Both the position numbers and the translations under genes were made by a program. Below the pieces are notes generated by a model. That model was not told the DNA's origin. It saw nothing but the letters and a program-made list of their open reading frames with translations, and did not search any database. Of a stretch of 64,000 bases of DNA, positions 1-64,000 are shown one piece after another. The stretch's first letter is position 1. The number at the start of each line of letters is the position of its first letter. Origin of the DNA: a virus; the IMG/VR virus record IMGVR_UViG_3300045303_000152, positions 1 to 64,000 of that record. The stretch is one strand, 5' to 3'.

Positions 1-44
1 CCGGCGACTACTGCCTGGGTTGGAAAAACTAACGGAGAGCAATC

Positions 45-533
45 ATGGCCACGCCTAATACACCGTCGAATGAGAATACACAGCCAAATGAAACGATTGG
101 AGCAACGTCTGCCAAGCCACGTGGCAAACCGTTCAAGAAGCTCGACCCGCCCAAGCCGGCCAACAAGTACGAGTATGTTCCTAATTGGATCGGCAACAAT
201 CTTGCATTGCTAGCCTGCCTCGTGCTGTTGGTGTTGGTAGTCGATCTCAAGCAGCGCACCATGACCCGGTTGCATGAGGTAGAAGCCAGCCTAAGCCAAC
301 TGATTACGACCATGGATGACAATAACAAGTCGAGCCACATCACCGAAATGGTAGAGATACGCTCGGCCCGCGATCAGATTTTGAAGGCTCGGTCCGATAC
401 TCCGCCACCGGCACCAGCACCGCAGCAAAACAACGGCGCCATCGAAGATAAGATAAAGGTGCTGAGCGTTCAGGTCGAAGACTTGCGCAAGCGTCAAATC
501 AGAACAACAAAGCGCCTTCGCCAAGGTGACTAG
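45..533 (+). CDS. hypothetical membrane protein (one TM helix plus coiled coil)
   Basis: GGAGAG SD upstream; hydrophobic LALLACLVLLVLVV followed by heptad-rich segment. Confidence 0.7.
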   Translation: MATPNTPSNENTQPNETIGATSAKPRGKPFKKLDPPKPANKYEYVPNWIGNNLALLACLVLLVLVVDLKQRTMTRLHEVEASLSQLITTMDDNNKSSHITEMVEIRSARDQILKARSDTPPPAPAPQQNNGAIEDKIKVLSVQVEDLRKRQIRTTKRLRQGD

Positions 534-561
534 TTGGCGTAACAATAAGTGAGGGCTAGCT

Positions 562-1338
562 ATGACGACGAAACCGCGCCACATCTGCCTAGGCTATGAC
601 TCTCGAGAACAAGCAGCGTACAGCGTTGCTCGCAACTCGACCGACAAGTTCAAGCCCGACAACTTCGTTCAGCCAATACATCCATTGGTGCTGGGCGATC
701 TGATCAAGCAAGGGCTGTATACCCGCCCGATTGAATACCGCAAGGTAGAAAAGGGCAGTGGTGTTCAGCTGTACGATCCTATTTCTGAGGCCCCGATGTC
801 GACCGAGTTCGCCATCAGCCGGTTCTTGGCTATGGAGGTAGCTCGAAGGCACCATATTTCGAAGTGGCTGGACGATGGCCATTTAGGCTGGGTCTTGTTC
901 ATGGATTGCGACGTGATGGTGCGTCACTCGCTGGGGCAGCTTTTCAGAACTGTTGAGCTACACCCTGACAAAGCCTTGTTCTGCGTGCATCACAAGCACG
1001 AGCCGCCAGTTGGGCTAAAGATGGATGCTCAGGCTCAGGTGCGCTACGCTCGCAAGAATTGGTCGAGTGTCATGTTGTTCAACCTCGATCATCCCGCCAA
1101 CTGGACCTTGACGGTCGAGCTTATCAACAAGGTACCAGGACGAGATTTGCACAGGTTTTGCTGGCTTGACGACAAGTATATCGGTGAGTTGGATGTTAAG
1201 TGGAATTGGCTGGTTGGCTATTCTGACCCAATCGTTAATCCCTCAATCGTTCACTTTACCGAGGGCGGTCCGTGGTTTGCCGACTACTGCGATGTGCCCT
1301 ATGCCGAGGAATGGCGGAACAATTTATTGTATGGTTAG
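562..1338 (+). CDS. glycosyltransferase, GT-A fold (GT8-like phage family)
   Basis: GYDSRE start motif, STEFAISRFL, DxD motif FMDCD, RKNWSSVMLFN, WNWLVG, HFTEGGPW. Confidence 0.85.
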   Translation: MTTKPRHICLGYDSREQAAYSVARNSTDKFKPDNFVQPIHPLVLGDLIKQGLYTRPIEYRKVEKGSGVQLYDPISEAPMSTEFAISRFLAMEVARRHHISKWLDDGHLGWVLFMDCDVMVRHSLGQLFRTVELHPDKALFCVHHKHEPPVGLKMDAQAQVRYARKNWSSVMLFNLDHPANWTLTVELINKVPGRDLHRFCWLDDKYIGELDVKWNWLVGYSDPIVNPSIVHFTEGGPWFADYCDVPYAEEWRNNLLYG

Positions 1339-1585
1339 CAAGGGTTTGCGCGCCCTGGTCTAACGAAAACCCTTTTGCTAAGGTGGCGTGTTGAGGGTTT
1401 ATCGACTTACGGGGTAACTACTAGATCTGCAAAGCAACTACGTATCCTCTTAACTGAGGGGGAGGAAACTGTGCCTTATCGCATCTACTTTCGCTTGTAA
1501 TAAATCGTACCTTCGATTGTATGTACAAGGTACGGGGTTAAGCGCAAACGTCATCGCCTCAAACTAGACACGCAAGGGGAAAGTT

Positions 1586-3583
1586 ATGCAAGAGTTCGCA
1601 TCAGCCAACGTCGTTACAGCAATGCAGCAGTTGCCAACCATTCTTCAACAAGTAATTCACAAAACACGATACGCTCGCTGGAATGACGAACTGGGCCGGC
1701 GCGAGAATTGGTACGAGACGGTCGCCCGCTACTGCAACTTCTTTCAAAAGCACATCAAGAACAAGTTCGATTGCGACCTGGGCACGATACACAACCCCAG
1801 CACGCCCCTTGGGCAAGCTTTCCACGCCATCTACACCCTTCAAGCCATGCCGAGCATGCGCTGCTTCATGTCAGCCGGCCCAGCTCTCGAGGCTGAGGCA
1901 TTCTTTGGTTTCAATTGTACCTATCGCGCCGTCAACGACGTGCGGGCCTTCGATGAGATCCTCTACGTCCTCATGTGCGCATGCGGCGTAGGCTTTTCAG
2001 TAGAGCGGCAATTCGTTGGCCAATTGCCAATGATACCCAAGCGGCTCAAGCCAAGCACAGAGGTAATCGTCGTCGAAGACAGCCGCGAAGGCTGGGCCAA
2101 GGCATTCGCGCGATTGATCGAGCGGCTGTACCAGGGCAACATTCCTAGCTGGGATATCAGCAAGCTTCGCCCAGCCGGCGCTCGGCTGAAGACTACCGGC
2201 GGGTATTCAAGTGGGCCTGCCCCGTTGGTCGATCTGTTCAAGTTCACCGTCCACACGTTCGAGCAAGCCAAGAGCCGCCGCCTCAACTCCCTCGAATGCC
2301 ACGACATAGTATGCAAGATTGGTGATATTGTCGTCGTGGGCGGCGTGCGCCGTGCAGCGCTGATCTCACTCAGCAACCCGAGCGATATGCGGTTGCGCCA
2401 CGCCAAGATGGGTGATTGGCATCACACGACCCCTTGGCGAGCTTTGGCCAACAACTCCGCATGCTATACCGAGCGACCGACGACTGGCGCCTTTATGAAC
2501 GAATGGCTCGCACTCTATGACAGCAAGTCGGGCGAGCGGGGTATCGTCAATCGCGAGGCGCTGATTAACAAGAGTAGGAATATTGGCCGCCGCGTGCATT
2601 GGGATGATTTTGCCGATACCGAGGCTGAGGATACCATCGACTTCGGCGTGAACCCCTGCTCAGAAATCATTTTGCGCTCGCAGCAAACCTGCAACCTGAG
2701 CGAAGGCATTGTACGCGCCAACGACACCATACAGACTTTAGTGTGGAAGGCCCAAATCGCATCTATGCTCGGCACGTGGCAGGCGACGTTGAGCGACTAC
2801 GGCTATGTAGGCCCCGACTGGAAAAAGAATGCTGAGGAGGAGCGGTTGCTGGGCGTAAGCCTTACCGGCATCATGGATAACCCGATACTCTCGCATCGGC
2901 ATCACCCGCACTTCGAGTCCACCCTTGTCGCCATGCGGGCAGCCGCCAGTAAGACCAACCACGATTGGAGTAGCAAGCTCGGCATCAACTCTGCCGCTGC
3001 CGTTACCTGCGTCAAGCCGAGCGGCACCGTCAGTCAGCTTGTCGATAGCAGCAGCGGCATCCACTCGCGCCATGCGCCCAAGTATATTCGCCGCGTCACG
3101 ATGGATAACCATAACCCGATCTGTCAGTTTATGAAGGATTGTGGCCTGCCCAACGAGCCAAGCGCTTACAAGCCACACGTGAACACGATATTCTCATTTC
3201 CTGTACGGGCGCCTAACACCAACGAGAGGTTATTCAACCGCTCGGCCATCGAGCAGTTGGAGCATTGGCATGCCATCAATAGTGTTTGGGCAGAACACAG
3301 TGTAAGCTGCACGATCACAGCGGGTGAGGATGAGTGGCCGCAAGTCGGTGGCTGGGTGTGGCAGCACTTCGATGAGATTTCGGGCGTGAGCTTTCTGCCC
3401 AAGTCGAACTCGGTTTACCGGCAGATGCCCTACGAGGCTTGCGACGAGGCTACTCTCAAAAAGCTCGAAGCCCAAATGCCATCAACCATTGACTGGGACA
3501 AGCTAAAGAGCTACGAAGCTGTGGACACGACCGAAAACAGCCAGCAGCTCGCCTGCACCGGCGACAAGTGTGAGATGATCTGA
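1586..3583 (+). CDS. nrdJ: ribonucleotide reductase class II (adenosylcobalamin-dependent, monomeric RTPR type)
   Basis: FNC, VVVGGVRRAALI, NPCSEI active-site motif, TCVKPSGTVSQL, C-terminal CxxxxC; no beta-subunit gene adjacent. Confidence 0.93.
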   Translation: MQEFASANVVTAMQQLPTILQQVIHKTRYARWNDELGRRENWYETVARYCNFFQKHIKNKFDCDLGTIHNPSTPLGQAFHAIYTLQAMPSMRCFMSAGPALEAEAFFGFNCTYRAVNDVRAFDEILYVLMCACGVGFSVERQFVGQLPMIPKRLKPSTEVIVVEDSREGWAKAFARLIERLYQGNIPSWDISKLRPAGARLKTTGGYSSGPAPLVDLFKFTVHTFEQAKSRRLNSLECHDIVCKIGDIVVVGGVRRAALISLSNPSDMRLRHAKMGDWHHTTPWRALANNSACYTERPTTGAFMNEWLALYDSKSGERGIVNREALINKSRNIGRRVHWDDFADTEAEDTIDFGVNPCSEIILRSQQTCNLSEGIVRANDTIQTLVWKAQIASMLGTWQATLSDYGYVGPDWKKNAEEERLLGVSLTGIMDNPILSHRHHPHFESTLVAMRAAASKTNHDWSSKLGINSAAAVTCVKPSGTVSQLVDSSSGIHSRHAPKYIRRVTMDNHNPICQFMKDCGLPNEPSAYKPHVNTIFSFPVRAPNTNERLFNRSAIEQLEHWHAINSVWAEHSVSCTITAGEDEWPQVGGWVWQHFDEISGVSFLPKSNSVYRQMPYEACDEATLKKLEAQMPSTIDWDKLKSYEAVDTTENSQQLACTGDKCEMI

Positions 3584-4258
3584 ATGACCTGGGCATTGGT
3601 ATTGGGTGGGGCTGCAAATGTGTTCGAGGATGCTGATCGTGCAATCAGCCTCTTCGGGCAGCCCGACTTGGTTGTCGGTGTCAAAGACATTTGGATCACC
3701 TACCCTACCATGCACCATGTCGTTACCTTCCACATCGACAGAATACCCTTTGAGCTTGAGAAACGTCAGAAGCTGGGCTACGCCAACCCGTTAGCATTTT
3801 GGACCTACAACGGCGTGCGTTGCCCTCGCATGCGTATTGAGATAAAAACCCTCAAGGTGCGTGGTGGCTCAAGCGGCTTGCTCGGTGCCCTGGTCGGCAA
3901 GACTGTAGCCGACAAGGCGATACTCGCCGGCATTCCGCTTGACCCCAACATGCCTCACTTCCATAGCCGGCGACGTAACAAGCCGTGGGCAGAGGCTAAG
4001 CACTACCGGCATCATTGGAGTAATTATATGAAAGACCTTAAAGGCAACGTCATGTCAATGTCGGGCTACACCAAGGAACTACTGGGTGAACCAACATTAG
4101 AGTGGATGAGCTATGGACACCGCCCCCGTGTCGTACACGATACCACCCCAAGCAAAGCGGCCACGAGCGAAGCAGATCATCAAAGAGACACTGGCAAAGT
4201 ACGATGTGCCAATATGGATGGTCTACAACAACCCCAAAATACGGCCGCCCCTGGCTAA
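3584..4258 (+). CDS. Rossmann-like protein (DUF115/Maf-like sugar-transferase-related phage family); C-terminal ~45 aa probably a run-on extension
   Basis: ALVLGGA glycine loop, GGSSGLLGA and AILAGIPLD motifs typical of this phage family. Confidence 0.5.
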   Translation: MTWALVLGGAANVFEDADRAISLFGQPDLVVGVKDIWITYPTMHHVVTFHIDRIPFELEKRQKLGYANPLAFWTYNGVRCPRMRIEIKTLKVRGGSSGLLGALVGKTVADKAILAGIPLDPNMPHFHSRRRNKPWAEAKHYRHHWSNYMKDLKGNVMSMSGYTKELLGEPTLEWMSYGHRPRVVHDTTPSKAATSEADHQRDTGKVRCANMDGLQQPQNTAAPG

Positions 4259-4511
4259 GCAAGCCGTGCAGGAAATTTGTGGTCGTCTGTTTGTAGAGCT
4301 TGGGTATAGTATGGCAGTGATTAGCCAATGCACTGCTTGTACTGAAGCATCAACCAGAAGACAGGTTAGGGAATATGTCAACGCTCACGGCGATCCGCAA
4401 GCTCACGCCCAGCCAGCACGACGACTTGAACAGGTTGCAGAAGCTGCACGCAAAGCAGGAACGGCTACTATCACAGCACTTCCTGATGGCGATGGGCAAG
4501 CTAACGAATAA
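4113..4511 (+). CDS. helix-turn-helix protein resembling the DnaA C-terminal domain
   Basis: IIKETLAKYDV...AVQEICGRLFVELGYSMAVISQ pattern; overlaps both neighbours. Confidence 0.5.
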   Translation: MDTAPVSYTIPPQAKRPRAKQIIKETLAKYDVPIWMVYNNPKIRPPLAKQAVQEICGRLFVELGYSMAVISQCTACTEASTRRQVREYVNAHGDPQAHAQPARRLEQVAEAARKAGTATITALPDGDGQANE

Positions 4512-5352
4512 AACCAGCATCGACCAAATCGCCTATCTACTACGAGCCGGCAACATCAACGGCGTTACTAATCTCGTCGACGACGCCATTGAGAAATTCA
4601 GCAACGTGCTTGGCGCCGTGCTGGCTCTGGCTGGTCACAACGAAGCGAGTGTTTGGGCTAAGAAGTTCCACAGGCTAGGCAAGTCGGCTGGCTTTTTGGA
4701 TTTCACTGATCGCCGTGTTGCCACCGCTATCGCCAGCAACAAGTTCAATTTCACCACCAATCTCATGCGGCAACAGCACAACTTGGTGCGGCTCGCGCTA
4801 ATCAACGAGCTGCGAGGCGATGCGACATATGAGCAGATCGCCACCCGGTTCACGCATATGGTCGGCTTGACAGATCAGCAGTACAAATCTGTTGGCGTGT
4901 ATCGGCGCGCGCTGCAAGCTCAGCGCATTCAAAACCAGACAGAAGTCGATCCCGTCGAAATCGTGAAGGTCGATGATAGCGTTGACGTGCTCTCTCCCTT
5001 CATGATCGACCGTATGGTCAATCAGTACGCACAAGTCCAACGCAAAGCCCGAGCCGATACCATCGCCGCGACCGATGGCTTGAAGCTGATAAACCAGGGT
5101 AGATACCTCGCCGTGAGCCAAGCAATGGACTCTACTGGCGCCAACGGTACCAAGACATGGCTGCACACGACTTCAGCCGAGCCTCGAGAAACTCACCTCG
5201 ATACGGTGGGCACAACTATAGACATTGACGAGCCATTTGATGTTGGCGGGGTATCAATGCTATACCCTGGAGACCAAAGCTTAGGCGCCGGGCCAGAGGA
5301 TGTAATAAACTGCAAGTGTGGAGTATCTTACGACTTGCAACCAGGAGACTAA
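4375..5352 (+). CDS. phage minor head protein (MuF/SPP1 gp7-like)
   Basis: C-terminal KTW...R.TH...PFDVGG..MLYPGD...GPEDVINCKC signature. Confidence 0.85.
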   Translation: MSTLTAIRKLTPSQHDDLNRLQKLHAKQERLLSQHFLMAMGKLTNKTSIDQIAYLLRAGNINGVTNLVDDAIEKFSNVLGAVLALAGHNEASVWAKKFHRLGKSAGFLDFTDRRVATAIASNKFNFTTNLMRQQHNLVRLALINELRGDATYEQIATRFTHMVGLTDQQYKSVGVYRRALQAQRIQNQTEVDPVEIVKVDDSVDVLSPFMIDRMVNQYAQVQRKARADTIAATDGLKLINQGRYLAVSQAMDSTGANGTKTWLHTTSAEPRETHLDTVGTTIDIDEPFDVGGVSMLYPGDQSLGAGPEDVINCKCGVSYDLQPGD

Positions 5353-5354
5353 CA

Positions 5355-5567
5355 ATGCCGCACAGACAGCTTTTCAAGAAGGTAGACAACAAAGCTGTTG
5401 GCATGATTGTTCTGTGCCTAGCTATAACGATTATGACCTTCTTCATTACGGTTGCGATGATTAGCTCAAGCATTTTCACAATGCGTAAGGAACTGATGAC
5501 TATTCACCACCGCCTGCTAGAAATAGAGAAATTCAACATCGAGCACCGCCTACTGGAAAAGAAGTGA
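5355..5567 (+). CDS. small membrane protein (possible holin or lysis accessory)
   Basis: AGGAG SD before ATG 5355; one long hydrophobic helix; lies upstream of the lysin. Confidence 0.55.
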   Translation: MPHRQLFKKVDNKAVGMIVLCLAITIMTFFITVAMISSSIFTMRKELMTIHHRLLEIEKFNIEHRLLEKK

Positions 5568-5592
5568 CGTAATCAACAGGGGAACTAGGGTC

Positions 5593-5904
5593 ATGTCAAG
5601 CTGGTGGAGAATTTACTGTGAGAACCACGGCATCACTATCACCGAAGGCAATAGCTGGGCGAAGATTGCCGCAGCTCACTTCAATGCAACTGACAATGCA
5701 TGCTCACACCCGAAACGCCTCGCTCTACTGGTTAGTTCAGCTGGCTCTCCGGGTTTACCTGCTCCGCCTGATGACGGCGTTAGTGCTGGTATTCTTGGGT
5801 ATGGTTGGACTCGCCAGCTTGCTGAAGATGACGTAGACACTGGCTTGCAATCGTCTAGCGCACGCACACTTGCCCTTGTCGGCGGGCGCGCACCTTTGAC
5901 CTAG
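5593..5904 (+). CDS. hypothetical protein
   Basis: ORF with GGGG/AGGG SD in an otherwise co-oriented gene run. Confidence 0.6.
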   Translation: MSSWWRIYCENHGITITEGNSWAKIAAAHFNATDNACSHPKRLALLVSSAGSPGLPAPPDDGVSAGILGYGWTRQLAEDDVDTGLQSSSARTLALVGGRAPLT

Positions 5905-5976
5905 CCGGTCCTATTTGGCTGTGCTATATAGCCTGCGCGCTTAGTTATAGGGAACCAACCTCAAGGGGTTAATAGC

Positions 5977-7281
5977 ATGACCGAACTAATTCCTGCCCCG
6001 CTGAAAACCATGCGGGACATTACTGGTACCCTGGAAGAGCCGGGGTCAGGTGACAATCCAGTAATCCTTGGCTGGGCCGACGAGATCGCTCAGCGCTTTC
6101 CTAACATGCGTTTGTACTGCGCACAGTACACCCACGACAGCATTCCATGGTGTGGGCTCACCGTCGGCTACTGCATGGCTCACAACGGCATCGAACCCGT
6201 TTTCGGCCCGAGCGATACCGACAAGTTTCTCTGGGCTCGAGCCTGGGAGCAATTCGGTACCGAGCGTGAGGGTGAGCCGCAATTGGGCGACGTGCTCGTT
6301 TTCCCCGGCCACGTCACCATGTACGATGGCCGGGAGGGTGATTACTACTTGTGCCGTGGCGGCAATCAGTCAGATAGCGTTCGCGTATCCCACATGCCGG
6401 CCGGCAGCGTGATCGCCGTGCGGGTGCCCCCTGGACCGACCTCAGTGCATGTACCGGCACAGAAGCCAGCACCAATCAAGATCAGCAGCAAGCCACGCTT
6501 CACTAACATCGTCGCTACTGTGTTCGGCGGTGCTGATGATCCCAACACCAGTGCTTATGACAATCACACCATCGACGATGACGAGTTGGGTGTAGCTCTG
6601 CCGGCGCGCTTCTCAGGCACTCGGCCTCGCGTGCGTGTGTTCAACGGCAGCCGCAGCGTCGATTGTACCATCGTGGACGTTGGGCCGTGGAACACCAACG
6701 ACAAGTACTGGGAGCACAATGCTCGACCCCAAGCAGAAAGTGGACGTGACCAAACTGGTCGCTCGACCAACCGGGCCGGCATCGACTTGACCCCGGCCGC
6801 CGCCTTCGCGCTTGGCATCAACGGGAAAGGCATAGTAGATTGGATGTTCATCCCAGCCGCTACGACTAACGAAGCGAAGGAAGAAGCTGTCGTTCGCGAC
6901 TCCTCTCGCAAAATGCAGCTGTTCGCCAATGTCCGCGCATTCATGAAAGCGGTGATTGCTGCCGTTGGTGGCGTGTTCACGATGGATAACTTTGGCCTGC
7001 TCAACTCCTGGCTGGGCATTGGTCAAGGCGCTGTGCCGATCACTACGCTGCTTGTTCTCGCAGCGGCCGGTGTCGGCGTATGGGTACTGGTGAACGTGCT
7101 GGACAAGATGTCGATGGAAGACTTCAAGGCCGGTCGCTGGATGCCCAGCGAGCTTGCCAAGGGCAACCCCATCGACGTGGCCAATCCGGTACCGGCTGGG
7201 CCAGTCAAGCCAGCTACGCAGCCAGAACCTTCAGCAGACGGCACCCCCGTACCGGAGTCGCCCAATGCGAGCACTACTTGA
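5977..7281 (+). CDS. endolysin: N-terminal TIGR02594/CHAP-like peptidase, RlpA-like double-psi beta-barrel, C-terminal TM helices
   Basis: PWCG, GHV and GGNQSD in the N-domain; IVDVGPW and IDLTPAAA in the second domain; two hydrophobic segments near the C-terminus. Confidence 0.8.
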   Translation: MTELIPAPLKTMRDITGTLEEPGSGDNPVILGWADEIAQRFPNMRLYCAQYTHDSIPWCGLTVGYCMAHNGIEPVFGPSDTDKFLWARAWEQFGTEREGEPQLGDVLVFPGHVTMYDGREGDYYLCRGGNQSDSVRVSHMPAGSVIAVRVPPGPTSVHVPAQKPAPIKISSKPRFTNIVATVFGGADDPNTSAYDNHTIDDDELGVALPARFSGTRPRVRVFNGSRSVDCTIVDVGPWNTNDKYWEHNARPQAESGRDQTGRSTNRAGIDLTPAAAFALGINGKGIVDWMFIPAATTNEAKEEAVVRDSSRKMQLFANVRAFMKAVIAAVGGVFTMDNFGLLNSWLGIGQGAVPITTLLVLAAAGVGVWVLVNVLDKMSMEDFKAGRWMPSELAKGNPIDVANPVPAGPVKPATQPEPSADGTPVPESPNASTT

Positions 7282-7666
7282 ACATTGGGCCGGCTGGCTA
7301 GGTCTCGGAGCAACGTTCGCCTCGTTGGCGGCGTTGCTGGCCGGCGCATCGTGGATACCCGGCGTTGGGCTTGCGCTGCGTATCGCCATCGCCGGTCTCG
7401 AGGCTATATCGCCGCTGATCAATGGGTTCTTTGCCGCAATCGTTTGGGTATGGGCAAAGGTACTCTGGCCCGGCGCGCTGAACATCATGTCGCAGTGGTC
7501 CAGCATCTTCACTGTGATAATCATGGGCGCCGTGCTGTGGGTTGGTCTAATAGCCCGCTATGAGGCCAAGCTGGTAGCGAAAGGGTATGTAATATCACAG
7601 TGTAAGTCACCAGTTGAAGAGCCCGAGCCCGTGCTCGAACTGCCCTGGCCATTTAACTGGAAGTAA
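7265..7666 (+). CDS. multi-pass membrane protein (holin/spanin candidate)
   Basis: ATG 7265 with GGAG SD overlapping the lysin end; 3-4 hydrophobic helices. Confidence 0.6.
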   Translation: MRALLEHWAGWLGLGATFASLAALLAGASWIPGVGLALRIAIAGLEAISPLINGFFAAIVWVWAKVLWPGALNIMSQWSSIFTVIIMGAVLWVGLIARYEAKLVAKGYVISQCKSPVEEPEPVLELPWPFNWK

Positions 7667-7776
7667 CGACGAGTTACCCAGCTAGTTACTGCCATTCCTG
7701 TGGCTGGGTAAAGGGCCGTAGTCTTCTCCCCCGTAAGGAGGCTACGGCCCAGTTCATATAAACCCCCGAGGCCCCA

Positions 7777-8001
7777 ATGCCCCCACCAATCTATACAGAA
7801 GAACGCATAGCGCAAGCCTTGTGTACGGCCGATGGCTACTCCCCCTACGAGCATCATGTATGGGAAGAAGTTGCCAAAGGCGGCGTCATGCAAGGCCCTC
7901 GCTGGCTGAGCTACGTACCAGAAGCCCGGCGATTTATAGCAGCCTATATCGCTATAACCACGCTGATGGTAGAAATGCAAAGCAACAAGGCACTACGATG
8001 A
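7777..8001 (+). CDS. hypothetical protein
   Basis: GAGG SD; ATGA overlap with the next gene. Confidence 0.65.
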   Translation: MPPPIYTEERIAQALCTADGYSPYEHHVWEEVAKGGVMQGPRWLSYVPEARRFIAAYIAITTLMVEMQSNKALR

Positions 8002-8561
8002 TCCTCCCCGCCCAACAAATCCGCAAGCTCGCTTTTGAAAAGCAAATGATCGTGCCCTTTCTCGAGCGCGGTGTTTCAGCAGGCAAGACCTACGGCTTAG
8101 GCCCTTGCACCTATGACGTGCGCATCAAACAGCGCGTTACCATCTATCCCTGGAACCTTGCTTACCGCTACAGGTTCTACAAAGCTATTGATTGGGTACG
8201 CAGCAGGTTTGGTGAGCCCTTACGCCACGAGCATCTGCGGCTTGGGTTCACGCTGGTCAGCACGATTGAAACCGTGGCGATGCCCGATGACGTTGCTGCC
8301 CATGTAATGGATAAGTCGAGCTGGGCACGTAAAGGGCTTAGCGTCTACAACACCCACTTCGATCCGGGCTTCAAAGGCTACCCAACTCTCGAGCTTGCCA
8401 ATAATGGCAACAAGATAATCGACATACCTGAAGGTATTGCCATCTGCCAATTCAAGTTCGAGTGGCTGACTGAAGCCACCGAGATGCCGTATCGCGGAAA
8501 ATATTCCAATCAACCTGATCGGCCCGTTGAAGCTATCGTGGGTACGGATATTTGGTCATGA
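7998..8561 (+). CDS. dcd: dCTP deaminase / trimeric dUTPase family
   Basis: GPCTYDVR, DKSSWARKGL, DPGFKGYPTLEL, ICQF, YRGKYSNQ; start moved to ATG 7998. Confidence 0.88.
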   Translation: MILPAQQIRKLAFEKQMIVPFLERGVSAGKTYGLGPCTYDVRIKQRVTIYPWNLAYRYRFYKAIDWVRSRFGEPLRHEHLRLGFTLVSTIETVAMPDDVAAHVMDKSSWARKGLSVYNTHFDPGFKGYPTLELANNGNKIIDIPEGIAICQFKFEWLTEATEMPYRGKYSNQPDRPVEAIVGTDIWS

Positions 8562-9025
8562 GATACGTCAGGCCCAACCCCCGAACAAAGTACATTGGGG
8601 CCTATGCGATTAGGCATAAGGACTCTGGTCGTTTGTATGTTGGCGGCTCAACTGATATCACTGGAAGGTATACACATCACAGATTTTGCTTGCGCCGAGG
8701 GACACATAAGTGTAAAAATCTTCAAGTGGCTTGGACTAAGTTTGGTGAAACAGCCTTCGAATTTATAACTCTTGAAAATTGCACGAAGCGTGAGCTACTT
8801 GCTACTGAAGATTGGTGGCATAAACAATATCCAGACTCATTCAACAAAGTTAAAGCAGCTAAAACTGGAGGACAGCGAGGGCCTTCCATAGCACAAAGCA
8901 ATGCAGCTAAACGCCGATGGTCAAATCCTAAGTATCGAGCCAAGCGAGAAGAATGGCTAGCTACCCGAGCACCAGGAGGTCAGTTTGTCAAACGCACCAA
9001 CATCAAAGCCTACCAAAATTTTTAG
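8558..9025 (+). CDS. GIY-YIG homing endonuclease
   Basis: GAYAI...LYVGGS..ITGRY..H, LQVAWTKFGETAFEF; lower GC than neighbours. Confidence 0.85.
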   Translation: MRYVRPNPRTKYIGAYAIRHKDSGRLYVGGSTDITGRYTHHRFCLRRGTHKCKNLQVAWTKFGETAFEFITLENCTKRELLATEDWWHKQYPDSFNKVKAAKTGGQRGPSIAQSNAAKRRWSNPKYRAKREEWLATRAPGGQFVKRTNIKAYQNF

Positions 9026-9035
9026 CGAGCGAGAT

Positions 9036-9284
9036 ATGCAAACATTGTTCCAATCACTTCCTGAGGTTAAAGCTAAATTTCACTATATGGGACTCCATGG
9101 CCATACATCAAGTATGGAAAGTGACTGCAAACGTGCGATATGGAATTTTCTTTCCTACATCACACGAGGCAATCAACCAAGTACCCTAACTGAACTCGCT
9201 TACGCAGCCTATAGAGAAATGGCTGAGTACAGCAGAAAGCATTTTCCTTCTTTAAGCCCAGCCGTGCCCTCACTAAGATTTTAA
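9036..9284 (+). CDS. hypothetical protein
   Basis: fills the gap between co-oriented genes. Confidence 0.5.
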   Translation: MQTLFQSLPEVKAKFHYMGLHGHTSSMESDCKRAIWNFLSYITRGNQPSTLTELAYAAYREMAEYSRKHFPSLSPAVPSLRF

Positions 9285-9286
9285 TC

Positions 9287-10114
9287 ATGCGGGTCAGCGT
9301 CAACATTCTCAAGCACAACGGCAATGCGCTGCACACGTGCCGCGCTTTTGCTCGGGGCATCGAGCTATCCGGTGACGAGGCCGTGCTGCGTACAGAGCGC
9401 GACCATCGCATGGATGACTTCGACGCCGCCGTGCTTTGGGGTTATGTAACACCCTGCCAGAATATCGTCAAAGCCTGCCGCGATAAGCGGATACCTTTCG
9501 TGTTCATGGACCTTGGCTACTTTCGCCGCACTGAGAGCGGCTACTTCAAGGTGACGGTCAATGAGCGGCACCCGACCACTTACCTCATGGATACTAAGCT
9601 ACCGTTCGATAGGTTCGAGCGGCTAAAGCTTAACATCCGCCCCTGGCAACGTAACGGCGAGCACATTCTACTAGCAGGTATGTCAGGTAAGGCAGCATGG
9701 TCGTGGAAGCTTGAAGCCGAAAGCTACGAGCGCGAAGCTGTCAGGATATTAAAGAAGTATACCAAACGTTGCATCATCTACCGCCCAAAGCCGAGCTGGC
9801 CCGATGCTCGCCCTATCAAACACGCGAACATGATTAGAGGTACTGCATTAGAGCAGGCCCTCGAGAACGCGCACTGTGTCGTCGCGCATCATTCGAACGC
9901 TGCGTGCGAGGCATTGCTGGCGGGCGTGCCTGTATTCTGCAAGTACGGTGCGGCTTCGCTGTTCAATAGCGGTGAGCTGAGCCAAGTGGAAACCCCGCTC
10001 TACCCTGACGGCCGCGAGCAATGGGCTGCTAACCTCGCCTATAGTCAATGGAACCTTCACGAGATGGCCAGTGGCGAATGCTGGCGGCACCTCAAATCGG
10101 TGGGCTTGATATGA
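9287..10114 (+). CDS. GT-B fold protein, KpsC/KpsS (capsule synthesis)-like, paralogue 1
   Basis: MDLGYF, IIYRPKP, AHCVVAHHSNAACEALLAGVPV, NLAYSQW..EMASG. Confidence 0.72.
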   Translation: MRVSVNILKHNGNALHTCRAFARGIELSGDEAVLRTERDHRMDDFDAAVLWGYVTPCQNIVKACRDKRIPFVFMDLGYFRRTESGYFKVTVNERHPTTYLMDTKLPFDRFERLKLNIRPWQRNGEHILLAGMSGKAAWSWKLEAESYEREAVRILKKYTKRCIIYRPKPSWPDARPIKHANMIRGTALEQALENAHCVVAHHSNAACEALLAGVPVFCKYGAASLFNSGELSQVETPLYPDGREQWAANLAYSQWNLHEMASGECWRHLKSVGLI

Positions 10115-11010
10115 AACTCAACATCGTACTCTACCTGAGTTCGAAGAAGCGTGAGCAGGACTTTCACCGTGCCATGCTGACGGGCTTTAGCAAGCTTGGT
10201 GATCGGGTTAGCTACATGCCAAAGCAGACCTTCGACCTGAGCGACATTCCAGCCAATACCAACGTGCTCGTCATCGTCGGCGTGAAGAGCAAGCGTGTGT
10301 TTCAAGCGTGCAAAGACAAAGGCATTACCGTACTGATGGTTGACAAAGGCTACTTCAGGAATAGGGAGTACTACCGCTTCTCCCTGGGTGGCTATCAACC
10401 GCCTTATCTGGAGGAAATGAAATGTACCCCCGAGCGCATGCGTAGGCTTGGTGTGCGATTGCGGCCTCGTCAAGTGGAAGGTCGCACAATAATCTTTGCC
10501 GGCAGCAGCCACAAGTACTGTAACTTCCATGAGCTGGGAGATGTTAACCTCTATGCAAAACATGCGTGTTTGGCTCTCAACACTATTATGGGCGGTGCGA
10601 AAACTCTTATCTACCGTCCGAAACCTAGCTGGTGGGCGAACGATGCCAAAAGCGAAAAGCGCATCGCGCCCGATACCGACAACCTGCCAGCCAACACACG
10701 ATTTTCTGGTCCAAATGAATTGCTCTCCCAGCTACTCCCTGACTGCCATTGCTTGGTTACGCATGGATCAACCGCAGCCCTAGATGCTTTGGCTGCCGGC
10801 GTGCCGGTACTGCTACTGAGCGACAAAGGCGTCAGTCCAGCTTGGCCGCTGAGCGAGCTTGATATGCGTAAAGTGCTCAATCCTTTCTGGCCTGACGACC
10901 AGTTTCGCCAACAGATATTCGCCAACCTTGCGCACTGTCAGTTCAACTTAGCAGAGATGGCTGACGGTACAGCTTGGGCAAACCTCAAACCCTGGTACAA
11001 GAAGGTCTGA
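10111..11010 (+). CDS. GT-B fold protein, KpsC/KpsS-like, paralogue 2
   Basis: VDKGYF, LIYRPKP, CHCLVTHGSTAALDALAAGVPV, NLAHCQF..EMADG; ATGA overlap at 10111. Confidence 0.72.
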   Translation: MKLNIVLYLSSKKREQDFHRAMLTGFSKLGDRVSYMPKQTFDLSDIPANTNVLVIVGVKSKRVFQACKDKGITVLMVDKGYFRNREYYRFSLGGYQPPYLEEMKCTPERMRRLGVRLRPRQVEGRTIIFAGSSHKYCNFHELGDVNLYAKHACLALNTIMGGAKTLIYRPKPSWWANDAKSEKRIAPDTDNLPANTRFSGPNELLSQLLPDCHCLVTHGSTAALDALAAGVPVLLLSDKGVSPAWPLSELDMRKVLNPFWPDDQFRQQIFANLAHCQFNLAEMADGTAWANLKPWYKKV

Positions 11011-11015
11011 CACCA

Positions 11016-11924
11016 ATGCGAATTATCATCTATACCTTACCCAAGGTCAAGCAGCGTGAGATGACCGAACGTCTCATGAAAGGCTTTCTGGCCAATGGTG
11101 ACTACGTTTCAATCTACCCAGCGGCGCAGGCGTTTCATAGCAGCACCGACCGCTACGAGCTTCGCGATGCTGACCTAGCCGTGATGATCGGCGGGCAGTC
11201 CTTCAGCATTTACGGACAATGCCGCTCGCGCGTGCCGACGTTGTTTGTGGATAAAGCCTACGTCGGCCGGCGAGACTACTATCGCTTGGTGCTCAACGGC
11301 TATCTGCCTTACTACCTTGACGAGCTGGCGCCCAACTACGATAGAATGGAACTTTGTCAGATACCCTTCAAGCCGCGCGTTGCTTACGGCAAGTTTATCA
11401 TCTATGCCGGTTCATCGAACGCCTATTGCCAGCACCACGGCTTGGGCGGCGCTTTGGAATACGACCGCCGGGTATGCGCCCAGATTGTCCGCCAGCTTCA
11501 GGCACTAACGGTGGCTGATATACCCAAGACGATAATGTACCGCATGAAAGCCTCGCTGGTGCCACGCGATCACCTGAAGCAGTATTCCATGCCTGACACG
11601 TTGCCTCCAGGGGTGCAGTACTGTCCGCCCGACGTAAAATTAACTACGCTGCTTCCTGATGCTCATTGCGTGGTAACGTTCGGCAGCAATGCAGCTATAG
11701 AAGCCATCGCTAACGGCGTGCCGGCAGTTGTGCTATCGTCCGCAGGCATCAACCCGGCATGGTCGATAGCAGAACACAATGACGTGCTGAACCCTTACTG
11801 GGCGCCGGACGATCGACGTAGGAGTTTGCTGGGCCGCCTCGCGCAAGTACAGTTCAGCGCGCATGATATAGAGAGCGGATTAGCCTGGGCAATCGTGAGG
11901 CCCTGGTTAGGAAGAGGGAGATAA
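11016..11924 (+). CDS. GT-B fold protein, KpsC/KpsS-like, paralogue 3
   Basis: VDKAYV, IMYRMKA, AHCVVTFGSNAAIEAIANGVPA, RLAQVQF..DIESG. Confidence 0.72.
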   Translation: MRIIIYTLPKVKQREMTERLMKGFLANGDYVSIYPAAQAFHSSTDRYELRDADLAVMIGGQSFSIYGQCRSRVPTLFVDKAYVGRRDYYRLVLNGYLPYYLDELAPNYDRMELCQIPFKPRVAYGKFIIYAGSSNAYCQHHGLGGALEYDRRVCAQIVRQLQALTVADIPKTIMYRMKASLVPRDHLKQYSMPDTLPPGVQYCPPDVKLTTLLPDAHCVVTFGSNAAIEAIANGVPAVVLSSAGINPAWSIAEHNDVLNPYWAPDDRRRSLLGRLAQVQFSAHDIESGLAWAIVRPWLGRGR

Positions 11925-11927
11925 GCA

Positions 11928-12578
11928 ATGGCAGCCTACCAAACTAAGAGCGGCTTTTGGGTGCATGACAATCAGAAGCTGAAGTGGGATAAGCACATTA
12001 ATAGGAAAACGGGCGAGCCTCAGTACCAGATGCCTCAGCTTGAACAGGCGATAGCAGAGTGTAAGCGTGCGGGGCGCATGCATACCGTTATAGATGGTGG
12101 CGCTCACGTCGGCTTGTGGACCTATCACTTCGCGCAGCGCTTCCAGCGAGTACTGGCCTTCGAGCCCACGGTGGATAGCTTTGAGTGCCTACGATTGAAT
12201 AATAAGGATAAAGATAATGTGAAAGTTTACAACCTTGCCTTGAGCAATTACATAGGCACGCTCACGATGGCGCCCAGAAAAATGGGTTGGGAGCATGTAG
12301 CGGAAGGTACCCCCAATGCTATCGACTTGCCCTGTACCACGATTGATAGTTTGGCGTTGAACCAACTCGACTTGCTAAAGTTGGATATCGAGGGTCACGA
12401 GTTCGAGGCATTGAAGGGCGCGGTGCAAACAATCACGCGCTGCAAGCCGGTCATCGTCGTTGAGGATAAGCGGGATATCAGGCCCGGTGAGCTGCCAATC
12501 CACTACCTGATTGATTTGGGTATGGAGCTTGCCCATCGCCTCAAGCATGACCACATTTTTGTGTGGCCTGAAATCTAG
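11928..12578 (+). CDS. FkbM-family SAM-dependent methyltransferase
   Basis: IDGGAHVG, AFEP, LKLDIEGHE..ALKGA, KPVIVVE. Confidence 0.9.
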   Translation: MAAYQTKSGFWVHDNQKLKWDKHINRKTGEPQYQMPQLEQAIAECKRAGRMHTVIDGGAHVGLWTYHFAQRFQRVLAFEPTVDSFECLRLNNKDKDNVKVYNLALSNYIGTLTMAPRKMGWEHVAEGTPNAIDLPCTTIDSLALNQLDLLKLDIEGHEFEALKGAVQTITRCKPVIVVEDKRDIRPGELPIHYLIDLGMELAHRLKHDHIFVWPEI

Positions 12579-12616
12579 TAGCTATTTTGTATTGGAGGCT
12601 AGCAATAATTTTTAGG

Positions 12617-12829
12617 CTACCTAGGTAGCACCCTATTTTGCTGAACGCTGTATATAGGGCTATAGCTATGGGATTTGGGGCTTAATTGGCACGGCGCCGG
12701 CGATGGCGGGGGCGCATCAACCCATATCACGGTAGGCCGTTCTAAGTACTCATGGCCGGTCCAAAAGGCGCCGCGCTGGTACAGCTCAAACAGCCAAGCG
12801 TCCAACCGGGCTTGTTCCTCAGGCGTCAT
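12617..12829 (-). CDS. hypothetical protein
   Basis: ATGA overlap with the upstream small ORF; last gene of the minus-strand block. Confidence 0.45.
   Translation of the reverse strand: MTPEEQARLDAWLFELYQRGAFWTGHEYLERPTVIWVDAPPPSPAPCQLSPKSHSYSPIYSVQQNRVLPR
12626..12655. repeat. dispersed repeat TAGCACCCTA...TTGCTGAACGCTGTATAT, copy 1
   Basis: 18 bp at 12638-12655 are identical to 51602-51619; the preceding 10-mer is also shared. Confidence 0.8.
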
Positions 12830-12996
12830 AGCGAACGGCCGCCCCTAGTTGTGGCGGAGTCCTGCTCTCGAGTGATGCCTAAGCTATTGATGGGCGGTGC
12901 CGGCGTAGCTACGCGGTCGCTGTCGATGCTGACCGTCTGTGGCGACAATAACGGTATCGGGGTTGGCGGGGTTGGCGGTGTATCTTGTTCTGCCAT
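12826..12996 (-). CDS. small Pro-rich hypothetical protein (56 aa, below the ORF-track cutoff)
   Basis: GAGG SD, MAEQDTPPTPPTP..., TGA overlaps the next ATG. Confidence 0.5.
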   Translation of the reverse strand: MAEQDTPPTPPTPIPLLSPQTVSIDSDRVATPAPPINSLGITREQDSATTRGGRSL

Positions 12997-13010
12997 GTTC
13001 AAGCCTCACG

Positions 13011-13478
13011 TTACCTAGGGCGCATGTTAGTCGGTGGGGATAAAGGGTTTCGGTTATCTATCCTCTCCCATGAGCGTTCAACACGTCGCAGGGTATCGTC
13101 AATCGTCGTCAGCTTATTCTTGACGACTTCAACCTCTGTACGCAACTGCATCATTGCGTTGAGGCTGCTCTCAAGCCGTTCGAGGTTTTTGGTGAGCAGC
13201 ATGTAGCGCTCATCCATAACCACCATAGCGCGGGTATGCCGCTCTTCAATCAGCCTGACTTGAGCGGCATCCCTATCTTTCGACTGCTGATCGACTACGG
13301 TGATAGCCAACTGGTTAGCGTCTAGCCTCGCCAGCACGTGCGCGTAAGTAAACCCGAGCTGACCGATGTTGAGGGAGAGGGTCAAGGCCAACGTTATGAC
13401 TGCTAGTGGGCTAGCTTGCCACCACGCAGGTTTACCGTTTCTGCCATTCTCTCCATTATTACCCCCGCTACGTTTCAT
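13011..13478 (-). CDS. membrane-anchored coiled-coil protein
   Basis: probable start ATG 13478 in a TAATG overlap; TM helix then heptad repeats. Confidence 0.65.
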   Translation of the reverse strand: MKRSGGNNGENGRNGKPAWWQASPLAVITLALTLSLNIGQLGFTYAHVLARLDANQLAITVVDQQSKDRDAAQVRLIEERHTRAMVVMDERYMLLTKNLERLESSLNAMMQLRTEVEVVKNKLTTIDDTLRRVERSWERIDNRNPLSPPTNMRPR

Positions 13479-13813
13479 TACGGTTCGAACCCTCTGAGTT
13501 CTAGTGTTGGACCTACCTTTGGGCTTTTTCTTGGCGGCATGACGGGGTGCAGCCTTTTTGGTTTTTGAACGGGCATTTCTATTGGTGGAGCGGGACCTAT
13601 TCGCGTTTCCATTGGTAGCAGGCGTGTCCTGAGCTTGGGCAGGGCTGCCAGCCTCACCATTGGGTGCAAATCCGGGCACTGTGGGCTCATCGCCGTGTGC
13701 AGTCGTAGGCATAACCCCGTTACCCCCGCCAAAGCATCACTTCTCACTTGATTGGCTGCACTGACTGTTAAAATCGTCGCTAGCATTAGCAGGGTGTAGT
13801 ATCTATAGCTCAT
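13478..13813 (-). CDS. hypothetical secreted or membrane Pro-rich protein
   Basis: GGGGG SD, signal-like N-terminus. Confidence 0.55.
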   Translation of the reverse strand: MSYRYYTLLMLATILTVSAANQVRSDALAGVTGLCLRLHTAMSPQCPDLHPMVRLAALPKLRTRLLPMETRIGPAPPIEMPVQKPKRLHPVMPPRKSPKVGPTLELRGFEP

Positions 13814-14036
13814 TAGTCTTTCCCCCTGCTAACCAAGCTCGCGTAGGTTGTAGAGAAATAATTGTAGCTTTACCCTGTGTACCAGTCCTCGCCCCGAAAC
13901 GTCAAGCATAGGGTACGGATCAACTGCGAGTTAAGCTTAGACGCTGCCACAAGCAGCTTGCAAAAGGCTTAGGCGCACGAGACTATCAAAACCAGCCTCG
14001 TGCGCCATCACAACGTGGTATTTACGCTCGTTATTC

Positions 14037-14567
14037 TCAAGCGGGGCTGGATTTATCATTGGCAGCCCCGCTAGCATCTGCTGCGGGCGGCTCGTCTGCT
14101 GGTTTCTCTTGCCTTGTCGACTGCTCTCCTGCCTGACCGTTGACCACATTAGCCGGCGTTGATGGTGGCGCATCATGAGCGTCAGCTGCCTCCCTGGCCT
14201 CCTTTTGCAGTCTGATGACTTCCTCCATCGCCCCGGCGTATTGGAGCTCCTTCTCCTTGAGCTGCTCGGTTAACAGAGCAACGACCTGCTCGGCCTCGGC
14301 GTATTTGGCCATGTAGTGAGCTGCTCGGTCATCTGCTTCTGCCCTTTGCTGTACCACCGCCCGATAGAGCAACTGCAAATCAGACTCGTTAGCGGGGCGC
14401 AGCAGACGTGGCCCACCTGGCAATCCGGGCAACGGCGGTCCTGCTACTCCAGCTTGCCTGGGCCTCGCCCCTGTACTTTGCGCTATTTTGCTAGCTGCTT
14501 CCTGAAGGCGACGTGCCGTCATTTCGCGAACGTTGTTGCTGTCTTTCGTCATGGGGGTGTCCTTCAT
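14037..14567 (-). CDS. hypothetical coiled-coil protein
   Basis: co-oriented ORF, heptad pattern. Confidence 0.65.
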   Translation of the reverse strand: MKDTPMTKDSNNVREMTARRLQEAASKIAQSTGARPRQAGVAGPPLPGLPGGPRLLRPANESDLQLLYRAVVQQRAEADDRAAHYMAKYAEAEQVVALLTEQLKEKELQYAGAMEEVIRLQKEAREAADAHDAPPSTPANVVNGQAGEQSTRQEKPADEPPAADASGAANDKSSPA

Positions 14568-14604
14568 TGATGTTGACTGGTGGGGGTATATGACCTTCTC
14601 AAAC

Positions 14605-15003
14605 TTAGGTTATAGCCTTTTCGTCGGCTTCGTCGGCCTCGTCGTCCTCGTTCTTGGTCTTGACCTGTGGTCGAGCTGCCTTAGCCCGAATTTCATTGAC
14701 ACGGTCCCGTTCTGCTTGCTCGGCTTTGGCGTGCTCCTCCTGTGCCTTCTCCGCCTCCTTTTGTTCCCTCACTTTCCTCTCGAAATCCGCTATTGAAATT
14801 TCCTTCATCTTAGCAAGGAAAGGAACTACCAAAGCATTCGTTTGCTCATGCGTGAGTATTTGTCGCTCACCGTACCCTCGCGTTAGATGTTTATCATCTT
14901 CTGTGACGACGTAACCATGCTCCAAAACGACGTGGGCAATGCGTCCATCTGGCTCAAGCATGATAGCCACGCTTTGTAGGTAGTCTTTCTTTGCCAAGGC
15001 CAT
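14605..15003 (-). CDS. hypothetical protein after the tail fibre (possible fibre chaperone)
   Basis: GGAGG SD before ATG 15003; position. Confidence 0.65.
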   Translation of the reverse strand: MALAKKDYLQSVAIMLEPDGRIAHVVLEHGYVVTEDDKHLTRGYGERQILTHEQTNALVVPFLAKMKEISIADFERKVREQKEAEKAQEEHAKAEQAERDRVNEIRAKAARPQVKTKNEDDEADEADEKAIT

Positions 15004-15024
15004 GTTAACCTCCATTGTTTATCA

Positions 15025-18000
15025 CTACGCTGCGAACGTTCCGATGTTGTTAGGTGACATACGGCGACATAGCCATCTACTACCAAGGCGCGGCGTGATG
15101 GTACCACCAACGTTTTTAGTAGCCTGTATCTTCAAACTCGTGCCGGTGCCATTTTGCAGTTTGATCTTGAAGCGGGCGAAGTGTTCAACGGCAGTTGTCA
15201 ACGTGCCCGTAGTAAATGCTAGTGCCGCTGTGGCGTCCTTTTCAATCTGTCCGCGCAGCATTGTGGCAGACGCTGACCCAGGCGCTACTATACCTGTTAG
15301 CGGGCTCATTTCAAAGTCGATGTTCTGCGAGGTCGGCGCCGCCGAGTTGGTCAGCGTCCAGGTCACCGTGCCGGCCGTGGTATTGAGGAAAAATACCTCG
15401 ATTTCGATTTCGTAGTAGGCGCTGGCGACTAGCGAGATGTTGGACGTGGTGCCGAAGAAATTTGCGATCGTGCTGATCGTCGAGCCGTCAGCCGTAAGAT
15501 GGAAATACTGCTCGACCGGAACAGCACCGCGACCGCTCGATGTATCTATAGTCTTATAGTGCTGCACGCCATCGTATTCGTGCGTGCCGGCCACTGGTGT
15601 AGTTAGATTGGTACCCGATGCCATGCGCAACGGTGCGACGGTCGCCGTTCCAGCGGCGATGTCAACGAAGTGCGCGGGCGCGTTCGTGCTGCCGATGCCG
15701 AACATGCCCGTTGCCAACAAATCTCCCGCATTTATACTGGTCGCAGTGCCGATCGAGACACCACCGGCAGCCTGAATGTAGAGCCTATCAGAATTGTTGG
15801 TGGCAAAGCTCAGCCTCGCGTTGGCCTGCAAGTTGATAGACGTGTTGCCGCCGGAGCTGTTTTGATTGATTAGCAGCCCAGAGCCAGACGTGTCGTAGCG
15901 GAAGCGCATTTGGCCGCCGCCGCCGCTCTCAACAATGTCAAGCCGAACGGCGCCACCATCAGATGTATTCTGGTAGCCAAGTGATATGCGCCCGTTTTTG
16001 TTTATATAGACGGCCTGCGTCGCGCCATTGTTGCCGACGTTGAATGCAATGCCATCGGTGGCGCCAACCCCGGAGGTGGACTGCAGGGTGAGCGTCGAGC
16101 CGGTGCCCGTGCCGCCGATCACCTTCGGAGTGGTAATCGACGTGGTGAACGCCGGCGCTGTGTCGAACACATTGACACCCGTGCCTGTACTATCGGTCAG
16201 GGCCGTGCGTAGATTGGCACTCGATGGTGAAGTTAGGAATGTCTGTATGCCTGCTGCATTTGAGGCGAGAAGGTTTACACCCTCGACTGCGGCCACGCCC
16301 GCCGAAGCACGGCTCAGCGTAGTATCGCTGGCAGCCCCAAGTTCGATTGTAGCGAATTGTGGATTAGAAGTCGTCTTAACAGCTTGGTCGAACCAATCGG
16401 CCAGGGTGGGATTGCCGTTAAGAGTGACTGTTCGATCTGCATCTCCAGTTGTGAAATTAAGGATACGGTCAGCGGTCAGGTTCGATGGCGTCTTGATATT
16501 TAGCCAATTGCTGGCATCACTATCGTGCAGAAACAGACCAGCATTAGTAGAAATGAATGCACGATTGGTCGTTAAGTCGCCGTAGATCGTTCCGGCCATA
16601 GCATAAATTTGCGACCAGCGCTTGCTGGCACTACCGAGCGTGTAGAGATTATCGCCCGTCGGCAGCATGTCATGCGGCCATGCTGTCGTTGTGGCAATGC
16701 CATTGCTGTGGATCGTCTTGTCGGTGCCGGTGCTCGAGTCCTGGATCGCCGAGCCGGTCGTGCCACGCGTATCGTTGCCGATGAACTTCCAGTGGTCGCT
16801 GCCACCCGCTTCGACGATGAGGGCAGCAGCATTAGCTCCAGCTGTAAGGTTGGAACCCGCCTCATTGAAGGAAAAGTCCCAATCACTAACGCCGGCCTTG
16901 GTATAGAAGGCCGCAGTGGCGAAGCCACCAACCGAGTTGCCAAAGGCGCGATTACGCACGCCGGCGGCGTTATAAATGCCGATCGCGCCCGAGGCGATAA
17001 GATTGCCTACCGCGTTGAGCTCACCTGCCCAATTGGAGCGCACAGCTAGCGCCGAAGAACCAGTGTTTAGGCCGCCGTAGATTTCGCTGGAGTCGACATA
17101 GAGTGCTTTGCCATCGGTGGCGTCGATACTGCCGCCGGGCGACTGTGAGATAACACACTGGCTGATGAAGGTCAGATATGGTGCAGTGCCAGCACCGAGG
17201 TTACGCAGGCCAATGGCAGCAGTATTCCAACAACCTGAGAAGTCACTTTGGTCGATATGCGTTTCTGATGCCCCGGTGTCGAGCAGCAGGCTGTAGGAGG
17301 TCGTCGGCCCAACTAGGTTCCAAACGACGCTGCCGTCGGCTATATCCTGGAAATAGCTCTTGAGAGCCGGAGCGCTTCCCGCCGTCGTGCCGGCGGTTTT
17401 GCATTGAAGAATGAACCCGCTCAGCGTAGAGGTCTGGCCAGCATCGTAGTGCGTGGAGTTAGCTCGGGCTGAAGGGGCGGTATACCCATAAGCCGGCGTC
17501 GAGACAGGCCAACTCTGGTCGCATTTACATCGTCGCATCCACAGAGCGATGCCGCGATTGTACACCGACGCAGAGCCAAGCGCGTAGGCGATGAAACACC
17601 TGTCGATGATCGTGTCGGCGGCATCATTGAGAATGCAGGACCAGCCACCAGTGATGTAACAGCGCTCAATGTTTGCATCGACGCAACCGTCGAGATGGAT
17701 GGTATGGGCGCTACCGCTGATAGTCGTAATGTCGAGCGTGTTTGAAACAAAGCCCTGCCCCCCCGCGCCGAAAATGGCGACATCGCGGATATCAGGCCGA
17801 CCGCCGGTGAAATGCAGCAACTTGAAGTTCGAGCCCTGGGGTGCCTGTATCGCGGTCGTAAGCCATCCTGACCCACGCATGATAATGCTATCTGAGATAG
17901 TCACACCAGAGGCAGGCGTGTGGGCCCCTGGTGGCATCCACAATTCTGAACCATTGTCAACGCAATAGTCGACCGCGTGCTGAAAAGTGTCAAAATCCGT

Positions 18001-18378
18001 GACACTGACAATTTCGCGATCCTTTTCTAAGATAGTACGTTCGACAGCATTAGGATCATCTTGCGAAAACGGCAGCAGGTCTGGAAGATCTGCAACATCC
18101 GTTTCACCAGCCGTACCGATGGGCACGTATCTCCATGTACGCGAGCCGTCGGTATAACTGGCAACTATCTTATAAGCTCCGCCAGCAACATGGAAGAATA
18201 CGTAACCGTTACTATCCGCCGTTGCTGGATTATTTATAGGTGTAGTCCCAGCACGATCAGAGTAAATAATAGCTAACGGAAAACCTGCGGTTTCCGAGCG
18301 GACTTCAACTAATGCGCCCGGCTGGATATCACCAGCCTCGTTGACTATTGTTGCCTGCCAACGACCATAGATTGCCAT
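15025..18378 (-). CDS. tail fibre/tailspike with a right-handed beta-helix (pectate-lyase-like) domain
   Basis: N-terminal anchor domain, VSVTDF...FQHAVD...WMPPG beta-helix cap, Gly/Ser/Thr/Asn-rich repeats. Confidence 0.82.
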   Translation of the reverse strand: MAIYGRWQATIVNEAGDIQPGALVEVRSETAGFPLAIIYSDRAGTTPINNPATADSNGYVFFHVAGGAYKIVASYTDGSRTWRYVPIGTAGETDVADLPDLLPFSQDDPNAVERTILEKDREIVSVTDFDTFQHAVDYCVDNGSELWMPPGAHTPASGVTISDSIIMRGSGWLTTAIQAPQGSNFKLLHFTGGRPDIRDVAIFGAGGQGFVSNTLDITTISGSAHTIHLDGCVDANIERCYITGGWSCILNDAADTIIDRCFIAYALGSASVYNRGIALWMRRCKCDQSWPVSTPAYGYTAPSARANSTHYDAGQTSTLSGFILQCKTAGTTAGSAPALKSYFQDIADGSVVWNLVGPTTSYSLLLDTGASETHIDQSDFSGCWNTAAIGLRNLGAGTAPYLTFISQCVISQSPGGSIDATDGKALYVDSSEIYGGLNTGSSALAVRSNWAGELNAVGNLIASGAIGIYNAAGVRNRAFGNSVGGFATAAFYTKAGVSDWDFSFNEAGSNLTAGANAAALIVEAGGSDHWKFIGNDTRGTTGSAIQDSSTGTDKTIHSNGIATTTAWPHDMLPTGDNLYTLGSASKRWSQIYAMAGTIYGDLTTNRAFISTNAGLFLHDSDASNWLNIKTPSNLTADRILNFTTGDADRTVTLNGNPTLADWFDQAVKTTSNPQFATIELGAASDTTLSRASAGVAAVEGVNLLASNAAGIQTFLTSPSSANLRTALTDSTGTGVNVFDTAPAFTTSITTPKVIGGTGTGSTLTLQSTSGVGATDGIAFNVGNNGATQAVYINKNGRISLGYQNTSDGGAVRLDIVESGGGGQMRFRYDTSGSGLLINQNSSGGNTSINLQANARLSFATNNSDRLYIQAAGGVSIGTATSINAGDLLATGMFGIGSTNAPAHFVDIAAGTATVAPLRMASGTNLTTPVAGTHEYDGVQHYKTIDTSSGRGAVPVEQYFHLTADGSTISTIANFFGTTSNISLVASAYYEIEIEVFFLNTTAGTVTWTLTNSAAPTSQNIDFEMSPLTGIVAPGSASATMLRGQIEKDATAALAFTTGTLTTAVEHFARFKIKLQNGTGTSLKIQATKNVGGTITPRLGSRWLCRRMSPNNIGTFAA

Positions 18379-18393
18379 GACGTTTTCTACTCT

Positions 18394-21300
18394 TTAGTTG
18401 ACTGTCGACCCACGACGATCGTTGGGAGATCCCACCGTCGTCACATGACTAACGCCGTCAATCGCATAACCCGCCGCACCACCAACCCCATGATACCCGC
18501 CACCTAAGTCTACACCATCCTGACCAGCTAGCCCAGGCCCACCACCCGCGCCATTCGTACCACCACCCAAACCGCCAGCATCTGCCGTACCGGCCACACC
18601 GGGGAAAAAGCCTGCTCCTCCAGCGCCCGGTACGGTACCTGCGCCGCCGCCACCGCCTACAGAAGCTATAAAGAAACCACCCGTACTGCCTAGACCGCCA
18701 CCGCCGCCACCGCCCCACAGCTCAGCCGTTGCAGCACTATCATCAAGCGTGATGGGTACTCGCGTATAAAGTGCAGTGCCACCTTGATATCCATCATTAT
18801 GGCCGACTTGGTTACCATCACCACCAGCACCTTGAATTCTACCATAGATGGTTATGGCAATTGGGAAGCCAACCGGCCAACCCGTTTGCACATCAAAGGC
18901 CCGTAGGCTTGTATTTGCAGAGCCAACGACGACGCCCGAGTTAATGATGACAGTTAGATTGACGCCATAGACCACGTCACTGTCAGTCGGTACTGGGAAG
19001 ATAGTGTTATGCAAGTCGTACAGATTGATATTGTTAATCGGCGTATCAATCGTGATGACGCGATCAATCAAAGCCGTGGCTGACTGCTCGGTGAACAGCA
19101 TCTCTTCTGCTGTTATTTCATAGCGATCGGCAAAGGGCGCGACTTGTGTTATCTGTATGGGCAACGTGATTACATTGCCCATCTCATCTTGGGAACCGTG
19201 ATAGCTCATCTGGTACCCACCGCCCTCGGCAGGTACTAGCACGTTACTGTTGCGCTGTATCGAAAAACTAACCTTTCTCGGTGGCGAGACGAACCTGCCC
19301 ACCTGAAGCTGATTGGCACGATCGGCAGCGTTGGACCCGAAAGCCGGTATCCAAAGCGCGTAACGCTTTAGAATTACTGCCGTGCCGCTGAATGACGCAG
19401 CCTCAAGATCAGTCAGCACGGCTCCTGATCTAAAGTTATTTTGCTTGTCGAGCGGGTCACACGGGTTACGCGTGCCGTAGAAGACCCAGGACTCTGTGAC
19501 TTGCTTGGTCGGCTGCTCTTGTACCTTTATGCTGCCTTGGATTATGTTGCTCTCATCGTAAGTATAGGCCGTAGTAGCAATAGCCCTCAGCACCTGCAAC
19601 TGTAGCAACTGGTTTAGGTTATCCCACCAGATTATCAAGCCGGCATCTTGAATTAAGTCCTTCAATAGCTCATTGATGCCTGTGGGCTGAGCAATAAGCC
19701 GTGAGTAGAGCAAGCCTAGGTTGGTCGAAACTTCCGTATCCCACGTGCTAAGAGGAATTACGCTCACCGGCACTGCGGTATAGCCCGTCAGCAAAGTATA
19801 GGCAGCCCGAGCCGGGGTTTGCGCGTTGATGTACAAACATTGCTGCACCCTATCTTCAGAACTATGATCGGCAGCAGTCGAGCCAAACTGGGCGCGAATG
19901 ATATTGAACCTATCACCCGATGTTGTGCTCCATGCAGCCCCCGGCACTTGAAAACTCTGAGCAACTCTAATATTCGCGTTGCCCTTGACCACTCGTATTT
20001 CGTCCATCCAGCCATTGAGGCTGTTGGCACCTGCAGAATTGCCGTCGCCCCCGATTGTCGGCCGGCTGGTACCATTTAAGTAGTTATTGACATCTGTATA
20101 GTCTAAACCTTGCTGCACTCCATTGAGGTACAACCGCGTAGTGCCGGAATATCTAACCAACGTGACAAAGTACCAAGTTGCAGTCGTCAACGTCGTCGCG
20201 CCGGTAATCCTATCTGCTGCGTTGGTGTGGTACACCAGCACATTACCAGCCGAGAGTTTGATGGTTGGATATAGCCCCGTCACACCTGACGGCCGGCTAT
20301 CGTATAGCGTGCGCGCAACGCCCACGGCATTCAAGCGCAACCAGAAATCAATTTGGAAGTCACCTGTACCGAACGCAAAGCCAGCCGAGCCGTCGCTGCT
20401 AAGGTAATCACCCGTACCATCAAACAGAGCGCTCGCCGTACCAAACTTGAATTGTGCAGTATCTATCTGCGCGTTGCCATTAGCAGTCGTAGTATGCCCA
20501 TTCCCCGAACTATCCGTGAAAGTCGTGCTGGCATCGACACCATCACAATGCAACAGCAGGGTTGTAAACGCGTCGATGCCAGGATCACGGTAGAAATTAA
20601 CTATCTCCGTGCCGGCGATGTTCACATAGCCTTGCGTGTCATATTCTATACTGCCAATACCCGTTGGTGTAATCACCATAGTGAGATCGACTGCAAGAAT
20701 ATTAGCCAGCAAAAAGCCTGAGTTAGAAAGTGGAGCCTGAGCGCGGTCGTCGTCGGCAAACTTAAGAATATCCTGAGCCGTGACGCTGAACACATCCTTA
20801 GCATCTGGCCCATCAAAGCTATCGGTATACAAGTAACGAGTGATGAAATCAGTTATCTCATCACCAATATAGCCATGCTTCAAGCGGAAAGGTTGGGCTC
20901 GCCTGAATATCTTGCTGGCGCGAAACTTGCCCCAATGCGTGCCAACGTCGTAGAACTCGCCATAGCTCGCGCCTGGACTATCAGAAAACTTGACGACGCA
21001 TTTGGCTCGCGTACCCAAATCCTGCCCCAGCGACAGCATGTTAGGCGTGTATTGGATATCAGTGATGCGAGGCTCTGCATCGAAGTCGATGGGTAAATAA
21101 CTAGCTGCCTTGGCATAGCGCAGAGTTTCAGTCGTAGCACCGAAGTAGCTGCGAGCTCTAAACATACCACAGTAGGATAGGTTCACAGCTGCAGTAGAGT
21201 ACAAACCAGCGTAACCCGCAGCAGTGATGGTACTACTAGAATCTATATATGATAGTTGGAATAAAGCCGGCTCGTCGCTAAGCTCACCGCGCCACACCTT

Positions 21301-22551
21301 GGCTCGAAGCTCAACACCATTGGCAACATCACTTACACTGATAGCGTCATATCTTATCCAGATATTTTCACCAACAAGATAGTCGAAACTGAGTGTAGCT
21401 AACGTTGAAACAACGCCAGCGTATCTCTTCTTGATAAAGAGCGAGTTGAGGCCGCCAAGTATACAATAATATCCCGAACCCGCAGCACCGACAGTTGTAT
21501 CCCCACGCAATACAATGCCTGGACTAGAAGCACTACTGCCCACTCGCACCCAAGCAATGGCAGAGACATCGTCGGTTGCTGGAAACAGCGTCCAGGCAGC
21601 AAATGAGGGCACACCCGTGCTGACAGTGCGTTCGAACTTCAGGCAACGATCTATAGAAAAACCAAACGCGTTGTCCGTCAGCAAAGTATAGGCCCGCGTT
21701 GGCGGGGTGAAAGCCGCAGTCCAACGTGCGACATTAGAAATACGGAACTCGTCAATCCAGCCGAGCCAGTCTCCTCCAGCAGCCCGCTCACCTTCCCTAC
21801 CAATCGCTAAGTTGTTGCTGCTATCGTTTATTGCGCCGGTGATGGCAACGGTGCTTTTTACAACGCCATCTATATACATGGTGATCACATTGCCTGAGCG
21901 AACAGCAGCAAAGTGATGCCATCCCGTATTGGTCAACCCAGTATATTGAGTGCCACTGCTACAGGCAATTACGGTAGAACCCTGCCCGACAAAGAAACTA
22001 AATTGATTGCTGACTACACGCGCGATCCTAAATGAAAGAGTTGAGGTAGTCTCTGTGCTATTGACTTGACCGGCAATGTGCCTCTGAACACCCCCAGCGC
22101 CATCGGAAGCGGCGATTTTGAACCAGCAGTCGATGGTCCAGTCACCTGATCCTAGCGTGAAATCCACATGATCGGGCGTATCGACGTAATCTCCAGTTCC
22201 ATCGAACAAGCCCGATGCAGTGCCAAACTCCTTATCAGCCGTATCGAGCTGTGCATTACCGTTAGCAGTCCAAGTATGTGCCGAGCCTCCCTGGTTACTG
22301 TCAACGAATGAGGTACTAGCATCAGTACCATCCATATGAAGCAAAACCTTGGTGTAAAAATCATTGCCACCAGGGTTAAGAATACCAGATGTATCATAGC
22401 CCTGCGCTGTGACTGAAGCTTGCGCCCAATAGATAGTAAAGTTGGGGACACTCTTACCATCACGTGAATTCTCAAACCGCGTAATGCGGTAAGCGTCGAG
22501 ATCCATCTCGACGAATTCAACTACCTCACCGACTATCGGGGCTGCCATCAC
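18394..22551 (-). CDS. central tail/baseplate hub protein with two LamG/ConA-like domains and a Gly-rich C-terminus
   Basis: two copies of LLHxDG.DAST.F.DS...TANGNAQ.DTA...FGTAS.LFDGTGDY...G..DE.R; position after the tape measure. Confidence 0.8.
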   Translation of the reverse strand: MMAAPIVGEVVEFVEMDLDAYRITRFENSRDGKSVPNFTIYWAQASVTAQGYDTSGILNPGGNDFYTKVLLHMDGTDASTSFVDSNQGGSAHTWTANGNAQLDTADKEFGTASGLFDGTGDYVDTPDHVDFTLGSGDWTIDCWFKIAASDGAGGVQRHIAGQVNSTETTSTLSFRIARVVSNQFSFFVGQGSTVIACSSGTQYTGLTNTGWHHFAAVRSGNVITMYIDGVVKSTVAITGAINDSSNNLAIGREGERAAGGDWLGWIDEFRISNVARWTAAFTPPTRAYTLLTDNAFGFSIDRCLKFERTVSTGVPSFAAWTLFPATDDVSAIAWVRVGSSASSPGIVLRGDTTVGAAGSGYYCILGGLNSLFIKKRYAGVVSTLATLSFDYLVGENIWIRYDAISVSDVANGVELRAKVWRGELSDEPALFQLSYIDSSSTITAAGYAGLYSTAAVNLSYCGMFRARSYFGATTETLRYAKAASYLPIDFDAEPRITDIQYTPNMLSLGQDLGTRAKCVVKFSDSPGASYGEFYDVGTHWGKFRASKIFRRAQPFRLKHGYIGDEITDFITRYLYTDSFDGPDAKDVFSVTAQDILKFADDDRAQAPLSNSGFLLANILAVDLTMVITPTGIGSIEYDTQGYVNIAGTEIVNFYRDPGIDAFTTLLLHCDGVDASTTFTDSSGNGHTTTANGNAQIDTAQFKFGTASALFDGTGDYLSSDGSAGFAFGTGDFQIDFWLRLNAVGVARTLYDSRPSGVTGLYPTIKLSAGNVLVYHTNAADRITGATTLTTATWYFVTLVRYSGTTRLYLNGVQQGLDYTDVNNYLNGTSRPTIGGDGNSAGANSLNGWMDEIRVVKGNANIRVAQSFQVPGAAWSTTSGDRFNIIRAQFGSTAADHSSEDRVQQCLYINAQTPARAAYTLLTGYTAVPVSVIPLSTWDTEVSTNLGLLYSRLIAQPTGINELLKDLIQDAGLIIWWDNLNQLLQLQVLRAIATTAYTYDESNIIQGSIKVQEQPTKQVTESWVFYGTRNPCDPLDKQNNFRSGAVLTDLEAASFSGTAVILKRYALWIPAFGSNAADRANQLQVGRFVSPPRKVSFSIQRNSNVLVPAEGGGYQMSYHGSQDEMGNVITLPIQITQVAPFADRYEITAEEMLFTEQSATALIDRVITIDTPINNINLYDLHNTIFPVPTDSDVVYGVNLTVIINSGVVVGSANTSLRAFDVQTGWPVGFPIAITIYGRIQGAGGDGNQVGHNDGYQGGTALYTRVPITLDDSAATAELWGGGGGGGLGSTGGFFIASVGGGGGAGTVPGAGGAGFFPGVAGTADAGGLGGGTNGAGGGPGLAGQDGVDLGGGYHGVGGAAGYAIDGVSHVTTVGSPNDRRGSTVN

Positions 22552-23420
22552 TCTACTATCCCCTGCATGTCAAGCGTGATTTGAAACAGCTCGGGGTAGG
22601 TATGCGATATCTGTGGTATGGCATCACTCATGAGCCAAGCGTAGCCAACCTCAAGAGGGTAGCTAACGGGCGCCCACGCGAAGAAAAACGTTGCAGTACC
22701 CGAGGCATCGGCAAAGGGCTCGAAGTTCTCGCGATACCAATCAGGGCTCATGAACGCCAGCGAGCATGAAGTCTCGACCTTTTGACCGACAATGTTGCGG
22801 CCGAGAAACTGCCCGCTCTCGCTCATGCCTGACGTGACTTGCCGCTTGCGGCCATAGGGCAACGGTGTAAACGTCGCCTGCACCTTGCGCTCGCAGATTA
22901 GTAGCTTACCAACTGAGAGCACCGCCGCGCGAACCTTATCACTGGTACCACTGGCCGTCATAACCAGCTTGACAGCAACATAGATATCGGCCGTGAAGCG
23001 AAACATCAGTGGCCAGTTATTGGCCACGATAACGTCCTGTGTCACAGCCACGTATACGGGATTACCTGAACCATCTAGCGATGTCGCTCCGTACACTTGC
23101 AGTATACGGAGCCCATCGCCGAAGTTATGGCCAGCAACGGCCAAGCAATCAATCTCATCATCGTTATTGGCATCCATCCACTCGAAGAAGATGCTTTGCC
23201 CCGCCGACAACTGCTTGAAATAGTTACGACCTCCCGTTGAAGGATTGGCAAGGTTAATAGTCGGGTAGGAAGGATCCTCAACCGTAGCAAGACCAGTTGC
23301 CACATCAGCCGAGCGAATGTTAGACGTTGACACCTTGTTATCCCAAAGTATTAAGGGATTATCAGTGTCAAAACTCTCTTCACCTGGACTAAGGACCAGT
23401 GAACTTGATATAACGATCAT
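22548..23420 (-). CDS. distal tail (Dit-like) virion protein
   Basis: directly after the tape measure; AGHNF, SESGQFLGR and FFFAWAP motifs. Confidence 0.65.
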   Translation of the reverse strand: MIVISSSLVLSPGEESFDTDNPLILWDNKVSTSNIRSADVATGLATVEDPSYPTINLANPSTGGRNYFKQLSAGQSIFFEWMDANNDDEIDCLAVAGHNFGDGLRILQVYGATSLDGSGNPVYVAVTQDVIVANNWPLMFRFTADIYVAVKLVMTASGTSDKVRAAVLSVGKLLICERKVQATFTPLPYGRKRQVTSGMSESGQFLGRNIVGQKVETSCSLAFMSPDWYRENFEPFADASGTATFFFAWAPVSYPLEVGYAWLMSDAIPQISHTYPELFQITLDMQGIVE

Positions 23421-25270
23421 CCGCTCCTCGTCTTCGTGGTAATCATGGTCGCGCCATTCTTCACAGCATCGTTCATGCGCTCGATCAGCGCGTTTAACTG
23501 GGTTCCCGTGTAAACCATTGCAGGATCCACACCCTCGATTGTGATTGCCTGACTAGGAGGTGTTGGGGGCGTGGTTGACGATGCGGCTGTTGCAGTAGTT
23601 GAGCCAGTACTCCCACCACCAAAACTGCCACCAGCCCCTCCACCACCACCACCAGCATTACCTATCTGCAGTGCGCCAGCAGCTATGATGCTAGCTATCT
23701 GAATAGCGCCCATAGCTTTGACAAAGGTGTAATACCCCCAATTAGGAGCAGGAGGCACAGCAAGTGCTTGCATAGCTGCCGCCTCATTCGCCATGTAAGC
23801 TTGCGCAACGGCCACGGCCGTATTGACCGCAAGTCCGGCGATAGCAGCAGCCTTGTTCTTCTGGCCCATGATTTGGAATACGTTCGCAATTCCTGTAGCT
23901 GCCGCAGTTGCAGCATTAAAGCCGATCATGAATTGCTGGCGCTGGATATTCGCGATGGCAATGTAACTACGAGCATTCTCCATCTCAAACAGCCGATTAG
24001 CTTCTACAGCTATCTCTTGCTTGTTGCTAAGATAAATTTGAAGCTCGGTCAACCGACGGGCAAAACTTTCCTTTTCTAGTTGCTCTTCGCCAACCAAGCT
24101 TTCACGAATTGATTGAAACTGACCAGCGGCCTGCGCAATTTGCAACTTATCGCGCATGGCCTTAGTCTCATCCTGAGTTAATTCCTTACCTGTAGTCCTA
24201 ACTTGGTTGGCAATCATGTAGAGTTTGTTCAATACTTCTTGCTCATAGGTAAGGAATTTACCCAACTCTATCTCTTTATCCAAATCAGCATTGATATCTT
24301 TTAATGTTTTCGACCGGGCAATTTCTTGCTCAGCTGTTAGCTTCTTCCCGGCAGCTATATCTATCTTATCTTGTAAATCGGCAATGACCTTCCAATTCTC
24401 TATTTGCCGACGCTGCGTATCTTGCAATAATGTTGCCCAACCAACCTGCGCCTTGGCCCGATCAGCTAATTCTTTAGCATACGTGTTAGCACTGGCTAGT
24501 TCATTCTTCCACTGAACAGTCTTATCTTCAACCTTTGGCATAAAACCAGCTATGTATGAAATAGCATCACGTACCTTACCAAGTAAGAATACGATGCCAC
24601 TACTCGCCCCAAGCAATTGATCTAGTCTAGCGAATGCATCACCAAACGCAGTCAATGCTTGACTAGCCGAACTTAGAATAGTTGGTTGTTGCAATGTTGC
24701 TAAGTGAGCTTCGTATGCCAAGAAGATCTTATTAACTTCTTCCACAGTAACGCGCGTACCGATAGCTGATTGCTGTAAGGCAGCGTAGCTCTTAGTCAAA
24801 TCTCCTAATGATTTCTGACTGGTTAGCGCAGCCGTAGTGATAACTGTGAAAGAGTTAGCTACCTGATTGCTGATACTGCTAACTTCTGCCAATGAGTTTT
24901 GCAAAGTTGCAAACTGGGTAATGCTGGATACAATAGCTAACACAACTCTAGATAGCATCTGAGTAGCAAGATTGCCCATCACCGTACCTAAGGCAATCGT
25001 AACCGGACTGACGCCAAGCATGCCGGTCGTCAACTCGCGCATGTAGCGGCCAAGATTGCCACTACTGCCGCCTAAGTCATCGGTTGGCTTTTTAAGCTTG
25101 GTGACGCCAGCCCCGGCTTTCTCCATCGAGTTAGTTAGATTAGTGACGTTGGCAGTTAGCCCCGTCATATTCTTAGCTAGCTCTTCGACATTCCCCTTCA
25201 GCGAGTTCAGGCTAGGGCCTAGCTTGCTTACATCTATTTCTACTTTAGTAGTCAGTGAGGCTACTTCCAT
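23417..25270 (-). CDS. tape measure protein
   Basis: 617 aa Ala/Leu-rich helical protein after the tail chaperones, Gly-rich linker near the C-terminus. Confidence 0.82.
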   Translation of the reverse strand: MEVASLTTKVEIDVSKLGPSLNSLKGNVEELAKNMTGLTANVTNLTNSMEKAGAGVTKLKKPTDDLGGSSGNLGRYMRELTTGMLGVSPVTIALGTVMGNLATQMLSRVVLAIVSSITQFATLQNSLAEVSSISNQVANSFTVITTAALTSQKSLGDLTKSYAALQQSAIGTRVTVEEVNKIFLAYEAHLATLQQPTILSSASQALTAFGDAFARLDQLLGASSGIVFLLGKVRDAISYIAGFMPKVEDKTVQWKNELASANTYAKELADRAKAQVGWATLLQDTQRRQIENWKVIADLQDKIDIAAGKKLTAEQEIARSKTLKDINADLDKEIELGKFLTYEQEVLNKLYMIANQVRTTGKELTQDETKAMRDKLQIAQAAGQFQSIRESLVGEEQLEKESFARRLTELQIYLSNKQEIAVEANRLFEMENARSYIAIANIQRQQFMIGFNAATAAATGIANVFQIMGQKNKAAAIAGLAVNTAVAVAQAYMANEAAAMQALAVPPAPNWGYYTFVKAMGAIQIASIIAAGALQIGNAGGGGGGAGGSFGGGSTGSTTATAASSTTPPTPPSQAITIEGVDPAMVYTGTQLNALIERMNDAVKNGATMITTKTRSG

Positions 25271-25276
25271 AGCGCG

Positions 25277-25708
25277 TTATTCTCCACCCGGTACGTAGGA
25301 TGTGGCAGTACGAATGTTACCGCCGATTGCAACATAAACTCTATCCGCAGTATTGATAATGGTTGGCGTCATGAAGGGCCTAGGCGCTACTCTACCCGTA
25401 CCAAACTCTAGCCAAGATGACTTAGGATCATTGCTAGAGAGTACCACCGTGCGGCTGTATTGATTGCCACGAAATACCACGCTGAGCCCGCTAACGAGCG
25501 CGCCGGTCTCACTAGCGGGAGCTTCTCCCGGCGCGCTGGCTTGGTGACTGCCGTACATGCGACCAGTCTTAGGCGTGTCGAGTATGAGGCGGCGAGCTTC
25601 AGCAATCAGTATCTCGCCCGTGCGGCGCAGCCCACCGTCAACGCCGGCCAATATACGGGCTTGAGCTTGATCGCCCTTCCAAACAAACTTGACTTGTACG
25701 ACTGCCAC
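25277..25708 (-). CDS. HK97 gp10-like tail completion protein
   Basis: HQASAPGEAPASETGAL, LEFGT...PRPFM. Confidence 0.85.
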   Translation of the reverse strand: MAVVQVKFVWKGDQAQARILAGVDGGLRRTGEILIAEARRLILDTPKTGRMYGSHQASAPGEAPASETGALVSGLSVVFRGNQYSRTVVLSSNDPKSSWLEFGTGRVAPRPFMTPTIINTADRVYVAIGGNIRTATSYVPGGE

Positions 25709-25721
25709 AGCCTACCCCCAA

Positions 25722-26060
25722 CTAACGTCTGATCCTGACTGGACTTCGTGTATGCTTACTCCCAAACATTGCATCAAAAGCAGCAGGTGTCATTGGCGTA
25801 GGTTTACCACCAGCAGTGACAGGCAGCAATTTTACCTTTGAAGCATCCTGTTCTGCTTGGCGCTTCACTTGCCATGGAGCAAGTGTTGGCTCGCTTGAAC
25901 CGTGGATAGTCTTCAGCATTTCTAAATGCCCACGCTGCGCTAGCAGTATTGCATTGACATCGCTATGCAGCACTTGTTCTTCGCTCCAGTAAAGCCAACC
26001 TAAGGCAAACTCAGCTAATCCATCGTACCAGTTCTCAAGCTGAGTAAGCCGGTCGCGCAT
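25722..26060 (-). CDS. tail assembly chaperone, downstream (T-like) segment
   Basis: ALGWLYWS motif; reached by a -1 frameshift from the upstream ORF. Confidence 0.75.
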   Translation of the reverse strand: MRDRLTQLENWYDGLAEFALGWLYWSEEQVLHSDVNAILLAQRGHLEMLKTIHGSSEPTLAPWQVKRQAEQDASKVKLLPVTAGGKPTPMTPAAFDAMFGSKHTRSPVRIRR

Positions 26061-26482
26061 TAACTGGAGCTCTTCCCGTTTCCCATTGGCTCGTTACCAT
26101 CGGCCTCTTCCTTATCGAGATTGAGGGGGCGACCGCCGCGCATGAGAGCGATGATATACTTCTGACACGTCAAGGCGAAGGCTCCTGTGTCATCAGTAAG
26201 CCCAGCGCCGAACACCTTATCCATAAACTCCTTGCGCTGGCGAGCACTCTGATACGATGGGCCAAGGCCGAGCACCAGTACATCCTCTACTGCCTGCACG
26301 TCGAGCCGAGCCAGCTTGTCGATAACATCCTGCAAGCCACCGTACTTGCTACTGAGCACGCGCATGGCGTTGATAGTTGGCTTCATCTCGAAAGTGTGGC
26401 CATCCAACTCGAAGGTTACGTTACCTTGCCCGAGCTTTGGCGCGGTACTCAGTGGATTGGTGGTGGCGTCTTGCATTGGCAT
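26060..26482 (-). CDS. tail assembly chaperone (G-like)
   Basis: lies between tail tube and tape measure; slippery site at the 3' end. Confidence 0.78.
   Translation of the reverse strand: MPMQDATTNPLSTAPKLGQGNVTFELDGHTFEMKPTINAMRVLSSKYGGLQDVIDKLARLDVQAVEDVLVLGLGPSYQSARQRKEFMDKVFGAGLTDDTGAFALTCQKYIIALMRGGRPLNLDKEEADGNEPMGNGKSSS
26078..26084 (-). other. programmed -1 ribosomal frameshift heptamer G GGA AAC
   Basis: X XXY YYZ in correct phase; the -1 frame reads K R E E L Q L into the ATG of 25722..26060. Confidence 0.8.
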
Positions 26483-26605
26483 GGGGTTTGTTCCTCAGTT
26501 TCTAGGTCTTATTCGCTTTCGTTTCGCTCGCCGGCCACTTGCAGGTAGTTAGGGCGCCCGAAAGCTTGGCCGGTCCAAAGCATGCGATAGCGTGGCAATA
26601 ACTGA

Positions 26606-26637
26606 TTGACTTGCATAGTAACAGTGGTAATATGCAA
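26606..26637 (+). promoter_or_regulatory. sigma70-like promoter for the HNH gene with an overlapping inverted repeat
   Basis: TTGACT-N16-TAATAT with TG extension; TTGCATA (26611-17) / TATGCAA (26631-37). Confidence 0.6.
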
Positions 26638-26670
26638 ACCTGCTTTACGTTTTAACCTCAGGAGTTTGCA

Positions 26671-27258
26671 ATGCCCCGCCTCAAGTCAACCCGCCTTTGT
26701 TCTATTCCTAAATGTAATCAGAGACATCGAGCATTGGGATACTGCAACAAGCACTACCAGAAATACAAAAAGCTAGGAGATCCACTAGCTAATTTACCTA
26801 GAAGACCTACTTCTAAGTGGTTAAAAGAGCATTATCGTTATGATGGAGATGAATGTCTTATCTGGCCATTCAGCCTACTACCAAATGGATATGGACAGTG
26901 CGCTAATTACTTTGGAGTAGGCAAAGGCGCACATAGAAATATGTGCTACATGGTTCATGGTAAGCCGCCAACTCCAAAGCATGAAGCTGCGCATAGCTGT
27001 AAACAAAATAGAGCTTGTGTACACCCCAAGCATTTAAGCTGGAAGACAGCTAAAGAAAATAGAAAGGATAAAGTTAGACATAATACGCACAGGCGAGGCG
27101 AGCGTTGCCATCTAACAAAATTAACTGAGGCGCAAGTGAAACAAATAAGAAAATTGCAAGGACAGTACACGATGTATGTCCTTGCTGAAAGATTTGGCGT
27201 TAGCTACGGAGCAATCAACAACATCATGCTCCGACGTTCATGGGCATGGTTAGCTTAG
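26671..27258 (+). CDS. HNH homing endonuclease with C-terminal HTH, inserted antisense in the tail operon
   Basis: CLIWP...GYG, AHR, AAHSC..RACVHPKHLSW...EN, KLTEAQV..IR...LAERFGVS; low GC. Confidence 0.9.
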   Translation: MPRLKSTRLCSIPKCNQRHRALGYCNKHYQKYKKLGDPLANLPRRPTSKWLKEHYRYDGDECLIWPFSLLPNGYGQCANYFGVGKGAHRNMCYMVHGKPPTPKHEAAHSCKQNRACVHPKHLSWKTAKENRKDKVRHNTHRRGERCHLTKLTEAQVKQIRKLQGQYTMYVLAERFGVSYGAINNIMLRRSWAWLA

Positions 27259-27734
27259 TGCGAGGCTGAGACTCTCACAATGTTGGAATTCACACCAAGG
27301 TTTGCAGATAATTTAACGACATTGTTGGCACTGTCTAGCTTCTCCTCCACCGACATGATCTTGGCGATGAAGTAGCGGTAGCTGGGTGTGCCGCCAAGCG
27401 GCGCGTCGTTGAACTCTACCTTGAACGCGTAATCGTTGGGCGTGGCTTCGGCTGCGCGCAGGGCAATCTGGCCGACGTCTTCCCAGTCAATGCCGATCAC
27501 TAGGTCCATACTGCCGGCATTGCGCGTGCCCTTCAGCTTCTGGGTACGAGTTTCGCCGATGGCATCGAAGGTGATCTCTGCGCTCTTGTCACCGAACGAG
27601 CCCATATTCTCAACCCAGCTAATCTCCACCCAGCTATTGCCTGAGAAATCAGCGAGCACGAAGTCATCGCTTTGGGCAGACATCGACTGCCCGATTGAGA
27701 TTTTACTACCTGCTGTTGCGAAGATGCCAGCCAT
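27255..27734 (-). CDS. major tail tube protein
   Basis: GSFGD...ITF...RTQKLKGTRNAG, YAFKVEFND; position. Confidence 0.85.
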   Translation of the reverse strand: MAGIFATAGSKISIGQSMSAQSDDFVLADFSGNSWVEISWVENMGSFGDKSAEITFDAIGETRTQKLKGTRNAGSMDLVIGIDWEDVGQIALRAAEATPNDYAFKVEFNDAPLGGTPSYRYFIAKIMSVEEKLDSANNVVKLSANLGVNSNIVRVSASH

Positions 27735-27757
27735 GTCCCTCGTCCCTTCCTGATTGC

Positions 27758-28204
27758 CTAGCTACGAAGTGCAGCCAGCTCGATTGCCAAAGTCACTGCC
27801 ATTCCCTTATTTTGGTCATCTGCGAAGCTAGGCGCTGGCCCCGTGGCAGTGATCTGCACTACTGTCCAACCTGATACCACTATAGCCTGACGGTTACGAT
27901 GGAACAAGTCGCGGGTCAGTAAGGCCAAGGCAAAGGCTTTCCTCGCGTTGTCGGGTGTGTCATTGGCAGAGTAGGCCATGATTGCTCTGGTAAACGTGGG
28001 GCGAAAGTCATTCACCCCATCATTGTCCAGCACGCCCATATCTTCTGACACGATCATCATAGGTAAGGGTGCATCGGTCGGCACTGGCCGCAGCGTGTAC
28101 ACTGGAAAGCTACCTTTGTAAGCCGGCAGCAAAGCAGTGATCGAGGCGTTGCCGACGATGGCACTCCTTAATGACTGTGACAGATCTGGGCTCGCAGCCG
28201 TCAT
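27758..28204 (-). CDS. tail terminator protein (DUF3168-like)
   Basis: immediately upstream of the tail tube; typical size and motif. Confidence 0.72.
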   Translation of the reverse strand: MTAASPDLSQSLRSAIVGNASITALLPAYKGSFPVYTLRPVPTDAPLPMMIVSEDMGVLDNDGVNDFRPTFTRAIMAYSANDTPDNARKAFALALLTRDLFHRNRQAIVVSGWTVVQITATGPAPSFADDQNKGMAVTLAIELAALRS

Positions 28205-28228
28205 GGCCGTTACTCTACCGGACTACCC

Positions 28229-28414
28229 TTACGCATTGAGCGCGCCGTACTTCTTCAACAAGATGTTGGCCATGTAGCGCGTGCCAGCGGGTGCGCCGGC
28301 ATCCAGATCGTTGCCGTACTTGCCGGTGGCCCAGTTCAGCCAGTAGAACGCGAAGTTGGGCATGGTCCCAGAAATCACGTAGTAGTTGATCCCAAAGCAC
28401 ACTACGAATTGCAT
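28229..28414 (-). CDS. hypothetical protein
   Basis: GAGGA SD; co-oriented. Confidence 0.55.
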   Translation of the reverse strand: MQFVVCFGINYYVISGTMPNFAFYWLNWATGKYGNDLDAGAPAGTRYMANILLKKYGALNA

Positions 28415-28427
28415 AACCTTGTCCTCT

Positions 28428-28808
28428 CTAGGTCGGTGCTGCTATTTCGAAGCATTGCAGATTGATACTGGCACTTGCCGGGTCAATCTCCAACACCTTG
28501 CGAACCATGTGCCACTGATTGCGAATATAAATCTTGTCATCCTTCAGTGGCATAGTGAAAGGCACAGTGAGGTTAGCAATGAGCATGATCTTAACGTCGG
28601 TATTCGGAATGTTGTTGAACGTCGCGTAATAGGCTGAGAAGCTTTCGCGTATACCCTGCACCTGATAGGTCAACGGCGTGCCCGCAACCCTATCGCCATC
28701 ACTACCCACCGTCGTAGATACCTCACGTCGTAGCGTGCCGGTCATCAGCTTGCCATTAAAGGCGCTGGCGACGATGTTAGCGATTTCAGTTGGCAGCAGG
28801 GATGTCAT
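28428..28808 (-). CDS. head closure (stopper) protein
   Basis: GTLRR, DVKIMLIA, DPASA motifs; position. Confidence 0.72.
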   Translation of the reverse strand: MTSLLPTEIANIVASAFNGKLMTGTLRREVSTTVGSDGDRVAGTPLTYQVQGIRESFSAYYATFNNIPNTDVKIMLIANLTVPFTMPLKDDKIYIRNQWHMVRKVLEIDPASASINLQCFEIAAPT

Positions 28809-29184
28809 TCAACAACTCCTGCCACTTCGCTTCAGCGATTTGTATCAGCTTGGGGAAACCAGCGCGCGGTGGGAACGAGGTGTTGTGCGCCTGAAGCCAC
28901 AACCGCAGCTCGTCCATCGTCAGCTCTTCGAATACAGGCTTGTTCGGCGCTGACAAGCGCGGGGCTTCGTCCTGTGCCGTTTCATCGAACGGAGCCATCT
29001 TGATCCAGCGGCCGTTGTAAAGCAGTTCCAACAGCTTGGCGTTGACTGTGGTCTTGTCGAACGGTTTGCCCGCCGTAACCTTGTTCATGGCCACGCGACC
29101 GCTCTTTACACAAATGAATTGGCGCGAAGCATCGAAGGGCTCGCGCATCCGACCACCGAACTTGGCTCTTGGGGGGAAGTACAT
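28786..29184 (-). CDS. hypothetical protein with a C-terminal HeH/LEM-like motif
   Basis: LTMDELRLWLQAHN...KLIQIA; follows the capsid gene. Confidence 0.6.
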   Translation of the reverse strand: MYFPPRAKFGGRMREPFDASRQFICVKSGRVAMNKVTAGKPFDKTTVNAKLLELLYNGRWIKMAPFDETAQDEAPRLSAPNKPVFEELTMDELRLWLQAHNTSFPPRAGFPKLIQIAEAKWQELLNDIPAAN

Positions 29185-29222
29185 TGTGATTTCCGTTTTG
29201 TTGCAGGTGCTAGTTAGTAGAT

Positions 29223-29259
29223 GGGCGAGGGGTTGCCCAAGGAACTCAACCCCTCGCCC
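29223..29259 (-). terminator. stem-loop downstream of the major capsid gene
   Basis: 13-bp perfect stem GGGCGAGGGGTTG/CAACCCCTCGCCC; no clear U-tract. Confidence 0.55.
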
Positions 29260-29282
29260 GTTAACGCCCTAACCCCCAATCA

Positions 29283-30353
29283 TCAGGGCGCCAAATTGTC
29301 CACGGCCTTGCTGAAGAACACGCCGAGGTCCGAAGAGACCACCCGCATGTCCCAAGCCATACGGCCCTGGAAGAAGTCGCTATGCGCACGCGCCTCGCGG
29401 CCACGTTCGATCACGCCGCCAAGCTGGTTGGTGAAACCCGGTACGAGGCCGGTCCAGCTAAAGGTGGCGATAGCAGTCGGGCTATCCAGCGCGGGGTTCG
29501 GGTCGATGTAGCACAGCAGCATCGACTCCTCGTCCGCAATGAACTGGAAGCTGTCGGTAGCGCCTTCCGCAGCCGAGTTGTAAACGCTGCGAGCGACCAC
29601 GAGGTTGTCCACCTCGAACAAGCTGGCAAGAATGCCATCGTCCGCAACACCGGTCTGCGTGTACTTGATCCGGTCGGTGATGTCCGGGTGCGAACGGAGC
29701 ACCCGCTTCACTGCCGAGCCGAGCACCAGCGTATTCGGGCGGTAGCCCGTGTTCCGCATGATGCGTTCCTTGGCTGCGTCGATCACGTCGATTGGCGTCG
29801 AGGCGGGATCGTTGAAGTTCAGGAACTGGTTGGTACCCGGCGTCGAGGTACCCCCGAGGTAATCGACGGCCCAGATACCGGTAGCAAAGAACCGCTGACA
29901 CCACATGCGATCCTGCTTAATCATGTTCTTCTGCGTCAGCAGGGTCGTCGCATTCTCGTCGAGCCGGATCGGGTCGTCGGCATTCGAGCGCTGGCGGTCA
30001 TCGACCGTGTGCTCCAAGCCGTACTCGATCGCGGTGTAGGTGCCGCTGCTCACCTTGTAGCCAGCCTGTTGCGGGCGTCCGCCGAGGGGACGGGGCTGAA
30101 CCTCATCCCTCCAGAAGTAGCCACGGTCGTAGGTGACGTACAAGTCGGTCTGCTTCAGCACGGGGATCTGCGACGATGCCCGCTGGGCAACGAAGTTCGC
30201 TTCGTCCTGCACGAAAGCTACCGAGAAGTTTGTGAGGTAGCGATCCACGTGGAGCGCGCCCTCGATGTTGGTGGCGGTTGGGCTGTTCTTGCTCATAGCC
30301 CCGAAGATATCGGCGCCGCCAGCCTTCAACGTCATTACATCACTCTGTTTCAT
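29283..30353 (-). CDS. major capsid protein (HK97 fold)
   Basis: LHVDRYLTNFSVAF, TGYRPNTLVLG, HPDITDRIKYT; strong codon bias; AGGAG SD. Confidence 0.9.
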   Translation of the reverse strand: MKQSDVMTLKAGGADIFGAMSKNSPTATNIEGALHVDRYLTNFSVAFVQDEANFVAQRASSQIPVLKQTDLYVTYDRGYFWRDEVQPRPLGGRPQQAGYKVSSGTYTAIEYGLEHTVDDRQRSNADDPIRLDENATTLLTQKNMIKQDRMWCQRFFATGIWAVDYLGGTSTPGTNQFLNFNDPASTPIDVIDAAKERIMRNTGYRPNTLVLGSAVKRVLRSHPDITDRIKYTQTGVADDGILASLFEVDNLVVARSVYNSAAEGATDSFQFIADEESMLLCYIDPNPALDSPTAIATFSWTGLVPGFTNQLGGVIERGREARAHSDFFQGRMAWDMRVVSSDLGVFFSKAVDNLAP

Positions 30354-30395
30354 TTTCAGTTCTCCTGTGCCCCTCTGTGGCGCTACGTTGTTAGA

Positions 30396-30764
30396 TTAGC
30401 CGATCATCGCCACAGCAACGAGCACGTTAGCGGCCCCTGCGGTCTCCAGCGTCACGCCGACTGGGTTGGTAGTGCCTGGAGTAATCTGCCCGTTCGTGGT
30501 TGCCTGCACACGCGTACCTGCAGGAATGGCGCCGGCAGCGCTTATCTTGGCAATGCCGCCAATCTGAATGCTGGCAGGCCCATACCGGCCGGCAGTAGCC
30601 GACAGCGGAACCTCGATGATTGGCCCGAGGGCCTTTTCTGCCGAACCGGCCAGCACCACCGTACCGTCCGCCTGAAGCTTGACGAGCCGATTGAGGCTGC
30701 CCGTCAAATCTGCCCCAGCCTCGCAGGCCCAGGTCAGGCTCTCATGTACCTTGAAAGTTGCCAT
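30396..30764 (-). CDS. capsid decoration protein (DUF2190-like)
   Basis: small Gly/Ala-rich beta protein immediately upstream of the capsid gene. Confidence 0.75.
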   Translation of the reverse strand: MATFKVHESLTWACEAGADLTGSLNRLVKLQADGTVVLAGSAEKALGPIIEVPLSATAGRYGPASIQIGGIAKISAAGAIPAGTRVQATTNGQITPGTTNPVGVTLETAGAANVLVAVAMIG

Positions 30765-30815
30765 GCTAGTCTCCTATCTAGGAATTAGTCGTGACTTGAT
30801 TGCAAAGGGTGCTGG

Positions 30816-32645
30816 TTAGTTTGCCTCCCCCTGCCAAGCATCGAAGCCCTCTGGGTCTTCCATGCGTGCCTTGCGCATGGCTTCCTGACGCTTCATGCCG
30901 CCCTGCTGGAGATCGGTAACGCGCTTCTCGAAGCTGCTACCACCCGAGCTCTTGAGCGTTTCGACCGTCGTGGCGCGCGTGCCAATACGCTGGAAGGCGA
31001 GCGAGGCGGTCTTGTTGGCCGCTGCGAACGCATTCTTGGCGTAGGTACGCTGAGCCTCTGGCATGCTTTCGAGCGACTTGAGGAAAGCAACCTTGTCCTC
31101 AGTCTTGCCCGGCAGGTGCGCCAGCTCGGTCTCGGCACGCTTGGTCAGCTCGACCTCTTCGCGCTTCTCACGCTCGACCTTGAAGTCCTTCTCGAGCTGA
31201 AGGGTGCGCGCCTGACTGGCCTTGAGCACGGCAAACATGCTGTCGCCCACGACCGACTTGAGGATCGTCTGGCCCTCGATAGCGAGGATCTCATCGCTGG
31301 CGATGGCCTTCTTCACCTCTGTAAGCCGGGCCGACTTGTCGAGTGCCAGGAACTTCTCCTTCGAGGCATCGTCCTTGCAAATGTTGTCGTAGTGCTCGCG
31401 CTCGTCGCCGGTCAGCTCGGCAACCTTCCTGGCAACAGCCAGCTCCTGCTCGGCCTTTTCACGGGCCTTCTTCTCCGTCGCCGCCGCTTTGGTCATCTCG
31501 TCGACCTTGGCAGACAGTGCATCCAGCTGCTTCTTCACTTCTGCGCTGGCGCTGGCTCCAGCATTTTTGTTCACAACCATGTTGTCCTCGTCCTTCTCTG
31601 CTTGAACCAGGGCCTTACTAACCGCCCCTTCTACTTCTGGCATGGCGGTTTTAAGGCCGGCCAGAAACCCTTCGACGCTAGTACGCAGCATATTCTGCCT
31701 AGTAGCGTCATCTACGTCTTGATCTGCGATAATCGAGCGAAGCGAAGTATCCAACGCGCTAATCAAAGGCCACGCGGCCGACATCATATCCTGATATTTC
31801 TTGTCGGCCTCGTACGTGTCGAGCACTTCGGTAAACGTCATTGCGCCATCGGATGGATCGATATAACGCTTGAGAATTTTACCAACTAGCCCTGGCGGTG
31901 TCTTGTCCTTCGCCGGTGCCTTACCCTTGCCCTTTGGAGGCGCCTTCTTGGGCTTCGCCGCAGCATCAACAGCGGCGTGAGCAGCAGCAGTATTGTCAGG
32001 ATGAGGATTGGCAACAGCATTGTCGATGGCGTCGTGAGCAGCACTAGCAGCATCGGCGCCATCAGGGCTATCTGTACCATCACCATTGTCGGCCCCCTCT
32101 TCTGCATTAGGGTCAGTGTTATCGGCCCCGCCCGCGTCGGCATTTAACTCGTCTGCCATCTGAGCCGCTGGGTCTGTCCCATCAGGTGCCGGGTTCGAGC
32201 CGTCATCCTGCAGCGGGTTCGGCATGTCGCCAGGGTGGCTATCCGGATACGCGATATGCCATGCATCGCGCAAGCGATTGAGCACGTCGTCGATGGCGTC
32301 GGTCGGAATGTGGTACTTCTGGGGCTTCACAGCGCCGCCGTTAGTGCCATCAACCGTCGAGGCTGCGTTGACGTTATCGCCAAATGCATCGATGGCCTTA
32401 TCCAGTCGAGCCTTCGAAATGTCGCCACCGGGCTCTTCGGTCAGCAACAACTTCCAGGTCTTGGTGTCCTTTGGGTCACCAACGTAGGCGAAATCCTCAG
32501 CCGGGTAGTCAAAGCGACCAACACTCTTCGTGATCGACTTGCGTTTCATGATCGCCATGACGGCTCCTTGCTGAGCTGGGACGTCAACAGTTGAGATTTC
32601 GCTGAGGCGAAACCTACGCATGATGTTCTTTTTAGGCGCAGCCAC
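30816..32645 (-). CDS. scaffolding protein with an N-terminal protease-like strand (EISTVDVPA)
   Basis: acidic low-complexity middle, C-terminal coiled coil; lies between protease and capsid genes. Confidence 0.72.
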   Translation of the reverse strand: MAAPKKNIMRRFRLSEISTVDVPAQQGAVMAIMKRKSITKSVGRFDYPAEDFAYVGDPKDTKTWKLLLTEEPGGDISKARLDKAIDAFGDNVNAASTVDGTNGGAVKPQKYHIPTDAIDDVLNRLRDAWHIAYPDSHPGDMPNPLQDDGSNPAPDGTDPAAQMADELNADAGGADNTDPNAEEGADNGDGTDSPDGADAASAAHDAIDNAVANPHPDNTAAAHAAVDAAAKPKKAPPKGKGKAPAKDKTPPGLVGKILKRYIDPSDGAMTFTEVLDTYEADKKYQDMMSAAWPLISALDTSLRSIIADQDVDDATRQNMLRTSVEGFLAGLKTAMPEVEGAVSKALVQAEKDEDNMVVNKNAGASASAEVKKQLDALSAKVDEMTKAAATEKKAREKAEQELAVARKVAELTGDEREHYDNICKDDASKEKFLALDKSARLTEVKKAIASDEILAIEGQTILKSVVGDSMFAVLKASQARTLQLEKDFKVEREKREEVELTKRAETELAHLPGKTEDKVAFLKSLESMPEAQRTYAKNAFAAANKTASLAFQRIGTRATTVETLKSSGGSSFEKRVTDLQQGGMKRQEAMRKARMEDPEGFDAWQGEAN

Positions 32646-32655
32646 CTAACTCTCC

Positions 32656-33705
32656 CTACTCGACTTCTTCATCAACTAGGCGATGACCGCCAATGCTGAA
32701 GCCGGTAAGGGTACCGTCTTCAAAGTCCTTCAACACCTTCTTGTCGGTCGGCTTCACGCCAACCATCAAGCCTGTCGTGCCAGACTTCAACCCCATCGCC
32801 TTAGCGATCTCGGTTGTCATCGGCCATGCAAACACAACCTCGCCGGCCTGCTTGCCCTTGTGCATGACCTTCATGACACGGTGCTCTTCCATAAACTTGG
32901 TAGCAGCTTCGAGCATCGCGTCTTCTGGTATGTGGTCGCCCTGCAAATCGTAGTATTCTTCACCGCCGACCTTGCTGACGATAGCCCAACCAAACACCAA
33001 ACCTAGGTTCTTCAGGAATTTGAATACGCCTAGGTTTGGCTCGGCGGCGCCCTTCTCTGTAATGCTGTCGGCCCAACTACCATCGTCAACCTCTTCGAAA
33101 ATTTCAGGACCCAGCTCGATTGGCCCCGTGTAGGGTTCAACCTTACTAAGATCCATGCTGCCAACATCGTAGCTAATGCTAACATGAGGACTATAGTCAG
33201 GATAATCCCAACTACAACCATGAACTTTACAAAGCTCATTGAAGCGCCGATCAAGACTGGGACTTGCGAACTTGAGTACTACTGCCCCCTTGTCCCCCAA
33301 AGGCTCGACTACTCGGCCACGCTGGCTCTTGATGACAACGCTGTCATCATCCTGCACAGGCCAGTCCACAGCATCGGAACTATGTGCGACCGTAACATGC
33401 ATGTCGTGCGGCTGTAGGGTTTTCTCGAACCCCTGCGACTTGGCCCACTTGATGATGTCAGCTGCATTCTCGACATTGCGTCGGCCGTACAGGGTAGCAT
33501 TCTTGACCTTGTGTATCCAGCGCGTGCCACCACTTGGCTTCTTGTACTGCTGGCTGACCGCCGACCAAGCCGAACGAAAGGCAATCTCCTCCGACTTTCC
33601 ACCTTGTAGCTGGGCGTTGACCACCCTGCGAAACAGGGTTTGCGCCGCCACAGGTAGCGGGTTCTTCACACTTGTCGGAAGATCTTGGTTTCTGGCATAC
33701 GGCAC
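32656..33705 (-). CDS. fusion: ChaB domain + Acb1-like 2H phosphodiesterase + XkdF-like prohead serine protease
   Basis: PY...DLP.SV...LP..AQ..F....N...AF..AW.AV (ChaB); HVT and HVS 2H motifs; VFGWA..DLQGD..MH..TGFSIGG (protease); likely GTG start 33705 (track start 33729). Confidence 0.82.
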   Translation of the reverse strand: MPYARNQDLPTSVKNPLPVAAQTLFRRVVNAQLQGGKSEEIAFRSAWSAVSQQYKKPSGGTRWIHKVKNATLYGRRNVENAADIIKWAKSQGFEKTLQPHDMHVTVAHSSDAVDWPVQDDDSVVIKSQRGRVVEPLGDKGAVVLKFASPSLDRRFNELCKVHGCSWDYPDYSPHVSISYDVGSMDLSKVEPYTGPIELGPEIFEEVDDGSWADSITEKGAAEPNLGVFKFLKNLGLVFGWAIVSKVGGEEYYDLQGDHIPEDAMLEAATKFMEEHRVMKVMHKGKQAGEVVFAWPMTTEIAKAMGLKSGTTGLMVGVKPTDKKVLKDFEDGTLTGFSIGGHRLVDEEVE

Positions 33706-33757
33706 TGTGGTTACATCCCTCGGCCCCAAGCGTTCTATTTAGAAAATGCCTCGTGCG

Positions 33758-33786
33758 CTTATAAGGCAAGAGCAAAGCAAATGCAA
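33758..33786 (-). promoter_or_regulatory. sigma70-like promoter for the protease-capsid operon
   Basis: TTGCAT-N17-TATAAG on the minus strand in an intergenic gap. Confidence 0.5.
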
Positions 33787-33830
33787 CACGGAGGCACCAA
33801 CAATTTTAGTGCTATCCTTGAGTTATACAA

Positions 33831-34478
33831 CTACCATCTAAAGAAATAATCGTGACCGTTTTGCACGCCAGTACACGTCATGCCAAGGTCCGTGAGAAAG
33901 CCAATCGCCCGCTTCATCTTGTCGAGCTTCTCTTCAACGATCACAAAAGGCTTGCAGCGCATGATTGTTTCGCGCGCACCAAGCAGGCCCGCGTACTCAT
34001 GCCCTTCCAAATCCAGCTTCAGTAAATCGAGCTGGTCGAGCTTGAGGCTATCGACCGCCATGCATGGAAAGTGCTTAGGCTCGCCCCGCGACTTGGTGTG
34101 TGGGTGAGCTGCCCATCCAACTGCCCGTGGCGTCATGGCAAGCTGACCGGCCTTATCACTAAGCGCCAACCTGTACAGATCGAGGGCTCGATCAGACCCG
34201 CGCTCAGGGCCGTACACCTCAGTATTCTTTTCCAGGCAGGCAAAAATGTGCGGTATTGGTTCGAAGGCAATTACCCGCTTGAAGTAGCGGGCCAGATGAA
34301 TAGTCCAAATGCCGACGCATGCCCCGCCATCTATTGCAACGTTCAGCCGACTACCGCAAGCCTGCACGACTTGCTGGATATCATCGTATTGGTAGCTGGG
34401 CAGCCCATTGATAAATGGGCCTTCGAGCCAACGAGTCTTAATCTCATCAGGACTCCACACACCGTTTACGTGCTTCAT
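33831..34478 (-). CDS. FkbM-family methyltransferase (paralogue of 11928..12578)
   Basis: IDGGACVG, AFEP, LKLDLEGHE, KPFVIVE. Confidence 0.9.
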   Translation of the reverse strand: MKHVNGVWSPDEIKTRWLEGPFINGLPSYQYDDIQQVVQACGSRLNVAIDGGACVGIWTIHLARYFKRVIAFEPIPHIFACLEKNTEVYGPERGSDRALDLYRLALSDKAGQLAMTPRAVGWAAHPHTKSRGEPKHFPCMAVDSLKLDQLDLLKLDLEGHEYAGLLGARETIMRCKPFVIVEEKLDKMKRAIGFLTDLGMTCTGVQNGHDYFFRW

Positions 34479-34481
34479 TTA

Positions 34482-34856
34482 TCATTCTTCCGGTGCAACG
34501 TACTTAGGAACATCGGGTAACGGTACGTTCTGACCCGAAAGTGCGTGTGTGCTATCCTCACAAAACTTAATAATTCCATTGTGGATGAAATAGTGACACA
34601 CTATCGACTTGCCGCACATCTGGTAATCTATCTTTATTGATGGACCAAAGGTCGGTTGTAGCATGTTGCCATCAAATGTCCACTTAGCGCCGTTAGTAAA
34701 CGGATGTTCTACTGCGATTGCATGCATCTCCTCACAGCCAGGGCACCAATGCATCCAGCCTGCATCGGCATGCTCGGCACCCTCAGTATTAACACAGCCA
34801 TCCTTACCTACCTTCGTACAGTAGGTATAGCGCCGGAGTTTTATAGCTTTTGCCAT
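34482..34856 (-). CDS. DUF6527-like Cys/His metal-binding protein
   Basis: CPGCEEMH, WTFDGN...PTF.PSI, CHYFI..G.I.FC.DSTH.L.GQ. Confidence 0.7.
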   Translation of the reverse strand: MAKAIKLRRYTYCTKVGKDGCVNTEGAEHADAGWMHWCPGCEEMHAIAVEHPFTNGAKWTFDGNMLQPTFGPSIKIDYQMCGKSIVCHYFIHNGIIKFCEDSTHALSGQNVPLPDVPKYVAPEE

Positions 34857-35438
34857 TTAGATACCGTCGTTGTAGTCGAACTCGTCGTTGGTGACGCTCT
34901 GGGTCTTCCTATCCGTCGTCACGCCGGCACCAAAGGCTTGCCCGATAACTGCTGCTGTAGCGCCGCACATATACTTGCCGACCAGTTCCTGCACAGGTAT
35001 CGGGAAGCGAGCATTCTGATCGTAGTAGTTCTCGAGCCCCGGCCGAAAGTAGGTCAAGCTCACCGAACCCGCCTTGATTATCTGCAACCCTTGGCCGTTA
35101 GGCGTTGTCGTGCTCTGCACGTTGCTGCCAGCCATCAACAGATTGGCAAGCTCGATGCAGCCATCGACAATATCGGTAGGCACGACATTGTCCTCTACAC
35201 CGTCTATACCTGTATCAGTGCGCGGCCACTGCAATGCTTGGCCGCTAGTCATAGTCTTCTCACCTACCCAGCACTGCCTATCCATCGTGCGGGTAGCCGT
35301 AATCAATGCTTGTGCCTTCTGAGTTTCAGTCGCCGCTGCCCATGCCGTGGCGCTGAGCATGCCAGCAAGATACATATCAGCATCGCCAACACTTGCGTAA
35401 ACGTCGTACAGAGTGGAGTCAATCGCAACTACAGTCAT
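34857..35438 (-). CDS. head-tail adaptor (DnaT-like family)
   Basis: YASVGDAD.YL, ALITATR.MD, QALQWPR, VP.DI..GCIELA. Confidence 0.8.
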   Translation of the reverse strand: MTVVAIDSTLYDVYASVGDADMYLAGMLSATAWAAATETQKAQALITATRTMDRQCWVGEKTMTSGQALQWPRTDTGIDGVEDNVVPTDIVDGCIELANLLMAGSNVQSTTTPNGQGLQIIKAGSVSLTYFRPGLENYYDQNARFPIPVQELVGKYMCGATAAVIGQAFGAGVTTDRKTQSVTNDEFDYNDGI

Positions 35439-35450
35439 GCGTACCCCCGA

Positions 35451-36992
35451 TTATTTGCTAGCCGCTGTGTTACGCGGCAGCCGTTGCATTTCTGGACTTT
35501 GCTTTGGATTACCCTGCGCATCTACCTCACCTGTACCGGGCGTGTGTGGATCAACGCTGTTAGCTGGTGGCAACACCTTGGGCAATGGTGCCGGCGGCTG
35601 GTTTGGGTCGTTAGGATCAGCCGTCAACACCTCTTGCTCGGGTTGAAACTTGGTACGGCTGACGCCGAGCATGTCGCGCACGTCATTGACGACGGGATCA
35701 TCCGGCGCGAGCGTTGCACCACTCTGGCTCAAGCGGGCAAGCGTCGTGGCAACCTCGACAACGTCCTTCGGGGCTATGTTCTCAGCTACGAGGTGAGGCC
35801 TAAGCCTATCATCAAAGCCGTTAAGCGCCCACAATGGAGTAATGATATCATGTTGCATAGCAGCTACGATGGTACGGAGCACGCTGTTGGCAATCAGATA
35901 GACATTTTGCGACTTATCTGAAGCCACGGCCTTTGCACCGCCAGCCGTACCGCCCCCGAGCATGAGATGCTCGATGCCCATGATGCGCGCCATTTCACGT
36001 TGGATGCGATCAATCGCAGCGCTGATCTCGCTCAGGCCCAAGGCTGGGCCGCTCAGCAGGTCCAAACTCCACTGCTTTTCGCTAGAAACTACCGGGCCGC
36101 CAGCCGTGATGGTCGTAAAAGTCTGGCTATCCAACAGCAGGCCGGTATCCGACTGCTTGACCTGGGTTTGGACCATATCGACCATACCCTGGACCAACCG
36201 TGCGCCTTCCTCAGCCGTCATGTTGCCGGCCTTAACCGCCTGATTGATGGCCGACAACGGCGCCCGACCTACGGGAATACCACGCAAATCCCGCTCATAG
36301 GCCCGCACCTCAAGCTCAAGAAAGCGTCGCAGCCGCGAGTATGGCTCGACCAAATGCCGAAAGACCCCCAAACCCTCGGGGCTATCGGTGAGGTTATCTT
36401 CCTTCATATAAACCAGCTTGCTTCTAGGCAAGCCTAGCAATGCATTGTTCTGTGGATTGCGCTGAAAGCAGCCCAGCACGTGGCCAACCTCATCCACCGC
36501 CCATTGCTCGATGGTATGCTGTGGCCGCACCTCAATGTCAGAAATGCCGATCAGCCCGTCGATTGACCGATGCTCGGCAGTCCACTCTTGAACGCTAAAG
36601 CCATGAAAGCGAAACATGCCGGCCTGTCGCACGATGTTAGGCCAGGGAGTATGCGTATTGGCCAGCACATCGTTCACGAAGTCAGCCATATCCTTCGCTT
36701 CACTACTAGCGTCGGCAGGCTGGGCCGTCCATTTGGGGTTTGAAATCAGGTTGAGGAAATAGTGAACGCCGGCCGCTACCACGCTGGCGTTTACGGCTAG
36801 CTCGCTCGAGAGTATCCAGCGCTGCCGGCCATGCCACTGTGACGAGGCATCCTTATTCTGAATGTAGCCGCCCCAAGTGGCAGTACCAGTAGAACCCTGA
36901 GTTTGGTAAGGCGTTGGTAGAGGAAGTTGCGGTGCGCCCCAGAGGCTTCGACCCCACTTCCTGAGTTGATCTATGCTTAGTGGATTTGCCAT
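35451..36992 (-). CDS. portal protein
   Basis: about 510 aa directly after TerL; GFSVQEW, SPEGLG, ERDLRGIPV. Confidence 0.85.
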   Translation of the reverse strand: MANPLSIDQLRKWGRSLWGAPQLPLPTPYQTQGSTGTATWGGYIQNKDASSQWHGRQRWILSSELAVNASVVAAGVHYFLNLISNPKWTAQPADASSEAKDMADFVNDVLANTHTPWPNIVRQAGMFRFHGFSVQEWTAEHRSIDGLIGISDIEVRPQHTIEQWAVDEVGHVLGCFQRNPQNNALLGLPRSKLVYMKEDNLTDSPEGLGVFRHLVEPYSRLRRFLELEVRAYERDLRGIPVGRAPLSAINQAVKAGNMTAEEGARLVQGMVDMVQTQVKQSDTGLLLDSQTFTTITAGGPVVSSEKQWSLDLLSGPALGLSEISAAIDRIQREMARIMGIEHLMLGGGTAGGAKAVASDKSQNVYLIANSVLRTIVAAMQHDIITPLWALNGFDDRLRPHLVAENIAPKDVVEVATTLARLSQSGATLAPDDPVVNDVRDMLGVSRTKFQPEQEVLTADPNDPNQPPAPLPKVLPPANSVDPHTPGTGEVDAQGNPKQSPEMQRLPRNTAASK

Positions 36993-37071
36993 CCGTCCGT
37001 GACCCCTCAAGAGCGCCCAAAGTTTATTTTGTGCGCCAGACTAGCATAAAGCTGTCTCGCGAACAACCTGC

Positions 37072-38913
37072 CTAAGCCCTGATAATCATTGGAGCAACAA
37101 ACGTGGAATTAGAAGCCATCATATCGGTTGGCACTGGCCAGCTCGCTATGACCACGGCTTCTGCAAGGTTAGGTGACTGTCGATCATGCTCGGCCTTTAC
37201 AATCATGAGCTTCATCTTGGCCGATTTAGCCGTCGTCGCCTGCACTTGGCACAGCTCGTCACGCAGCTTGTGAAGCAAACCAATCTCAATGCTCTTAGTC
37301 TCAATGCAAATCATCTCCTTAACGTCAAACTTCTCACCGTTGACCACCGCGCGCCACGTATTATAGAATAGCCTGCCTACGTGGGTCCACGCCTGCGCCT
37401 TCATGTTCGCGTAGTAGTCCTTATTCATCATGGACTTTTCGTCGTTAGGCACAATCCGCCCAAAGGGATTAAGTGGGGTAGCACCTGCATTCCATGGCAC
37501 AAGAGTGAGCGAAGCTGGAAACAGATTGTCGTCGGCTAGCCTGAAACACTCGGCCTTGACGCCGGCGCCGACGCCTAGACAATCGTAGTTCAACGTGCAA
37601 GGCAAAAACGACTGGCACAAGCCAACGGCCATTCTTGCAGTTATGGCAGTGTCGCGAACGGCCCACGTGTTCAACGCCTTTACGGTCTGAGCCATCTTGA
37701 TCGCGCAGGCGTTGGCAGCTTCGCCACCATCGGCAACGTCTAGCCCGCCGTAAGTGTCGCCATCATCCATCGTGATGCCTAATTTCTCATTGGCATTGCA
37801 GGCGGCCTCAAACCACTCCTGCTTGATGATGGCGCCTTGGGTCACGGCAGCGTAATCGCGACCGATCTCGCGCGCGTACACGTGGCCGAGCCCTTTATCC
37901 TCAAACATTTTCTTGCGCTTGGCCGCCCACTCGGCGTTCTTTTCAGGGTGATCGCGCCAGTCGAGCAAAAACACATTGGCGCGCTCGGTCTGTATCTTTT
38001 TGCCGGGCGCCCACTCTATCCCAGCCTGCCGAGTTCGATGGAAAACAGTACCAGGAGCACTAACGCTGCTAATGTCAATGCGCACACGAGTATTTTCACT
38101 GAGCGAGCCTTCCACTGCATCGGGGCGCTCCAAGTAGGCTGCCTCGTCAACGAAGTACACCCTGGTTCTACCACCTCGCCCGATGTTGTCGCCAATCTCA
38201 CCGACAATCGACGAGCCGTTGTCGGGGTTGACGACCCGCTTGAACATCAGGTTCTCGTCTTTGAACTTCTTGGGCTTGAATATCGGCGGCATGCCGCGAA
38301 TGACCATACGCACTTTCTCAAAAATGCTGCTGGCATCGCCAAGCCGGTCGAGCTTCTCGCTGTTTGCCGAGCCCCACCCGATGGCCGAGCCCGGTATGAA
38401 CTTCCACATCCAAACCGAGTAGCCCACGCCGCACCACGTCGCGCCCATATCACGCGACTTTTCTACAAGCCCGGTGCCTTCCTCGACCACGCAGGCATGA
38501 AAAAACTGTATCAGCTCCTCTTGCCGCTTGAACAGCACGAAGGGAAATCGCGTCGGCAGGCCCCGGCCGGCGTTGCGGGGCTCATAAATATCTACCCAAT
38601 GGCACACAAACCTGACGGGATCATTGATGTACAAGCTTTCGATCATACTTGGATCGTCGTTAAACTTGCTCATCATCCGATGGCGCCAACGCTGCACCAT
38701 CACGTAATCGCGTGTGGGCCATTCCTCATGCGTCAAGGCATGAGGCTCAGGCGGATCGACCTGATTTGGTATTTTGCCGTCACGAAAGTTCATCTCATCT
38801 CTAATTTCGGCCAGCACGGCCTCCAGCAACACAGGATCAGCCTTGCCCAAAAAGTCGTCTTCGACTTGGGCGGTGTTATCTACTGTATTGCCCTTTAGCT
38901 TCTTACGTGCCAT
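37072..38913 (-). CDS. terL: terminase large subunit
   Basis: Walker A VEKSRDMGATW, GRGGR, Walker B YFVDEAA, nuclease GLDVADGG, SPNLAEA. Confidence 0.93.
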   Translation of the reverse strand: MARKKLKGNTVDNTAQVEDDFLGKADPVLLEAVLAEIRDEMNFRDGKIPNQVDPPEPHALTHEEWPTRDYVMVQRWRHRMMSKFNDDPSMIESLYINDPVRFVCHWVDIYEPRNAGRGLPTRFPFVLFKRQEELIQFFHACVVEEGTGLVEKSRDMGATWCGVGYSVWMWKFIPGSAIGWGSANSEKLDRLGDASSIFEKVRMVIRGMPPIFKPKKFKDENLMFKRVVNPDNGSSIVGEIGDNIGRGGRTRVYFVDEAAYLERPDAVEGSLSENTRVRIDISSVSAPGTVFHRTRQAGIEWAPGKKIQTERANVFLLDWRDHPEKNAEWAAKRKKMFEDKGLGHVYAREIGRDYAAVTQGAIIKQEWFEAACNANEKLGITMDDGDTYGGLDVADGGEAANACAIKMAQTVKALNTWAVRDTAITARMAVGLCQSFLPCTLNYDCLGVGAGVKAECFRLADDNLFPASLTLVPWNAGATPLNPFGRIVPNDEKSMMNKDYYANMKAQAWTHVGRLFYNTWRAVVNGEKFDVKEMICIETKSIEIGLLHKLRDELCQVQATTAKSAKMKLMIVKAEHDRQSPNLAEAVVIASWPVPTDMMASNSTFVAPMIIRA

Positions 38914-39667
38914 CACTTTCCTCGGGCTGCTTTACCAACTCAATCTCTTCAGCCTCGACCGCGTCCAACCTTCTCAAGCTTTGGTTAGGCGTTAAGGCTG
39001 CCTGCAATACCTGCATCAGCTTGCGGAGTTGATCGGTACTCATACCGCGAATATCGCTGATGTTGATTTGGCCGGGAACATTAGGGTTCTTAGCGGAGTC
39101 AGGATCACGCCCCCATAGCTCGGGATTGCGGTTAATCATCCAGAACTTAGCTGCGTTGAAGTTGCGTGGTACTTGCTCCTTATACCTGATGATCTTATGC
39201 CCCTCACCCTCCTGATTAAATATCTTGACTGCGGGTATCTCATAACCGACAGCCATCTCGTACATGCTGCGCATGACGTTGGCATCGACAAGGCTGGCCT
39301 GCCGACTTATGACGAGAGCTTGAGCAAACTCGGGGTAGCAGGTCTTCCACATGCGCAATACGGGCAACGTGGTTTTGAAGTACGTCACCAATTCCTTTTC
39401 CGTCGCGCCGTTGAGTACCTGAGCAGCAGCTTGCTGAGGATAATCCTCCTGATACTCGTGAAACAGCCGATTAAAACGACCGTTGCCGAAGTTCTGACGA
39501 ATGGCGCCTTCAGGTTTCGGCTTGGCAATGCGCTTGCCTACCTGCTCGATAGGAATTTCCTCAGGCTCGACTAATCGCTCGAAGCTGTCGTGAGCTCCGT
39601 TAAGTTTGGCCGGTAACAGACGCTTGCGCGGTAGCGGCTTTGCCTTGGGCTTTTTCTCTCGCGGCAT
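38903..39667 (-). CDS. terS: terminase small subunit
   Basis: GAT.KEL..YF......W...YPEF..AL, AAKFWMINR.PELW; GAGGAG SD; upstream of TerL. Confidence 0.85.
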   Translation of the reverse strand: MPREKKPKAKPLPRKRLLPAKLNGAHDSFERLVEPEEIPIEQVGKRIAKPKPEGAIRQNFGNGRFNRLFHEYQEDYPQQAAAQVLNGATEKELVTYFKTTLPVLRMWKTCYPEFAQALVISRQASLVDANVMRSMYEMAVGYEIPAVKIFNQEGEGHKIIRYKEQVPRNFNAAKFWMINRNPELWGRDPDSAKNPNVPGQINISDIRGMSTDQLRKLMQVLQAALTPNQSLRRLDAVEAEEIELVKQPEESDGT

Positions 39668-40619
39668 TAAACATTCTCCTCGCACGTTCTACTGAAGCCA
39701 AACCCCCACTACCCGGCCGGCAAACCACCGTGCTCATGTATGGGCTAGGTTTCCACCTCCGCTGCCCCTCAAGCTTGGTGTGCGGAAACCTACTGTAATC
39801 GAAATACCCCCTATGCTTCTTGTACCATCGCTTGACTAGAATAAATGTTTCCAACGGGCACCAAGGCAATGTACCTAATGCCTTGCGGTTGCCGCTGACT
39901 ATGAAAAAGAAGTCGTTGATATGAAACTTCTCCTCTGTACCCCTGTACATCGTGTAGAGCACGATGTTTTGCGCCGTACCGTACTGTGGCAACGGCAGCG
40001 GTACGACCTTCTTGCTCTGTTTGCACAATTCGAGCCATTTGGGATGTATCGTTATCTCAAACGAGGCGTAGGGGGTCTTCGCGTGGTGCTTGCTTATGTT
40101 AGGTGTCAGCTTCAGTTGTGCAATAGGGGGCGGCAAATCTAGGTCTGGCCACGTCACGGCGAGCTGCTGCCACAGCCTTATCCCGTCCCACAACGCCTTA
40201 TGGTAGACAACATGGGTTACGTTCATTTGCTTGAAGATGTTACGGTACATCTCCGCGTAGGTGCGAAAGCGAACCGGGTTGCCGTAGTAAGTAGCCTCTC
40301 TAATCAAGCCAAACAGAATGGTCATGTCCATGCCGGTCGGTATGCGCGGCTCGATGCGAATTCTGGGTGGCTTACCAGCACCGAGTAGGTCAGGGCACTT
40401 AGGCATCCAATGCATGATGACCTCTTTCTTCCAGTTGCTGGGCTCAACGCCCGCACTGCCTGGAAGTGTCACCTCGTACTTGGCTCCGGGCTTTTTACCG
40501 TATCGCCAAGTCCTTTCAACACGGCAATCCCGAGCCAGCGGTTGCGCCATTAGCTGACGAAACAGATGTACTCGGTTTTTCTTGTCACCATTCTTGAGGT
40601 TGTACTTGGGTTTGTCCAT
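39600..40619 (-). CDS. hypothetical basic protein, possibly replication-initiator (winged-helix)-like
   Basis: 339-aa co-oriented ORF; PTGMDM.IL..L...VRF.TY...F pattern only weakly suggestive. Confidence 0.4.
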   Translation of the reverse strand: MDKPKYNLKNGDKKNRVHLFRQLMAQPLARDCRVERTWRYGKKPGAKYEVTLPGSAGVEPSNWKKEVIMHWMPKCPDLLGAGKPPRIRIEPRIPTGMDMTILFGLIREATYYGNPVRFRTYAEMYRNIFKQMNVTHVVYHKALWDGIRLWQQLAVTWPDLDLPPPIAQLKLTPNISKHHAKTPYASFEITIHPKWLELCKQSKKVVPLPLPQYGTAQNIVLYTMYRGTEEKFHINDFFFIVSGNRKALGTLPWCPLETFILVKRWYKKHRGYFDYSRFPHTKLEGQRRWKPSPYMSTVVCRPGSGGLASVERARRMFNAAREKAQGKAATAQASVTGQT

Positions 40620-40623
40620 TGGC

Positions 40624-41001
40624 TCACACGACTAGCTGCATGAAGGCGACAACGTTGATAGGTCTCGACCCCCGACTGTATGCAACCAACCCCTGCCAGT
40701 ATCTAAACCTTGCCCCAAGTTGCTTCTGCGCGATCTTGCGCATGCTATAGCCCGTATTCCACACATCATCCACAACCAGCACTGTATTGGCTTTGGGCGT
40801 GATGTGTGGCTTGAGTAATTCTGCCAGGATTAACCCGCCCTTTGGCACACCGATCACCTTGCCAAAGGGTTGCAGCTTGGGAAGGCACGCCTCGACTATA
40901 ACCTTCCACTCAGGCGCGAGCATGTAATCACACTCGATCTTGAAGGGTACGGGAAAACCCGCTGCCCCAATGAACTCGCCCGGCACAAGCAACATCGGCA
41001 C
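40624..41001 (-). CDS. type I phosphoribosyltransferase-like protein
   Basis: VIGVPKGG and PRPP-binding loop VLVVDDVWNTGYSM. Confidence 0.8.
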   Translation of the reverse strand: MPMLLVPGEFIGAAGFPVPFKIECDYMLAPEWKVIVEACLPKLQPFGKVIGVPKGGLILAELLKPHITPKANTVLVVDDVWNTGYSMRKIAQKQLGARFRYWQGLVAYSRGSRPINVVAFMQLVV

Positions 41002-41199
41002 TCTCCACCCTTCCTATACGTTGACGTAGTCTATACCACCAAACGATAACTTTAGGCAAGTTAACCCAAGTCAAGTCGGTCAACGGAAATTAGAAGGTCT
41101 GTGATAGTTCACCACAATGAGTTGACTAATTGCCCCTAACTTGCAATACCTCAATACGATTTAGTCACGTCATTTAGTTTTAGGAGGCTCTGGGGCATC

Positions 41200-41769
41200 A
41201 TGAGAACTAGACGTGCAAGCCAATCAGCCGAAATTGAAACTATGACCTCCATCGAAGTACGAGGCATTGCATTACGCGAGTACTTAGAGCATATAATAGA
41301 GGAACGAGATAGACTCTACCATACACGGTTCGAAGCTTCCGCTATCGCTGTCAATGCCGCGCTGGCTGCACAAGAGAAGGCTGTAGCCGCAGCATTCTTA
41401 GCTTCAGAAAGAGCTATTAGCAAAGCTGAAGAAGCTCAGAAAGATTATAATGTGCGATCTAATGAATTTCGTGGACAACTTGATGATCAAGCTAAGGGAC
41501 TAATGCCTCGTATTGAGACTATGGGCATGTTCAAATCAATGGATGAGAAGCTTGAGGCTATGCGACGATTTTTTGAGAGCCGGCTCGAAAGCCAACGACT
41601 TTCATTTGAGAAAAGCACTGAGACTCAAGCAAAAGAGATAGCAAGCCTGCGTGAGTCTCGAAGCGAAATACAAGGTATCCGAATTAGTAGTCGTGAGACC
41701 TTAAGCTACGCGTTTGCTCTTATAGGTGTAGCTATAGCTGGAGTTACGTTATTATTGAAGTTCCACTAA
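41200..41769 (+). CDS. coiled-coil protein with a C-terminal TM helix
   Basis: AGGAGG SD; Ala-rich heptads; hydrophobic C-terminus. Confidence 0.7.
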   Translation: MRTRRASQSAEIETMTSIEVRGIALREYLEHIIEERDRLYHTRFEASAIAVNAALAAQEKAVAAAFLASERAISKAEEAQKDYNVRSNEFRGQLDDQAKGLMPRIETMGMFKSMDEKLEAMRRFFESRLESQRLSFEKSTETQAKEIASLRESRSEIQGIRISSRETLSYAFALIGVAIAGVTLLLKFH

Positions 41770-41789
41770 AGTTCAATTTTGAACTTTAG
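41766..41789. promoter_or_regulatory. palindromic operator-like site CTAAAGTTCAA-TT-TTGAACTTTAG
   Basis: perfect 11-bp arms; the core recurs at 54476-54493 and 60714-60729. Confidence 0.7.
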
Positions 41790-41889
41790 GTCCAGCCAAA
41801 CGTTGGTATGTTCAAGGGCACAAACCCCCGACAACATACCACTTGCACTCGGCAAGCTGCCGGGCGTGCTGGTATAGAAGAGATGTGAG

Positions 41890-42198
41890 ATGACAAAACT
41901 CTATAAGTGGCAATCGACTATCATGGATGAACAAGGCTTGCCGTTGAAAGGCGTTATTGTTCAAATTCGCCACGAGATGCCAGATTTACACTACCCCTTA
42001 GCTTGTCTCTATGCTGACCAAGCCGGCAACCACCTGCTCGGCAATCCAATTATCTCAGGCGACAAGGGTGAGGTCTCTTTCTTCGTAGTAAGGGGCGCGT
42101 ATCGAGTAGTTGCGACTATCGGCACCCGGATCCAACGAATATGGCGTTACGTCGGCATCGGTTTGATAACCGAACTAACCAAGGACAACGGAGAGTGA
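41890..42198 (+). CDS. stand-alone paralogue of the tail-fibre N-terminal domain
   Basis: aligns by eye with residues 1-88 of 15025..18378. Confidence 0.75.
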   Translation: MTKLYKWQSTIMDEQGLPLKGVIVQIRHEMPDLHYPLACLYADQAGNHLLGNPIISGDKGEVSFFVVRGAYRVVATIGTRIQRIWRYVGIGLITELTKDNGE

Positions 42199-42200
42199 CC

Positions 42201-43144
42201 ATGTTTACCAGAAGCCAAGCCAATGAAACAGCAAGTGCAATCATGTCGAGAAATACTACCTTCAAGGTGCTCGCTATCGTAGCGGTCAGCTGGACTCTCG
42301 GGCATCTATGGTCGAGCGTTAACCTGCTGGATAGGCGCGTAGCAACACTAGAAGCCGCCACCTCGACGTTGCAGCAATTGCAATTAGAACGGCAAAGGCA
42401 AAGCGATGCGCGTTAGAACCTACCGCAAGCAACAAAAGCGTAAGCGAGTAGTGCAAACTCGCTTGCTGCACTATTGGTGGATTATTGAAGATCCGGCTAT
42501 AATAGGCTCAGGTACGACTTGCATCAGATGTGGAGAAGTGCGTACGCTCGATAATATTCTATCAATATGCCCCGGCGAACGGTTGGAGAGTTAGCTATGC
42601 ACACCATTCGAGCAGAAGCTACGGAAGCAATCAGCGACTTCGCTAAGCGCATGGTTGTCGAGGCGTACACGCGCAACGACATGGTCTTTGGACTATTCAA
42701 CGAGCACACGTTGATGGCCAAGCCGGGCACCAAGGCTGAGGAAGTTGTGAGCATGTGGGATAGGCTACAATTGCGCGCTGCTATCAAGAACCAGCTAAAA
42801 CAGATGAATGCCCAGCGTCGCGGTCGTGGCATTACGTGGACTACAATGAGCGCCGATTGGTATCAAGAGTATGCTAGGCTGGAAGCACAACTAGCCAAGC
42901 TATCGAAAGGGTGACAGAAATGGCCGATGTACCAAAAGAGCACGCAACTCGTATCAGCAAGTGGTGGAGTAGCTTAACTGAAGCCCAGCGAGCCGATGTA
43001 TTAAAGATGATAGATGCTCATAACGCAAGCGAGCGTCGGTGGGAGGTAGCGACTAAGATTCTGCGATTTGTAATGCTGTGGCTGGTGCTCATGGCCGTGG
43101 TTGTGCCTATCACGCTGGTAATCGTCCGGCGGCTGTTCGAATGA
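42201..43144 (+). CDS. four small hypothetical genes (42201-42416, 42406-42594, 42597-42914, 42911-43144)
   Basis: abutting or overlapping start-stop codons, GGAG SDs; two have TM helices, one has CxxC. Confidence 0.6.
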
Positions 43145-43289
43145 CTTGCTGAGCAAAACCAATGGACTAGCCCTCGCATGAGTACAAGTCGCAATTGAGT
43201 TTCAGCCGAATTTGCAACCTTTCGCCAGCGCAGGCGTTACTATGGCGTGAGGCTCAGGCGAGCCGAATGGGTGAAAGGATCAAATCACC

Positions 43290-43394
43290 ATGGGCAATCC
43301 GATCGCAGTGATGTGGTTATTGGGAAATATAGCCCTCACAATTGGAGGCTGCATGGTACTGCGCTACTACCTGATGAACCACGACAAGAGGTAA
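43290..43394 (+). CDS. 34-aa membrane peptide
   Basis: MGNPIAVMWLLGNIALTIGGCMVLRYYLMNHDKR; AAGGA upstream; ends 6 nt before the next gene. Confidence 0.4.
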   Translation: MGNPIAVMWLLGNIALTIGGCMVLRYYLMNHDKR

Positions 43395-43400
43395 CATGCA

Positions 43401-43649
43401 ATGGGCATAGAAGCCATCGTGATGGGGCTCATCTATCTCTGCCTCATCGTCATAGCCATTTACCTAGTGATCTGGGTACTTGGCCAGCTCGGCATCAGCA
43501 TTCCAGACAACATCATGAAGGTGCTCTGGGTGATCGTGGTGCTGATCGCAGTGCTGGTGCTCGTTCGCACCGTGTTACCCGGCATGGGTATCAGATTAGG
43601 CGCCGTACATCACGGCGCGGTGCAGTACGTCATGGCAGCCATAACGTAG
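43401..43649 (+). CDS. two-TM small membrane protein (Thivi_2564-like)
   Basis: two very hydrophobic helices joined by a GISIP turn; GAGGT SD. Confidence 0.75.
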   Translation: MGIEAIVMGLIYLCLIVIAIYLVIWVLGQLGISIPDNIMKVLWVIVVLIAVLVLVRTVLPGMGIRLGAVHHGAVQYVMAAIT

Positions 43650-43684
43650 AACTCTAACCCCTGAAGTAACTGGCGCAAACTGAG

Positions 43685-43718
43685 GAGGCCCTAGGCTAAA
43701 CCCCTAGGGCCTCTTTTT
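43685..43718 (+). terminator. intrinsic terminator between convergent genes
   Basis: GAGGCCCTAGG/CCTAGGGCCTC stem followed by TTTTT. Confidence 0.85.
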
Positions 43719-43736
43719 CATGTCAGCAAGGTAGAT

Positions 43737-44180
43737 TTAGCTGACGGTCGGCGTGATGGCGATAGATGATAGCACTTGAGGCTCGGGCACCACTTCGACA
43801 TCTAGTGTCGCGGTGAACAAAACCCCACCAACGGTCACTTTGACATTGATGGTATCTACCCCCGCTGCGACAGGTACGGCACTAGCTGAAAGCCCATCTG
43901 CCGAACTGGTCAGCGTTTCGACCCCGGCATCCATGTTTTGCCACACCGGCACGTCATCTGGCACCACGGGTGAAAGCATGGGGTTGCCGTGCTGGTCTAG
44001 AAACGAAATGGCCGCTGTGAGGCTATGGCCAAGCGACAGTTTCACGTTCATGTAAACTTCTCCTTCGAAGGCTAAACCGCTACTGATGATTTCATCACCT
44101 AGCATCAAGAGCATGTACGTCGGGTGTTGCTTGTGCTTGTGATGCTTTCGGTGATGTTTGCGACGTATGTGCTTGAACAT
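43737..44180 (-). CDS. beta-rich (Ig-like) hypothetical protein; alternative start 44051
   Basis: AAGGAG SD before ATG 44051; the longer form has a His/Lys-rich N-terminus. Confidence 0.6.
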   Translation of the reverse strand: MFKHIRRKHHRKHHKHKQHPTYMLLMLGDEIISSGLAFEGEVYMNVKLSLGHSLTAAISFLDQHGNPMLSPVVPDDVPVWQNMDAGVETLTSSADGLSASAVPVAAGVDTINVKVTVGGVLFTATLDVEVVPEPQVLSSIAITPTVS

Positions 44181-44276
44181 TCTTAGTACCTCGTCATGGC
44201 TCGTACCCCTTTTCGCTCTGAGCTAAAACTTGCTACCTGCGCCCCTTGCATACGCGCAAAGTGTGACGGCAGCAAG

Positions 44277-44807
44277 TCAGCTAAAGCGGGCGAACTCGCC
44301 GTGGAATTTTCAGGCAGCTTTGCGGTAGGCGAGCCATGCTTTGAATGGAGTGTTGAAGGTACCGAGCCGGTGTACTTTACGGTTTTTAGTGATTGTAGCT
44401 TTGTACTGATGTGGACTCACACAATGAACGCCTTTGTAGTCGCTAGATTTGGTCATTCGCTTTTTGTTGGCCATGTTTTGTGAGAACGTAGCTAGTCGTA
44501 AGTTGGTCCAACGATCATTAGCAGGCATGACGTCTCTGTGTTCTATTTGATAGCCGTGTGGGGGCCATTCACCTTTTACGATCACCCAAATTAGATGCGA
44601 TGCTTGGTATCGACCGTAGTCTAACCACACTTGCCTGTGCCCGTCGCTTACGATGGTGCCGGCAATGCTTCCAGCTCTTACACGTTGTCGGCTTTTGCGC
44701 CATGTGAGCACGCCCGTTTTTGGATCGTACTTCAATATGCTGCGAACTCGTTTTATGGAAGGTTTGCTCATTTGGGCCTGACGTTGGGGGTTGCGTAGCA
44801 TTAACAT
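44277..44807 (-). pseudogene. HNH-AP2 endonuclease with a premature TGA at 44310-44312
   Basis: YDPKTGVLTW, H.D....NDRWTNLRLAT..QN, YKGV, LGTF; the frame continues KFHGEFARFS after the stop. Confidence 0.75.
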
Positions 44808-45624
44808 ACGTTGTGCGATTTAGCTAGAACTCGGGTTCAAAATTGCACTGATGTTCTAATACCCCAATTTTGCCGTAAAAATTGGCGGATGTAAAATTTG
44901 CGAAAGGGCTTTTGACCCCTGGCTACTTAGATCTTTTACCGGATTTACCTTAGAAAATTATATCTACAGAATTTTGGGGCTGCCCCGCAAAGTTGTATCC
45001 GCATCTGTTGCTGGAAATCAACACAGTGAAAATTTCGAACAACCAGTCTGAGCCAGCGCTTGACATCCGTTGTATTTACATCCGAACGTCAATGCATAAA
45101 GCCTTTGATTTACTTGTCAATATGGCTCTTTTGCAACACGTTGCATTCTGCGATTGACGTGTCTTTTTGGCAACGATTTGTATTGCATCTACACTTCCGC
45201 TTCGGGCTGGCGTTGCCCAATTGTAAATAAAAGGCGACCTGTGATCCCCCGACAACACTTCAATTGAAAACCCGACATCGCACACAACTGCCATTGACTA
45301 TGGCAATCGCAACACTGATTTGCAATGCACCTACATCCCCAGCAGGTTCGCGACCGTAACTCCCTCGCAACACTGGCTCGCACAATCGCACAAACGCACG
45401 GCATTGCAACATCGAATGACTATTGACACGCACGAATCACTTCCAGGCTAGGGTACTAGCTAAAGGCTCGTTTGCTTGTCAGCGGCCACGCTAGGCGCAT
45501 TGGCTGCGTTGAGCCTTACAACTCTGTCATTGGCACAAGGTTTGCACTCGCGCACACATGCGCATGCCTGAGCAATGAGCGACCGATCACCCTGGCAAAC
45601 TCTAGTTGCAACAGCACCGCAACG

Positions 45625-45657
45625 TTAACGCTTTTTTAACTGATTGCGCCTTATACC
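45625..45657 (+). promoter_or_regulatory. CtrA-binding site TTAA-N7-TTAAC over the -35 region of a candidate promoter
   Basis: TTAACGCTTTTTTAAC 45625-45640; TATACC -10-like hexamer 11 nt downstream. Confidence 0.72.
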
Positions 45658-45997
45658 TTGGGCGTCGTCGGGTTGACGGCATGGGTACCTAGCGCCGTGA
45701 TGGCGTCAGTTGCCCCCCTATGAAACCCGATGCCCCAACCGGCGCCCATTCACTCGGCTTTTGCGCGCTGCTGCTGCGGGGTTTGCTACCAGCATCGCCA
45801 GTGCCCATCGTGGCCGCGTGCGAGGCATGGTCGGCCGCTAGTGCGGTCGGGCAATAGCACTCACGAGCTAGAGCACCAACGTCGCCCCATTGCTTACCGT
45901 CACACGCGCGCACCGTCGCTGCACCGTGACGCGGGCATGGCTACCGGCGCCCGTAACCCCTAGCACCAACAAACCCCAAACTTGCGAAACCCATGTT

Positions 45998-46087
45998 TCG
46001 CCTTCAATGCTCGGCACGCGCGCACCGTCGCCACAGCACGAGCATTGCGGCCGATACCATCGGGCATGATTGAACTAATCAGCATGC
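45998..46087 (+). repeat. multi-hairpin element, copy 1
   Basis: CGCC-T-T-CAATGCTCG/CGAGCATTG-C-GGC, then CGAT/ATCG-G, then a third hairpin and SD. Confidence 0.7.
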
Positions 46088-46115
46088 AAACCAACATCGA
46101 CGGGGGTTTTACACT

Positions 46116-46367
46116 ATGACGCGAATTGATCGGTACAAGCACAATCGCAACGTTGCCGAGCAATCGGCAACACTCACGGTCGGCTCAATTGTGCGCATCA
46201 CTAGCGAGCACAATTTTTACAACGGTCGGCTTGCAGTCATCATCGGGCACGTTCAATTCGCAATGAGCGAGCTTGATTGCTATTGGGTGCGTATCACTGA
46301 TACGCAAGTCACTTGCCTTGAACGGGCAAACGAACTGCGCTTGATTGATCGTCAGCACTCAAACTAA
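46116..46367 (+). CDS. hypothetical protein (SH3/KOW-like)
   Basis: GGGGGTTTTAC SD; VGSIVRI....FYNGRLAVI. Confidence 0.7.
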   Translation: MTRIDRYKHNRNVAEQSATLTVGSIVRITSEHNFYNGRLAVIIGHVQFAMSELDCYWVRITDTQVTCLERANELRLIDRQHSN

Positions 46368-46380
46368 GGGGTTTACACTG

Positions 46381-46800
46381 ATGGTTAAACGCCCATTCGA
46401 CGGCATCAACGTTGATGCCTTGCAAGCTTGGCTCGATAACTTCGAGCGAGCGCACCCGACGACTAGCGTTAAGCCGGCCTTGCCCACTAAGGCGCAAACG
46501 TTTGCCGAGCTTGATCGACTCGCAACACCAACAACCCTTGCGACCGTGAGCATTCGCACGCGCAAGGGTTATCGACCGCTGAAGGGTTACAGCTACCCAT
46601 TCGACAGTACACCGAATGATAGCGTCGTGCATACGCTGGTGCATTGTTGGTTCATTGATTACGTCGGCCCCGACAAGCCCGCGCGCTATGGCAATGTCGA
46701 AATTTCGGCCGACGAAACGGCGACTTTGCTTGCATGGGTAGCCGAGTGGCGCATTGCGCGTCGTCGCCCCATCAAACGCGTGGCTAACTGCTATCGCTAA
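46381..46800 (+). CDS. hypothetical protein
   Basis: GGGGTTTAC SD before ATG 46381. Confidence 0.7.
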   Translation: MVKRPFDGINVDALQAWLDNFERAHPTTSVKPALPTKAQTFAELDRLATPTTLATVSIRTRKGYRPLKGYSYPFDSTPNDSVVHTLVHCWFIDYVGPDKPARYGNVEISADETATLLAWVAEWRIARRRPIKRVANCYR

Positions 46801-46807
46801 CCTTGCC

Positions 46808-46891
46808 TCGCCTCACTTGCCTGCGATCACTCGCGGGCTTGTGGGCCGATGCAATCGCATCGGTTGCCGTTTCGGCTTAGGCCCACGGCGA
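46808..46891 (+). repeat. multi-hairpin element, copy 2
   Basis: CGCC-T-CAC..GCCTGCGA/TCGCGGGC..GTG-GGC, CGATGC/GCATCG-G, third hairpin. Confidence 0.75.
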
Positions 46892-46920
46892 AAACACTGC
46901 ACACTGAGGGGTTTACGATC

Positions 46921-47271
46921 ATGGCTCGTTCGATCAAGCATGCCAAGGCCAAGGGCGCGACCGTCACCAAGGCCAATGGCAAGGCCAAGTCGGCCAAGTC
47001 GCGCAAGGGCGCCAAGTCGCGCAAGGGCGCCAAGTCGCGCGTTGTCGCTCGCGAGTACCAGCCCAAGCCCGGTACCGGGCTCGAGTTCACCGACGACACG
47101 CGCATCACTGTGCTAGTGCGCGAAAACCCGAAGCGTGGCAAATCGGCCAAGCGCTTCGCAGGGTACCTCACCAAAAAGCCGAAAACCGTCGCGGCCGCGA
47201 TTGCCGCCGGCCTCACCCGCGCCGACATTCGCTGGGATGCCGGCAAGGGTTTCATCAAGCTGGGCAAGTAA
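46921..47271 (+). CDS. histone-like Lys/Ala-rich DNA-binding protein
   Basis: AKSRKG tandem repeats, C-terminal NPKR..S..RF..Y...DIRWD..KGFI domain; GGGGTTTAC SD. Confidence 0.75.
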   Translation: MARSIKHAKAKGATVTKANGKAKSAKSRKGAKSRKGAKSRVVAREYQPKPGTGLEFTDDTRITVLVRENPKRGKSAKRFAGYLTKKPKTVAAAIAAGLTRADIRWDAGKGFIKLGK

Positions 47272-47327
47272 GCTCGGCTAGTCGCGTGGTAGCGTAGCGC
47301 GTCAAACATCAGCCCACAAACTGCAAC

Positions 47328-47379
47328 GCCCACGCGCACACGGTTGCCAAGCTGGCGATTGTGTGGCGTGGGCTTTTTT
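47328..47379 (+). terminator. long-stem intrinsic terminator
   Basis: GCCCACGC...GCGTGGGC stem followed by TTTTTT. Confidence 0.75.
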
Positions 47380-47412
47380 GTTTGTACACTACCAATCATC
47401 ATGGGGGTTCAC

Positions 47413-47701
47413 ATGCTCGACAAGCTTTGCGCGTGGGCATACCGGCTGCCGTTTCGTTTGTGCGAGCCGGCTTACCTGCGAGCCGACTACTGGCGCGAGG
47501 TGCATCATGCATCGCGGCATACATAAGCTAATTCACCAATGGGTTGCTCGGCACAACGTTTGGGCAATCATAGCGTTTTGTGTACTGATGATTTACGCAC
47601 CTCGCGTGCTGCAAGTCGCGTGGCCGTTCATTGGCCAGCTAGCTTGCGCGACAATCGTAGCCTGCGCGGTCGCGGCAATCGTCGCACGCTTCACACGTTG
47701 A
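47413..47701 (+). CDS. two small ORFs (47413-47526; 47507-47701, two TM helices)
   Basis: GGGGGTTCAC and GAGGTG SDs. Confidence 0.55.
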
Positions 47702-47706
47702 ACGTT

Positions 47707-47892
47707 TCGCCTCACGGGCTCGCACGATGCGAGCTTGTGGGCCGACACGTGGCGCAATCATGTGTCGGGCTTGTTGCCGCGCGCCAAGTACGGCGCAACG
47801 CCTGATGAGGTTAGCCGGGTTCAACCCGTTACCCGCTAAACCTCATTGGCCGTTGCACTGAGCGGCGGGCGCGCTGGCGATTGTCAGCGTGC
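47707..47892 (+). repeat. multi-hairpin element, copies 3 and 4 in tandem
   Basis: copy 3: CGCC-T-CAC../..GTG-GGC, CGACACGTG/CATGTGTCG-G; copy 4: CGCC-T-GATGAGGTT/AACCTCATT-GGC, CGTTGC/GCGGCG-G. Confidence 0.75.
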
Positions 47893-47916
47893 AAACTAAA
47901 CTCAATGGGGGTTCAT

Positions 47917-48099
47917 GTGCGATACGCAATTGTTGACTTGCGCACCGGGGAAACCATGCGCGTTTGCGTCAGCATGCTCGCAGCGTTGCGTGAGGTGCGG
48001 CGCTTCAATGACCACGCGGCACAATGGCACGGCGCCTTGTCGCGCTACGCGATTGTGCCGACTTATGACGCGGCGAACCTTTGCGGGTTCGAACTGTGA
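47917..48099 (+). CDS. hypothetical protein (GTG start)
   Basis: GGGGGTTCAT SD; VRYAIVDLRTGE. Confidence 0.55.
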   Translation: MRYAIVDLRTGETMRVCVSMLAALREVRRFNDHAAQWHGALSRYAIVPTYDAANLCGFEL

Positions 48100-48181
48100 C
48101 GCCTGACAAGCTGCGAGCCTCGCACGTTCGCAGCTTGTCGGCCGCTACAGGCTAGCGGCGCCTCGCAATCGTGCGAGGTGC
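48100..48181 (+). repeat. multi-hairpin element, copy 5
   Basis: CGCC-T-GACAAGCTGCGA/TCGCAGCTTGTC-GGC, CGCTA/TAGCG-G, CGCCTCGCA/TGCGAGGTG. Confidence 0.75.
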
Positions 48182-48198
48182 AATCGACGGGGGTTCAC

Positions 48199-48426
48199 AT
48201 GATGCAATCGCATAGCGTCACTCAGTTGCGCCACGCCATGACTCACGGCCACTATCGCCGCATGCGCGCGGGTGACCTGTTGACGGGCTTGGTGCTCGGC
48301 ATGGCACTCGGCATGGCACTCGGCACAATCATCACGCTCGCATGCCTGCGACTTGATGAACTGACGCACAGCAGCGCCCGCGCGGTCGTGAGCGAGCGCA
48401 CGTGCATCGAGGCGATGTTACGCTAA
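48199..48426 (+). CDS. small membrane protein
   Basis: GGGGGTTCAC SD; LVLGMALGMALG helix. Confidence 0.6.
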   Translation: MMQSHSVTQLRHAMTHGHYRRMRAGDLLTGLVLGMALGMALGTIITLACLRLDELTHSSARAVVSERTCIEAMLR

Positions 48427-48435
48427 CCCGCTGCT

Positions 48436-48502
48436 GCCTGCTGCTACCCTCGCGAGGGTAGCAGTGGCCAGCAACGGCAGTTGTATCCGCAACACCGTTG
48501 CT
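48436..48502 (+). repeat. multi-hairpin element, copy 6 (divergent)
   Basis: GCC-T-GCTGCTACCCT/AGGGTAGCAGT-GGC, then AGCAACGG/CCGTTGCT. Confidence 0.6.
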
Positions 48503-48887
48503 TGTCGCACGCAAGCCGAGTTGTATATCAAAGTAGTTCATGTTGGAATTGCAACTTGTTGGTGTGTCAGCGGTCGCGGTCGCGAGGCTCGCGAGGGTAG
48601 CTGGCCACGGGCTTGCGAGGCGCGATGCCGCATATGGTCACAATGGGGCCTAGCGCGGTCGCTGGCTCGCATCGTGCGAGGTGCGGCACTGCCCTAGCCG
48701 CGCGCGGTCGCTGGCCACGGGCGACGCTGCTAGGGGGCTTGCGTGCGTTGCGTGACGTGCGGTCGCTGGCCAGCTCGGCAGCTTGCCCAGCTCGGGGCCG
48801 ACCGTGGCAGAGTTGTATAGTCAACAGAAGTCGAGTTTCCTCAACCTGAGGTTTCAATGCACATACATCTTCGCCTTGACTGTACAT

Positions 48888-48958
48888 CTGAACCGCGTTC
48901 ATCTTGTAGCTACATTCTGAACCGCGTTCATCTTGCATATGCATCTGATCAGCGTTCA
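48888..48958. repeat. three tandem units of about 29 bp with palindromic core TGAAC-CGC-GTTCA
   Basis: CTGAACCGCGTTCATCTTG exact at 48888 and 48917; degenerate third core at 48946. Confidence 0.8.
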
Positions 48959-49424
48959 GTTGCATGTCGAACGCAGGCAGGCAGGCGGCGGCTCCTTGTA
49001 ATCGGCCTCGGTCGCCTCGGTCGCGCCGAAGTCCAGCAAATCTGAGATTTGTCTTGGGAAAATCTTAAATCTGAAGCTCGAAGCTTTTTGCCTCGGTCGC
49101 TTTTTCAACAATTCAATTCGAAACTTTCACAAACGATCCTTATGACGCCGCCCCACGCGCGGGCGCGCGCTGCCATGTTGTTGACGATTTGCTCGGCGAT
49201 GCTGGGCAACTCCTTAGCAACAGATGCAGCTTTTGCTATAAGCTCAACGCTGAGCGATAGCACTAGCCTTGGGCTAGATCTACAGCATTGTTGCAAATCG
49301 TACATCGTATGATCGGCATGCGAGGTTCGAAAAACGGTTTTTCAATTTCGATTTGGATTTTCCAAGTTCAAAATTTCCAAGTGCCAGTGAGGAAGCAACC
49401 AGTGCAACAAGTGAGGAGCGTGCT

Positions 49425-51520
49425 ATGAAAGTGTCAGAAGCAGGCGTGCTGACATTTCAGGGGGTCAGCTTCAATTACACCCTGAGGAAGCCAGAGCACT
49501 ATCGCAGTGCGATGTTTCAATACTGCAATCGCAACGCCTTCAAGGTTGAAGATAGCAGAATATGGGGCATCGAGCTGGAACATGCAATCGAGTGCTTACG
49601 CAAGTACGCGCAACTGAAGCTGCCCGACATCATCGCCGATCAAGAGGCGATGTTTCGAGCTCTCGGCTTCAACGTAACGTGGGGCACTAACAGCAAGGCC
49701 CAACACGTCATCATCATTCACTAAGGAGAAAGGATCATGCCCGCCCCGTTAGGCAAAACGATCAGGCTCGAAACCTACAAGAAGAATGTGTACCGATGCG
49801 TAACGAACATTCGGTATCAAGAAACCCAACTGCATGAGCTAACGATGCAGTTGGCCGGAACTACAAACCTGTACCGTCAGTCGAAGCTGCGCAAGCTTAT
49901 CAAGAATAAGCACTTCACCATCGCACGCTGGCGTGACAAGTTAAAGTTCGAGAATGCTCGCGAGATAGAACCTGAGCCTAGACCAACACGAGTACGCTAA
50001 CCTGCACTGCACAGTCTGACACTCAATGGAGCATGACTATGCCTATCAGCCGAAAGACCAACCTGCCGCCCACCAAGCCCAAGGTAAAGGTAGAAGAAGC
50101 TGCGCCTACCCCAAGCGTCGAGTACAAGCCTTCTACAACCAAATACCTGTTCACGCCCAAGCATCACCGCAAGCTCGCTGAGTTCTGCGCTGCTCATATC
50201 AAGAAGGTTGAGCAGCGTGAGCGTGAGCAAGCATGGCAAATGGCCTATGATATGGGCGAGATGTTACAAGCCGACCATCGCGAGCACTTCAAGCCAACTG
50301 AGTTCTTCGCGCTGGTACATCAGCTAGTAGACCAGAAGTAAACTGCACACACTGCACAACTAACAAATGGAGCACTACTATGCCTAGGTTCGAATACATG
50401 AAGCTCAATCTTAGTCATGAAGATCGTGACGGCGATGATGTGGATAGCTTGAACTACTACGGCGAGCAGGGTTGGCAAGTCATCGCCGTGCAAGTGAACG
50501 GCATGGCATATCTGATGCGGGCTGTAGAAGAAACTACTAGTGCAACCGTCGACACGCCACCTGCAAGCCCGCGTGGTGTGCTGACGCTCGACGTAACATC
50601 CTTCGACCGCAAGGCTGATGAGACAATGTTGCGCGAGCTACACATACTGCGCAAACTGGCTACACAGGAAATAACGAAGTTGTCAGAGTTTGTTGAGGTG
50701 GTTCAATATCTGGAACCGACCGTCGAGTATGCGTCGGTAGTAGCGCTGCTCGACAGGCTCGAGAACGTCGGCGTGGTTACGCGGCCCCAGAAGGGCAAAT
50801 ATACGGCAGGCCCGAATGCACAGCAATATATGCTGCTACTTATTCAAACGCTGACGGAACGGAAAGTAGAAATACCCAATGGGGTTCACAAGAAGTAAGC
50901 AGCGCCTAAACCAAACCAGCTAATGAGGGGGAATATCAAATGCCCGCGACTGACAACGCCTTGATGGCAAAGCCTCGTAATGTGGATGTTACCGATGCAC
51001 GCACCCCGATGTGGATTGTACGCAAGATCGTACATCGCTTGGTGCTCGACTTCGGCAGCATCTACGTGGTTGATCAGATACAAGTGGCGATGGTTGGCAA
51101 GGCGTATGGGTTTATGGTCAGTTTCGAACTGACGCCCCAATCACCAAACGTGGAGTTGATGTTCAACGTGAGAATTGCGTACTTCGACTATGTTGGGGAG
51201 ATCAAGTGGTGTTGCCTTACTACCAGAAATGAGGTAACTGGGAGGTGGCAGTAATGTCAACACAATACGCCGTCATGCGGCGGAGGGAAGTGAATATGTG
51301 GTATGTTGAGATGTGCAATGGCAAACGTCACGGCCCATTCGAAAGCTATGAAGATGCTAACCAAATGGCTAGCGACGACGTAGCCAGAATATACCGGGTT
51401 CACAGCGTATCTCATCTACTGGCCTATGACAGAGCCATGCGCGAGCGGCGTGGCAAGCTGTCGCCCATAACGCTGCCAACGCCAGATCACCCGGCATTGC
51501 GGCGCCTGCTTGACGAGTAG
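49425..51520 (+). CDS. run of small hypothetical genes (49425-49724, 49737-50000, 50033-50341, 50380-50898, 50940-51254, 51254-51520)
   Basis: tightly packed with GGAG SDs; 50380-50898 has a DUF4177-like N-terminus and a winged-helix-like C-terminus. Confidence 0.65.
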
Positions 51521-51581
51521 TCGTTCTACCCCAATTACCCCTAGCTATTAATGTAGATCTAGTACCATTAGCTGCCCTAGC

Positions 51582-51619
51582 TAGCACCCTAGCGCCCAAA
51601 ATTGCTGAACGCTGTATAT
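51582..51619. repeat. dispersed repeat, copy 2 (see 12626-12655)
   Basis: identical 10-mer and 18-mer blocks. Confidence 0.8.
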
Positions 51620-51656
51620 GCACTAATAGCTACCAGATTTCGACCGTAAATCGCGT

Positions 51657-52295
51657 ATGTTTCGAGTACCGGCCAACGCCGAACCCTACAAACCAACGTC
51701 AACTTATGAAGAGGAACTAACCATGCCTGCATTCATCAATGCCGCGACTGGCAAGCCTGAGAAGAAGCGCATGCGAATGGAAACTACGATGCAAAGCGGC
51801 AATCGCCCATTGTCATTCGAGGATGCGTGCAAAAGGTTCAAGAAGCGCTTCACCCTCGATCACACACCGGGCTGGGCGCGTCACATCGTCGAGCGCACGG
51901 GCAAGTATCCGGCTCCTCGGTACAACAGCGACGTGGAATGGTACCAACGGTCGGAGTTCATCGGTTTCGCTACGACCGGCAGCCGTAAGTACATTCGTGA
52001 GAACGACCCGACATGGCCGGTTGGTCGCTGGCTCGATAAGCCGTTCAAGCGTGAGGAGTTTGGCAAGGTAGCCAAGGCCAAGCAGAAAGCCGAGCGTTAT
52101 GGCACGCAGCGCAAAACGTTGAGTAATCCTACTCCCAAGGCTTTGCAAGAGCTCGATCGGCTGATTACCGCTACCAAGCCCGCTGCACCAACTCAAACGG
52201 TGCCAAAAGGTCGGATCAGCGGTAAGAAGGCCAATCACCGGCCGACCAAAGCTGGCAAGAAGCCGACCAACGGCAACAAGAACGGCAAGAAGTGA
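51657..52295 (+). CDS. hypothetical protein with a Lys-rich tail (probable start ATG 51723)
   Basis: GAGGA SD before MPAFIN. Confidence 0.65.
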   Translation: MFRVPANAEPYKPTSTYEEELTMPAFINAATGKPEKKRMRMETTMQSGNRPLSFEDACKRFKKRFTLDHTPGWARHIVERTGKYPAPRYNSDVEWYQRSEFIGFATTGSRKYIRENDPTWPVGRWLDKPFKREEFGKVAKAKQKAERYGTQRKTLSNPTPKALQELDRLITATKPAAPTQTVPKGRISGKKANHRPTKAGKKPTNGNKNGKK

Positions 52296-52323
52296 ACAAA
52301 CGTCAACTCAAGGAACGTGCGTC

Positions 52324-52530
52324 ATGAGCGAGTCTGAAGCAGTTGCGTGGGTAGCACTGGGCTGGTGCTACTTCTGGGGAGCCATAGTTTCATTTGTACT
52401 GGTCTATATGCTTCGTGCTCCTGATCCAACAATAAATAGGTGGATTGTGCTGGTAACTTTCTCATGGCCAGTAACAATGCCTTGGATGATCGTTGATGCA
52501 CTCGCCAACATGGTGAAGGACAAGAAATGA
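52324..52530 (+). CDS. small membrane protein
   Basis: two TM helices; similar to 53730..53984 (ALGW.YFWG, WPV..P). Confidence 0.65.
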   Translation: MSESEAVAWVALGWCYFWGAIVSFVLVYMLRAPDPTINRWIVLVTFSWPVTMPWMIVDALANMVKDKK

Positions 52531-53492
52531 AAGCGCGCACATTCGACAAGGCCGATGTGTACGAGCGCATAACTGCTCAGATTATTAAGGACGTTGAGGC
52601 TGGGACGATACCCTGGCTGATACCCTGGTCACATTCTAAAGCCACTCAGGCTCGAGATTTGACCTTGCAAGACGTGTGGCCGGCTAACGCAATCACCGGC
52701 CACCTGTACAACGGCGCAAACGTGTTTCAATGCTGGATGCATCAGTCAAGGCTGAAGGCAGAAGGGCCACCGCTGTTCTTAACCTTCAAGCAAGCGAAGG
52801 CAGCCGGCGGCTACGTGCGCAAAGGAGAGCAGAGCATCATCGTCATCGGCTTCAACAGTGGCTTGAAGAAAGTCGAGCAGGACGATGGTACGACCAAAAC
52901 CAAAAAGACTTTCTATGCGTTCGGCCACTTCGTATTTCACATCAGCCAATGTGAGAATGTGAAGCTGCCAAAGCGCAAGCCCATAGAGCGACCCGTGGGC
53001 CTCGACGATGACAAGGCATGGCAGGCGTTCATCAAAGCTACCGGAGCAGACATTCGCCACGGTGGCACGAGTGCTCACTACAAGCCCATCGCAGACTACA
53101 TACAAATGCCGACGGCCAAGGCGTTCAAGACTAAGGATGATTACAAGGCTGTCGAGTTGCACGAGTTGACACACTGGACAAGCCACAAGACTAGGTGCGA
53201 CAGGCCAATCATGCACATGTTCCAAAGCGAGGGCTACGCAAAGGAGGAGCTGATTGCCGAGCTGGGCAGTGCATTTCTATGTGCCAAGCTGGGCGTCGTG
53301 CAAAAGACTGTGCGTCACGCCGACTATGTTGGCGATTGGCTGAAAGTGCTCAAGAACGACAAGCGCGCCATCGTGCGCGCTGCGTCGCAGGCAATGAAGG
53401 CCACAACCTTCATTGAGACGCTGGTAGGTGATGCGTTGAAACCAAAAGTGAAGCGCAAGCGTTTGAAACCATCGAAAGGAAAAAGGCGATGA
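52527..53492 (+). CDS. ardC: ArdC-family antirestriction protein (ssDNA-binding plus zincin-like domain)
   Basis: YERIT..II..VEAG..PW..PW, N..TG..Y.G.N, TFKQA...GG.VRKGE, HELTHWT, YAKEELIAELGSAFLCA. Confidence 0.92.
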   Translation: MKARTFDKADVYERITAQIIKDVEAGTIPWLIPWSHSKATQARDLTLQDVWPANAITGHLYNGANVFQCWMHQSRLKAEGPPLFLTFKQAKAAGGYVRKGEQSIIVIGFNSGLKKVEQDDGTTKTKKTFYAFGHFVFHISQCENVKLPKRKPIERPVGLDDDKAWQAFIKATGADIRHGGTSAHYKPIADYIQMPTAKAFKTKDDYKAVELHELTHWTSHKTRCDRPIMHMFQSEGYAKEELIAELGSAFLCAKLGVVQKTVRHADYVGDWLKVLKNDKRAIVRAASQAMKATTFIETLVGDALKPKVKRKRLKPSKGKRR

Positions 53493-56400
53493 CCCCAAGA
53501 CACGGCGTAGCAGCAGCGACCTTCTTCACAGGCACGAGAAAGAATGGTGACAAGGTATGGATCAACGTGGCTGAAATAACCACGATGATCGACCACACCG
53601 ACAAGAAGAAACCTGACAACAGGTACACCATCATCGCAACGGTGCATGGCGTGAGCCAGCAAGCTATGTTTCTGAACGAAACGCCAGAAACCCTGATCGC
53701 CACGGCGGTAACGATAGTCGGGTAAGCCCATGTCAACTCGAGAAACGCTGCTGGTGCTGGCATTGGGTTGGCTCTATTTCTGGGGCCTGTTCATAACATT
53801 CTGCTTTCAAATGCTGACGGTAGCCTATTTCAAACAGACTAAGGAGATGAACGGCCTGCATTTGGCCTACATCATCTTCTTATGCATATGCTGGCCTGTT
53901 AGCTTACCCAAGGCTGGCGTGCCAGCTATCGGCGACATGCTGTCAACGTTGGCAGCTCACATCAAGCAAAGGAGAAAGAAGTGAGAGTGTTCAGGCGCCT
54001 GTCAGATGATGGGCATGCTTCTGTATTCAAGTCAAGGGTAAGCGCCGGCATGATCGTACTGGAAATTGCCTATGCGCATGGCTTGGCCAGAATGATCACA
54101 ACCTTATCCAAGGAGGAGGCCAAGCGTTACGCAACGTGGTTACTAAGCAAAACGGAGTGAGCTAATGACTGGGGGTCACATGACGTTCATTGAGGAATAC
54201 CTAGGCTGGGAGATATACCTCGATATGCCAGCGAAGATGTACTACGCAATAGATCCTAGTAGCGGCACTCGCTACGGGCCTAGCCGCAGTCGAGCCGACT
54301 TGAAACTCTATATCAACAGAGTAAAAAGTAGCTTTAGCCTGTAACAATTAACATTCAAAGAAAGGAGAACTGACCATGCCGCAACTTGCGAGAGTTACCG
54401 TGCTGATGGGCCTAGTCACGGCATTTGCCATCGTGCTGGCTATCAGCTTGATCGTGATATTCGGGTAGTCTGCAAAAGTTCAAAATTGAACTTCACCAAG
54501 GAGAGGGAAATATGAGCGAGCATCGAGACGTGCGTAGTGACGCTTATTGGCAGGAGTGGGCCGATAACTACAAGCCGACGCCAAGTGGTCCACAGCCAAC
54601 CGCCACGGGTTATCTGCTGCTGGCGGCGTATGGTAAGGCTAAGCGGGCACTCATTCGGCTGGTGTGCTTTGTGTACCAGCACGACATCGAGACTGAAGAG
54701 TGGGATGAAGTCAACTACAAGATCGAAAACATACCCTGGCACTGCCGGCGTTGCGGTGCTGGCGGCATAACCCGCTAAGGCTAAGCTTCAACACAATCAG
54801 GCAGTATGTAAACTCTAAGGAAGAGAGGGATCGAGCTATGGCTAAAACAACCCAAGTCTGCATCAATGAGAACTGCGTGTTCGTGTTTCAGACCAATCAC
54901 GGCTCGCTAGTAGTGAGGTTCGAGAAGGTAGGCACCCGTGATACTATTTACAGCGTCGTGACCTATCAGGACAAAAACAATACAATCATCGGGCCGAACA
55001 TCGGCTACGCGTTCAAGCCGAGAAACAGCAACGAGGCGTGAGCATATGTGGATACACAAAGTAGAACGAATATTAAAGGAGGGAACTATGGATGTGCAAA
55101 TCGAGGCGATGCGTTGTCAAGTATCGAACGTGTTCTACCCTCATTGGGCACTCAGAAGGGTAGCGCTTGATACTAGCAAGGACACCGGCAAGAGCATCAT
55201 CGTGCATGAGCCGTTGGCTCGAATGACAGCAACGGCTGTAAGGAACAATAGCCTAGAAGCTTTTGTGAAGCTGGTACGACTGTCGCAAACACTAAAAGAC
55301 ATAAAGGAGTGAGTAGCATGGGGAAGAACAGACGTAAGCCAATCGAGCGCAAGCGGCTAGGCCCAGTCGGTGGGCGATACTCGACGCCGTTCTTGAACTA
55401 TGGCGCGGGCGTTATGAAGGTAACGCCACGACCCATCGACATCAAGATACCTCGCCGCTTGCTGCTTGCCTTGCAAGTACGTGAGGATAGCAAAAAAGAA
55501 TGGGGTAACCTGCGCGCGCATTCGATCAACCAGTACACACCCGAAAGCCAGAAAAACAAGCTAAGAAAGGAACTCGAGTACTTGCGTGAGGGTTGGATGG
55601 TGAATGCCTACTTCGGTAGCAATGCATCATTCAGAATTCACGAGGTTTACACCCGGCCCGAGGCAGCCACCTACTAAGGAACATGAATATCATGACAAAG
55701 AAAGCAAAGAAAAAGCTCAACGGCGTTCACGTGCAAGTCGCAGCGGAGCCAATCGAAGCACCTCAATACCTGGGGCACAAGCCGCGCATGGGTAAAGGCA
55801 ATAAGATCGCCTTGGCCCGAGCAATAGCAGCAGCACGCAACGCCGCTCGCAAGAGCAACTTGTTCGACGGCATCAGGGGGCACGGCATCGTGATACTCAT
55901 AGATGCTGCATTGCAGGATGCATTCTTACCCAAGGGCAAGATCGAGGTGCGCCGCGAGGGGGATCGCTTACAACAAGCATTGAAGCTAGTGAGAGACAGC
56001 CAGCGCATGCAGCAGGCACCGCCAGGATTGCTAACCTAATGGAGCCAGAAATGAAACACAAGCTAAAGCCCAAGGCTAAACCTAAGCTTGAGGAGTACAT
56101 ATACGCAATCGCAAATCCAGTCACCGGCATGGAGTTGGTGCGCTCGACCTGGGCGTACTCACTGCAGGAAGCTACTCGCCAAACTGAGAATATTGCTCGG
56201 TGCTTTGGCAAGTCAACAGAAGTTGTTCATGTTGAGAGGGCCTGATGATTAGAATAACACTGCCCCCTTATCCAGAAGTGATCCACATCATGGGCACGCA
56301 CGGCCTACAATCGCTGACCACTGATAGATTTGCATACCTAGAGAGGGAGTACAAGCAACATCTAGCCTTGCTGGTCAGCATGCAATACCACGGCAAGTTC

Positions 56401-56831
56401 ACCGCAGATCAAATAACGGGCATGGTCTTTATCATAGGACTAATGCTGCAAGCACCCGATGGAGGTAACTGATGGCAACGTACAAACAATTCCCACACTG
56501 TCACGCATTCGCAGCCGGGCATGCTGCTGAGAACAGCATACCGCACGACGCCTTTCATCGCCTAAGGGACTGTGAGGTGTTGCAGACTGAAATCAACCTT
56601 TGGAATAGGACTGAAACCGTACTCGCTGCGCTGAAGCTAGATACTCCTGGTGGCAAAATTTCAGAGCGGCAAGCTGCACTGTTTCAGCTCGGCTATACCC
56701 AAGCAATGGGTACGGATGAAATTGCCGATGCCGCTGACGATACCGAGCGCGACAAGCTTGAGAAGGAGTACGACCAAAAGCTGGGCCTCGACGACCCGAC
56801 TATCAGAGAGTTTGTGATTTCGCTGTACTGA
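53489..56831 (+). CDS. run of small hypothetical genes (53489-53725, 53730-53984, 54512-54778, 54838-55041, 55046-55312, 55309-55677, 55683-56039, 56039-56245, 56245-56472, 56472-56831 and several below 60 aa)
   Basis: overlapping start/stop codons and SD motifs; no recognisable families. Confidence 0.6.
54476..54493. promoter_or_regulatory. operator-like palindrome AAGTTCAA-AA-TTGAACTT
   Basis: exact reverse complement of 41769-41786; intergenic, just upstream of an SD. Confidence 0.7.
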
Positions 56832-56997
56832 AAGCAAACTCAACCCTAAGGAGACTTACTATGGAACCCAAGTTGGAATTCGCATTGACTTCGTGGTGCG
56901 TGATCTGCCGTAAGTTCGTGCTCGTGCCTTGCGAGCGTGGTGAGTTCGCCAGTAGTAAGAAACCAAGCTAAGCAAGCGCAAGCTAAGGAGATTTGTA

Positions 56998-58905
56998 ATG
57001 GCCGCTACTCGCAAGGTTAAAGAGCCAACAACTGCCAGACGTAAGGCAGCCGCCAAGAAAAATGAAAAGGTGGTGAAGGAGTATATAAGAAAAAAGCTGC
57101 CGAAGCCTTCGGCGAAGAAGTTCACGCCGAAGGCAATGATCGTCACGAGCAAAACGATCAAAAACACACCGGGCATGCCGCTCACGGCCAAGGCGTATTT
57201 GAAGAAGCCTACCAAGCCCACCGCAAAGGCAAAGAAGCCAGCCAAGGCTAAGGAGACTGTTAAGCGTTGGATACCAGCGCTCAGTGAACCCCAAGCCGAG
57301 CGAATGGCTAAGAAGCTAACCGAACAAATGGCTGCGGAGCTAACAGTTGAGTGGAAACCCAAGTACGAGCTTATTCTGCCCAAGGGCAACGTACCGGCCT
57401 CGCCGCAACAGTCTATATTATTTGATTGGATCATCGTGGGTTCCGGCAACGCGTTCGTGGAAGCTGTCGCCGGCAGCGGTAAGACGACATCGCTGACGCA
57501 AGGCTGCCGGTTCATGAGTGGCAGCGTGATGTTGACTTGCTTCAATAAGAAGATAGCGGTCGACATCAGCACCAAGCTGGAACAGTTGAAGCTGGCCAAC
57601 GTGAGTTCCAGCACGTTCCACTCGGTTGGTTGGAAAGCATGCATCAGAGCTTACAAAGGCGTCAAGCTCGACGCCCGTGGTAAGCGCGATGCCATGTTCG
57701 AGTATTTGCGGGTAGAGGCTACCTTGATGGAGTTTCCCGTCAAGCTGCGCAGCATCGTCGGCAACCTCGTATCACTGGCAAAGCAGAAGGGCGTGTTCAA
57801 GTTTCACGAGCCTGATGATCGGGAGTTTTGGCATGACATCATCGAGCATCACAACCTCGATGATGAGATCGAAGACCCCGCAATGGTCGAGCAGGCAATC
57901 GAGTTCGCCATCAGCGGCATCAAATGGTCGAAGGAGATTGCACCAAAGCTGATGGACTTCGACGATCAGATTTGGATGCCCATCATCACCAACATGCAGG
58001 TGCCTAAGTTCGACTGGGTGCTGGTAGATGAAGCGCAGGATACGAATGCAGCACGCCGGGCATTGGCACACAAGATGATGCACGAGCGCAGCCGCATTGT
58101 ATTCGTCGGTGATCGCAACCAAGCCATCTACGGCTTTTGCGGTGCCGACAGCGATGCCATCGACATTTTGATGAAGGACTTCAACTGTATCGCCCTGCCG
58201 TTGAATGTCACCTATCGCTGCCCGCAAGCCGTGGTGCGTGAGGCTCAGAAATACGTGAGCCACATCGTAGCGTGGGATCAGGCAGCCATCGGCTCAGTGG
58301 CCAGCGTCAACGCCACCGAGTTTTGGGATAACGAAGTGGCGAAGCTTTATCCCGAATGCGCCATACTGTGCCGCAACACCAAGCCGCTCGTTGCATTGGC
58401 GTTTCAGTTGATCCGTCGCAACGTGGCTTGCCATGTCGAGGGTCGCGACATTGGCCAAGGTTTGCTCAAGCTGACCCAACGATGGAAAGTCACTGAGATA
58501 GGTGAGCTGCACGACAAGCTCGAAGAGTATCTCGAGCGTGAGCGGGCCAAGCTCGACCTTGCTCGTAAGGAGGCTCAGTCGGCCGCCCTGCAAGATAGGG
58601 TCGAAACCCTGTACATTTTGATGGAGGGCTGCACGACCGTATCGCAGCTTGCCGCCAAGATAGACAACCTGTTCAAGGATACCGAGGGTAGCCAAAAGCG
58701 AACCGTCACCCTGAGCACCGTACACAAAGCCAAGGGTCGAGAGTGGGACTACGTGTACATTCTCGGCTTCGACAAGTACATGCCGAGCAAGTGGGCCAAG
58801 CAATCGTGGGAGAAGGAGCAAGAGACTAATATCATTTACGTCGCGATCACCCGAGCCATCAAACAACTCACGTTCACCGAGCACTTGGAGGATAAGAAAG
58901 CATGA
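56998..58905 (+). CDS. UvrD/Rep-family SF1 helicase with a Lys-rich N-terminal extension
   Basis: AVAGSGKT, TFHS, LVDEAQD, VGDRNQAIYGF, TYRCP, STVHKAKGREW, YVAITRA. Confidence 0.93.
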   Translation: MAATRKVKEPTTARRKAAAKKNEKVVKEYIRKKLPKPSAKKFTPKAMIVTSKTIKNTPGMPLTAKAYLKKPTKPTAKAKKPAKAKETVKRWIPALSEPQAERMAKKLTEQMAAELTVEWKPKYELILPKGNVPASPQQSILFDWIIVGSGNAFVEAVAGSGKTTSLTQGCRFMSGSVMLTCFNKKIAVDISTKLEQLKLANVSSSTFHSVGWKACIRAYKGVKLDARGKRDAMFEYLRVEATLMEFPVKLRSIVGNLVSLAKQKGVFKFHEPDDREFWHDIIEHHNLDDEIEDPAMVEQAIEFAISGIKWSKEIAPKLMDFDDQIWMPIITNMQVPKFDWVLVDEAQDTNAARRALAHKMMHERSRIVFVGDRNQAIYGFCGADSDAIDILMKDFNCIALPLNVTYRCPQAVVREAQKYVSHIVAWDQAAIGSVASVNATEFWDNEVAKLYPECAILCRNTKPLVALAFQLIRRNVACHVEGRDIGQGLLKLTQRWKVTEIGELHDKLEEYLERERAKLDLARKEAQSAALQDRVETLYILMEGCTTVSQLAAKIDNLFKDTEGSQKRTVTLSTVHKAKGREWDYVYILGFDKYMPSKWAKQSWEKEQETNIIYVAITRAIKQLTFTEHLEDKKA

Positions 58906-61234
58906 GACGGCTTTTGAAATGGTGGCGTAGGGAGAATTTGCGTGCAGCGGTCTACGGCGAGCAAATGCGATTTTTCTACCTCACACACCCCGACGACGTA
59001 TCGGCTGAAGAGCTAGCAAAACATCGTGCGGATTGGGCTCGCCGTTTGCAACTTGCTGATGCTGAGTACAGGCTGGAGGAGAAGAAGTCATGAACTACTA
59101 CTGGGTTTGGTTTCGTACCTCTAAGTACGAGTCACTGGAAATAGCCAAGTTCGATAGTCAGGAGGGTGTGACGACCTTTCTAAACGCTTACGCCGGCAAT
59201 AGTGAACTCGAGTTTACCGTCGTGTTTGGATCAGAGATCAAGTTCAGAGCTGTCACTGTCATCACCAAGTACGAGCGGGATGATACCGGCGAAAACCAAG
59301 GGGAGAAGAAAGCGTGACGGACCAGTACTGTAGCAAGTGTAGAAGTAGAATGGACATGATTATCACTGACTGCTCACAAATAGGTAGGTGGGTGGGCAGT
59401 GATGGGCTAACCGCAAATCGCCAGTTTAGAAAGGACACTGGTGAAGAGATTATGGTGCGTATGTGGGTGTGCCCCAACTTCAATAAGAGAACCAACAACA
59501 ATTGGTTTCAAGTAAACGTGCTAGGGCATGCCAAGTACGAGCAGCATGACAAGCAAGCAGAGTTTGTAAACCATGACAACCCGCACGCTGTAATCCTATA
59601 GCGCGCAACCCCAACCAAGGAGAACTACCCAATGTTACAAGATAAGCTCATACCCCTACTGCTGGGCGCTGCTGTTTGCACCCTGGCCGGCGCGCTGGTA
59701 TTTGGCGTTTCCACCATACCACGTGACCCGCCGCTGGCGCCGATCAAGCCAATGAGCTTGAACACGGCAATCCAGCATTGCAACGATGCCGCCTACCAGA
59801 AGGCGCCCAACGTCAAGCAGTGGGACATCACCGAATGCCTGTACCATGCGCTGGATGGCAAGTACCCGATCAAGTCTTCCATTTCGAAGAAGCTGCCACA
59901 GTAGGTATGTTATAGGCGAGGCTGCATCAACCCCGAGGGCTCAAATGCGACGCAAACAACTAACCTCACAAAGGCGCAGAATCGCACCGCCGGCGCCTGA
60001 TCGCCCGCCAGTAAAGGAGATGCTGGTCGGGCCAAAGAAAGCTTTCAAGCCATCGCTGCTCGCGCAGTTTCAGCGGTTGCTTGAAAAGACCCCCGGCAAC
60101 TACTGGATAATCGTGTACAGTGGCAAAGGGTATACTGACCTGGATTTGAATACTACCAAAGAATCCACCGTCAGCACCATACGCCACTTCAAGCACTGTT
60201 ACCCAGATGCCAAAGTGATCTACTTGAAAATACCCGACGAAGAGCCTAAAGCTAGCCCCAAACCAGCCAAGCGCAGCTTTGATAAAAAGAAGTACGCGAA
60301 AGCTGCCAGAGCCCGTCAATACTAAACCCAGTGGAGGCGTACCGTGCTTCGCTTAATAGTCAAAGTGTGCCCGAAAGAAAATGGCCGTTTCAACGGTGAT
60401 GACGAAAGCATCAACCTGAAATGCTACAAAGTTTTCGAGGTGGAGCACGAGGACTTGGAGGACTACATCACTGAGCAGCGTGATAATGGCCAGCCAATCA
60501 AGCTGGTGGCAATAGAAGTGTTCGAGCAAGCGCCACTGCCATTGGCAACGCCAGTGTTTCCAGAGTACAAGCCGAGCGATGCAAGCCCCGCCGCGCAAGG
60601 CTCATTGATGGCAGCACTCGCAGCGAAGCACAAGCCGGCTAATGACTTCTGGGGCAGCCTGTTCAAGCGTAAACGCTACGTGCCGCCGCTCAACTTGCCT
60701 AAGTAGAATTGGCGTTCAATTTTGAACTTGTGGGGTAGAAACAGCTAGGGCGGTCGAGGGTGATGGGATTCCCTGACCGCCCTAACTCGTTGCACCCGCG
60801 CCGTCAACCCCTTGCGCGTCACAGGAGCATCATAACACTAGCGTAAACATACCTAATCGTCAACCTAAACTGAGGGAGAACTAGCTATGAGCCTTAATTG
60901 GGAGAACGACAAATGCCGCAAGTGCAAGCTAGCGCGCACACCTGAAGGGCACGACCCATGCCTAGGTGAACTGCCGGGGGTTTTGTTCGCATGTTGCGGG
61001 CATGGCAACGGTGCGGGGTACATCTACTTCCAAAGCGGGGTGCTTATCAACTTCGGCTTTTGCTCGATTGAGCAAGTACCGCCAGAAAAGCTGGCTCAAA
61101 GCCGAGCATTGAAGCAATCAGAGTTATTCGAGGCTTACAAGCTCAGGCGATTGAACAATACCAGCATTGTTAAGCGAGATTCTGATGCATTAGTAAAGGC
61201 TAGAACATTCAGGTGGAGTAAGCAGTCGGGCTAG
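58902..61234 (+). CDS. run of small hypothetical genes (58902-59093, 59090-59317, 59314-59601, 59632-59904, ~59945-60325, 60344-60706, 60887-61234)
   Basis: packed with SD motifs; 59314 and 60887 are Cys-rich (zinc-binding-like). Confidence 0.6.
60714..60729. promoter_or_regulatory. operator-like palindrome GTTCAATTTTGAACTT
   Basis: third intergenic copy. Confidence 0.65.
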
Positions 61235-61343
61235 AGGGTTAGGCTGGCAGGCATAGGCTGGGCAACCCCGTTGCCGCCCCTACGAGCCTCGGCACTGGTG
61301 CTAGGGCTGGTACTGGGCATGCAACTAGAGTGCTAACCAGCAT

Positions 61344-61388
61344 TGTTGAACCAGAAGAGAGTGAATAGTAGATTGGCGGGGTTCAACA
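61344..61388 (+). promoter_or_regulatory. sigma70-like promoter bracketed by a 9-bp inverted repeat
   Basis: TTGAAC-N17-TAGATT; TGTTGAACC 61344-52 / GGTTCAACA 61380-88. Confidence 0.55.
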
Positions 61389-61790
61389 CGTTACTGGCTT
61401 GAAGCAGTTTCAGCGACGACCTACAGGCGCTTTTGTTTTGCCAGAGCCTCAACTGGCCGCCCCTACGATCCGCAGGGTTTGGTTTGCATCAGTGGAGCCC
61501 CCACTGATCGAGCTACGCGCTTCCATGAGCGTGTTGCCGTATGCTCGCTGTTCGGTAGCAACCGGCCTTCAAACCGCATTGCTATATCCGGGGTTATGAG
61601 ATTTGTCGCAGTAGGTGCTCGGCAGCACCGTCGCCTTTCATTGGTGGGCGGTGAAGGGTCAAGTTCCGCTGAAGCATCATCAGGCCGTAATCGCTAGGCA
61701 GTAGGCGGCGGAGGTCACGCTTCAACACCACTCCGCTCTTTAACAAGCTCGATCAGCTATTAGCTGGGCTCGCCTAGTGTGTAAGTACAA
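61381..61790 (+). ncRNA. candidate large structured ncRNA of unknown family
   Basis: three nested long-range helices enclosing several hairpins, in a 640-nt gap with no credible ORF. Confidence 0.5.
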
Positions 61791-61877
61791 CCATACTGCG
61801 ATTCTTAAATCAAGTTGGTAATCGTATGTTGAAAGTGAGCAAGCAATCGGGCTTCGCTCAAACTCGAAGGTAACATC

Positions 61878-62828
61878 ATGTCACGTATGGAATCCAAAGC
61901 TTTGGAGCGGGCTATTGAAGCGTTCCGCAAGTTTACTGAAACACAAACAACATTGATGGCATTGACCATCGGCCCTGAAGAGCTCATGAAGTTTTTGCAA
62001 TGCAGGGGGAGTTGCATCATAACAGTAACACCCTCGCTCGCTCGCTGGATACTTGATAACATGGGCGGGCGCAATCGCGATATCGTCAAGGCTACGGTAG
62101 ATCGGTACGCCGAAGCCATGAAGAAGCCCAATGGCTGGCGCGTCACTGGTCAAGGGCTAATCTTCAACCGGGCTGGTAAGCTTGACGATGGGCAACACCG
62201 TCTCAGCGCTTGCATACAAGCCGAGGTACCATTCCAAACCTTCGTGGTGTTCGGCATGGAAGAAGACATTTTCAAGTACCTCGATGACAACAAGCCGCGC
62301 CGTGGCTCGGACATTTTCAAAATCAACGGCGTGCCTCTCTATGAGCCTACGGCAAATGCCATGCGTTGGCTTATGGTGCTTCGCAGTGAGGGTAACAACA
62401 AGAAGCGCGTCAGCAACGATGACAAGCTTGATTTCTATATCGAGCATGTTCGCGAGGTTGACAAGGTAGAGTTCATGCGCGAGTGCGCCGAAACCGCCTT
62501 GCAATTGGTGGGTGTTGGTGGGTTTCCAAAGGGGATCTTGGCAGCGCTGCTGTTCGAGGCCGGCGAAAAGCACGGTGAGCCAAAAGCACAAAAGGTCATG
62601 CAGGACCTGAAGCTCAACAAAGGCGAAGCGCGGATCTTCCGCGAAAACTACGGCAAAATGATGACTGGCTTCAGAGACGACAAGTCGTCATTGACTGACA
62701 CTGCCAAGTTGCGAGCCATTGCCGAGGGCGTTACGGCTTGCATCGAGGAACGCCGCGTTTCGGTTAGCGCGCTCATGCGTGCAACTAACGTGAACAAGCC
62801 GGAGGAAACTGAGCCCAGCAACAAGTAA
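61878..62828 (+). CDS. ParB-like (DGQHR-type) protein
   Basis: VTPSLA..IL...RNR....V..YA..M....W...GQGL.F...G.L.DGQHRL.A. Confidence 0.8.
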   Translation: MSRMESKALERAIEAFRKFTETQTTLMALTIGPEELMKFLQCRGSCIITVTPSLARWILDNMGGRNRDIVKATVDRYAEAMKKPNGWRVTGQGLIFNRAGKLDDGQHRLSACIQAEVPFQTFVVFGMEEDIFKYLDDNKPRRGSDIFKINGVPLYEPTANAMRWLMVLRSEGNNKKRVSNDDKLDFYIEHVREVDKVEFMRECAETALQLVGVGGFPKGILAALLFEAGEKHGEPKAQKVMQDLKLNKGEARIFRENYGKMMTGFRDDKSSLTDTAKLRAIAEGVTACIEERRVSVSALMRATNVNKPEETEPSNK

Positions 62829-62846
62829 CATTTGGAAAATGGATGG

Positions 62847-62879
62847 GGTAGGCTCAGTATGTATAGTACGAGCCTACCC
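62847..62879 (+). other. intergenic stem-loop between the two ParB-like genes
   Basis: GGTAGGCTC/GAGCCTACC stem. Confidence 0.55.
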
Positions 62880-62900
62880 TAACCTTTTGGAGCTTACAAC

Positions 62901-63650
62901 ATGGCCGACTTCAAGGTACAAAATCTACGGGTTGCGAGTATAGGCTTTCCAGTCATTCGCCTTCGCAAGATCAACGATCAAAATGTTGCCGCTTTAGCTT
63001 CTTCCATGAAGCGAATTGGACTTCAACAGCCAATCATCGTTTACCATGCCACGCGCGGGGCGATGGGGTTTGAGTTGGTCGCTGGTAAGCATCGGTTGCT
63101 GGCAGCAAAGAAATTAAAGTGGAAAACCATACCGGGGCGCGTGCTGCCTCACGATCAAGTTAGGCAGGCTACTTTGATTGAGATAGATGAAAACCTTTGC
63201 CGAGCTGAGTTAACACCAGCCGAACGTGTGGCGCACCTTGCCGAGCGTAAGCGCTTATATGAAGAAGATCACCCTGAAACCAAACATGGCAAGGCCTCCA
63301 AAAGTAAAGGCGCAAAGTTTGCGCCTTTATTTAAGGATAAAGCTTTTCATAAAGATACAGCAGATAAAATTGGTAGGTCAGCGCGAGCAGTTCAACTTGA
63401 CGCAGAACGTGGCGCAAAGATAGCGCCAAAAGTGCTTCAACGTATTCAAGGCACAGCTCTTGATAAAGGGGTACATCTCGATACATTGAAAAACTTGAGT
63501 ACTAAGGAACAGCATAAGTACGTGGACGATATGTTTCGTAAACCAAAAGAGCCTAGGTTAAAACCAACAGTCCGGTTGATAACATGCCCACGTTGTAAGA
63601 ATTGCCCTGATTGTCACGGCACTCGAAAGATCGAAGTTGAAATCGACTAA
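62901..63650 (+). CDS. ParB/Srx N-terminal domain protein with HTH and C-terminal Cys cluster
   Basis: LASSM..IGLQQPIIV, LVAGKHRLLA, EIDENL.R.ELT.AER. Confidence 0.85.
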   Translation: MADFKVQNLRVASIGFPVIRLRKINDQNVAALASSMKRIGLQQPIIVYHATRGAMGFELVAGKHRLLAAKKLKWKTIPGRVLPHDQVRQATLIEIDENLCRAELTPAERVAHLAERKRLYEEDHPETKHGKASKSKGAKFAPLFKDKAFHKDTADKIGRSARAVQLDAERGAKIAPKVLQRIQGTALDKGVHLDTLKNLSTKEQHKYVDDMFRKPKEPRLKPTVRLITCPRCKNCPDCHGTRKIEVEID

Positions 63651-63655
63651 CATCA

Positions 63656-63889
63656 ATGGAGCACGAGAAAATGCGTAAGAATGCCAAAGTAGCTCGCTCA
63701 GACCGCGAGCTTACAAAACTAACTGATCTGGAGAGACTTGCGTGGCGCTTGGTCCGTCACGACGCGCACGCTGCCTTCAGAGAAGGTAGACCTGGATGTA
63801 TTGAACTGAAGCATCTTTACGCTTGGTTAGTAGAGCAGCGAAGCATTAAGCTCGGCCATCCATTACACAAGCTGTTATATCAGGAGTAA
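63656..63889 (+). CDS. hypothetical protein
   Basis: co-oriented ORF. Confidence 0.55.
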   Translation: MEHEKMRKNAKVARSDRELTKLTDLERLAWRLVRHDAHAAFREGRPGCIELKHLYAWLVEQRSIKLGHPLHKLLYQE

Positions 63890-63935
63890 GCTTGAGTATA
63901 GCGTAGCCAACGAAACCTCAATGGAGCAGACTACC

Positions 63936-64000
63936 ATGACCAACCGTGATTATGAAGAAACAGAAGCTAACAGGCGTAACCGCGATCATATGGAGCTCTG
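63936..64000 (+). CDS. start of a gene truncated by the window edge
   Basis: GGAG SD, ATG 63936, open to the end. Confidence 0.5.
   Translation, partial: MTNRDYEETEANRRNRDHMEL

What the first reader, a model, noticed from the sequence alone, without database searches (positions are those of the whole stretch)
32656..33729. Anti-CBASS Acb1-like phosphodiesterase fused into the prohead protease (ChaB-Acb1-XkdF)
Seen: one ORF with a ChaB domain (aa ~9-75), a 2H domain with H111-V-T and H182-V-S motifs, a DYPDYSPH context and a downstream Trp (aa ~78-220), and a prohead protease domain (aa ~240-357). Known: T4 Acb1 is a 2H phosphoesterase that degrades cyclic oligonucleotide signals, and prohead proteases have been reported to activate some CBASS cyclases. 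Inference: the immune trigger carries its own antidote in the same polypeptide, matching timing, dose and location. It might also be packaged or released by self-cleavage.
Basis: partly seen in the sequence, partly recalled or inferred. Interest (0 to 1): 0.82.

Follow-up and report, generated by a model that had tools for sequence, protein, structure and literature searches.

The report
Acb1 enzyme fused to head protease
An uncultured soil phage makes its capsid-maturation protease as one chain with an intact-looking copy of Acb1, the enzyme phages use to destroy bacterial CBASS alarm nucleotides. The design is common in metagenomes and untested, and it most likely places the enzyme inside the phage head.

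Summary
One minus-strand ORF (32656-33729; likely start GTG 33705, 349 aa) encodes three domains: ChaB, Acb1 (Pfam PF23474, E 1.9e-38) and an XkdF-type prohead protease. The middle domain groups with solved Acb1 (VIA Z 17.5, rmsd 1.7 A), not with LigT (Z about 10). It keeps both HxT/S motifs, the lid Trp and the adenine-contacting Glu.

The fusion is not a one-off. I collected 150 metagenomic proteins with the order Acb1 then XkdF. The nearest cultured relatives carry a bare 133-160 aa XkdF gene in the same slot.

The same Acb1 clade is also fused to portals, MuF and polyvalent proteins. What the carriers share is a capsid-interior location, so head-loaded cargo explains the fusion better than "the trigger carries its antidote". 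That reading is timely, because prohead proteases do activate CBASS, but it is unproven.

The general idea of 2H enzymes on head proteins was published in 2017 and 2022. This scan has already reported the same fusion on other DNA.

Side finding: the XkdF fold stops just after its catalytic Ser. A conserved motif at the N-terminus of the next gene (a scaffold-like protein) is predicted to complete or dock onto it.

The parts
32656..33729 (-). ORF encoding ChaB-Acb1-XkdF (357 aa from TTG 33729). The probable true start is GTG 33705, giving 349 aa. The stop is TAG at 32656-32658.
   Evidence: P0001 (95% identical) is 349 aa
33511..33681 (-). ChaB domain (aa 17-73 by Pfam; aa 10-75 by fold)
   Evidence: PF06150 E 3.7e-11; 1sg7 Z 9.1, rmsd 1.7 A
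33082..33495 (-). Acb1-type 2H phosphodiesterase domain (aa 79-216 by Pfam; aa 78-223 by fold)
   Evidence: PF23474 E 1.9e-38; same coordinates in the genome search; 7t27 Z 17.5; Foldseek 7t26 E 1.4e-8
33391..33399 (-). First catalytic motif, H111-V-T113
   Evidence: H111 and T113 are at least 90% conserved in 100 homologues and invariant in a wider sample; aligned to the H-T-T of solved Acb1
33178..33186 (-). Second catalytic motif, H182-V-S184, within DYPDYSPHVS
   Evidence: H182 is invariant; aligned to DYPDYRPHIT of solved Acb1. Homologues mostly have Thr where this protein has Ser.
33073..33096 (-). C-terminal lid region of the Acb1 domain: E212 aligns to the adenine-contacting Glu and W219 to the lid Trp of FBB1 Acb1
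   Evidence: HMMER alignments; residue roles from Hobbs et al. 2022, PMC9117128; E209 invariant, W conserved
32659..33036 (-). XkdF-type (assemblin-like) prohead protease domain, aa 232-357, ending 12 residues after the catalytic Ser
   Evidence: PF14550 E 2.5e-8; the only PF14550 match in the 110-kb record; T4 gp21 Z 8.5
32860..32862 (-). His290, the probable catalytic His of the protease
   Evidence: invariant in 100 homologues and in more distant single-chain relatives; the His-to-Ser spacing of 55 is my own knowledge of T4 gp21 (His85/Ser140) and was not tested
32695..32697 (-). Ser345 in G-F-S-I-G-G, the probable catalytic Ser
   Evidence: invariant
32541..32639 (-). N-terminal motif of the next gene (aa 3-35: KKNIMRRFRLSEISTVDVPAQQGAVMAIMKRK), predicted to dock on or complete the protease domain
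   Evidence: weak match to HK97-type Peptidase_S78 profile positions 128-158 (E 0.02); conserved at the start of the downstream gene in about 32 of 37 related viral loci; contiguous with the protease in natural single-chain relatives; complex-prediction result; fold of single-chain relative L034
30816..32645 (-). 609-aa scaffold-like protein with its own GGAGAG ribosome-binding site, 10 nt after the protease stop
   Evidence: PHROG 19463/24785, function unknown; sits where cultured relatives place a similar gene between XkdF and the capsid gene
35451..37010 (-). Mu-type portal protein (context: head module)
   Evidence: PF06074; phrog_113
29283..30353 (-). Major capsid protein (context: head module)
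   Evidence: phrog_1005 E 4e-79; 48-49% identical to Erythrobacter phage capsid proteins

Best explanation
The gene encodes this phage's only recognisable capsid-maturation (prohead) protease, of the XkdF/assemblin-like type. It carries two passenger domains on its N-terminal side: a ChaB domain, the usual partner in this clade, and a catalytically intact Acb1-family 2H phosphodiesterase inserted between ChaB and the protease.

The gene sits in the late head module, so it is made together with scaffold and capsid proteins (inferred from gene order). The protease domain is predicted to dock on a conserved motif at the N-terminus of the adjacent scaffold-like protein, which would draw the whole chain into the procapsid interior (inferred).

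The Acb1 domain most likely hydrolyses CBASS-type cyclic di- and trinucleotides (3'3'-cGAMP, cUA, cAAA). This is inferred from family membership, fold and conserved ligand-contacting residues. It could act in two ways:
- as head-loaded cargo that enters the next host with the DNA;
- through whatever pool stays free in the cytoplasm late in infection.

Whether the domains are cut apart by the protease is unknown.
For: Domain identities come (Acb1 Z 17.5, rmsd 1.7 A; LigT-type about 10).

Conservation:
- Catalytic H111/T113/H182, the Glu and the lid Trp are conserved across 100 homologues and across 50 diverse carriers.
- Protease His290 and Ser345 are invariant.

Place in the genome:
- It is the only PF14550 hit in the 110-kb record. 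The sole HK97-type hit is the weak one in the adjacent ORF.
- The head module is syntenic with Roseobacter phage RDJL Phi 1 and Erythrobacter phage R6L, where a bare 133-160 aa XkdF gene holds the same slot.

Recurrence:
- 150 collected proteins have Acb1 N-terminal to XkdF, 67 of them with ChaB.
- Close XkdF relatives carry ChaB only, VapB/ParB-like or unknown N-termini.
- The Acb1 domain alone finds 2125 cluster representatives. The top 150 have a median length of 606 aa and only 5 are 200 aa or shorter.
- Carriers are XkdF, three portal families, MuF, DUF2213, ART and polyvalent modules.
- The solved Pam3 portal (8hds) ends in this domain.

Docking on the scaffold-like protein (complex prediction):
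- Score 0.68, best of 3 controls 0.02. That mark was reached by 58 of 80 solved complexes and 2 of 110 mismatched pairs.
- The runs share at least 66% of contacts and the partner's pLDDT is at least 53.
- These are effectively halves of a split fold, so the pass may reflect likeness to solved single-chain proteases.

Published support:
- The head-packaging idea for 2H domains: Iyer et al. 2017 (PMC5512222) and 2022 (PMC9503650).
- Virion mass spectrometry of Stenotrophomonas phage DLP3 found its XkdF-type protease, weakly, with 2 peptides (PMC7326821).

No Rnl2-type RNA ligase or RtcB was found in the record.
Against: - Nothing here shows enzyme activity, packaging or cleavage.
- The XkdF family has never been shown biochemically to be a protease, as far as I could find.
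- The Acb1 lid is not a free C-terminus here; it runs into the linker to XkdF, which could alter substrate capture.
- Viral 2H phosphodiesterases with conserved active sites differ markedly in substrate (bioRxiv 10.1101/2025.08.21.671373).
- CBASS fires late in infection, so an injected enzyme is not obviously needed early, and enzyme locked in capsids cannot reach cytoplasmic signals.
- The host is unknown, so its CBASS content is unknown.
- The record is only about 85% complete.
Confidence: 0.55

Rival explanations
1. Trigger-plus-antidote. XkdF-type proteases activate host CD-NTases, and selection joined Acb1 to the protease so that the signal-destroying enzyme is made at the same time, in the same amount and in the same place as the trigger.
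For: - Prohead proteases activate CBASS, either by cleaving a CD-NTase loop or through the scaffold domain.
- XkdF is the single most frequent identified partner of this Acb1 clade: 14 of 50 sampled representatives and 32 of 150.
- DUF2213, another protein of the scaffold/protease position in head modules, is also a partner.
- On a FastTree of Acb1 domains the XkdF association needs at least 19 changes, which is compatible with repeated fusion. That tree is weakly resolved.
Against: - The same Acb1 clade rides on portals, MuF and polyvalent proteins, which are not proteases.
- The XkdF slot also carries unrelated passengers.
- No HK97-type (PF04586), ClpP or T4-type protease family appeared among partners in the sample of 50.
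- A catalytic enzyme acting on a diffusible nucleotide does not need 1:1 linkage.
- Co-transcription in the late operon would give the same timing without a fusion.
- No paper I found links the two.
Confidence: 0.15
2. The 2H domain has a different substrate from canonical Acb1. Candidates are RNA 2',3'-cyclic phosphate ends, 2'-5' oligoadenylates, or other immune nucleotides such as larger cyclic oligoadenylates. It would serve RNA end-healing or evasion of a system other than CBASS.
For: - The 2H superfamily covers all these chemistries (PMC5512222).
- Viral 2H enzymes with the same active site show distinct specificities.
- The second motif is HxS here where relatives have HxT.
- PHROG 755 labels the relatives 'RNA ligase'.
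Against: - The sequence and fold are much closer to Acb1 than to LigT-type enzymes.
- The Glu and Trp that contact the cyclic dinucleotide in solved Acb1 are conserved.
- All 10 Acb1 homologues assayed by Hobbs et al. (T4 Acb1 plus 9 more) cleaved cGAMP and cAAA.
- No Rnl2-type RNA ligase or RtcB partner is in the record. The T4 Rnl1 search was uninformative because its control did not ring.
Confidence: 0.15
3. Cytoplasmic enzyme only. The fusion is a way to express Acb1 late, and the protease releases it by self-cleavage. It acts in the cytoplasm and is not carried in virions.
For: - CBASS signalling starts late, after prohead formation, which is when a late-gene product is needed.
- A low-confidence linker at aa 221-240 separates Acb1 from XkdF.
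Against: - No cleavage motif could be identified.
- Independent fusions to portal C-termini and to MuF, which sit inside the capsid, are hard to explain by timing of expression alone.
Confidence: 0.15

Closest known systems
Acb1 anti-CBASS nuclease (phage T4 gene 57B; Erwinia phage FBB1 Acb1, PDB 7T26/7T27; Pfam PF23474; Hobbs et al. 2022, PMC9117128)
   Same: Same family by Pfam (131.9 bits) and by fold (Z 17.5, rmsd 1.7 A over 135 of 140 residues). It keeps the HxT/HxS tetrad, the DYPDY.PH context, the adenine-contacting Glu and the lid Trp.
   Different: Canonical Acb1 is a free-standing protein of about 150 aa with a free C-terminal lid, encoded in an anti-defence island. Here it is an internal domain of an essential late head gene, its lid runs into a linker, and it is only 26% identical to FBB1 Acb1.
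2H phosphoesterase domains fused to portal or MuF, and head-packaged 'polyvalent' effectors (Iyer, Burroughs, Anand, de Souza, Aravind 2017, PMC5512222; Iyer et al. 2022, PMC9503650). A solved example of the protein is the cyanophage Pam3 portal gp3, PDB 8HDS.
   Same: The same Acb1-clade domain sits on a capsid-interior protein; the Pam3 portal C-terminus is the best PDB sequence match (E 1.6e-40 with the family profile). Those papers proposed that such domains are packaged, injected and degrade immune nucleotides.
   Different: The passages I read name MuF and portal as carriers of 2H, and name the head peptidase only as a carrier of Nudix. Here the carrier is the XkdF protease and the cargo lies N-terminal to it. 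The Pam3 paper does not mention the domain. A 2025 preprint lists 'proteases' among extra domains of viral 2H enzymes without comment.
XkdF-type putative prohead protease (Pfam PF14550); T4 gp21 (PDB 5JBL) and herpesvirus assemblin fold; bare XkdF genes of Roseobacter phage RDJL Phi 1 (gp71) and Erythrobacter phage vB_EliS_R6L (gp94)
   Same: Same Pfam family, the same slot between portal/adaptor and scaffold/capsid genes, a conserved His and G-F-S-I-G-G Ser, and a fold match to gp21.
   Different: The cultured relatives have only the 133-160 aa protease domain. This protein adds about 225 residues of ChaB and Acb1. The domain also ends 12 residues after the Ser, whereas gp21 continues.
T4 internal proteins and Alt (capsid-targeted, cut by gp21, injected with the DNA)
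   Same: They work like the proposed mechanism: counter-defence or host-modifying proteins loaded into the prohead core and delivered to the next cell. This rests on established T4 biology (my knowledge); Alt is summarised in PMC5512222.
   Different: T4 uses a short capsid-targeting peptide on separate small proteins. Here the cargo is covalently part of the protease itself, and no cleavage has been shown.

Membership tests
Acb1 (PF23474) | Sequence match to the family model above its curated cut-off | tested here: met
   131.9 bits against a cut-off of 27, E 1.9e-38, profile positions 2-139 of 144; 134.4 bits in the genome search
Acb1 (PF23474) | Compact 2H fold closest to solved Acb1 rather than to LigT, CPDase or Usb1 | tested here: met
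   7t27 Z 17.5, rmsd 1.7 A, 135 aligned; next come phage BCSR5 Acb1 at Z 13.7 and LigT-type enzymes at Z about 10, rmsd 3.8 A. Foldseek E 1.4e-8 against 1.2e-3. Based on a predicted model (pLDDT 89).
Acb1 (PF23474) | HxT/HxT catalytic tetrad | tested here: met
   H111-V-T113 and H182-V-S184. Ser replaces the second Thr, which is within the 2H Hx[TS] rule. Both His are conserved in homologues.
Acb1 (PF23474) | Ligand-contacting Glu (adenine N6) and lid Trp, plus stacking aromatics | tested here: inconclusive
   E212 and W219 align to the Glu and Trp near the C-terminus of FBB1 Acb1, and Y176 to an aromatic in DYPDY. The paper's residue numbers could not all be mapped onto the PDB chain numbering.
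Acb1 (PF23474) | [quoted passage not shown] | not testable with these tools
   Needs enzyme assays and plaque assays.
LigT / 2'-5' RNA ligase-type 2H enzymes (PF13563, PF02834) | Sequence match above the family cut-off | tested here: not met
   PF13563 scores 14.6 bits against a cut-off of 27; PF02834 is not listed for this protein at E up to 1
XkdF-type prohead protease (PF14550, assemblin-like fold) | Family match, position in the head module, conserved His and Ser | tested here: met
   34.4 bits against a cut-off of 24. It is the only such gene in the record and lies between the portal/adaptor genes and the scaffold/capsid genes. H290 and S345 are invariant.
XkdF-type prohead protease (PF14550, assemblin-like fold) | Fold like T4 gp21 or herpesvirus protease | tested here: met
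   5jbl Z 8.5, rmsd 2.5 A, 107 aligned; VZV protease Z 5.0. In the single-chain relative L034, 5jbl gives Z 9.1 with 124 aligned and the next hit is Z 5.2. The Z values are moderate.
XkdF-type prohead protease (PF14550, assemblin-like fold) | Proteolysis of scaffold or capsid protein | not testable with these tools
   I found no biochemical study of any XkdF-family member.
ChaB (PF06150) | Family match and fold | tested here: met
   43.9 bits against a cut-off of 27; 1sg7 Z 9.1, rmsd 1.7 A
Head-packaged effector fusions (portal-, MuF- or protease-anchored; Iyer et al. 2017/2022) | Effector domain covalently joined to a protein that resides inside the capsid | tested here: met
   Fused to the prohead protease. 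The same cargo is found on portals and MuF. That the protease resides inside the capsid is general phage knowledge, not shown for this phage.
Head-packaged effector fusions (portal-, MuF- or protease-anchored; Iyer et al. 2017/2022) | Cargo present in virions and delivered into the host | not testable with these tools
   Only indirect evidence: the XkdF-type protease of phage DLP3 was detected weakly in virion mass spectrometry (PMC7326821).

The most novel reading that the evidence does not exclude
The fusion is a two-layer device against protease-sensing CBASS. First, the protease fold is genetically split, so it is completed only when it docks on the N-terminus of the scaffold protein. This would keep proteolytic activity, the CBASS trigger, confined to procapsids. 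Second, every protease chain carries its own Acb1, so any protease that does act in the cytoplasm is accompanied by an enzyme that destroys the resulting signal, and the same enzyme is then carried into the next host. The repeated joining of Acb1 to XkdF would then be adaptive trigger-antidote coupling and not merely cargo loading.
Probability: 0.12. Interest if true: 0.8.

Novelty: new variant of a known kind. Interest (0 to 1): 0.5.

Why it matters
Acb1 is studied as a small free enzyme. This protein and hundreds of metagenomic relatives show that one large Acb1 clade is mostly built into head proteins: the protease, the portal or MuF. If the enzyme is carried in virions, phages would arrive already armed against cyclic-nucleotide immunity. 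That would change how the timing of CBASS evasion is understood.

Prohead proteases were recently shown to switch CBASS on, so a protease that carries Acb1 is a natural construct for testing whether trigger and counter-measure are coupled.

The apparent split of the protease fold between two genes, if real, would be a simple way to restrict protease activity to the assembling capsid.

Tried and rejected
I used the search for related loci on viral contigs for gene neighbourhoods instead.
- No cultured phage in the INPHARED set has the whole architecture; 0 of 285 records cover 80% or more of the protein.
- I first thought the scaffold motif might follow the protease in the longer fused homologues found by protein search. 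Their tails (P0030, P0059, P0121 and others) do not contain it. It does appear in other single-chain relatives found in viral loci.
- I considered read-through or frameshift joining the protease and scaffold genes and rejected it. The in-frame continuation hits a second stop after 8 codons, the downstream gene has its own GGAGAG site, and the gaps and overlaps between the two genes in relatives fall in different frames.
- An alignment mixing protease proteins with 60-aa scaffold fragments (A4) put the fragments in the wrong columns. I discarded it and used A5.
- I looked for a protease cleavage site in the Acb1-XkdF linker and could not identify one. The conserved E225-K226 is part of the Acb1 lid.
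- Mapping all published FBB1 Acb1 residue numbers onto the PDB chain failed for W74 and Y12.
- The search for the T4 Rnl1 ligase family was uninformative because its control did not ring.
- Laying contigs of four public runs showed only fragments of 90-97% relatives in soil and rhizosphere metagenomes. One 180-nt contig in a metatranscriptome library does not show transcription.
- The literature searches on XkdF, PF14550 and DUF2213 gave no functional study.
- The carrier-switch count on the Acb1 tree rests on a FastTree of a 145-aa domain, so I use it only as a weak indication.
Full report
**What is there.** The window belongs to a 109,752-bp linear viral record estimated at 85% complete. The ORF at 32656-33729 lies on the minus strand. 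The ORF listing starts it at TTG 33729. GTG 33705 is the better start: it follows an AGGGA by about 10 nt, a 95%-identical metagenomic protein is 349 aa long (P0001), and the ChaB homology begins at that residue.

**Domains.** Pfam finds three domains above their curated cut-offs:
- ChaB at 17-73 (E 3.7e-11)
- Acb1 PF23474 at 79-216 (E 1.9e-38, 131.9 bits against 27)
- Peptidase_S78_2/XkdF at 244-349 (E 2.5e-8)

It does not.
- By sequence, the 2'-5' RNA ligase family scores 14.6 bits, below its cut-off of 27.
- An AlphaFold2 model built on 100 homologues has mean pLDDT 89.
- Foldseek ranks Acb1 of Erwinia phage FBB1 first (7t26, E 1.4e-8) and E. coli LigT at about 1e-3.
- An aligner independent of Foldseek gives 7t27 Z 17.5, rmsd 1.7 A, 135 of 140 residues. 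A second phage Acb1 (9q2y) scores Z 13.7, and LigT-type and CPDase enzymes score about 10 at rmsd 3.8 A.

HMMER alignments to solved Acb1 pair both His motifs. They also pair E212 with the Glu that contacts adenine N6, and W219 with the lid Trp (residue roles from Hobbs et al. 2022, PMC9117128). I could not map every published stacking residue, so that feature stays inconclusive.

Hobbs et al. found that T4 Acb1 and all nine further homologues they assayed cleaved 3'3'-cGAMP and cAAA. A 2025 preprint warns that viral 2H enzymes with the same active site can differ in substrate (10.1101/2025.08.21.671373). The substrate is therefore inferred, not shown.

**Is the C-terminal domain the phage's prohead protease?**
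- It is the only PF14550 match in the record. The only HK97-type match is a weak one in the adjacent ORF.
- The gene order is terminase, Mu-type portal, adaptor Ad1, DUF6527, FkbM methyltransferase, this gene, a 609-aa scaffold-like protein, a 122-aa protein, and the major capsid protein.
- By capsid protein, the nearest cultured relatives are Erythrobacter phages R6L and ZS04 (48-49% identity) and Roseobacter phage RDJL Phi 1. Their head modules are syntenic and carry a bare XkdF gene of 133-160 aa in the same slot.
- The domain matches T4 gp21 (5jbl, Z 8.5, rmsd 2.5 A, 107 residues) and, more weakly, varicella-zoster protease.
- His290 and Ser345 (G-F-S-I-G-G) are invariant in 100 homologues and in more distant relatives.

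I found no biochemical work on any XkdF-family member, so "protease" remains a well-founded prediction.

**How common is the fusion, and what else carries this Acb1?**
- A search with the whole protein found 646 relatives of similar length. Nearly all of the best 120 carry Acb1 with XkdF, with or without ChaB, and all are from metagenomes.
- With my own domain profiles, 150 collected proteins have both domains, always with Acb1 on the N-terminal side. Of these, 67 also have ChaB.
- Close relatives of the XkdF domain alone show a variable N-terminal slot: ChaB only (199 aa), ChaB-Acb1, Acb1, VapB/ParB-like, or unknown.
- Searching with the Acb1 domain alone against 1.84 billion cluster representatives found 2125 hits. 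The top 150 have a median length of 606 aa, and only 5 are 200 aa or shorter.
- A one-in-three sample of those 150 gave XkdF 14, portals 7, DUF2213 4, MuF 4, ADP-ribosyltransferases, polyvalent-protein modules and Nudix.
- My labelling of all 150 gave XkdF 32, portal 27, MuF 15, solo 9 and other 67.
- Longer relatives include three portal families, MuF, Zeta-toxin-like kinase, ART and ParB fusions.
- In cultured phages the domain ends the portals of Rhizobium RHEph phages, Pseudomonas phiPSA1 and Synechococcus phages. It also ends the portal of cyanophage Pam3, whose structure paper does not mention it.
- Acb1 domains on different carriers are as similar to this one as those on other XkdF proteins; for example, portal-borne P0132 is 59% identical.
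- On a FastTree the XkdF label needs at least 19 changes, against a shuffled mean of 30. This hints at repeated carrier exchange, but the tree is weak.

**What this says about mechanism.** Portal C-termini, MuF and the prohead protease share one property: they sit inside the capsid. Iyer et al. proposed in 2017 (PMC5512222) and 2022 (PMC9503650) that 2H domains on MuF or portal are packaged, injected and degrade immune nucleotides. They also noted Nudix on the head peptidase. The present protein is a protease-anchored form of that design, carrying a domain now known to be Acb1.

Prohead proteases activate CBASS by cutting a CD-NTase loop, or through the scaffold domain. It does not explain the portal and MuF fusions or the other passengers in the XkdF slot. 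A catalytic enzyme acting on a diffusible signal also has no clear need for 1:1 linkage. I give it about 15% as the selective reason, and rate head loading, with possible action of a free late pool, as most likely.

There is weak experimental support that XkdF-type proteases stay in virions: phage DLP3 virion mass spectrometry found its XkdF-type protease with two peptides (PMC7326821). An RNA-repair role is disfavoured by the fold ranking and by the absence of Rnl2-type ligase or RtcB in the record.

**A side finding that bears on loading.**
- The XkdF domain ends 12 residues after Ser345, as it does in 164 of 185 relatives. T4 gp21 continues beyond that point.
- The next gene has its own GGAGAG site. 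It begins with RIMRxFxLxEISxVDxPAQxGAxxxIMKR.
- That stretch weakly matches positions 128-158 of the HK97-type protease profile, which lie after the catalytic Ser (E 0.02).
- The motif opens the downstream gene in about 32 of 37 related viral loci, whatever the protease carries.
- In natural single-chain relatives the motif follows the Ser in the same polypeptide.
- A model of one such relative (L034, pLDDT 74) extends the gp21 match from 107 to 124 aligned residues and from gp21 residue 151 to 172. It scores Z 9.1, with the next hit at 5.2.
- Complex prediction on XkdF 222-357 with scaffold residues 1-45 supports binding, with a score of 0.68 against 0.02 for the best of 3 controls. The mark was reached by 58 of 80 solved complexes and 2 of 110 mismatched pairs; the runs agree in at least 66% of contacts and the partner's pLDDT is at least 53. 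The interface runs along residues 260-268, 285-290 and 340-357, next to His290 and Ser345.

Because these look like halves of one fold, the pass may come from likeness to solved single-chain proteases. It could equally reflect substrate-like binding. Either way it suggests a direct tether between this protein and the scaffold.

**Novelty and verdict.** The fusion is real, intact-looking and common, but uncharacterised. I found no paper that describes or interprets Acb1 on a prohead protease. One preprint lists "proteases" among the extra domains of viral 2H enzymes. The general concept is published and untested. Earlier reports of this scan found the same fusion on other DNA and reached similar conclusions. 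I class it as a new variant of a known kind.

Relatives at 90-97% identity occur in soil and rhizosphere metagenomes. The host is unknown, though the capsid relatives suggest Alphaproteobacteria.

Noticed in passing
window 32541-32639 (-), with 32659-33036 (-): The XkdF protease fold seems to be split between two genes. The domain stops 12 residues after the catalytic Ser, and the next gene opens with a conserved motif (RIMRxFxLxEISxVDxPAQxGAxxxIMKR). That motif follows the Ser in single-chain relatives and is predicted to dock beside the active site.
   Followed up: yes
L091 4965-5363 (Roseobacter phage RDJL Phi 1 gp71, NC_015466.1): RefSeq calls this 133-aa protein 'DNA methyltransferase', yet its translation is just an XkdF protease domain ending in GFSIGG. 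PHROG 1530 carries the same label. The name probably spread from longer methyltransferase-protease fusions.
   Followed up: partly
window 4375-5352 (+): A MuF-like head-morphogenesis gene (PF04233, E 5e-9) lies about 30 kb from the head module and on the other strand, near a ribonucleotide reductase gene (1586-3583). In the cultured relatives MuF sits just before the XkdF gene.
   Followed up: no
window 33831-34478 (-): An FkbM-family methyltransferase (PF05050, E 2.7e-12) holds the position directly before the protease gene, where RDJL Phi 1 and R6L have their MuF-like 'head morphogenesis' gene.
   Followed up: no
window 30816-32645 (-): The 609-aa scaffold-like protein has a long acidic, Ala/Pro/Gly/Asp-rich low-complexity stretch (about aa 140-250) followed by a Lys-rich patch. 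It matches no Pfam family and hits only PHROGs of unknown function.
   Followed up: no
alignment A5; proteins P0252, P0258, P0261, P0265 and others: Many short XkdF proteins without Acb1 share a conserved segment between a ChaB-like N-terminus and the protease (D.PG.GDVHV.AP.G..KKKPK). Its role is unknown; it could be a linker or a processing site.
   Followed up: no
window 18394-22551 (-): A 1385-aa protein with two Laminin_G_3 (concanavalin-like) domains, probably a tail fibre or receptor-binding protein. It is followed by another ORF of 1117 aa with no family match.
   Followed up: no

Follow-up and report, generated by a model that had tools for sequence, protein, structure and literature searches.

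The question raised by this locus is what a series of compact hairpin structures is doing in an uncultured soil phage, where they separate its first small genes. A first-pass annotation of the window (the whole stretch of 64,000 nucleotides analysed here, part of a viral record of 109,752 bases) had described six multi-hairpin copies, and all six are present. They are three-hairpin elements (E1 to E6), all on the + strand, each about 85 nt in size and together forming six mutually non-identical versions within one operon. Their exact starts, defined by the (C/T)GCC motif, are 45999, 46809, 47708, 47799, 48100 and 48435, and their last hairpins end, in the same order, at 46087, 46891, 47796, 47892, 48181 and 48502.

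Architecture and specificity of the array

Common to all six elements are (C/T)GCC, an unpaired T, a variable stem 1 and then GGCC. In E1-E5 this continues with G, stem 2 and CGG, after which a linker base leads to a 3′ hairpin domain. An alternative drawing of stem 2 is CCG...CGG, taking in the last C of GGC. Every copy lies on the coding strand, with a stop codon on its 5′ side and either a ribosome site or the next element on its 3′ side, and the intergenic gaps consist of three directly abutting hairpins with almost no unpaired RNA left between genes. As claimed at first pass, four copies (E2, E3, E5 and E6) begin 0-8 nt after the previous stop codon, and four (E1, E2, E4 and E5) run on, via a short A/C-rich spacer, to a start codon preceded by a GGGG(G)TT ribosome site. 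The listed stems every one pair as described, all three helices are predicted in each copy, and shuffle z-scores range from -2.1 to -4.4. Stem 1 alone, with its bulged U, measures ~14-20 bp, and reaches ~22 bp only when stacked on stem 2.

The individual copies vary on this plan (all features below are on the + strand). E1 (45999-46087), upstream of the first gene, consists of CGCC, a TT/C internal loop, stem 1, GGCCG, stem 2, CGG, G and stem 3; the claimed unpaired T therefore holds as the shared pattern but not for E1, which has a 2x1 internal loop (TT opposite C) where other copies have a single bulged T. The 24-nt apical loop of E1 stem 1 is conserved. The element is followed by the ribosome site GGGGGTTT and ATG (46102-46118) of gene 1 (46116-46367, 83 aa). 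E2 (46809-46891) starts about 6-8 nt past the stop codon at 46798-46800 and precedes the ribosome site GGGGTTT and ATG (46908-46923) of the Lys/Ala-rich gene 3 (46921-47271, 116 aa). After gene 3, in mid-operon, stands an intrinsic terminator with a GC stem and a T run (47328-47384), and the next gene, starting at 47413, has no element in front. E3 (47708-47796), 6 nt past the stop at 47699-47701, is without a ribosome site and abuts E4 (47799-47892) in tandem. The claim of a second stem and then a third hairpin is borne out in E1-E5, except that E3 carries two small hairpins, not one, beyond stem 2. E4 leads to GGGGGTT and the GTG start (47907-47919) of gene 6 (47917-48099, 60 aa), whose frame was chosen because differences between the window and the related contig L119 are mostly third-position synonymous in that frame. 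E5 (48100-48181) follows directly on the stop at 48097-48099 and precedes GGGGGTT and ATG (48189-48201) of the membrane-like gene 7 (48199-48426, 75 aa). E6 (48435-48502), 8 nt past the stop at 48424-48426, has TGCC in place of CGCC and, as had been noticed, diverges after GGCC, forming a different long hairpin with no gene downstream. A possible degenerate seventh copy (48648-48715; GCC, T, AGCG...CGCT, GGCCA) matches the search descriptor with an ambiguous MFE fold, and sits within a repeat-rich boundary region.

Because MAFFT misaligns the variable stems, we searched for the pattern with a Python descriptor requiring GCC, an unpaired T, a stem with MFE <= -12, GGCC and then a second hairpin. 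When both strands of the 109,752-base record were searched, matches were confined to the + strand at 46810-48715. Unrelated GC-rich viral loci gave 36 matches in 2.07 Mb, so that ~0.05 would be expected in 2.7 kb. Furthermore, 16 of the 40 most structured 90-nt + strand segments of the genome fall within 46.8-48.7 kb. The six-copy array is real and beyond chance.

No known family accounts for it, in line with the first-pass remark that the family was unfamiliar: at Rfam 15 gathering thresholds the 64-kb window had 0 matches, and a permissive search of 45400-49400 returned as its best hit osmY RNA, whose 22.5 bits fall short of the 46.9-bit threshold. The hairpins are stable and have no U-tract or T-run, unlike this genome's own terminators, and we set aside a terminator reading on the absence of T-runs. 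A promoter reading was rejected as well, since a consensus scan for sigma-70-like -35/-10 hexamers, rules that may not be the host's, found none inside the elements. REP/BIME sequences, which are many dispersed, genome-wide copies of one conserved palindrome, were set aside because here the stem sequences differ between copies and all copies form one cluster within 2.7 kb.

Upstream of E1 lies a non-coding leader of 1.2 kb (44808-45998). Within it, at 45060-45460, several TTGAC-type -35-like motifs are conserved between the window and the related contig L121 and are presumed to be early promoters. Behind these promoter-like sites, the first gene has an element ahead of it and the last gene has one behind it, with the remainder between genes. 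The leader segment 45870-45998 has no significant structure in the window. RGA/TCY trinucleotides are near absent from the leader region, which is also marked by poly-G ribosome sites; understanding either the elements or these unusual DNA-level features may help explain the other.

Pairing kept in relatives

Double compensatory changes preserve every helix in three related phage contigs from soil or rhizosphere. Among orthologous elements in L119/L002, L121 and L120, eight pairs are changed on both sides, in addition to several G-C/G-U/A-U shifts, and across the paralogues 52 of 54 cells in the first nine positions of stem 1 are standard pairs, with 2-5 pair types per position. E1 in L121 has one compensatory pair (C-G to U-A), and E2 has four both-side pair changes across four phages, its stem 3 reading UGCCGU/ACGGCG in the window and CAACGU/ACGUUG in the relatives. 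E3 is kept in both L119 and L121, where a loop has lost 2 nt, and stems 2 and 3 of E4 differ among relatives with pairing largely kept. Stem 1 of E5 is GACAAGC/GCUUGUC in the window, GAUAGGC/GCUUGUC with two G.U pairs in L121, and GAUAGGC/GCCUAUC in L119, so that three phages provide the full paths C-G to U.G to U-A and A-U to G.U to G-C. In L119, L121 and two soil runs an entirely different sequence takes the place of E6 stem 1, and pairing is retained. These very close relatives thereby offer a natural example of compensatory RNA evolution with its G.U intermediates caught. The relatives also have loop indels of 1-2 nt, which rule out overlapping coding, and L119 has a further element copy at 3041-3096.

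Counting window and relatives together, the ends (C/T)GCC-T and GGCC(G/A) are conserved in 20/20 copies. The invariant bases cluster at the helix junctions (CGCC-U, GGCCG, CGG), likewise in 20/20 copies, and nearly all of them are in Watson-Crick closing pairs, the unpaired remainder being one U and a variable linker base. Judging from these alignments, paralogues and three relatives alike strongly support the earlier proposal that the conserved trait is structure, not sequence.

Wider searches added little. A search for sequencing runs that contain the stretch gave no RNA run. Four DNA soil or rhizosphere runs yielded only the relatives' variants and no ends, a DNA search of a phage collection found no wider relatives, and a scan with a 16-nt loop motif was non-specific. 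A TerL search of viral contigs gave nothing close, and the TerL protein search reached at most 46% identity, to Pseudanabaena and Rhizobium phages. Five protein homologues were found for gene 3, to which an alignment search of bacterial genomes and viral contigs added nothing new; a protein search with gene 2 gave no match, and the neighbouring genes had no family matches. A weak protein-kinase hint for 50380-50898, recalling the T7 0.7 kinase, was dropped when follow-up searches lent it no support.

A probable role in RNA processing and competing explanations

The + strand fold beats the - strand fold in stability in 17 of the 20 copies, and this better folding of the sense strand makes RNA most likely the acting form of the elements, as far as fold models can tell. 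G.U pairs make up 51 of the 617 predicted pairs; E4 has 6, and its + strand fold is 15 kcal/mol more stable than the - strand one. Against this trend, the three E1 orthologues fold slightly better on the - strand. A + strand, G.T-tolerant ssDNA hairpin is a formal alternative to RNA.

Of the readings considered, one of RNA processing agrees best with the position and orientation of the elements, their strand asymmetry and the G.U intermediates. We give about an even chance to the view that the elements are modules between the cistrons of an early polycistronic mRNA that serve in its processing, stabilisation or insulation, a view that starts from the structures, the selection on them, their strand bias and their position, all of which are established. 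Under this model, host RNA polymerase would read one early polycistronic transcript from the leader promoters, and an endonuclease would cut in or beside each element. The obvious candidate would be the double-strand-specific host RNase III, with either the bulged stem 1 or a stack of stems 1 and 2 as its substrate; no RNase III gene was found in the phage record. The upstream message would then be capped at its 3′ end by stem 1. Its downstream counterpart would be capped at the 5′ end by stems 2-3, which would also shield the ribosome site there from upstream sequence. A stabilising effect on the messages is presumed. The first-pass preference for RNA processing or stabilisation is thus retained, but its self-cleaving variant is unlikely because almost all conserved bases lie in closing base pairs.

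Several observations count against this model. The ideal RNase III helix of ~22 bp exceeds stem 1 alone, E3 is without a downstream gene, and the gene at 47413 is without an element. In addition, the invariant CGCC-U / GGCC(G) / CGG would point to a sequence-specific reader, unlike RNase III, although common descent together with strong closing pairs could also explain the invariant junction bases.

The presence of a strong intrinsic terminator inside the array (kept in L119, L120 and L121 with one A-U to G-C change) brings in transcription itself: nascent hairpins may give put-like antitermination or pausing, or block Rho loading, and so let polymerase pass the terminator into the distal genes. 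E1 and E2 precede it, a consensus scan of the interval from it to the next gene found no promoter-like site, hardly any intergenic RNA is left unpaired by the elements, and stem-loops 0-1 nt apart recall HK022 put. However, partial termination alone would account for the terminator, and four of the six copies lie downstream of it. Because put-type modification persists, two sites per genome suffice in HK022, and the loops and stems here vary freely, with few conserved unpaired bases for polymerase contact. The put-like proposal of the first pass thus gains a mid-operon terminator but fits poorly with six copies and with three hairpins rather than two; we consider a transcription-level role unlikely, if the least unlikely of the alternatives.

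Ranked below it, and also improbable, is translational control, in which the hairpins would set access to GGGG(G)UU via anti-SD pairing, stop-codon termination coupling or ribosome standby. With stem 1 starting 0-8 nt past the stop, a ribosome that terminates there has to open the base of the stem. For E1 and E2, partition-function folds place the SD in a pairing (p>0.9) with C-rich sequence upstream, and the A/C-rich spacer before the SD is unpaired in most copies. Yet the SD/anti-SD duplex is no stronger than in random 39-nt windows of the same genome (control fractions 0.05-0.87), its pairing partners vary between copies and relatives, and for E3 and E6 there is no gene to be regulated. In E1 and E2 the predictions include a long-range anti-SD/SD helix that encloses the element; it does not rise above the random-window controls and was not adopted.

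Placed third among the alternatives, and likewise improbable, is a role in DNA: acting either as short conserved repeats or through ssDNA hairpins of the + strand that carry an extrahelical T, the elements would be sites of gain, loss or exchange of small early genes, like PeSLs or attC. L119 has an extra element with a 59-aa gene (3041-3298), and the same 16-nt element edge borders the pair at both ends; a gene specific to the window (46381-46800) ends about 6-8 nt before E2; and the E3-E4 tandem resembles an emptied cassette. Stem 1 of E2 in L119 is identical to that of the window's E3 at 39/39 positions, the 3′ arm of the window's E6 matches a repeat at 48589-48611, and exchange between element copies has, on these alignments, evidently occurred. 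G.T pairs, moreover, are tolerated in ssDNA. The machinery and the map speak against this role. Tyrosine and serine recombinases were not found in the 110-kb record (85% complete), tyrosine recombinase (PF00589) is absent from a relative's 71-kb record (49% complete), and there are no RYYYAAC/GTTRRRY core sites. Nor do the elements hold promoter hexamers, the part that defines a PeSL. About half of the homology breakpoints fall inside genes, those near elements are roughly in proportion to the sequence that elements take up, and three helices kept by compensatory change would be superfluous for simple homology patches. The attC-like version offered at first pass fails for want of a recombinase in either record and of R-box core sites, and on the collinear genes; comparison of cassettes among the three relatives gave one indel and two replacements in strictly collinear order. 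The PeSL-like version lacks a promoter, but as a by-product role it has some support from the one flanked cassette indel and from inter-copy exchange.

The elements might also serve both uses. As RNA they would be cistron insulators for a junction-specific endoribonuclease that reads CGCC-U / GGCCG and not helix length. As DNA, their edges would be recombinase-free joints for swapping early anti-host genes, the stems being diversified by inter-copy exchange and by palindrome-correcting template switches, which would limit deletion between neighbouring copies. We regard this combination as rather improbable, below each of the three explanations above.

Least probable, and very much so, is cutting at the GGC/CG junction, whether by the RNA itself as a self-cleaving ribozyme or by an endoribonuclease dedicated to hairpin junctions: the junction bases are invariant in 20/20 copies and match no known family, but they are nearly all Watson-Crick closing pairs that leave one U and a variable linker base for an active site, no known ribozyme model scores, and the neighbouring genes include no candidate nuclease gene. 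E4 begins with the hammerhead core-like CUGAUGAG, which is absent in other copies and relatives; with no Rfam ribozyme, a hammerhead was rejected.

Comparison with known systems

King et al. reportedly described in 1996 the adjacent stem-loops of HK022 put. Both put and the elements are adjacent stem-loops with almost no linker, conserved by covariation and located in early phage transcripts, where put acts in cis. However, put has two stem-loops and two sites per genome just downstream of early promoters, whereas here there are three hairpins and six intergenic sites. With attC the elements share imperfect, variable hairpins with conserved ends, an unpaired T, one orientation and a position bounding short genes. 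They differ in that no integrase and no R''/R' core sites were found, the gene order is collinear in relatives, two more conserved hairpins follow stem 1, and the elements precede a ribosome site instead of closing a promoterless cassette.

The PeSL of T4-type phages is a strong sigma-70 promoter plus one stem-loop terminator (PMC2839356, PMC4122927). Like the elements, PeSLs are composite intergenic motifs of ~100 nt that end in a Shine-Dalgarno sequence and start codon and lie on either side of small ORFan early genes; it is at the motifs that close relatives differ by indels, and no dedicated recombinase is known. In contrast, the elements here are without promoter hexamers or a U-tract, and have three hairpins with diversified, not conserved, stems.

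Sites for Bacillus RNase III in the early mRNA of phage SP82/SPO1 are said to have been described by Panganiban and Whiteley in 1983; these phages have 5-hydroxymethyluracil DNA. As here, the sites are repeated, partly sequence-conserved hairpins between early phage genes. The SP82 sites differ in being single hairpins with strong sequence conservation, and have no sequence or architectural similarity to the elements.

The early polycistronic precursor of T7 carries five RNase III signals, R0.3, R0.5, R1, R1.1 and R1.3 (PMC3867540). An ideal RNase III substrate is a helix of roughly 22 bp, about two turns, often with an internal loop, and sites with bulges or loops receive single-strand cuts that leave stabilising 3′ hairpins (PMC3867540). 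The likeness to the array extends to structured intercistronic elements behind clustered promoters, placed before the first gene, between genes and after the last, to bulged helices and to structure-conserved paralogues. The expected outcome would also be shared, namely hairpin-capped monocistronic mRNAs, here from a presumed single transcript. Cleavage is demonstrated in T7, whereas the elements are known from predicted structure. A T7 signal is a single two-tier hairpin of ~two helical turns, about 20-22 bp, with an internal loop, in contrast to three abutting hairpins with invariant junctions and a single unpaired U. Compact, modular and non-identical copies have the property wanted in synthetic intercistronic insulators that avoid mutual recombination. 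If the elements are indeed processing or insulating modules, the T7-style cutting of an early polycistron into hairpin-capped messages would also occur in unrelated large soil phages; the strategy would be a known one, and the new part would be the three hairpins with their defined junction bases.

Architecture of the elements

Reading and folding the sequence confirmed the six + strand multi-hairpin elements claimed by the first-pass annotation, which start at 45999 (E1), 46809 (E2), 47708 (E3), 47799 (E4), 48100 (E5) and 48435 (E6). Each opens with (C/T)GCC and one unpaired T, the latter replaced in E1 by a TT/C internal loop. The first hairpin (stem 1), closed by GGC, runs for 9-14 pairs without interruption and varies in its distal parts. 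Stem 2 follows directly 3′ with closing CG/CG, and can alternatively be drawn as CCG/CGG, holding the last C of GGC in common with stem 1. One linker base leads to a 3′ hairpin domain, made up of just one hairpin (stem 3) in E1, E2, E4 and E5 and of two small ones in E3. E1, E2, E4 and E5 then continue through an 8-16-nt A/C-rich spacer and GGGG(G)TT to a start codon. E3 lacks a ribosome site and leads straight into E4, and E6 keeps the plan through GGCC, after which comes a long hairpin of another kind. The preceding stop codon lies 8 nt from E2, 6 nt from E3, 0 nt from E5 and 8 nt from E6.

We scanned both strands of the whole record with a descriptor made up of GCC, one unpaired position, a hairpin folding at MFE <= -12 kcal/mol, GGCC and a second hairpin. 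When the unpaired position was required to be T, the only matches were at 46810-48715 on the + strand. Unrelated viral loci rich in GC gave a background of 36 matches over 2.07 Mb, or about 0.05 expected per 2.7 kb. When the whole genome was folded in sliding windows with correction for GC, 46.8-48.7 kb supplied 16 of the 40 + strand windows with the most structure, three of the 16 belonging to a terminator; the genome's remaining strongly structured sites are ordinary terminators, hairpin plus T-run.

Rfam 15 gave zero matches in the window at gathering thresholds, and a permissive search restricted to 45.4-49.4 kb added nothing credible. A sub-threshold match to osmY RNA over stems 2-3 of E4 (47849-47907; 22.5 bits vs a gathering score of 46.9, E 0.049) is most likely due to chance. 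The elements contain neither a T-run nor a pair of sigma-70-like hexamers. Folding also predicted that the G-rich ribosome site pairs at long range with a C-rich stretch upstream, a pairing that was rejected because random genomic windows do equally well. Two copies of a 16-24-nt motif (ACGCGCGCACCGTCGC...) lie 112 nt from each other (45904-45922 and 46015-46034; 1485-1500 and 1611-1626 in the related contig L119), the first forming the loop of a leader hairpin and the second the apical loop of stem 1 in E1. It is kept in relatives despite replacement of the surrounding leader, and may be a protein-binding site.

Covariation in related soil phages

The sole operon protein with homologues is the product of gene 3 (46921-47271), which has only five among 5.8 billion proteins. 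This product (116 aa) is Lys/Ala-rich and histone-H1-like with a conserved C-terminal domain (YQPKPGTGLE ... RWDAG), and has no match in Pfam, PHROG or NCBIfam. Through its homologues we obtained three related contigs from soil or rhizosphere metagenomes, a single 71-kb contig (L002, identical to L119 and L122), L121 (3.5 kb) and L120 (1 kb), with 76-94% DNA identity to the window. Every orthologous element was found in them. As the relatives found are close ones only, the covariation statistics use 3-4 sequences per element.

In the orthologue sets, RNAalifold recorded changes on both sides of a pair with pairing kept (one in E1, four in E2, one in E4 and two in E5) and several more one-sided G-C/G-U/A-U shifts. 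Covariation in E2 was as high as observed in only 4 of 500 column shuffles, and sliding the partners lowered its pairing from 99% to about 32%. The most telling cases are stem 1 of E5 and of E6. At two positions of E5 stem 1, the window, L121 and L119 carry C-G / U.G / U-A and A-U / G.U / G-C, which is the textbook route via wobble intermediates. In E6, L119, L121 and two soil runs have a stem 1 whose sequence is entirely unlike that of the window but again forms a near-perfect hairpin, between flanks that are nearly identical. Compared across the six paralogues, stem 1 forms standard pairs in 52 of the 54 cells of its first nine positions, each of which shows two to five pair types. A hidden reading frame is excluded by loop indels of one or two bases. 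Collectively, variable stems keep their pairing across paralogues and three relatives, which upholds the earlier claim that structure is conserved over sequence.

In the predicted helices, G.U accounts for 51 of 617 pairs, and folding favours the + strand over the - strand in 17 of 20 copies, with a margin of up to 15 kcal/mol; the exceptions are the three E1 orthologues. Together with the uniform orientation along genes and the fixed placement between a stop codon and a ribosome site, these modelled folds point to elements that act in mRNA; the sole DNA form still compatible is a + strand ssDNA hairpin.

The presumed early operon and the proposed role of the elements

The window covers the opening 64 kb of an IMG/VR virus record with an estimated completeness of 85%. 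As far as ~41 kb the - strand carries the portal, terminase and other structural genes, beyond which small genes run on the + strand. Between a free-standing HNH endonuclease gene (44310-44807, - strand; PHROG 99, E 9e-49) and the first small gene (46116) lie ~1.3 kb with no credible gene and with several TTGAC-type motifs that are kept in one relative. The HNH gene is missing from L002, whose homology skips 44220 to 44882. From the strand layout, the leader with its motifs and a downstream anti-restriction gene (52527-53492), we infer that 45-48.5 kb is the start of an early operon transcribed by the host. The frame of gene 6 (GTG, 47917-48099, + strand) was set by an excess of third-position changes relative to L119.

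By analogy with T7, we give about an even chance to the reading that the elements are RNA modules sited between the cistrons of an early polycistronic mRNA, which they would process, stabilise and insulate from one another. RNA processing, among the readings of the first-pass annotation, is the best supported, by element position and orientation, strand asymmetry, G.U intermediates and the T7-like layout; the cut in the early mRNA, the enzyme that would make it and the effect on the messages we infer. Stem 1 attains the ideal RNase III length only when stacked on stem 2, and no RNase III gene was found in the record. A search for a T7-type polymerase gave nothing, as did the same search in control genomes, so its blank result carries no weight.

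There is a small but appreciable chance that the elements instead act on RNA polymerase or Rho. Such action would make sense of a strong intrinsic terminator within the array, after gene 3 (47328-47384), which is kept in three relatives with compensatory change and, standing in mid-operon, means that the distal genes need read-through. Translational control by the elements is slightly less likely. The trinucleotides GGA, AGA, TCC and TCT are nearly missing from 45870-48486 (3 in ~2.6 kb vs 15-20 per 500 nt elsewhere), where the genome's longest gaps between them (1365, 714 and 537 nt) all lie; hence the GGGG(G)TT ribosome sites here, in contrast to the GGAG-type in the rest of the genome.

Sequence exchange and known systems

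That the elements are primarily recombination linkers is about as unlikely as translational control. Gene order is collinear across all relatives. Gene 2 (46381-46800; 139 aa, a separate gene) is present in the window and one soil run only, and the replacement stops 6 nt before E2; 46340-46803 corresponds to 1884-2072 in L119, the relatives giving gene 1 (46116-46367) a different, extended C-terminus and no gene 2. The gene 1 N-terminus also differs, with a breakpoint 4 nt past E1, and the leader immediately upstream of E1 is replaced. L119 alone carries an extra element and a 59-aa gene with the same 16-nt stretch (the element 5′ edge) on both sides. Stem 1 of L119 E2 is identical to window E3 across 39 nt, and the 3′ arm of window E6 matches a repeat 150 nt downstream. 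Exchange between element copies has thus happened, and the elements do take part in recombination. Two replacements fall within genes, the share of breakpoints near elements is about that predicted from the elements' share of sequence, and nothing points to a dedicated recombination mechanism. The attC-like reading proposed earlier lacks its defining features: neither a tyrosine nor a serine recombinase was found in the 109,752-base record, nor a tyrosine recombinase in the relative's record, and the conserved element ends are unlike attC core sites. A ribozyme or dedicated nuclease site is very improbable.

After E6 lies a repeat-rich non-coding boundary (48540-49350). It holds three copies of GGTCGCTGG(C/T)C(A) at 49-55-nt spacing (48652, 48701, 48756), a 29-nt tandem repeat (48887/48916) and a possible degenerate element (48648-48715); AGTTGTAT occurs at 48479, 48519 and 48811, with a further copy at 44991.

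The elements form a three-hairpin family with no Rfam counterpart, which has been seen to date in just four soil phages, all close relatives. Of known systems, the T7 early RNase III signals and the SP82/SPO1 sites come closest. Integron attC has in common with the elements a variable hairpin with an unpaired T, and T4-type PeSLs the cassette layout, although PeSLs need a promoter (PMC2839356). Returning to the processing reading, the T7 early precursor carries five RNase III signals, in which bulges or loops lead to single-strand cuts, and the hairpin left after the cut stabilises the 3′ end (PMC3867540). As in T7, presumed promoters come first here, one element then precedes the first gene, others separate the genes and one follows the last; unlike the T7 signals, these elements are three abutting hairpins with invariant junction bases.

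Follow-up and report, generated by a model that had tools for sequence, protein, structure and literature searches.

A non-coding gap in a soil phage genome is probably a structured, modular RNA segment on the gene strand

What occupies a gap of about 640 nt in otherwise densely coding phage DNA is the question raised by this locus. The stretch analyzed here (the window, 64,000 nt) makes up the first 64 kb of an IMG/VR virus record of 109,752 bp, and an initial annotation, made from the letters alone, had proposed that the gap holds a large multi-branched non-coding RNA with its own promoter. The gap itself is real; it measures 643 nt and has a GC content of 0.57, compared to about 0.52 in the flanks. 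From approximately 49 kb onward, every gene in the window is carried on the + strand, and a UvrD-type helicase gene is located 2.3 kb upstream of the gap. On the basis of the sequence comparisons described here, the gap probably corresponds to an RNA segment that is structured and lies on the strand of these genes. The gap and the genes around it are as follows.

60887–61234, + strand: upstream gene for a 115-aa Cys-rich protein without a family match
61235–61877, + strand: non-coding gap of 643 nt, between the 115-aa ORF and the 316-aa ORF
61878–62828, + strand: gene for a 316-aa protein with a DDGQHRL motif, matching phrog_5931 (unknown function)
62901–63650, + strand: gene for a 249-aa ParB_N-domain protein, not present at the locus in the two relatives, L002 and L016

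Collection of homologues, a step that the initial annotation had proposed, yielded only two relatives in the searched collections. L002, a 71-kb IMG/VR contig, was reached via the helicase (88% identical), and L016, a 2.5-kb metagenome contig, via the 115-aa protein. The L002 gap of 617 nt (14485–15101) follows the homologous small ORF, and L016 also retains a gap of about 620 nt; in nhmmer, the gap of the window aligned over its full length to that of L002 (E=4.5e-47). A blastn search of GenBank phage records with the stretch gave zero matches, scans of IMG/VR with two patterns (the core and the conserved 5' islands described below) returned the L002 contig only, and an exact 28-mer search of IMG/VR returned nothing. 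The 316-aa protein, queried alone against IMG/VR, gave zero relatives, and no Pfam or NCBIfam match was obtained for it. Additionally, no prophage relative of the phage was found among GTDB species genomes using the helicase as query, the GTDB helicases being at most about 40% identical over the best matched segment and 29% identical for the two longest matches. The element is present in one copy per genome in both phage records (that of the window and L002). Covariance model R1, which covers hairpins C, D and E, matched only itself across the window's own genome, and nhmmer together with covariance model R3 (the core) recovered only the known copies over 73 loci and both phage records.

The gap does not encode a protein. 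In a tblastx comparison of the window and L002 gaps, the conserved part contains stops in all six frames, and the 72-aa ORF of the window (61479–61697) and the 60-aa ORF of L002 (14732–14914) have only 20 residues in common, located where the DNA is nearly identical; the short ORFs are thus not conserved as proteins, in agreement with the initial view of the stretch as non-coding. Readthrough of the stop codon of the 115-aa ORF was also considered and was ruled out, as the frame is not conserved beyond the stop. The suggestion that no described RNA family is involved was borne out by the Infernal comparison, in which no match to the Rfam 15 covariance models reached gathering score anywhere in the window. 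A permissive cmscan of 61100–62000 (E<10) returned only mcrA (16.5 vs 57.6 bits), NPPA-AS1 and P31, all far below threshold, and no GOLLD, ROOL, HEARO, 6S, RNase P, tmRNA, SRP, group I/II intron or riboswitch appeared in this interval at that cutoff. A tRNA/tmRNA search found none. No reverse transcriptase (PF00078), as a retron or diversity-generating retroelement would call for, was found in the 109,752-bp record, which is estimated to be 85% complete.

Comparison of the three sequences shows that the region is a mosaic. By blastn between the window and L002, the flanking genes match at 86–94% identity, 61155–61628 has no match, 61628–61798 matches at 90%, and 61798–63920 again has no match. 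The final ~26 codons of the 115-aa ORF (from ~61155) are part of the block that has diverged in L002. L016 is a natural recombinant: its small-ORF tail is of L002 type, the 5' part of its gap is of window type, and its core and cargo gene, from ~61640 onward, are again of L002 type. The joints at ~61233 and ~61640 recur in contig pieces from independent soil runs. On the basis of these recombinant joints, the region is divided into four modules, namely the ORF tail, the 5' domain (61235–61640), the core (61640–61803) and the cargo, of which the non-coding parts are given here.

61235–~61640, + strand: 5' domain, a module that can be exchanged and that exists in two deep forms, one shared by the window and L016 and the other found in L002
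~61640–61803, + strand: conserved 3' core, ~94% identical to the relatives
61804–61877, + strand: cargo-gene-specific spacer, which contains the RBS of the 316-aa gene and is unrelated to the 90 nt found there in L002

The left edge of the core is the recombination joint of L016 and its right edge is the end of L002 homology. Co-evolution of the basic tail of the 115-aa protein with the 5' domain was ruled out, since a tail of L002 type is followed at ~61233 by a 5' domain of window type in both L016 and run X3.

The two forms of the 5' domain give no blastn match to each other. They have in common a set of islands, TTGCCGCCCC, CAGCGAC, CCCCTAC-N8-GGGTTTGG-N3/4-GCATC and GTCGCA-K-TAGG, and retain hairpins at fixed offsets through ~50% sequence divergence. 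Between the window and L002, three flanking genes differ at 12–22% of their four-fold degenerate sites. The 5' domain has thus diverged far beyond silent sites, and the two forms are therefore old alleles that were brought in by recombination rather than products of local drift. The core differs less than these silent sites, at 8 of 139 nt (61640–61778) between the window and L002/L016. This low divergence may stem from purifying selection acting at the nucleotide level or from more recent exchange, the latter because L016 is recombinant inside the core.

Such a mosaic might also be a functionless spacer, the remains of a decayed gene or a recombination scar, with hairpins of the kind found in any sequence of 57% GC and a core that was recently exchanged. 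The joints at ~61155, 61233, 61640 and 61800 do point to frequent recombination, the deep sequence forms number only two, and the folding z-scores of the 5' domain and of L002 are near zero. However, a gap of ~620 nt is kept in 3/3 genomes that are otherwise tightly packed, the islands and the hairpins at fixed offsets outlast ~50% divergence, and protein remnants are absent from all frames. We therefore consider a functionless spacer decidedly unlikely.

The evidence that carries the RNA reading comes from local hairpins, which are listed in order below.

61250–61318, + strand: hairpins A0 (GGCAAC/GTTGCC) and A (61276–61318)
61344–61388, + strand: hairpin or inverted repeat B, TGTTGAACC/GGTTCAACA, 9 bp, the loop of which holds the proposed -10
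61440–61477, + strand: hairpins C (61440–61444/61453–61457) and D (61461–61464/61474–61477)
61482–61513, + strand: extended hairpin E, GTTTG-C-ATCAGTGG/CCACTGAT-CGAGC
61515–61566, + strand: hairpins F (ACGCGCTT/GAGCGTGT, with two G-U pairs) and G
61614–61659, + strand: hairpins H (GGTGCT/AGCACC) and I (61633–61643/61649–61659)
61692–61779, + strand: domain J, a three-way junction closed by GCTAGGC/GCCTAG

Hairpin C is a 5-bp stem with an 8-nt loop that lies immediately 5' of CGCCCC in 3/3 sequences, and its stem reads GCCAG/CTGGC, GGCAG/CTGCC and GTGGC/GCCAC across them. Hairpin E is formed by 8- and 9-bp Watson-Crick stems in the window and L002 that are wholly different in sequence; the L002 stem, ATCGATCTG/CAGATCGAT (9 Watson-Crick pairs), is placed at an equal distance after the invariant GGGTTTGG, and in both forms the GGTTTG strand extends the stem by pairing with differing downstream strands, so that the lower stem differs. 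Within C-D-E, 6 pairs are changed on both sides, including 4/5 of those of hairpin C, in an alignment of three sequences (two deep forms) that was fitted to the model. Shuffles gave 2.0±1.2 such changes by chance, with 1/500 reaching 6, and slid controls gave 0–1. A covariance model of C-D-E built from window-type sequences only matched the correct L002 site at 18.8 bits (E=7.5e-5), compared to 7.6 bits for a sequence-only model of the same alignment.

Hairpin H is replaced by GGCTT/AAGCC in L002, with two double changes and one G-U change. Hairpin I contains 11–14 pairs, of which 3–4 are G-U, and its two substitutions are both G-U compatible. Overall, hairpins C, D, E, H and I retain their pairing through two-sided changes or through G-U changes that are tolerated on the + strand alone. 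Thus, among the hairpins named in the initial annotation, GCCAG/CTGGC, ATCAGTGG/CCACTGAT and GGTGCT/AGCACC are kept through compensatory or G-U-compatible changes; hairpins F and G have no clear counterpart in L002, which is ~35 nt shorter there. In hairpin A, C61290>T converts an internal C.A into U-A, and A61312>G converts U-A into U-G (L016 and independent soil runs); at the place of A0 and A, L002 carries hairpins in another register. Hairpin B has an identical stem in L016 with a longer and different loop, and its place is taken in L002 by another stem, AGCAACA/TGTTGCT. The arms of B carry the half-site of a GTTCAA-WW-TTGAAC palindrome family. In the core, a 33-nt linker is invariant, and domain J contains the 13-bp palindrome CAGCTATTAGCTG (61754–61766) and a GGAG/CTCC hairpin, the 17-nt loop of which is invariant. 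Two dinucleotides that differ between core variants lie on opposite GGAG/CTCC arms and change C-G into U-A, and an alternative fold fits about equally.

These hairpins distinguish the two strands. The G-U pairs of hairpins I, F and the lower stem of E become A.C on the opposite strand, and hairpin I, with its 3–4 G-U pairs, consequently forms on the + strand only. Summed local energies also differ, at -160.6 (+) vs -137.5 (-) kcal/mol in the window and -148.0 (+) vs -142.3 (-) kcal/mol in L002. The + strand is favored because of the G-U-dependent stems and these summed energies. An antisense (-) RNA was rejected, since the - strand folds worse, the G-U hairpins fail on it, and the window lacks the promoter-like site that L002 and L016 carry on this strand.

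The same hairpins could instead act as DNA, in a regulatory or loading region for DNA-binding proteins or in a replication origin or single-strand initiation site with DNA hairpins. B, C, E and H are perfect Watson-Crick inverted repeats and J contains the perfect palindrome; the family to which the half-site in B belongs is over-represented in the genome (8 matches vs 2.2±1.4 expected), and the motif GCCGCCCCTACGA occurs twice in the gap, 183 nt apart, with both copies retained in L002. Binding could be by the downstream DGQHR/ParB-like proteins or by a reader of the GTTCAA-WW-TTGAAC palindromes; helicase and ParB-like genes lie in the neighborhood, and DndB, the founding DGQHR protein, has been reported to bind the region of its own promoter (PMC4507180). 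However, protein-binding sites retain their sequence, whereas here the stems change and yet pair, and I, F and the lower E stem require G-U pairs, with substitutions that are G-U compatible on one strand only. L002 also retains the element without the ParB gene. With regard to an origin, the GC content of 0.57 is above that of the flanks, and no AT-rich unwinding stretch, iteron array, tandem repeat or turn in the cumulative GC skew was found. A DNA-level site is, in our assessment, improbable.

The initial annotation had further proposed that nested long-range helices close the element into a multi-branched RNA.

61390–61424, + strand: 5' strands of the three proposed long-range helices (partners 61680–61691, 61667–61675 and 61611–61616)

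All complementary segments that it listed are located where it placed them and are used by the ViennaRNA minimum free energy (MFE) fold of the window sequence. Nevertheless, the closed fold is not upheld by the relatives. Across the three sequences, 0/26 long-range pairs show a two-sided change. L002 lacks the GGCTTGA strand of the outer helix, and in L016 this helix has a C.A mismatch and one T of TTAC is deleted. The pairing CACCGTCGCC/GGTGGGCGGTG is specific to the core variant of the window and loses a pair in L016 and L002, both of which fold hairpins H and I in its place, and ACCTAC/GTAGGT shares three bases with hairpin H, which covaries. The folding energy is unremarkable. The MFE z-score of exactly 61344–61790 is -1.72 on the + strand (2/100 shuffles fold as well) and -0.38 on the - strand; it is -0.25 on the + strand for the homologous L002 interval, about -0.5 in both phages for the 5' 376 nt alone, and -2.06 and -1.74 for the 3' 195 nt in the 3' cores. 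With the long-range helices unsupported, the object is better described as a chain of local stem-loops followed by a conserved 3' domain than as a closed multi-branched RNA.

Whether the element is a transcription unit of its own depends on the proposed promoter and on a terminator.

61346–61374, + strand: proposed promoter TTGAAC-N17-TAGATT (TTGAAC at 61346–61351, TAGATT at 61369–61374), 8/12 consensus positions

The letters of this site and its 17-nt spacing are present as first described. Its role as a promoter is not sustained: a scan of 60800–62200 with a threshold of 9/12 reported zero sites, L016 carries an insertion in place of the -10, and other sequence stands where the -35 would be in L002. 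Within the window-type allele, variation is greatest in the proposed -10 region, and the site lies inside inverted repeat B. No + strand promoter-like site was found in the gap of L002 or L016. A + strand intrinsic terminator at the end of the element is absent from the window and L016, and in L002 the sole + strand terminator-like match is hairpin H itself, followed by GTGGTCTTTC. This pattern, with neither a conserved promoter nor, in any of the three sequences, a + strand terminator that closes the element, fits read-through from the upstream genes into the cargo gene.

These results bear directly on the possibility of a stand-alone, trans-acting structured RNA of ~400–550 nt that would form a new class, made from its own promoter or cut from the operon transcript, and possibly acting together with the DGQHR/ParB-like proteins or during takeover of the host. 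Conserved hairpins and a bias to the + strand would be expected of it as much as of a leader, and the missing Rfam match would make it an undescribed RNA. The window interval also folds somewhat better than shuffles via 5'-3' pairing (z of -1.72 and -2.34), and the invariant 17-nt loop of J or the 33-nt linker of the core could serve as a recognition surface. However, its promoter would match 8/12 positions and be lost in L016 and L002, no terminator bounds it, the long-range helices that would hold it together show no double changes and are partly missing in L002 and mismatched in L016, and the L002 interval has a z-score of only -0.25. A target in trans was also sought and ruled out, as no complementarity beyond chance is present in the remaining 110-kb genome. 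A stand-alone RNA thus appears unlikely. More specifically, a new class of modular phage RNA of ~550 nt may be imagined, in which the exchangeable 5' domain and the conserved 3' three-way-junction domain are cut from the operon transcript and act as a discrete molecule, for instance by partnering or regulating the adjacent ParB/Srx-like DGQHR proteins or by serving as a decoy against host defence; we regard this as distinctly improbable.

We instead favor, tentatively and with somewhat less than even confidence, an intercistronic leader RNA that is structured, restricted to one clade and carried on the + strand. The gap would be a transcribed, untranslated segment of a rightward polycistronic mRNA in a small clade of soil phages, located between the conserved Cys-rich ORF and a swappable cargo gene of DGQHR type (ParB/Srx-like, phrog_5931). 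It would fold as a string of approximately ten mostly local stem-loops in two modules, the 5' domain and the 3' core, with the latter composed of hairpin I, the 33-nt invariant linker and three-way junction J. We infer both transcription of the gap and a role in cis, in which the leader may set processing, stability or read-through and translation of the following cargo gene, while the conserved core may double as the homologous stretch for exchange of that gene. A leader is preferred to an independent gene because no conserved promoter or terminator is present, the orientation is that of the genes at 49–64 kb, and both cargos match phrog_5931. Against this reading stand the limitation to two independent forms, a covariation alignment that is fitted to the structure, z-scores of about -0.5 for the 5' domain and -0.25 for L002, and the perfect Watson-Crick repeats (B, C, E, H and the J palindrome), which are equally usable as DNA sites.

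The link to the downstream gene was examined separately, as the initial annotation had offered a regulatory leader for the DGQHR/ParB pair as one of its readings. The L002 cargo is a 478-aa protein with NGDHRL that is also found at the L016 locus. The 316-aa and 478-aa proteins both match phrog_5931 as distant homologues and are only 23% identical around the DGQHR-type motif, and both known forms of the element thus precede a phrog_5931 gene. The proposed leader role for the pair holds up only in weak form. L002 and L016 lack the ParB gene at this locus. For 70 other DGQHR-type genes in IMG/VR, the upstream gap is at most ~260 nt by a crude ORF measure, and no nhmmer or covariance-model match to the element was found at these 70 loci. 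With 70 such genes lacking a comparable leader, any tie to the gene family is not general.

Several known systems resemble the gap in part. The intercistronic stem-loops of phage early polycistronic mRNAs include the RNase III processing hairpins between T7 early genes, which, like the gap, are non-coding, lie on the coding strand within one transcription unit and have no promoter or terminator of their own. The gap differs from such a single processing site in its ~570 nt with approximately ten stem-loops, about 10 times longer, and in its two-module mosaic. GOLLD and ROOL are likewise several hundred nt long, found in phage genomes, composed of multiple helices and without known function; the gap, however, has no cmscan match to them at E<10, is not beside tRNA genes, is limited to one small clade, and lacks support for a closed global fold. 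The c4 RNA of P1/P7 and the CI RNA of P4 are leader-encoded RNA regulators of phage operons. They share with the gap a long untranslated leader on the gene strand, complementarity between upstream and downstream segments (in the gap, 61390–61415 with 61667–61691) and alternative leader forms, but in the gap this complementarity is lost in L002 and weakened in L016, and no anti-repressor or immunity genes are nearby. Finally, ParB-parS and DndB-operator sites are similar in the position directly upstream of a DGQHR/ParB-superfamily gene and in their perfect palindromes, whereas the gap has stems that covary, helices that depend on G-U pairs, and an element that is retained without the ParB gene.

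To our knowledge, almost nothing is known about RNA-level control in uncultured soil phages. If real, the element would join the few structured non-coding modules known from phage genomes and would be unusually long among them. Its build is also unusual, with deep alternative 5' forms joined to a conserved core exactly at the point of cargo exchange, which suggests that non-coding RNA modules join phage mosaicism as genes do. With three sequences its practical value is limited for now, and it serves mainly, through models R1 and R3, to seed broader searches of metagenomes.

Minor features of the gap were also recorded. Its direct repeats are limited to two pairs of 12–16 nt. An origin by tandem duplication of ~180 nt, raised by repeat pairs 176 and 183 nt apart, was rejected, as the two halves align no better than the short repeats. 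The gap was also compared to multi-hairpin elements at 46–48.5 kb of the same genome, and membership in that group was rejected, as neither sequence nor architecture matches. In sequencing data, parts of the stretch are held by 24 soil and rhizosphere runs, all of them DNA, and the contig pieces from four soil DNA runs are mostly L016-like variants.

The slot directly 3' of the non-coding element (61235-61877, + strand) carries two very distant homologues, both belonging to phrog_5931, a family of DGQHR-type, ParB/Srx-like proteins whose function is unknown. In the window (61878-62828), this cargo gene encodes a protein of 316 amino acids and is followed by a ParB_N gene, and in L002, a related 71-kb IMG/VR contig (15102-16538), the encoded protein has 478 amino acids with an N-terminal extension of 190 amino acids and is found without the ParB gene. 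The cargo gene at this fixed position therefore looks to have been replaced by a remote member of the same family. The cargo-specific spacer immediately to the right of the conserved core houses a promoter-like sequence, TTGACT-17-TATGTT (9/12), on the minus strand of L002 (15030-15002) and of L016, a 2.5-kb metagenome contig (927-899). Its orientation reads back across the core; the site was not present in the window, and the count of promoter-like sites of this kind was within chance. Within the core itself, a perfect 13-bp palindrome, CAGCTATTAGCTG (window 61754-61766), was invariant in all three sequences; besides forming an RNA stem of 5 bp, it could be a site on the DNA to which a protein binds.

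Upstream of the element, the 115-amino acid protein (window 60887-61234) was identical in the window and L002 over residues 1 to 49, which contain a CxxC...C...CC.H pattern that appears Zn-ribbon-like by eye. Exchange of the protein's basic C-terminal tail occurs separately from the remainder. Searches of Pfam, PHROG and NCBIfam gave no match for this protein. Further upstream, the spacing between the 120-amino acid and 111-amino acid ORFs was about 214 nt in L002 (13786-14000) compared to 9 nt in the window (60727-60736), and the longer stretch begins directly after the GTTCAATTTTGAAC palindrome. This is a further mosaic joint at an intergenic palindrome.

Two repeated motifs were located as follows.

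Window 41771-41784, GTTCAA-WW-TTGAAC, exact, intergenic
Window 54478-54491, GTTCAA-WW-TTGAAC, exact, intergenic
Window 60714-60727, GTTCAA-WW-TTGAAC, exact, intergenic
Window 44835-44848, GTTCAA-WW-TTGAAC, one mismatch
Window 61334-61348, + strand, TAACCAGCATTGTTG
Full record (G000) 77376-77390, + strand, TAACCAGCATTGTTG

The GTTCAA-WW-TTGAAC palindrome was enriched in the genome, with eight matches at two or fewer mismatches against 2.2±1.4 expected (0 of 100 shuffles reached eight), and is possibly an operator for a phage regulator. Its half-site also occurs, in reversed arrangement, in the arms of hairpin B, an inverted repeat in the element. The 15-mer TAACCAGCATTGTTG has exactly two copies in the 110-kb genome, both intergenic (blastn-short E=0.055), and a 12-nt copy lies inside the final codons of the 115-amino acid ORF (window 61160-61171). 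It could represent a regulatory motif; its distance to -10-like hexamers is unequal between the two sites.

Finally, a 321-amino acid protein (window 52527-53492) matched phrog_7245 (E=4.5e-70), a family whose annotation is anti-restriction protein. On the basis of this match, the 49-64 kb region, composed mostly of small genes of unknown function, resembles a block for early host takeover or for counter-defence.
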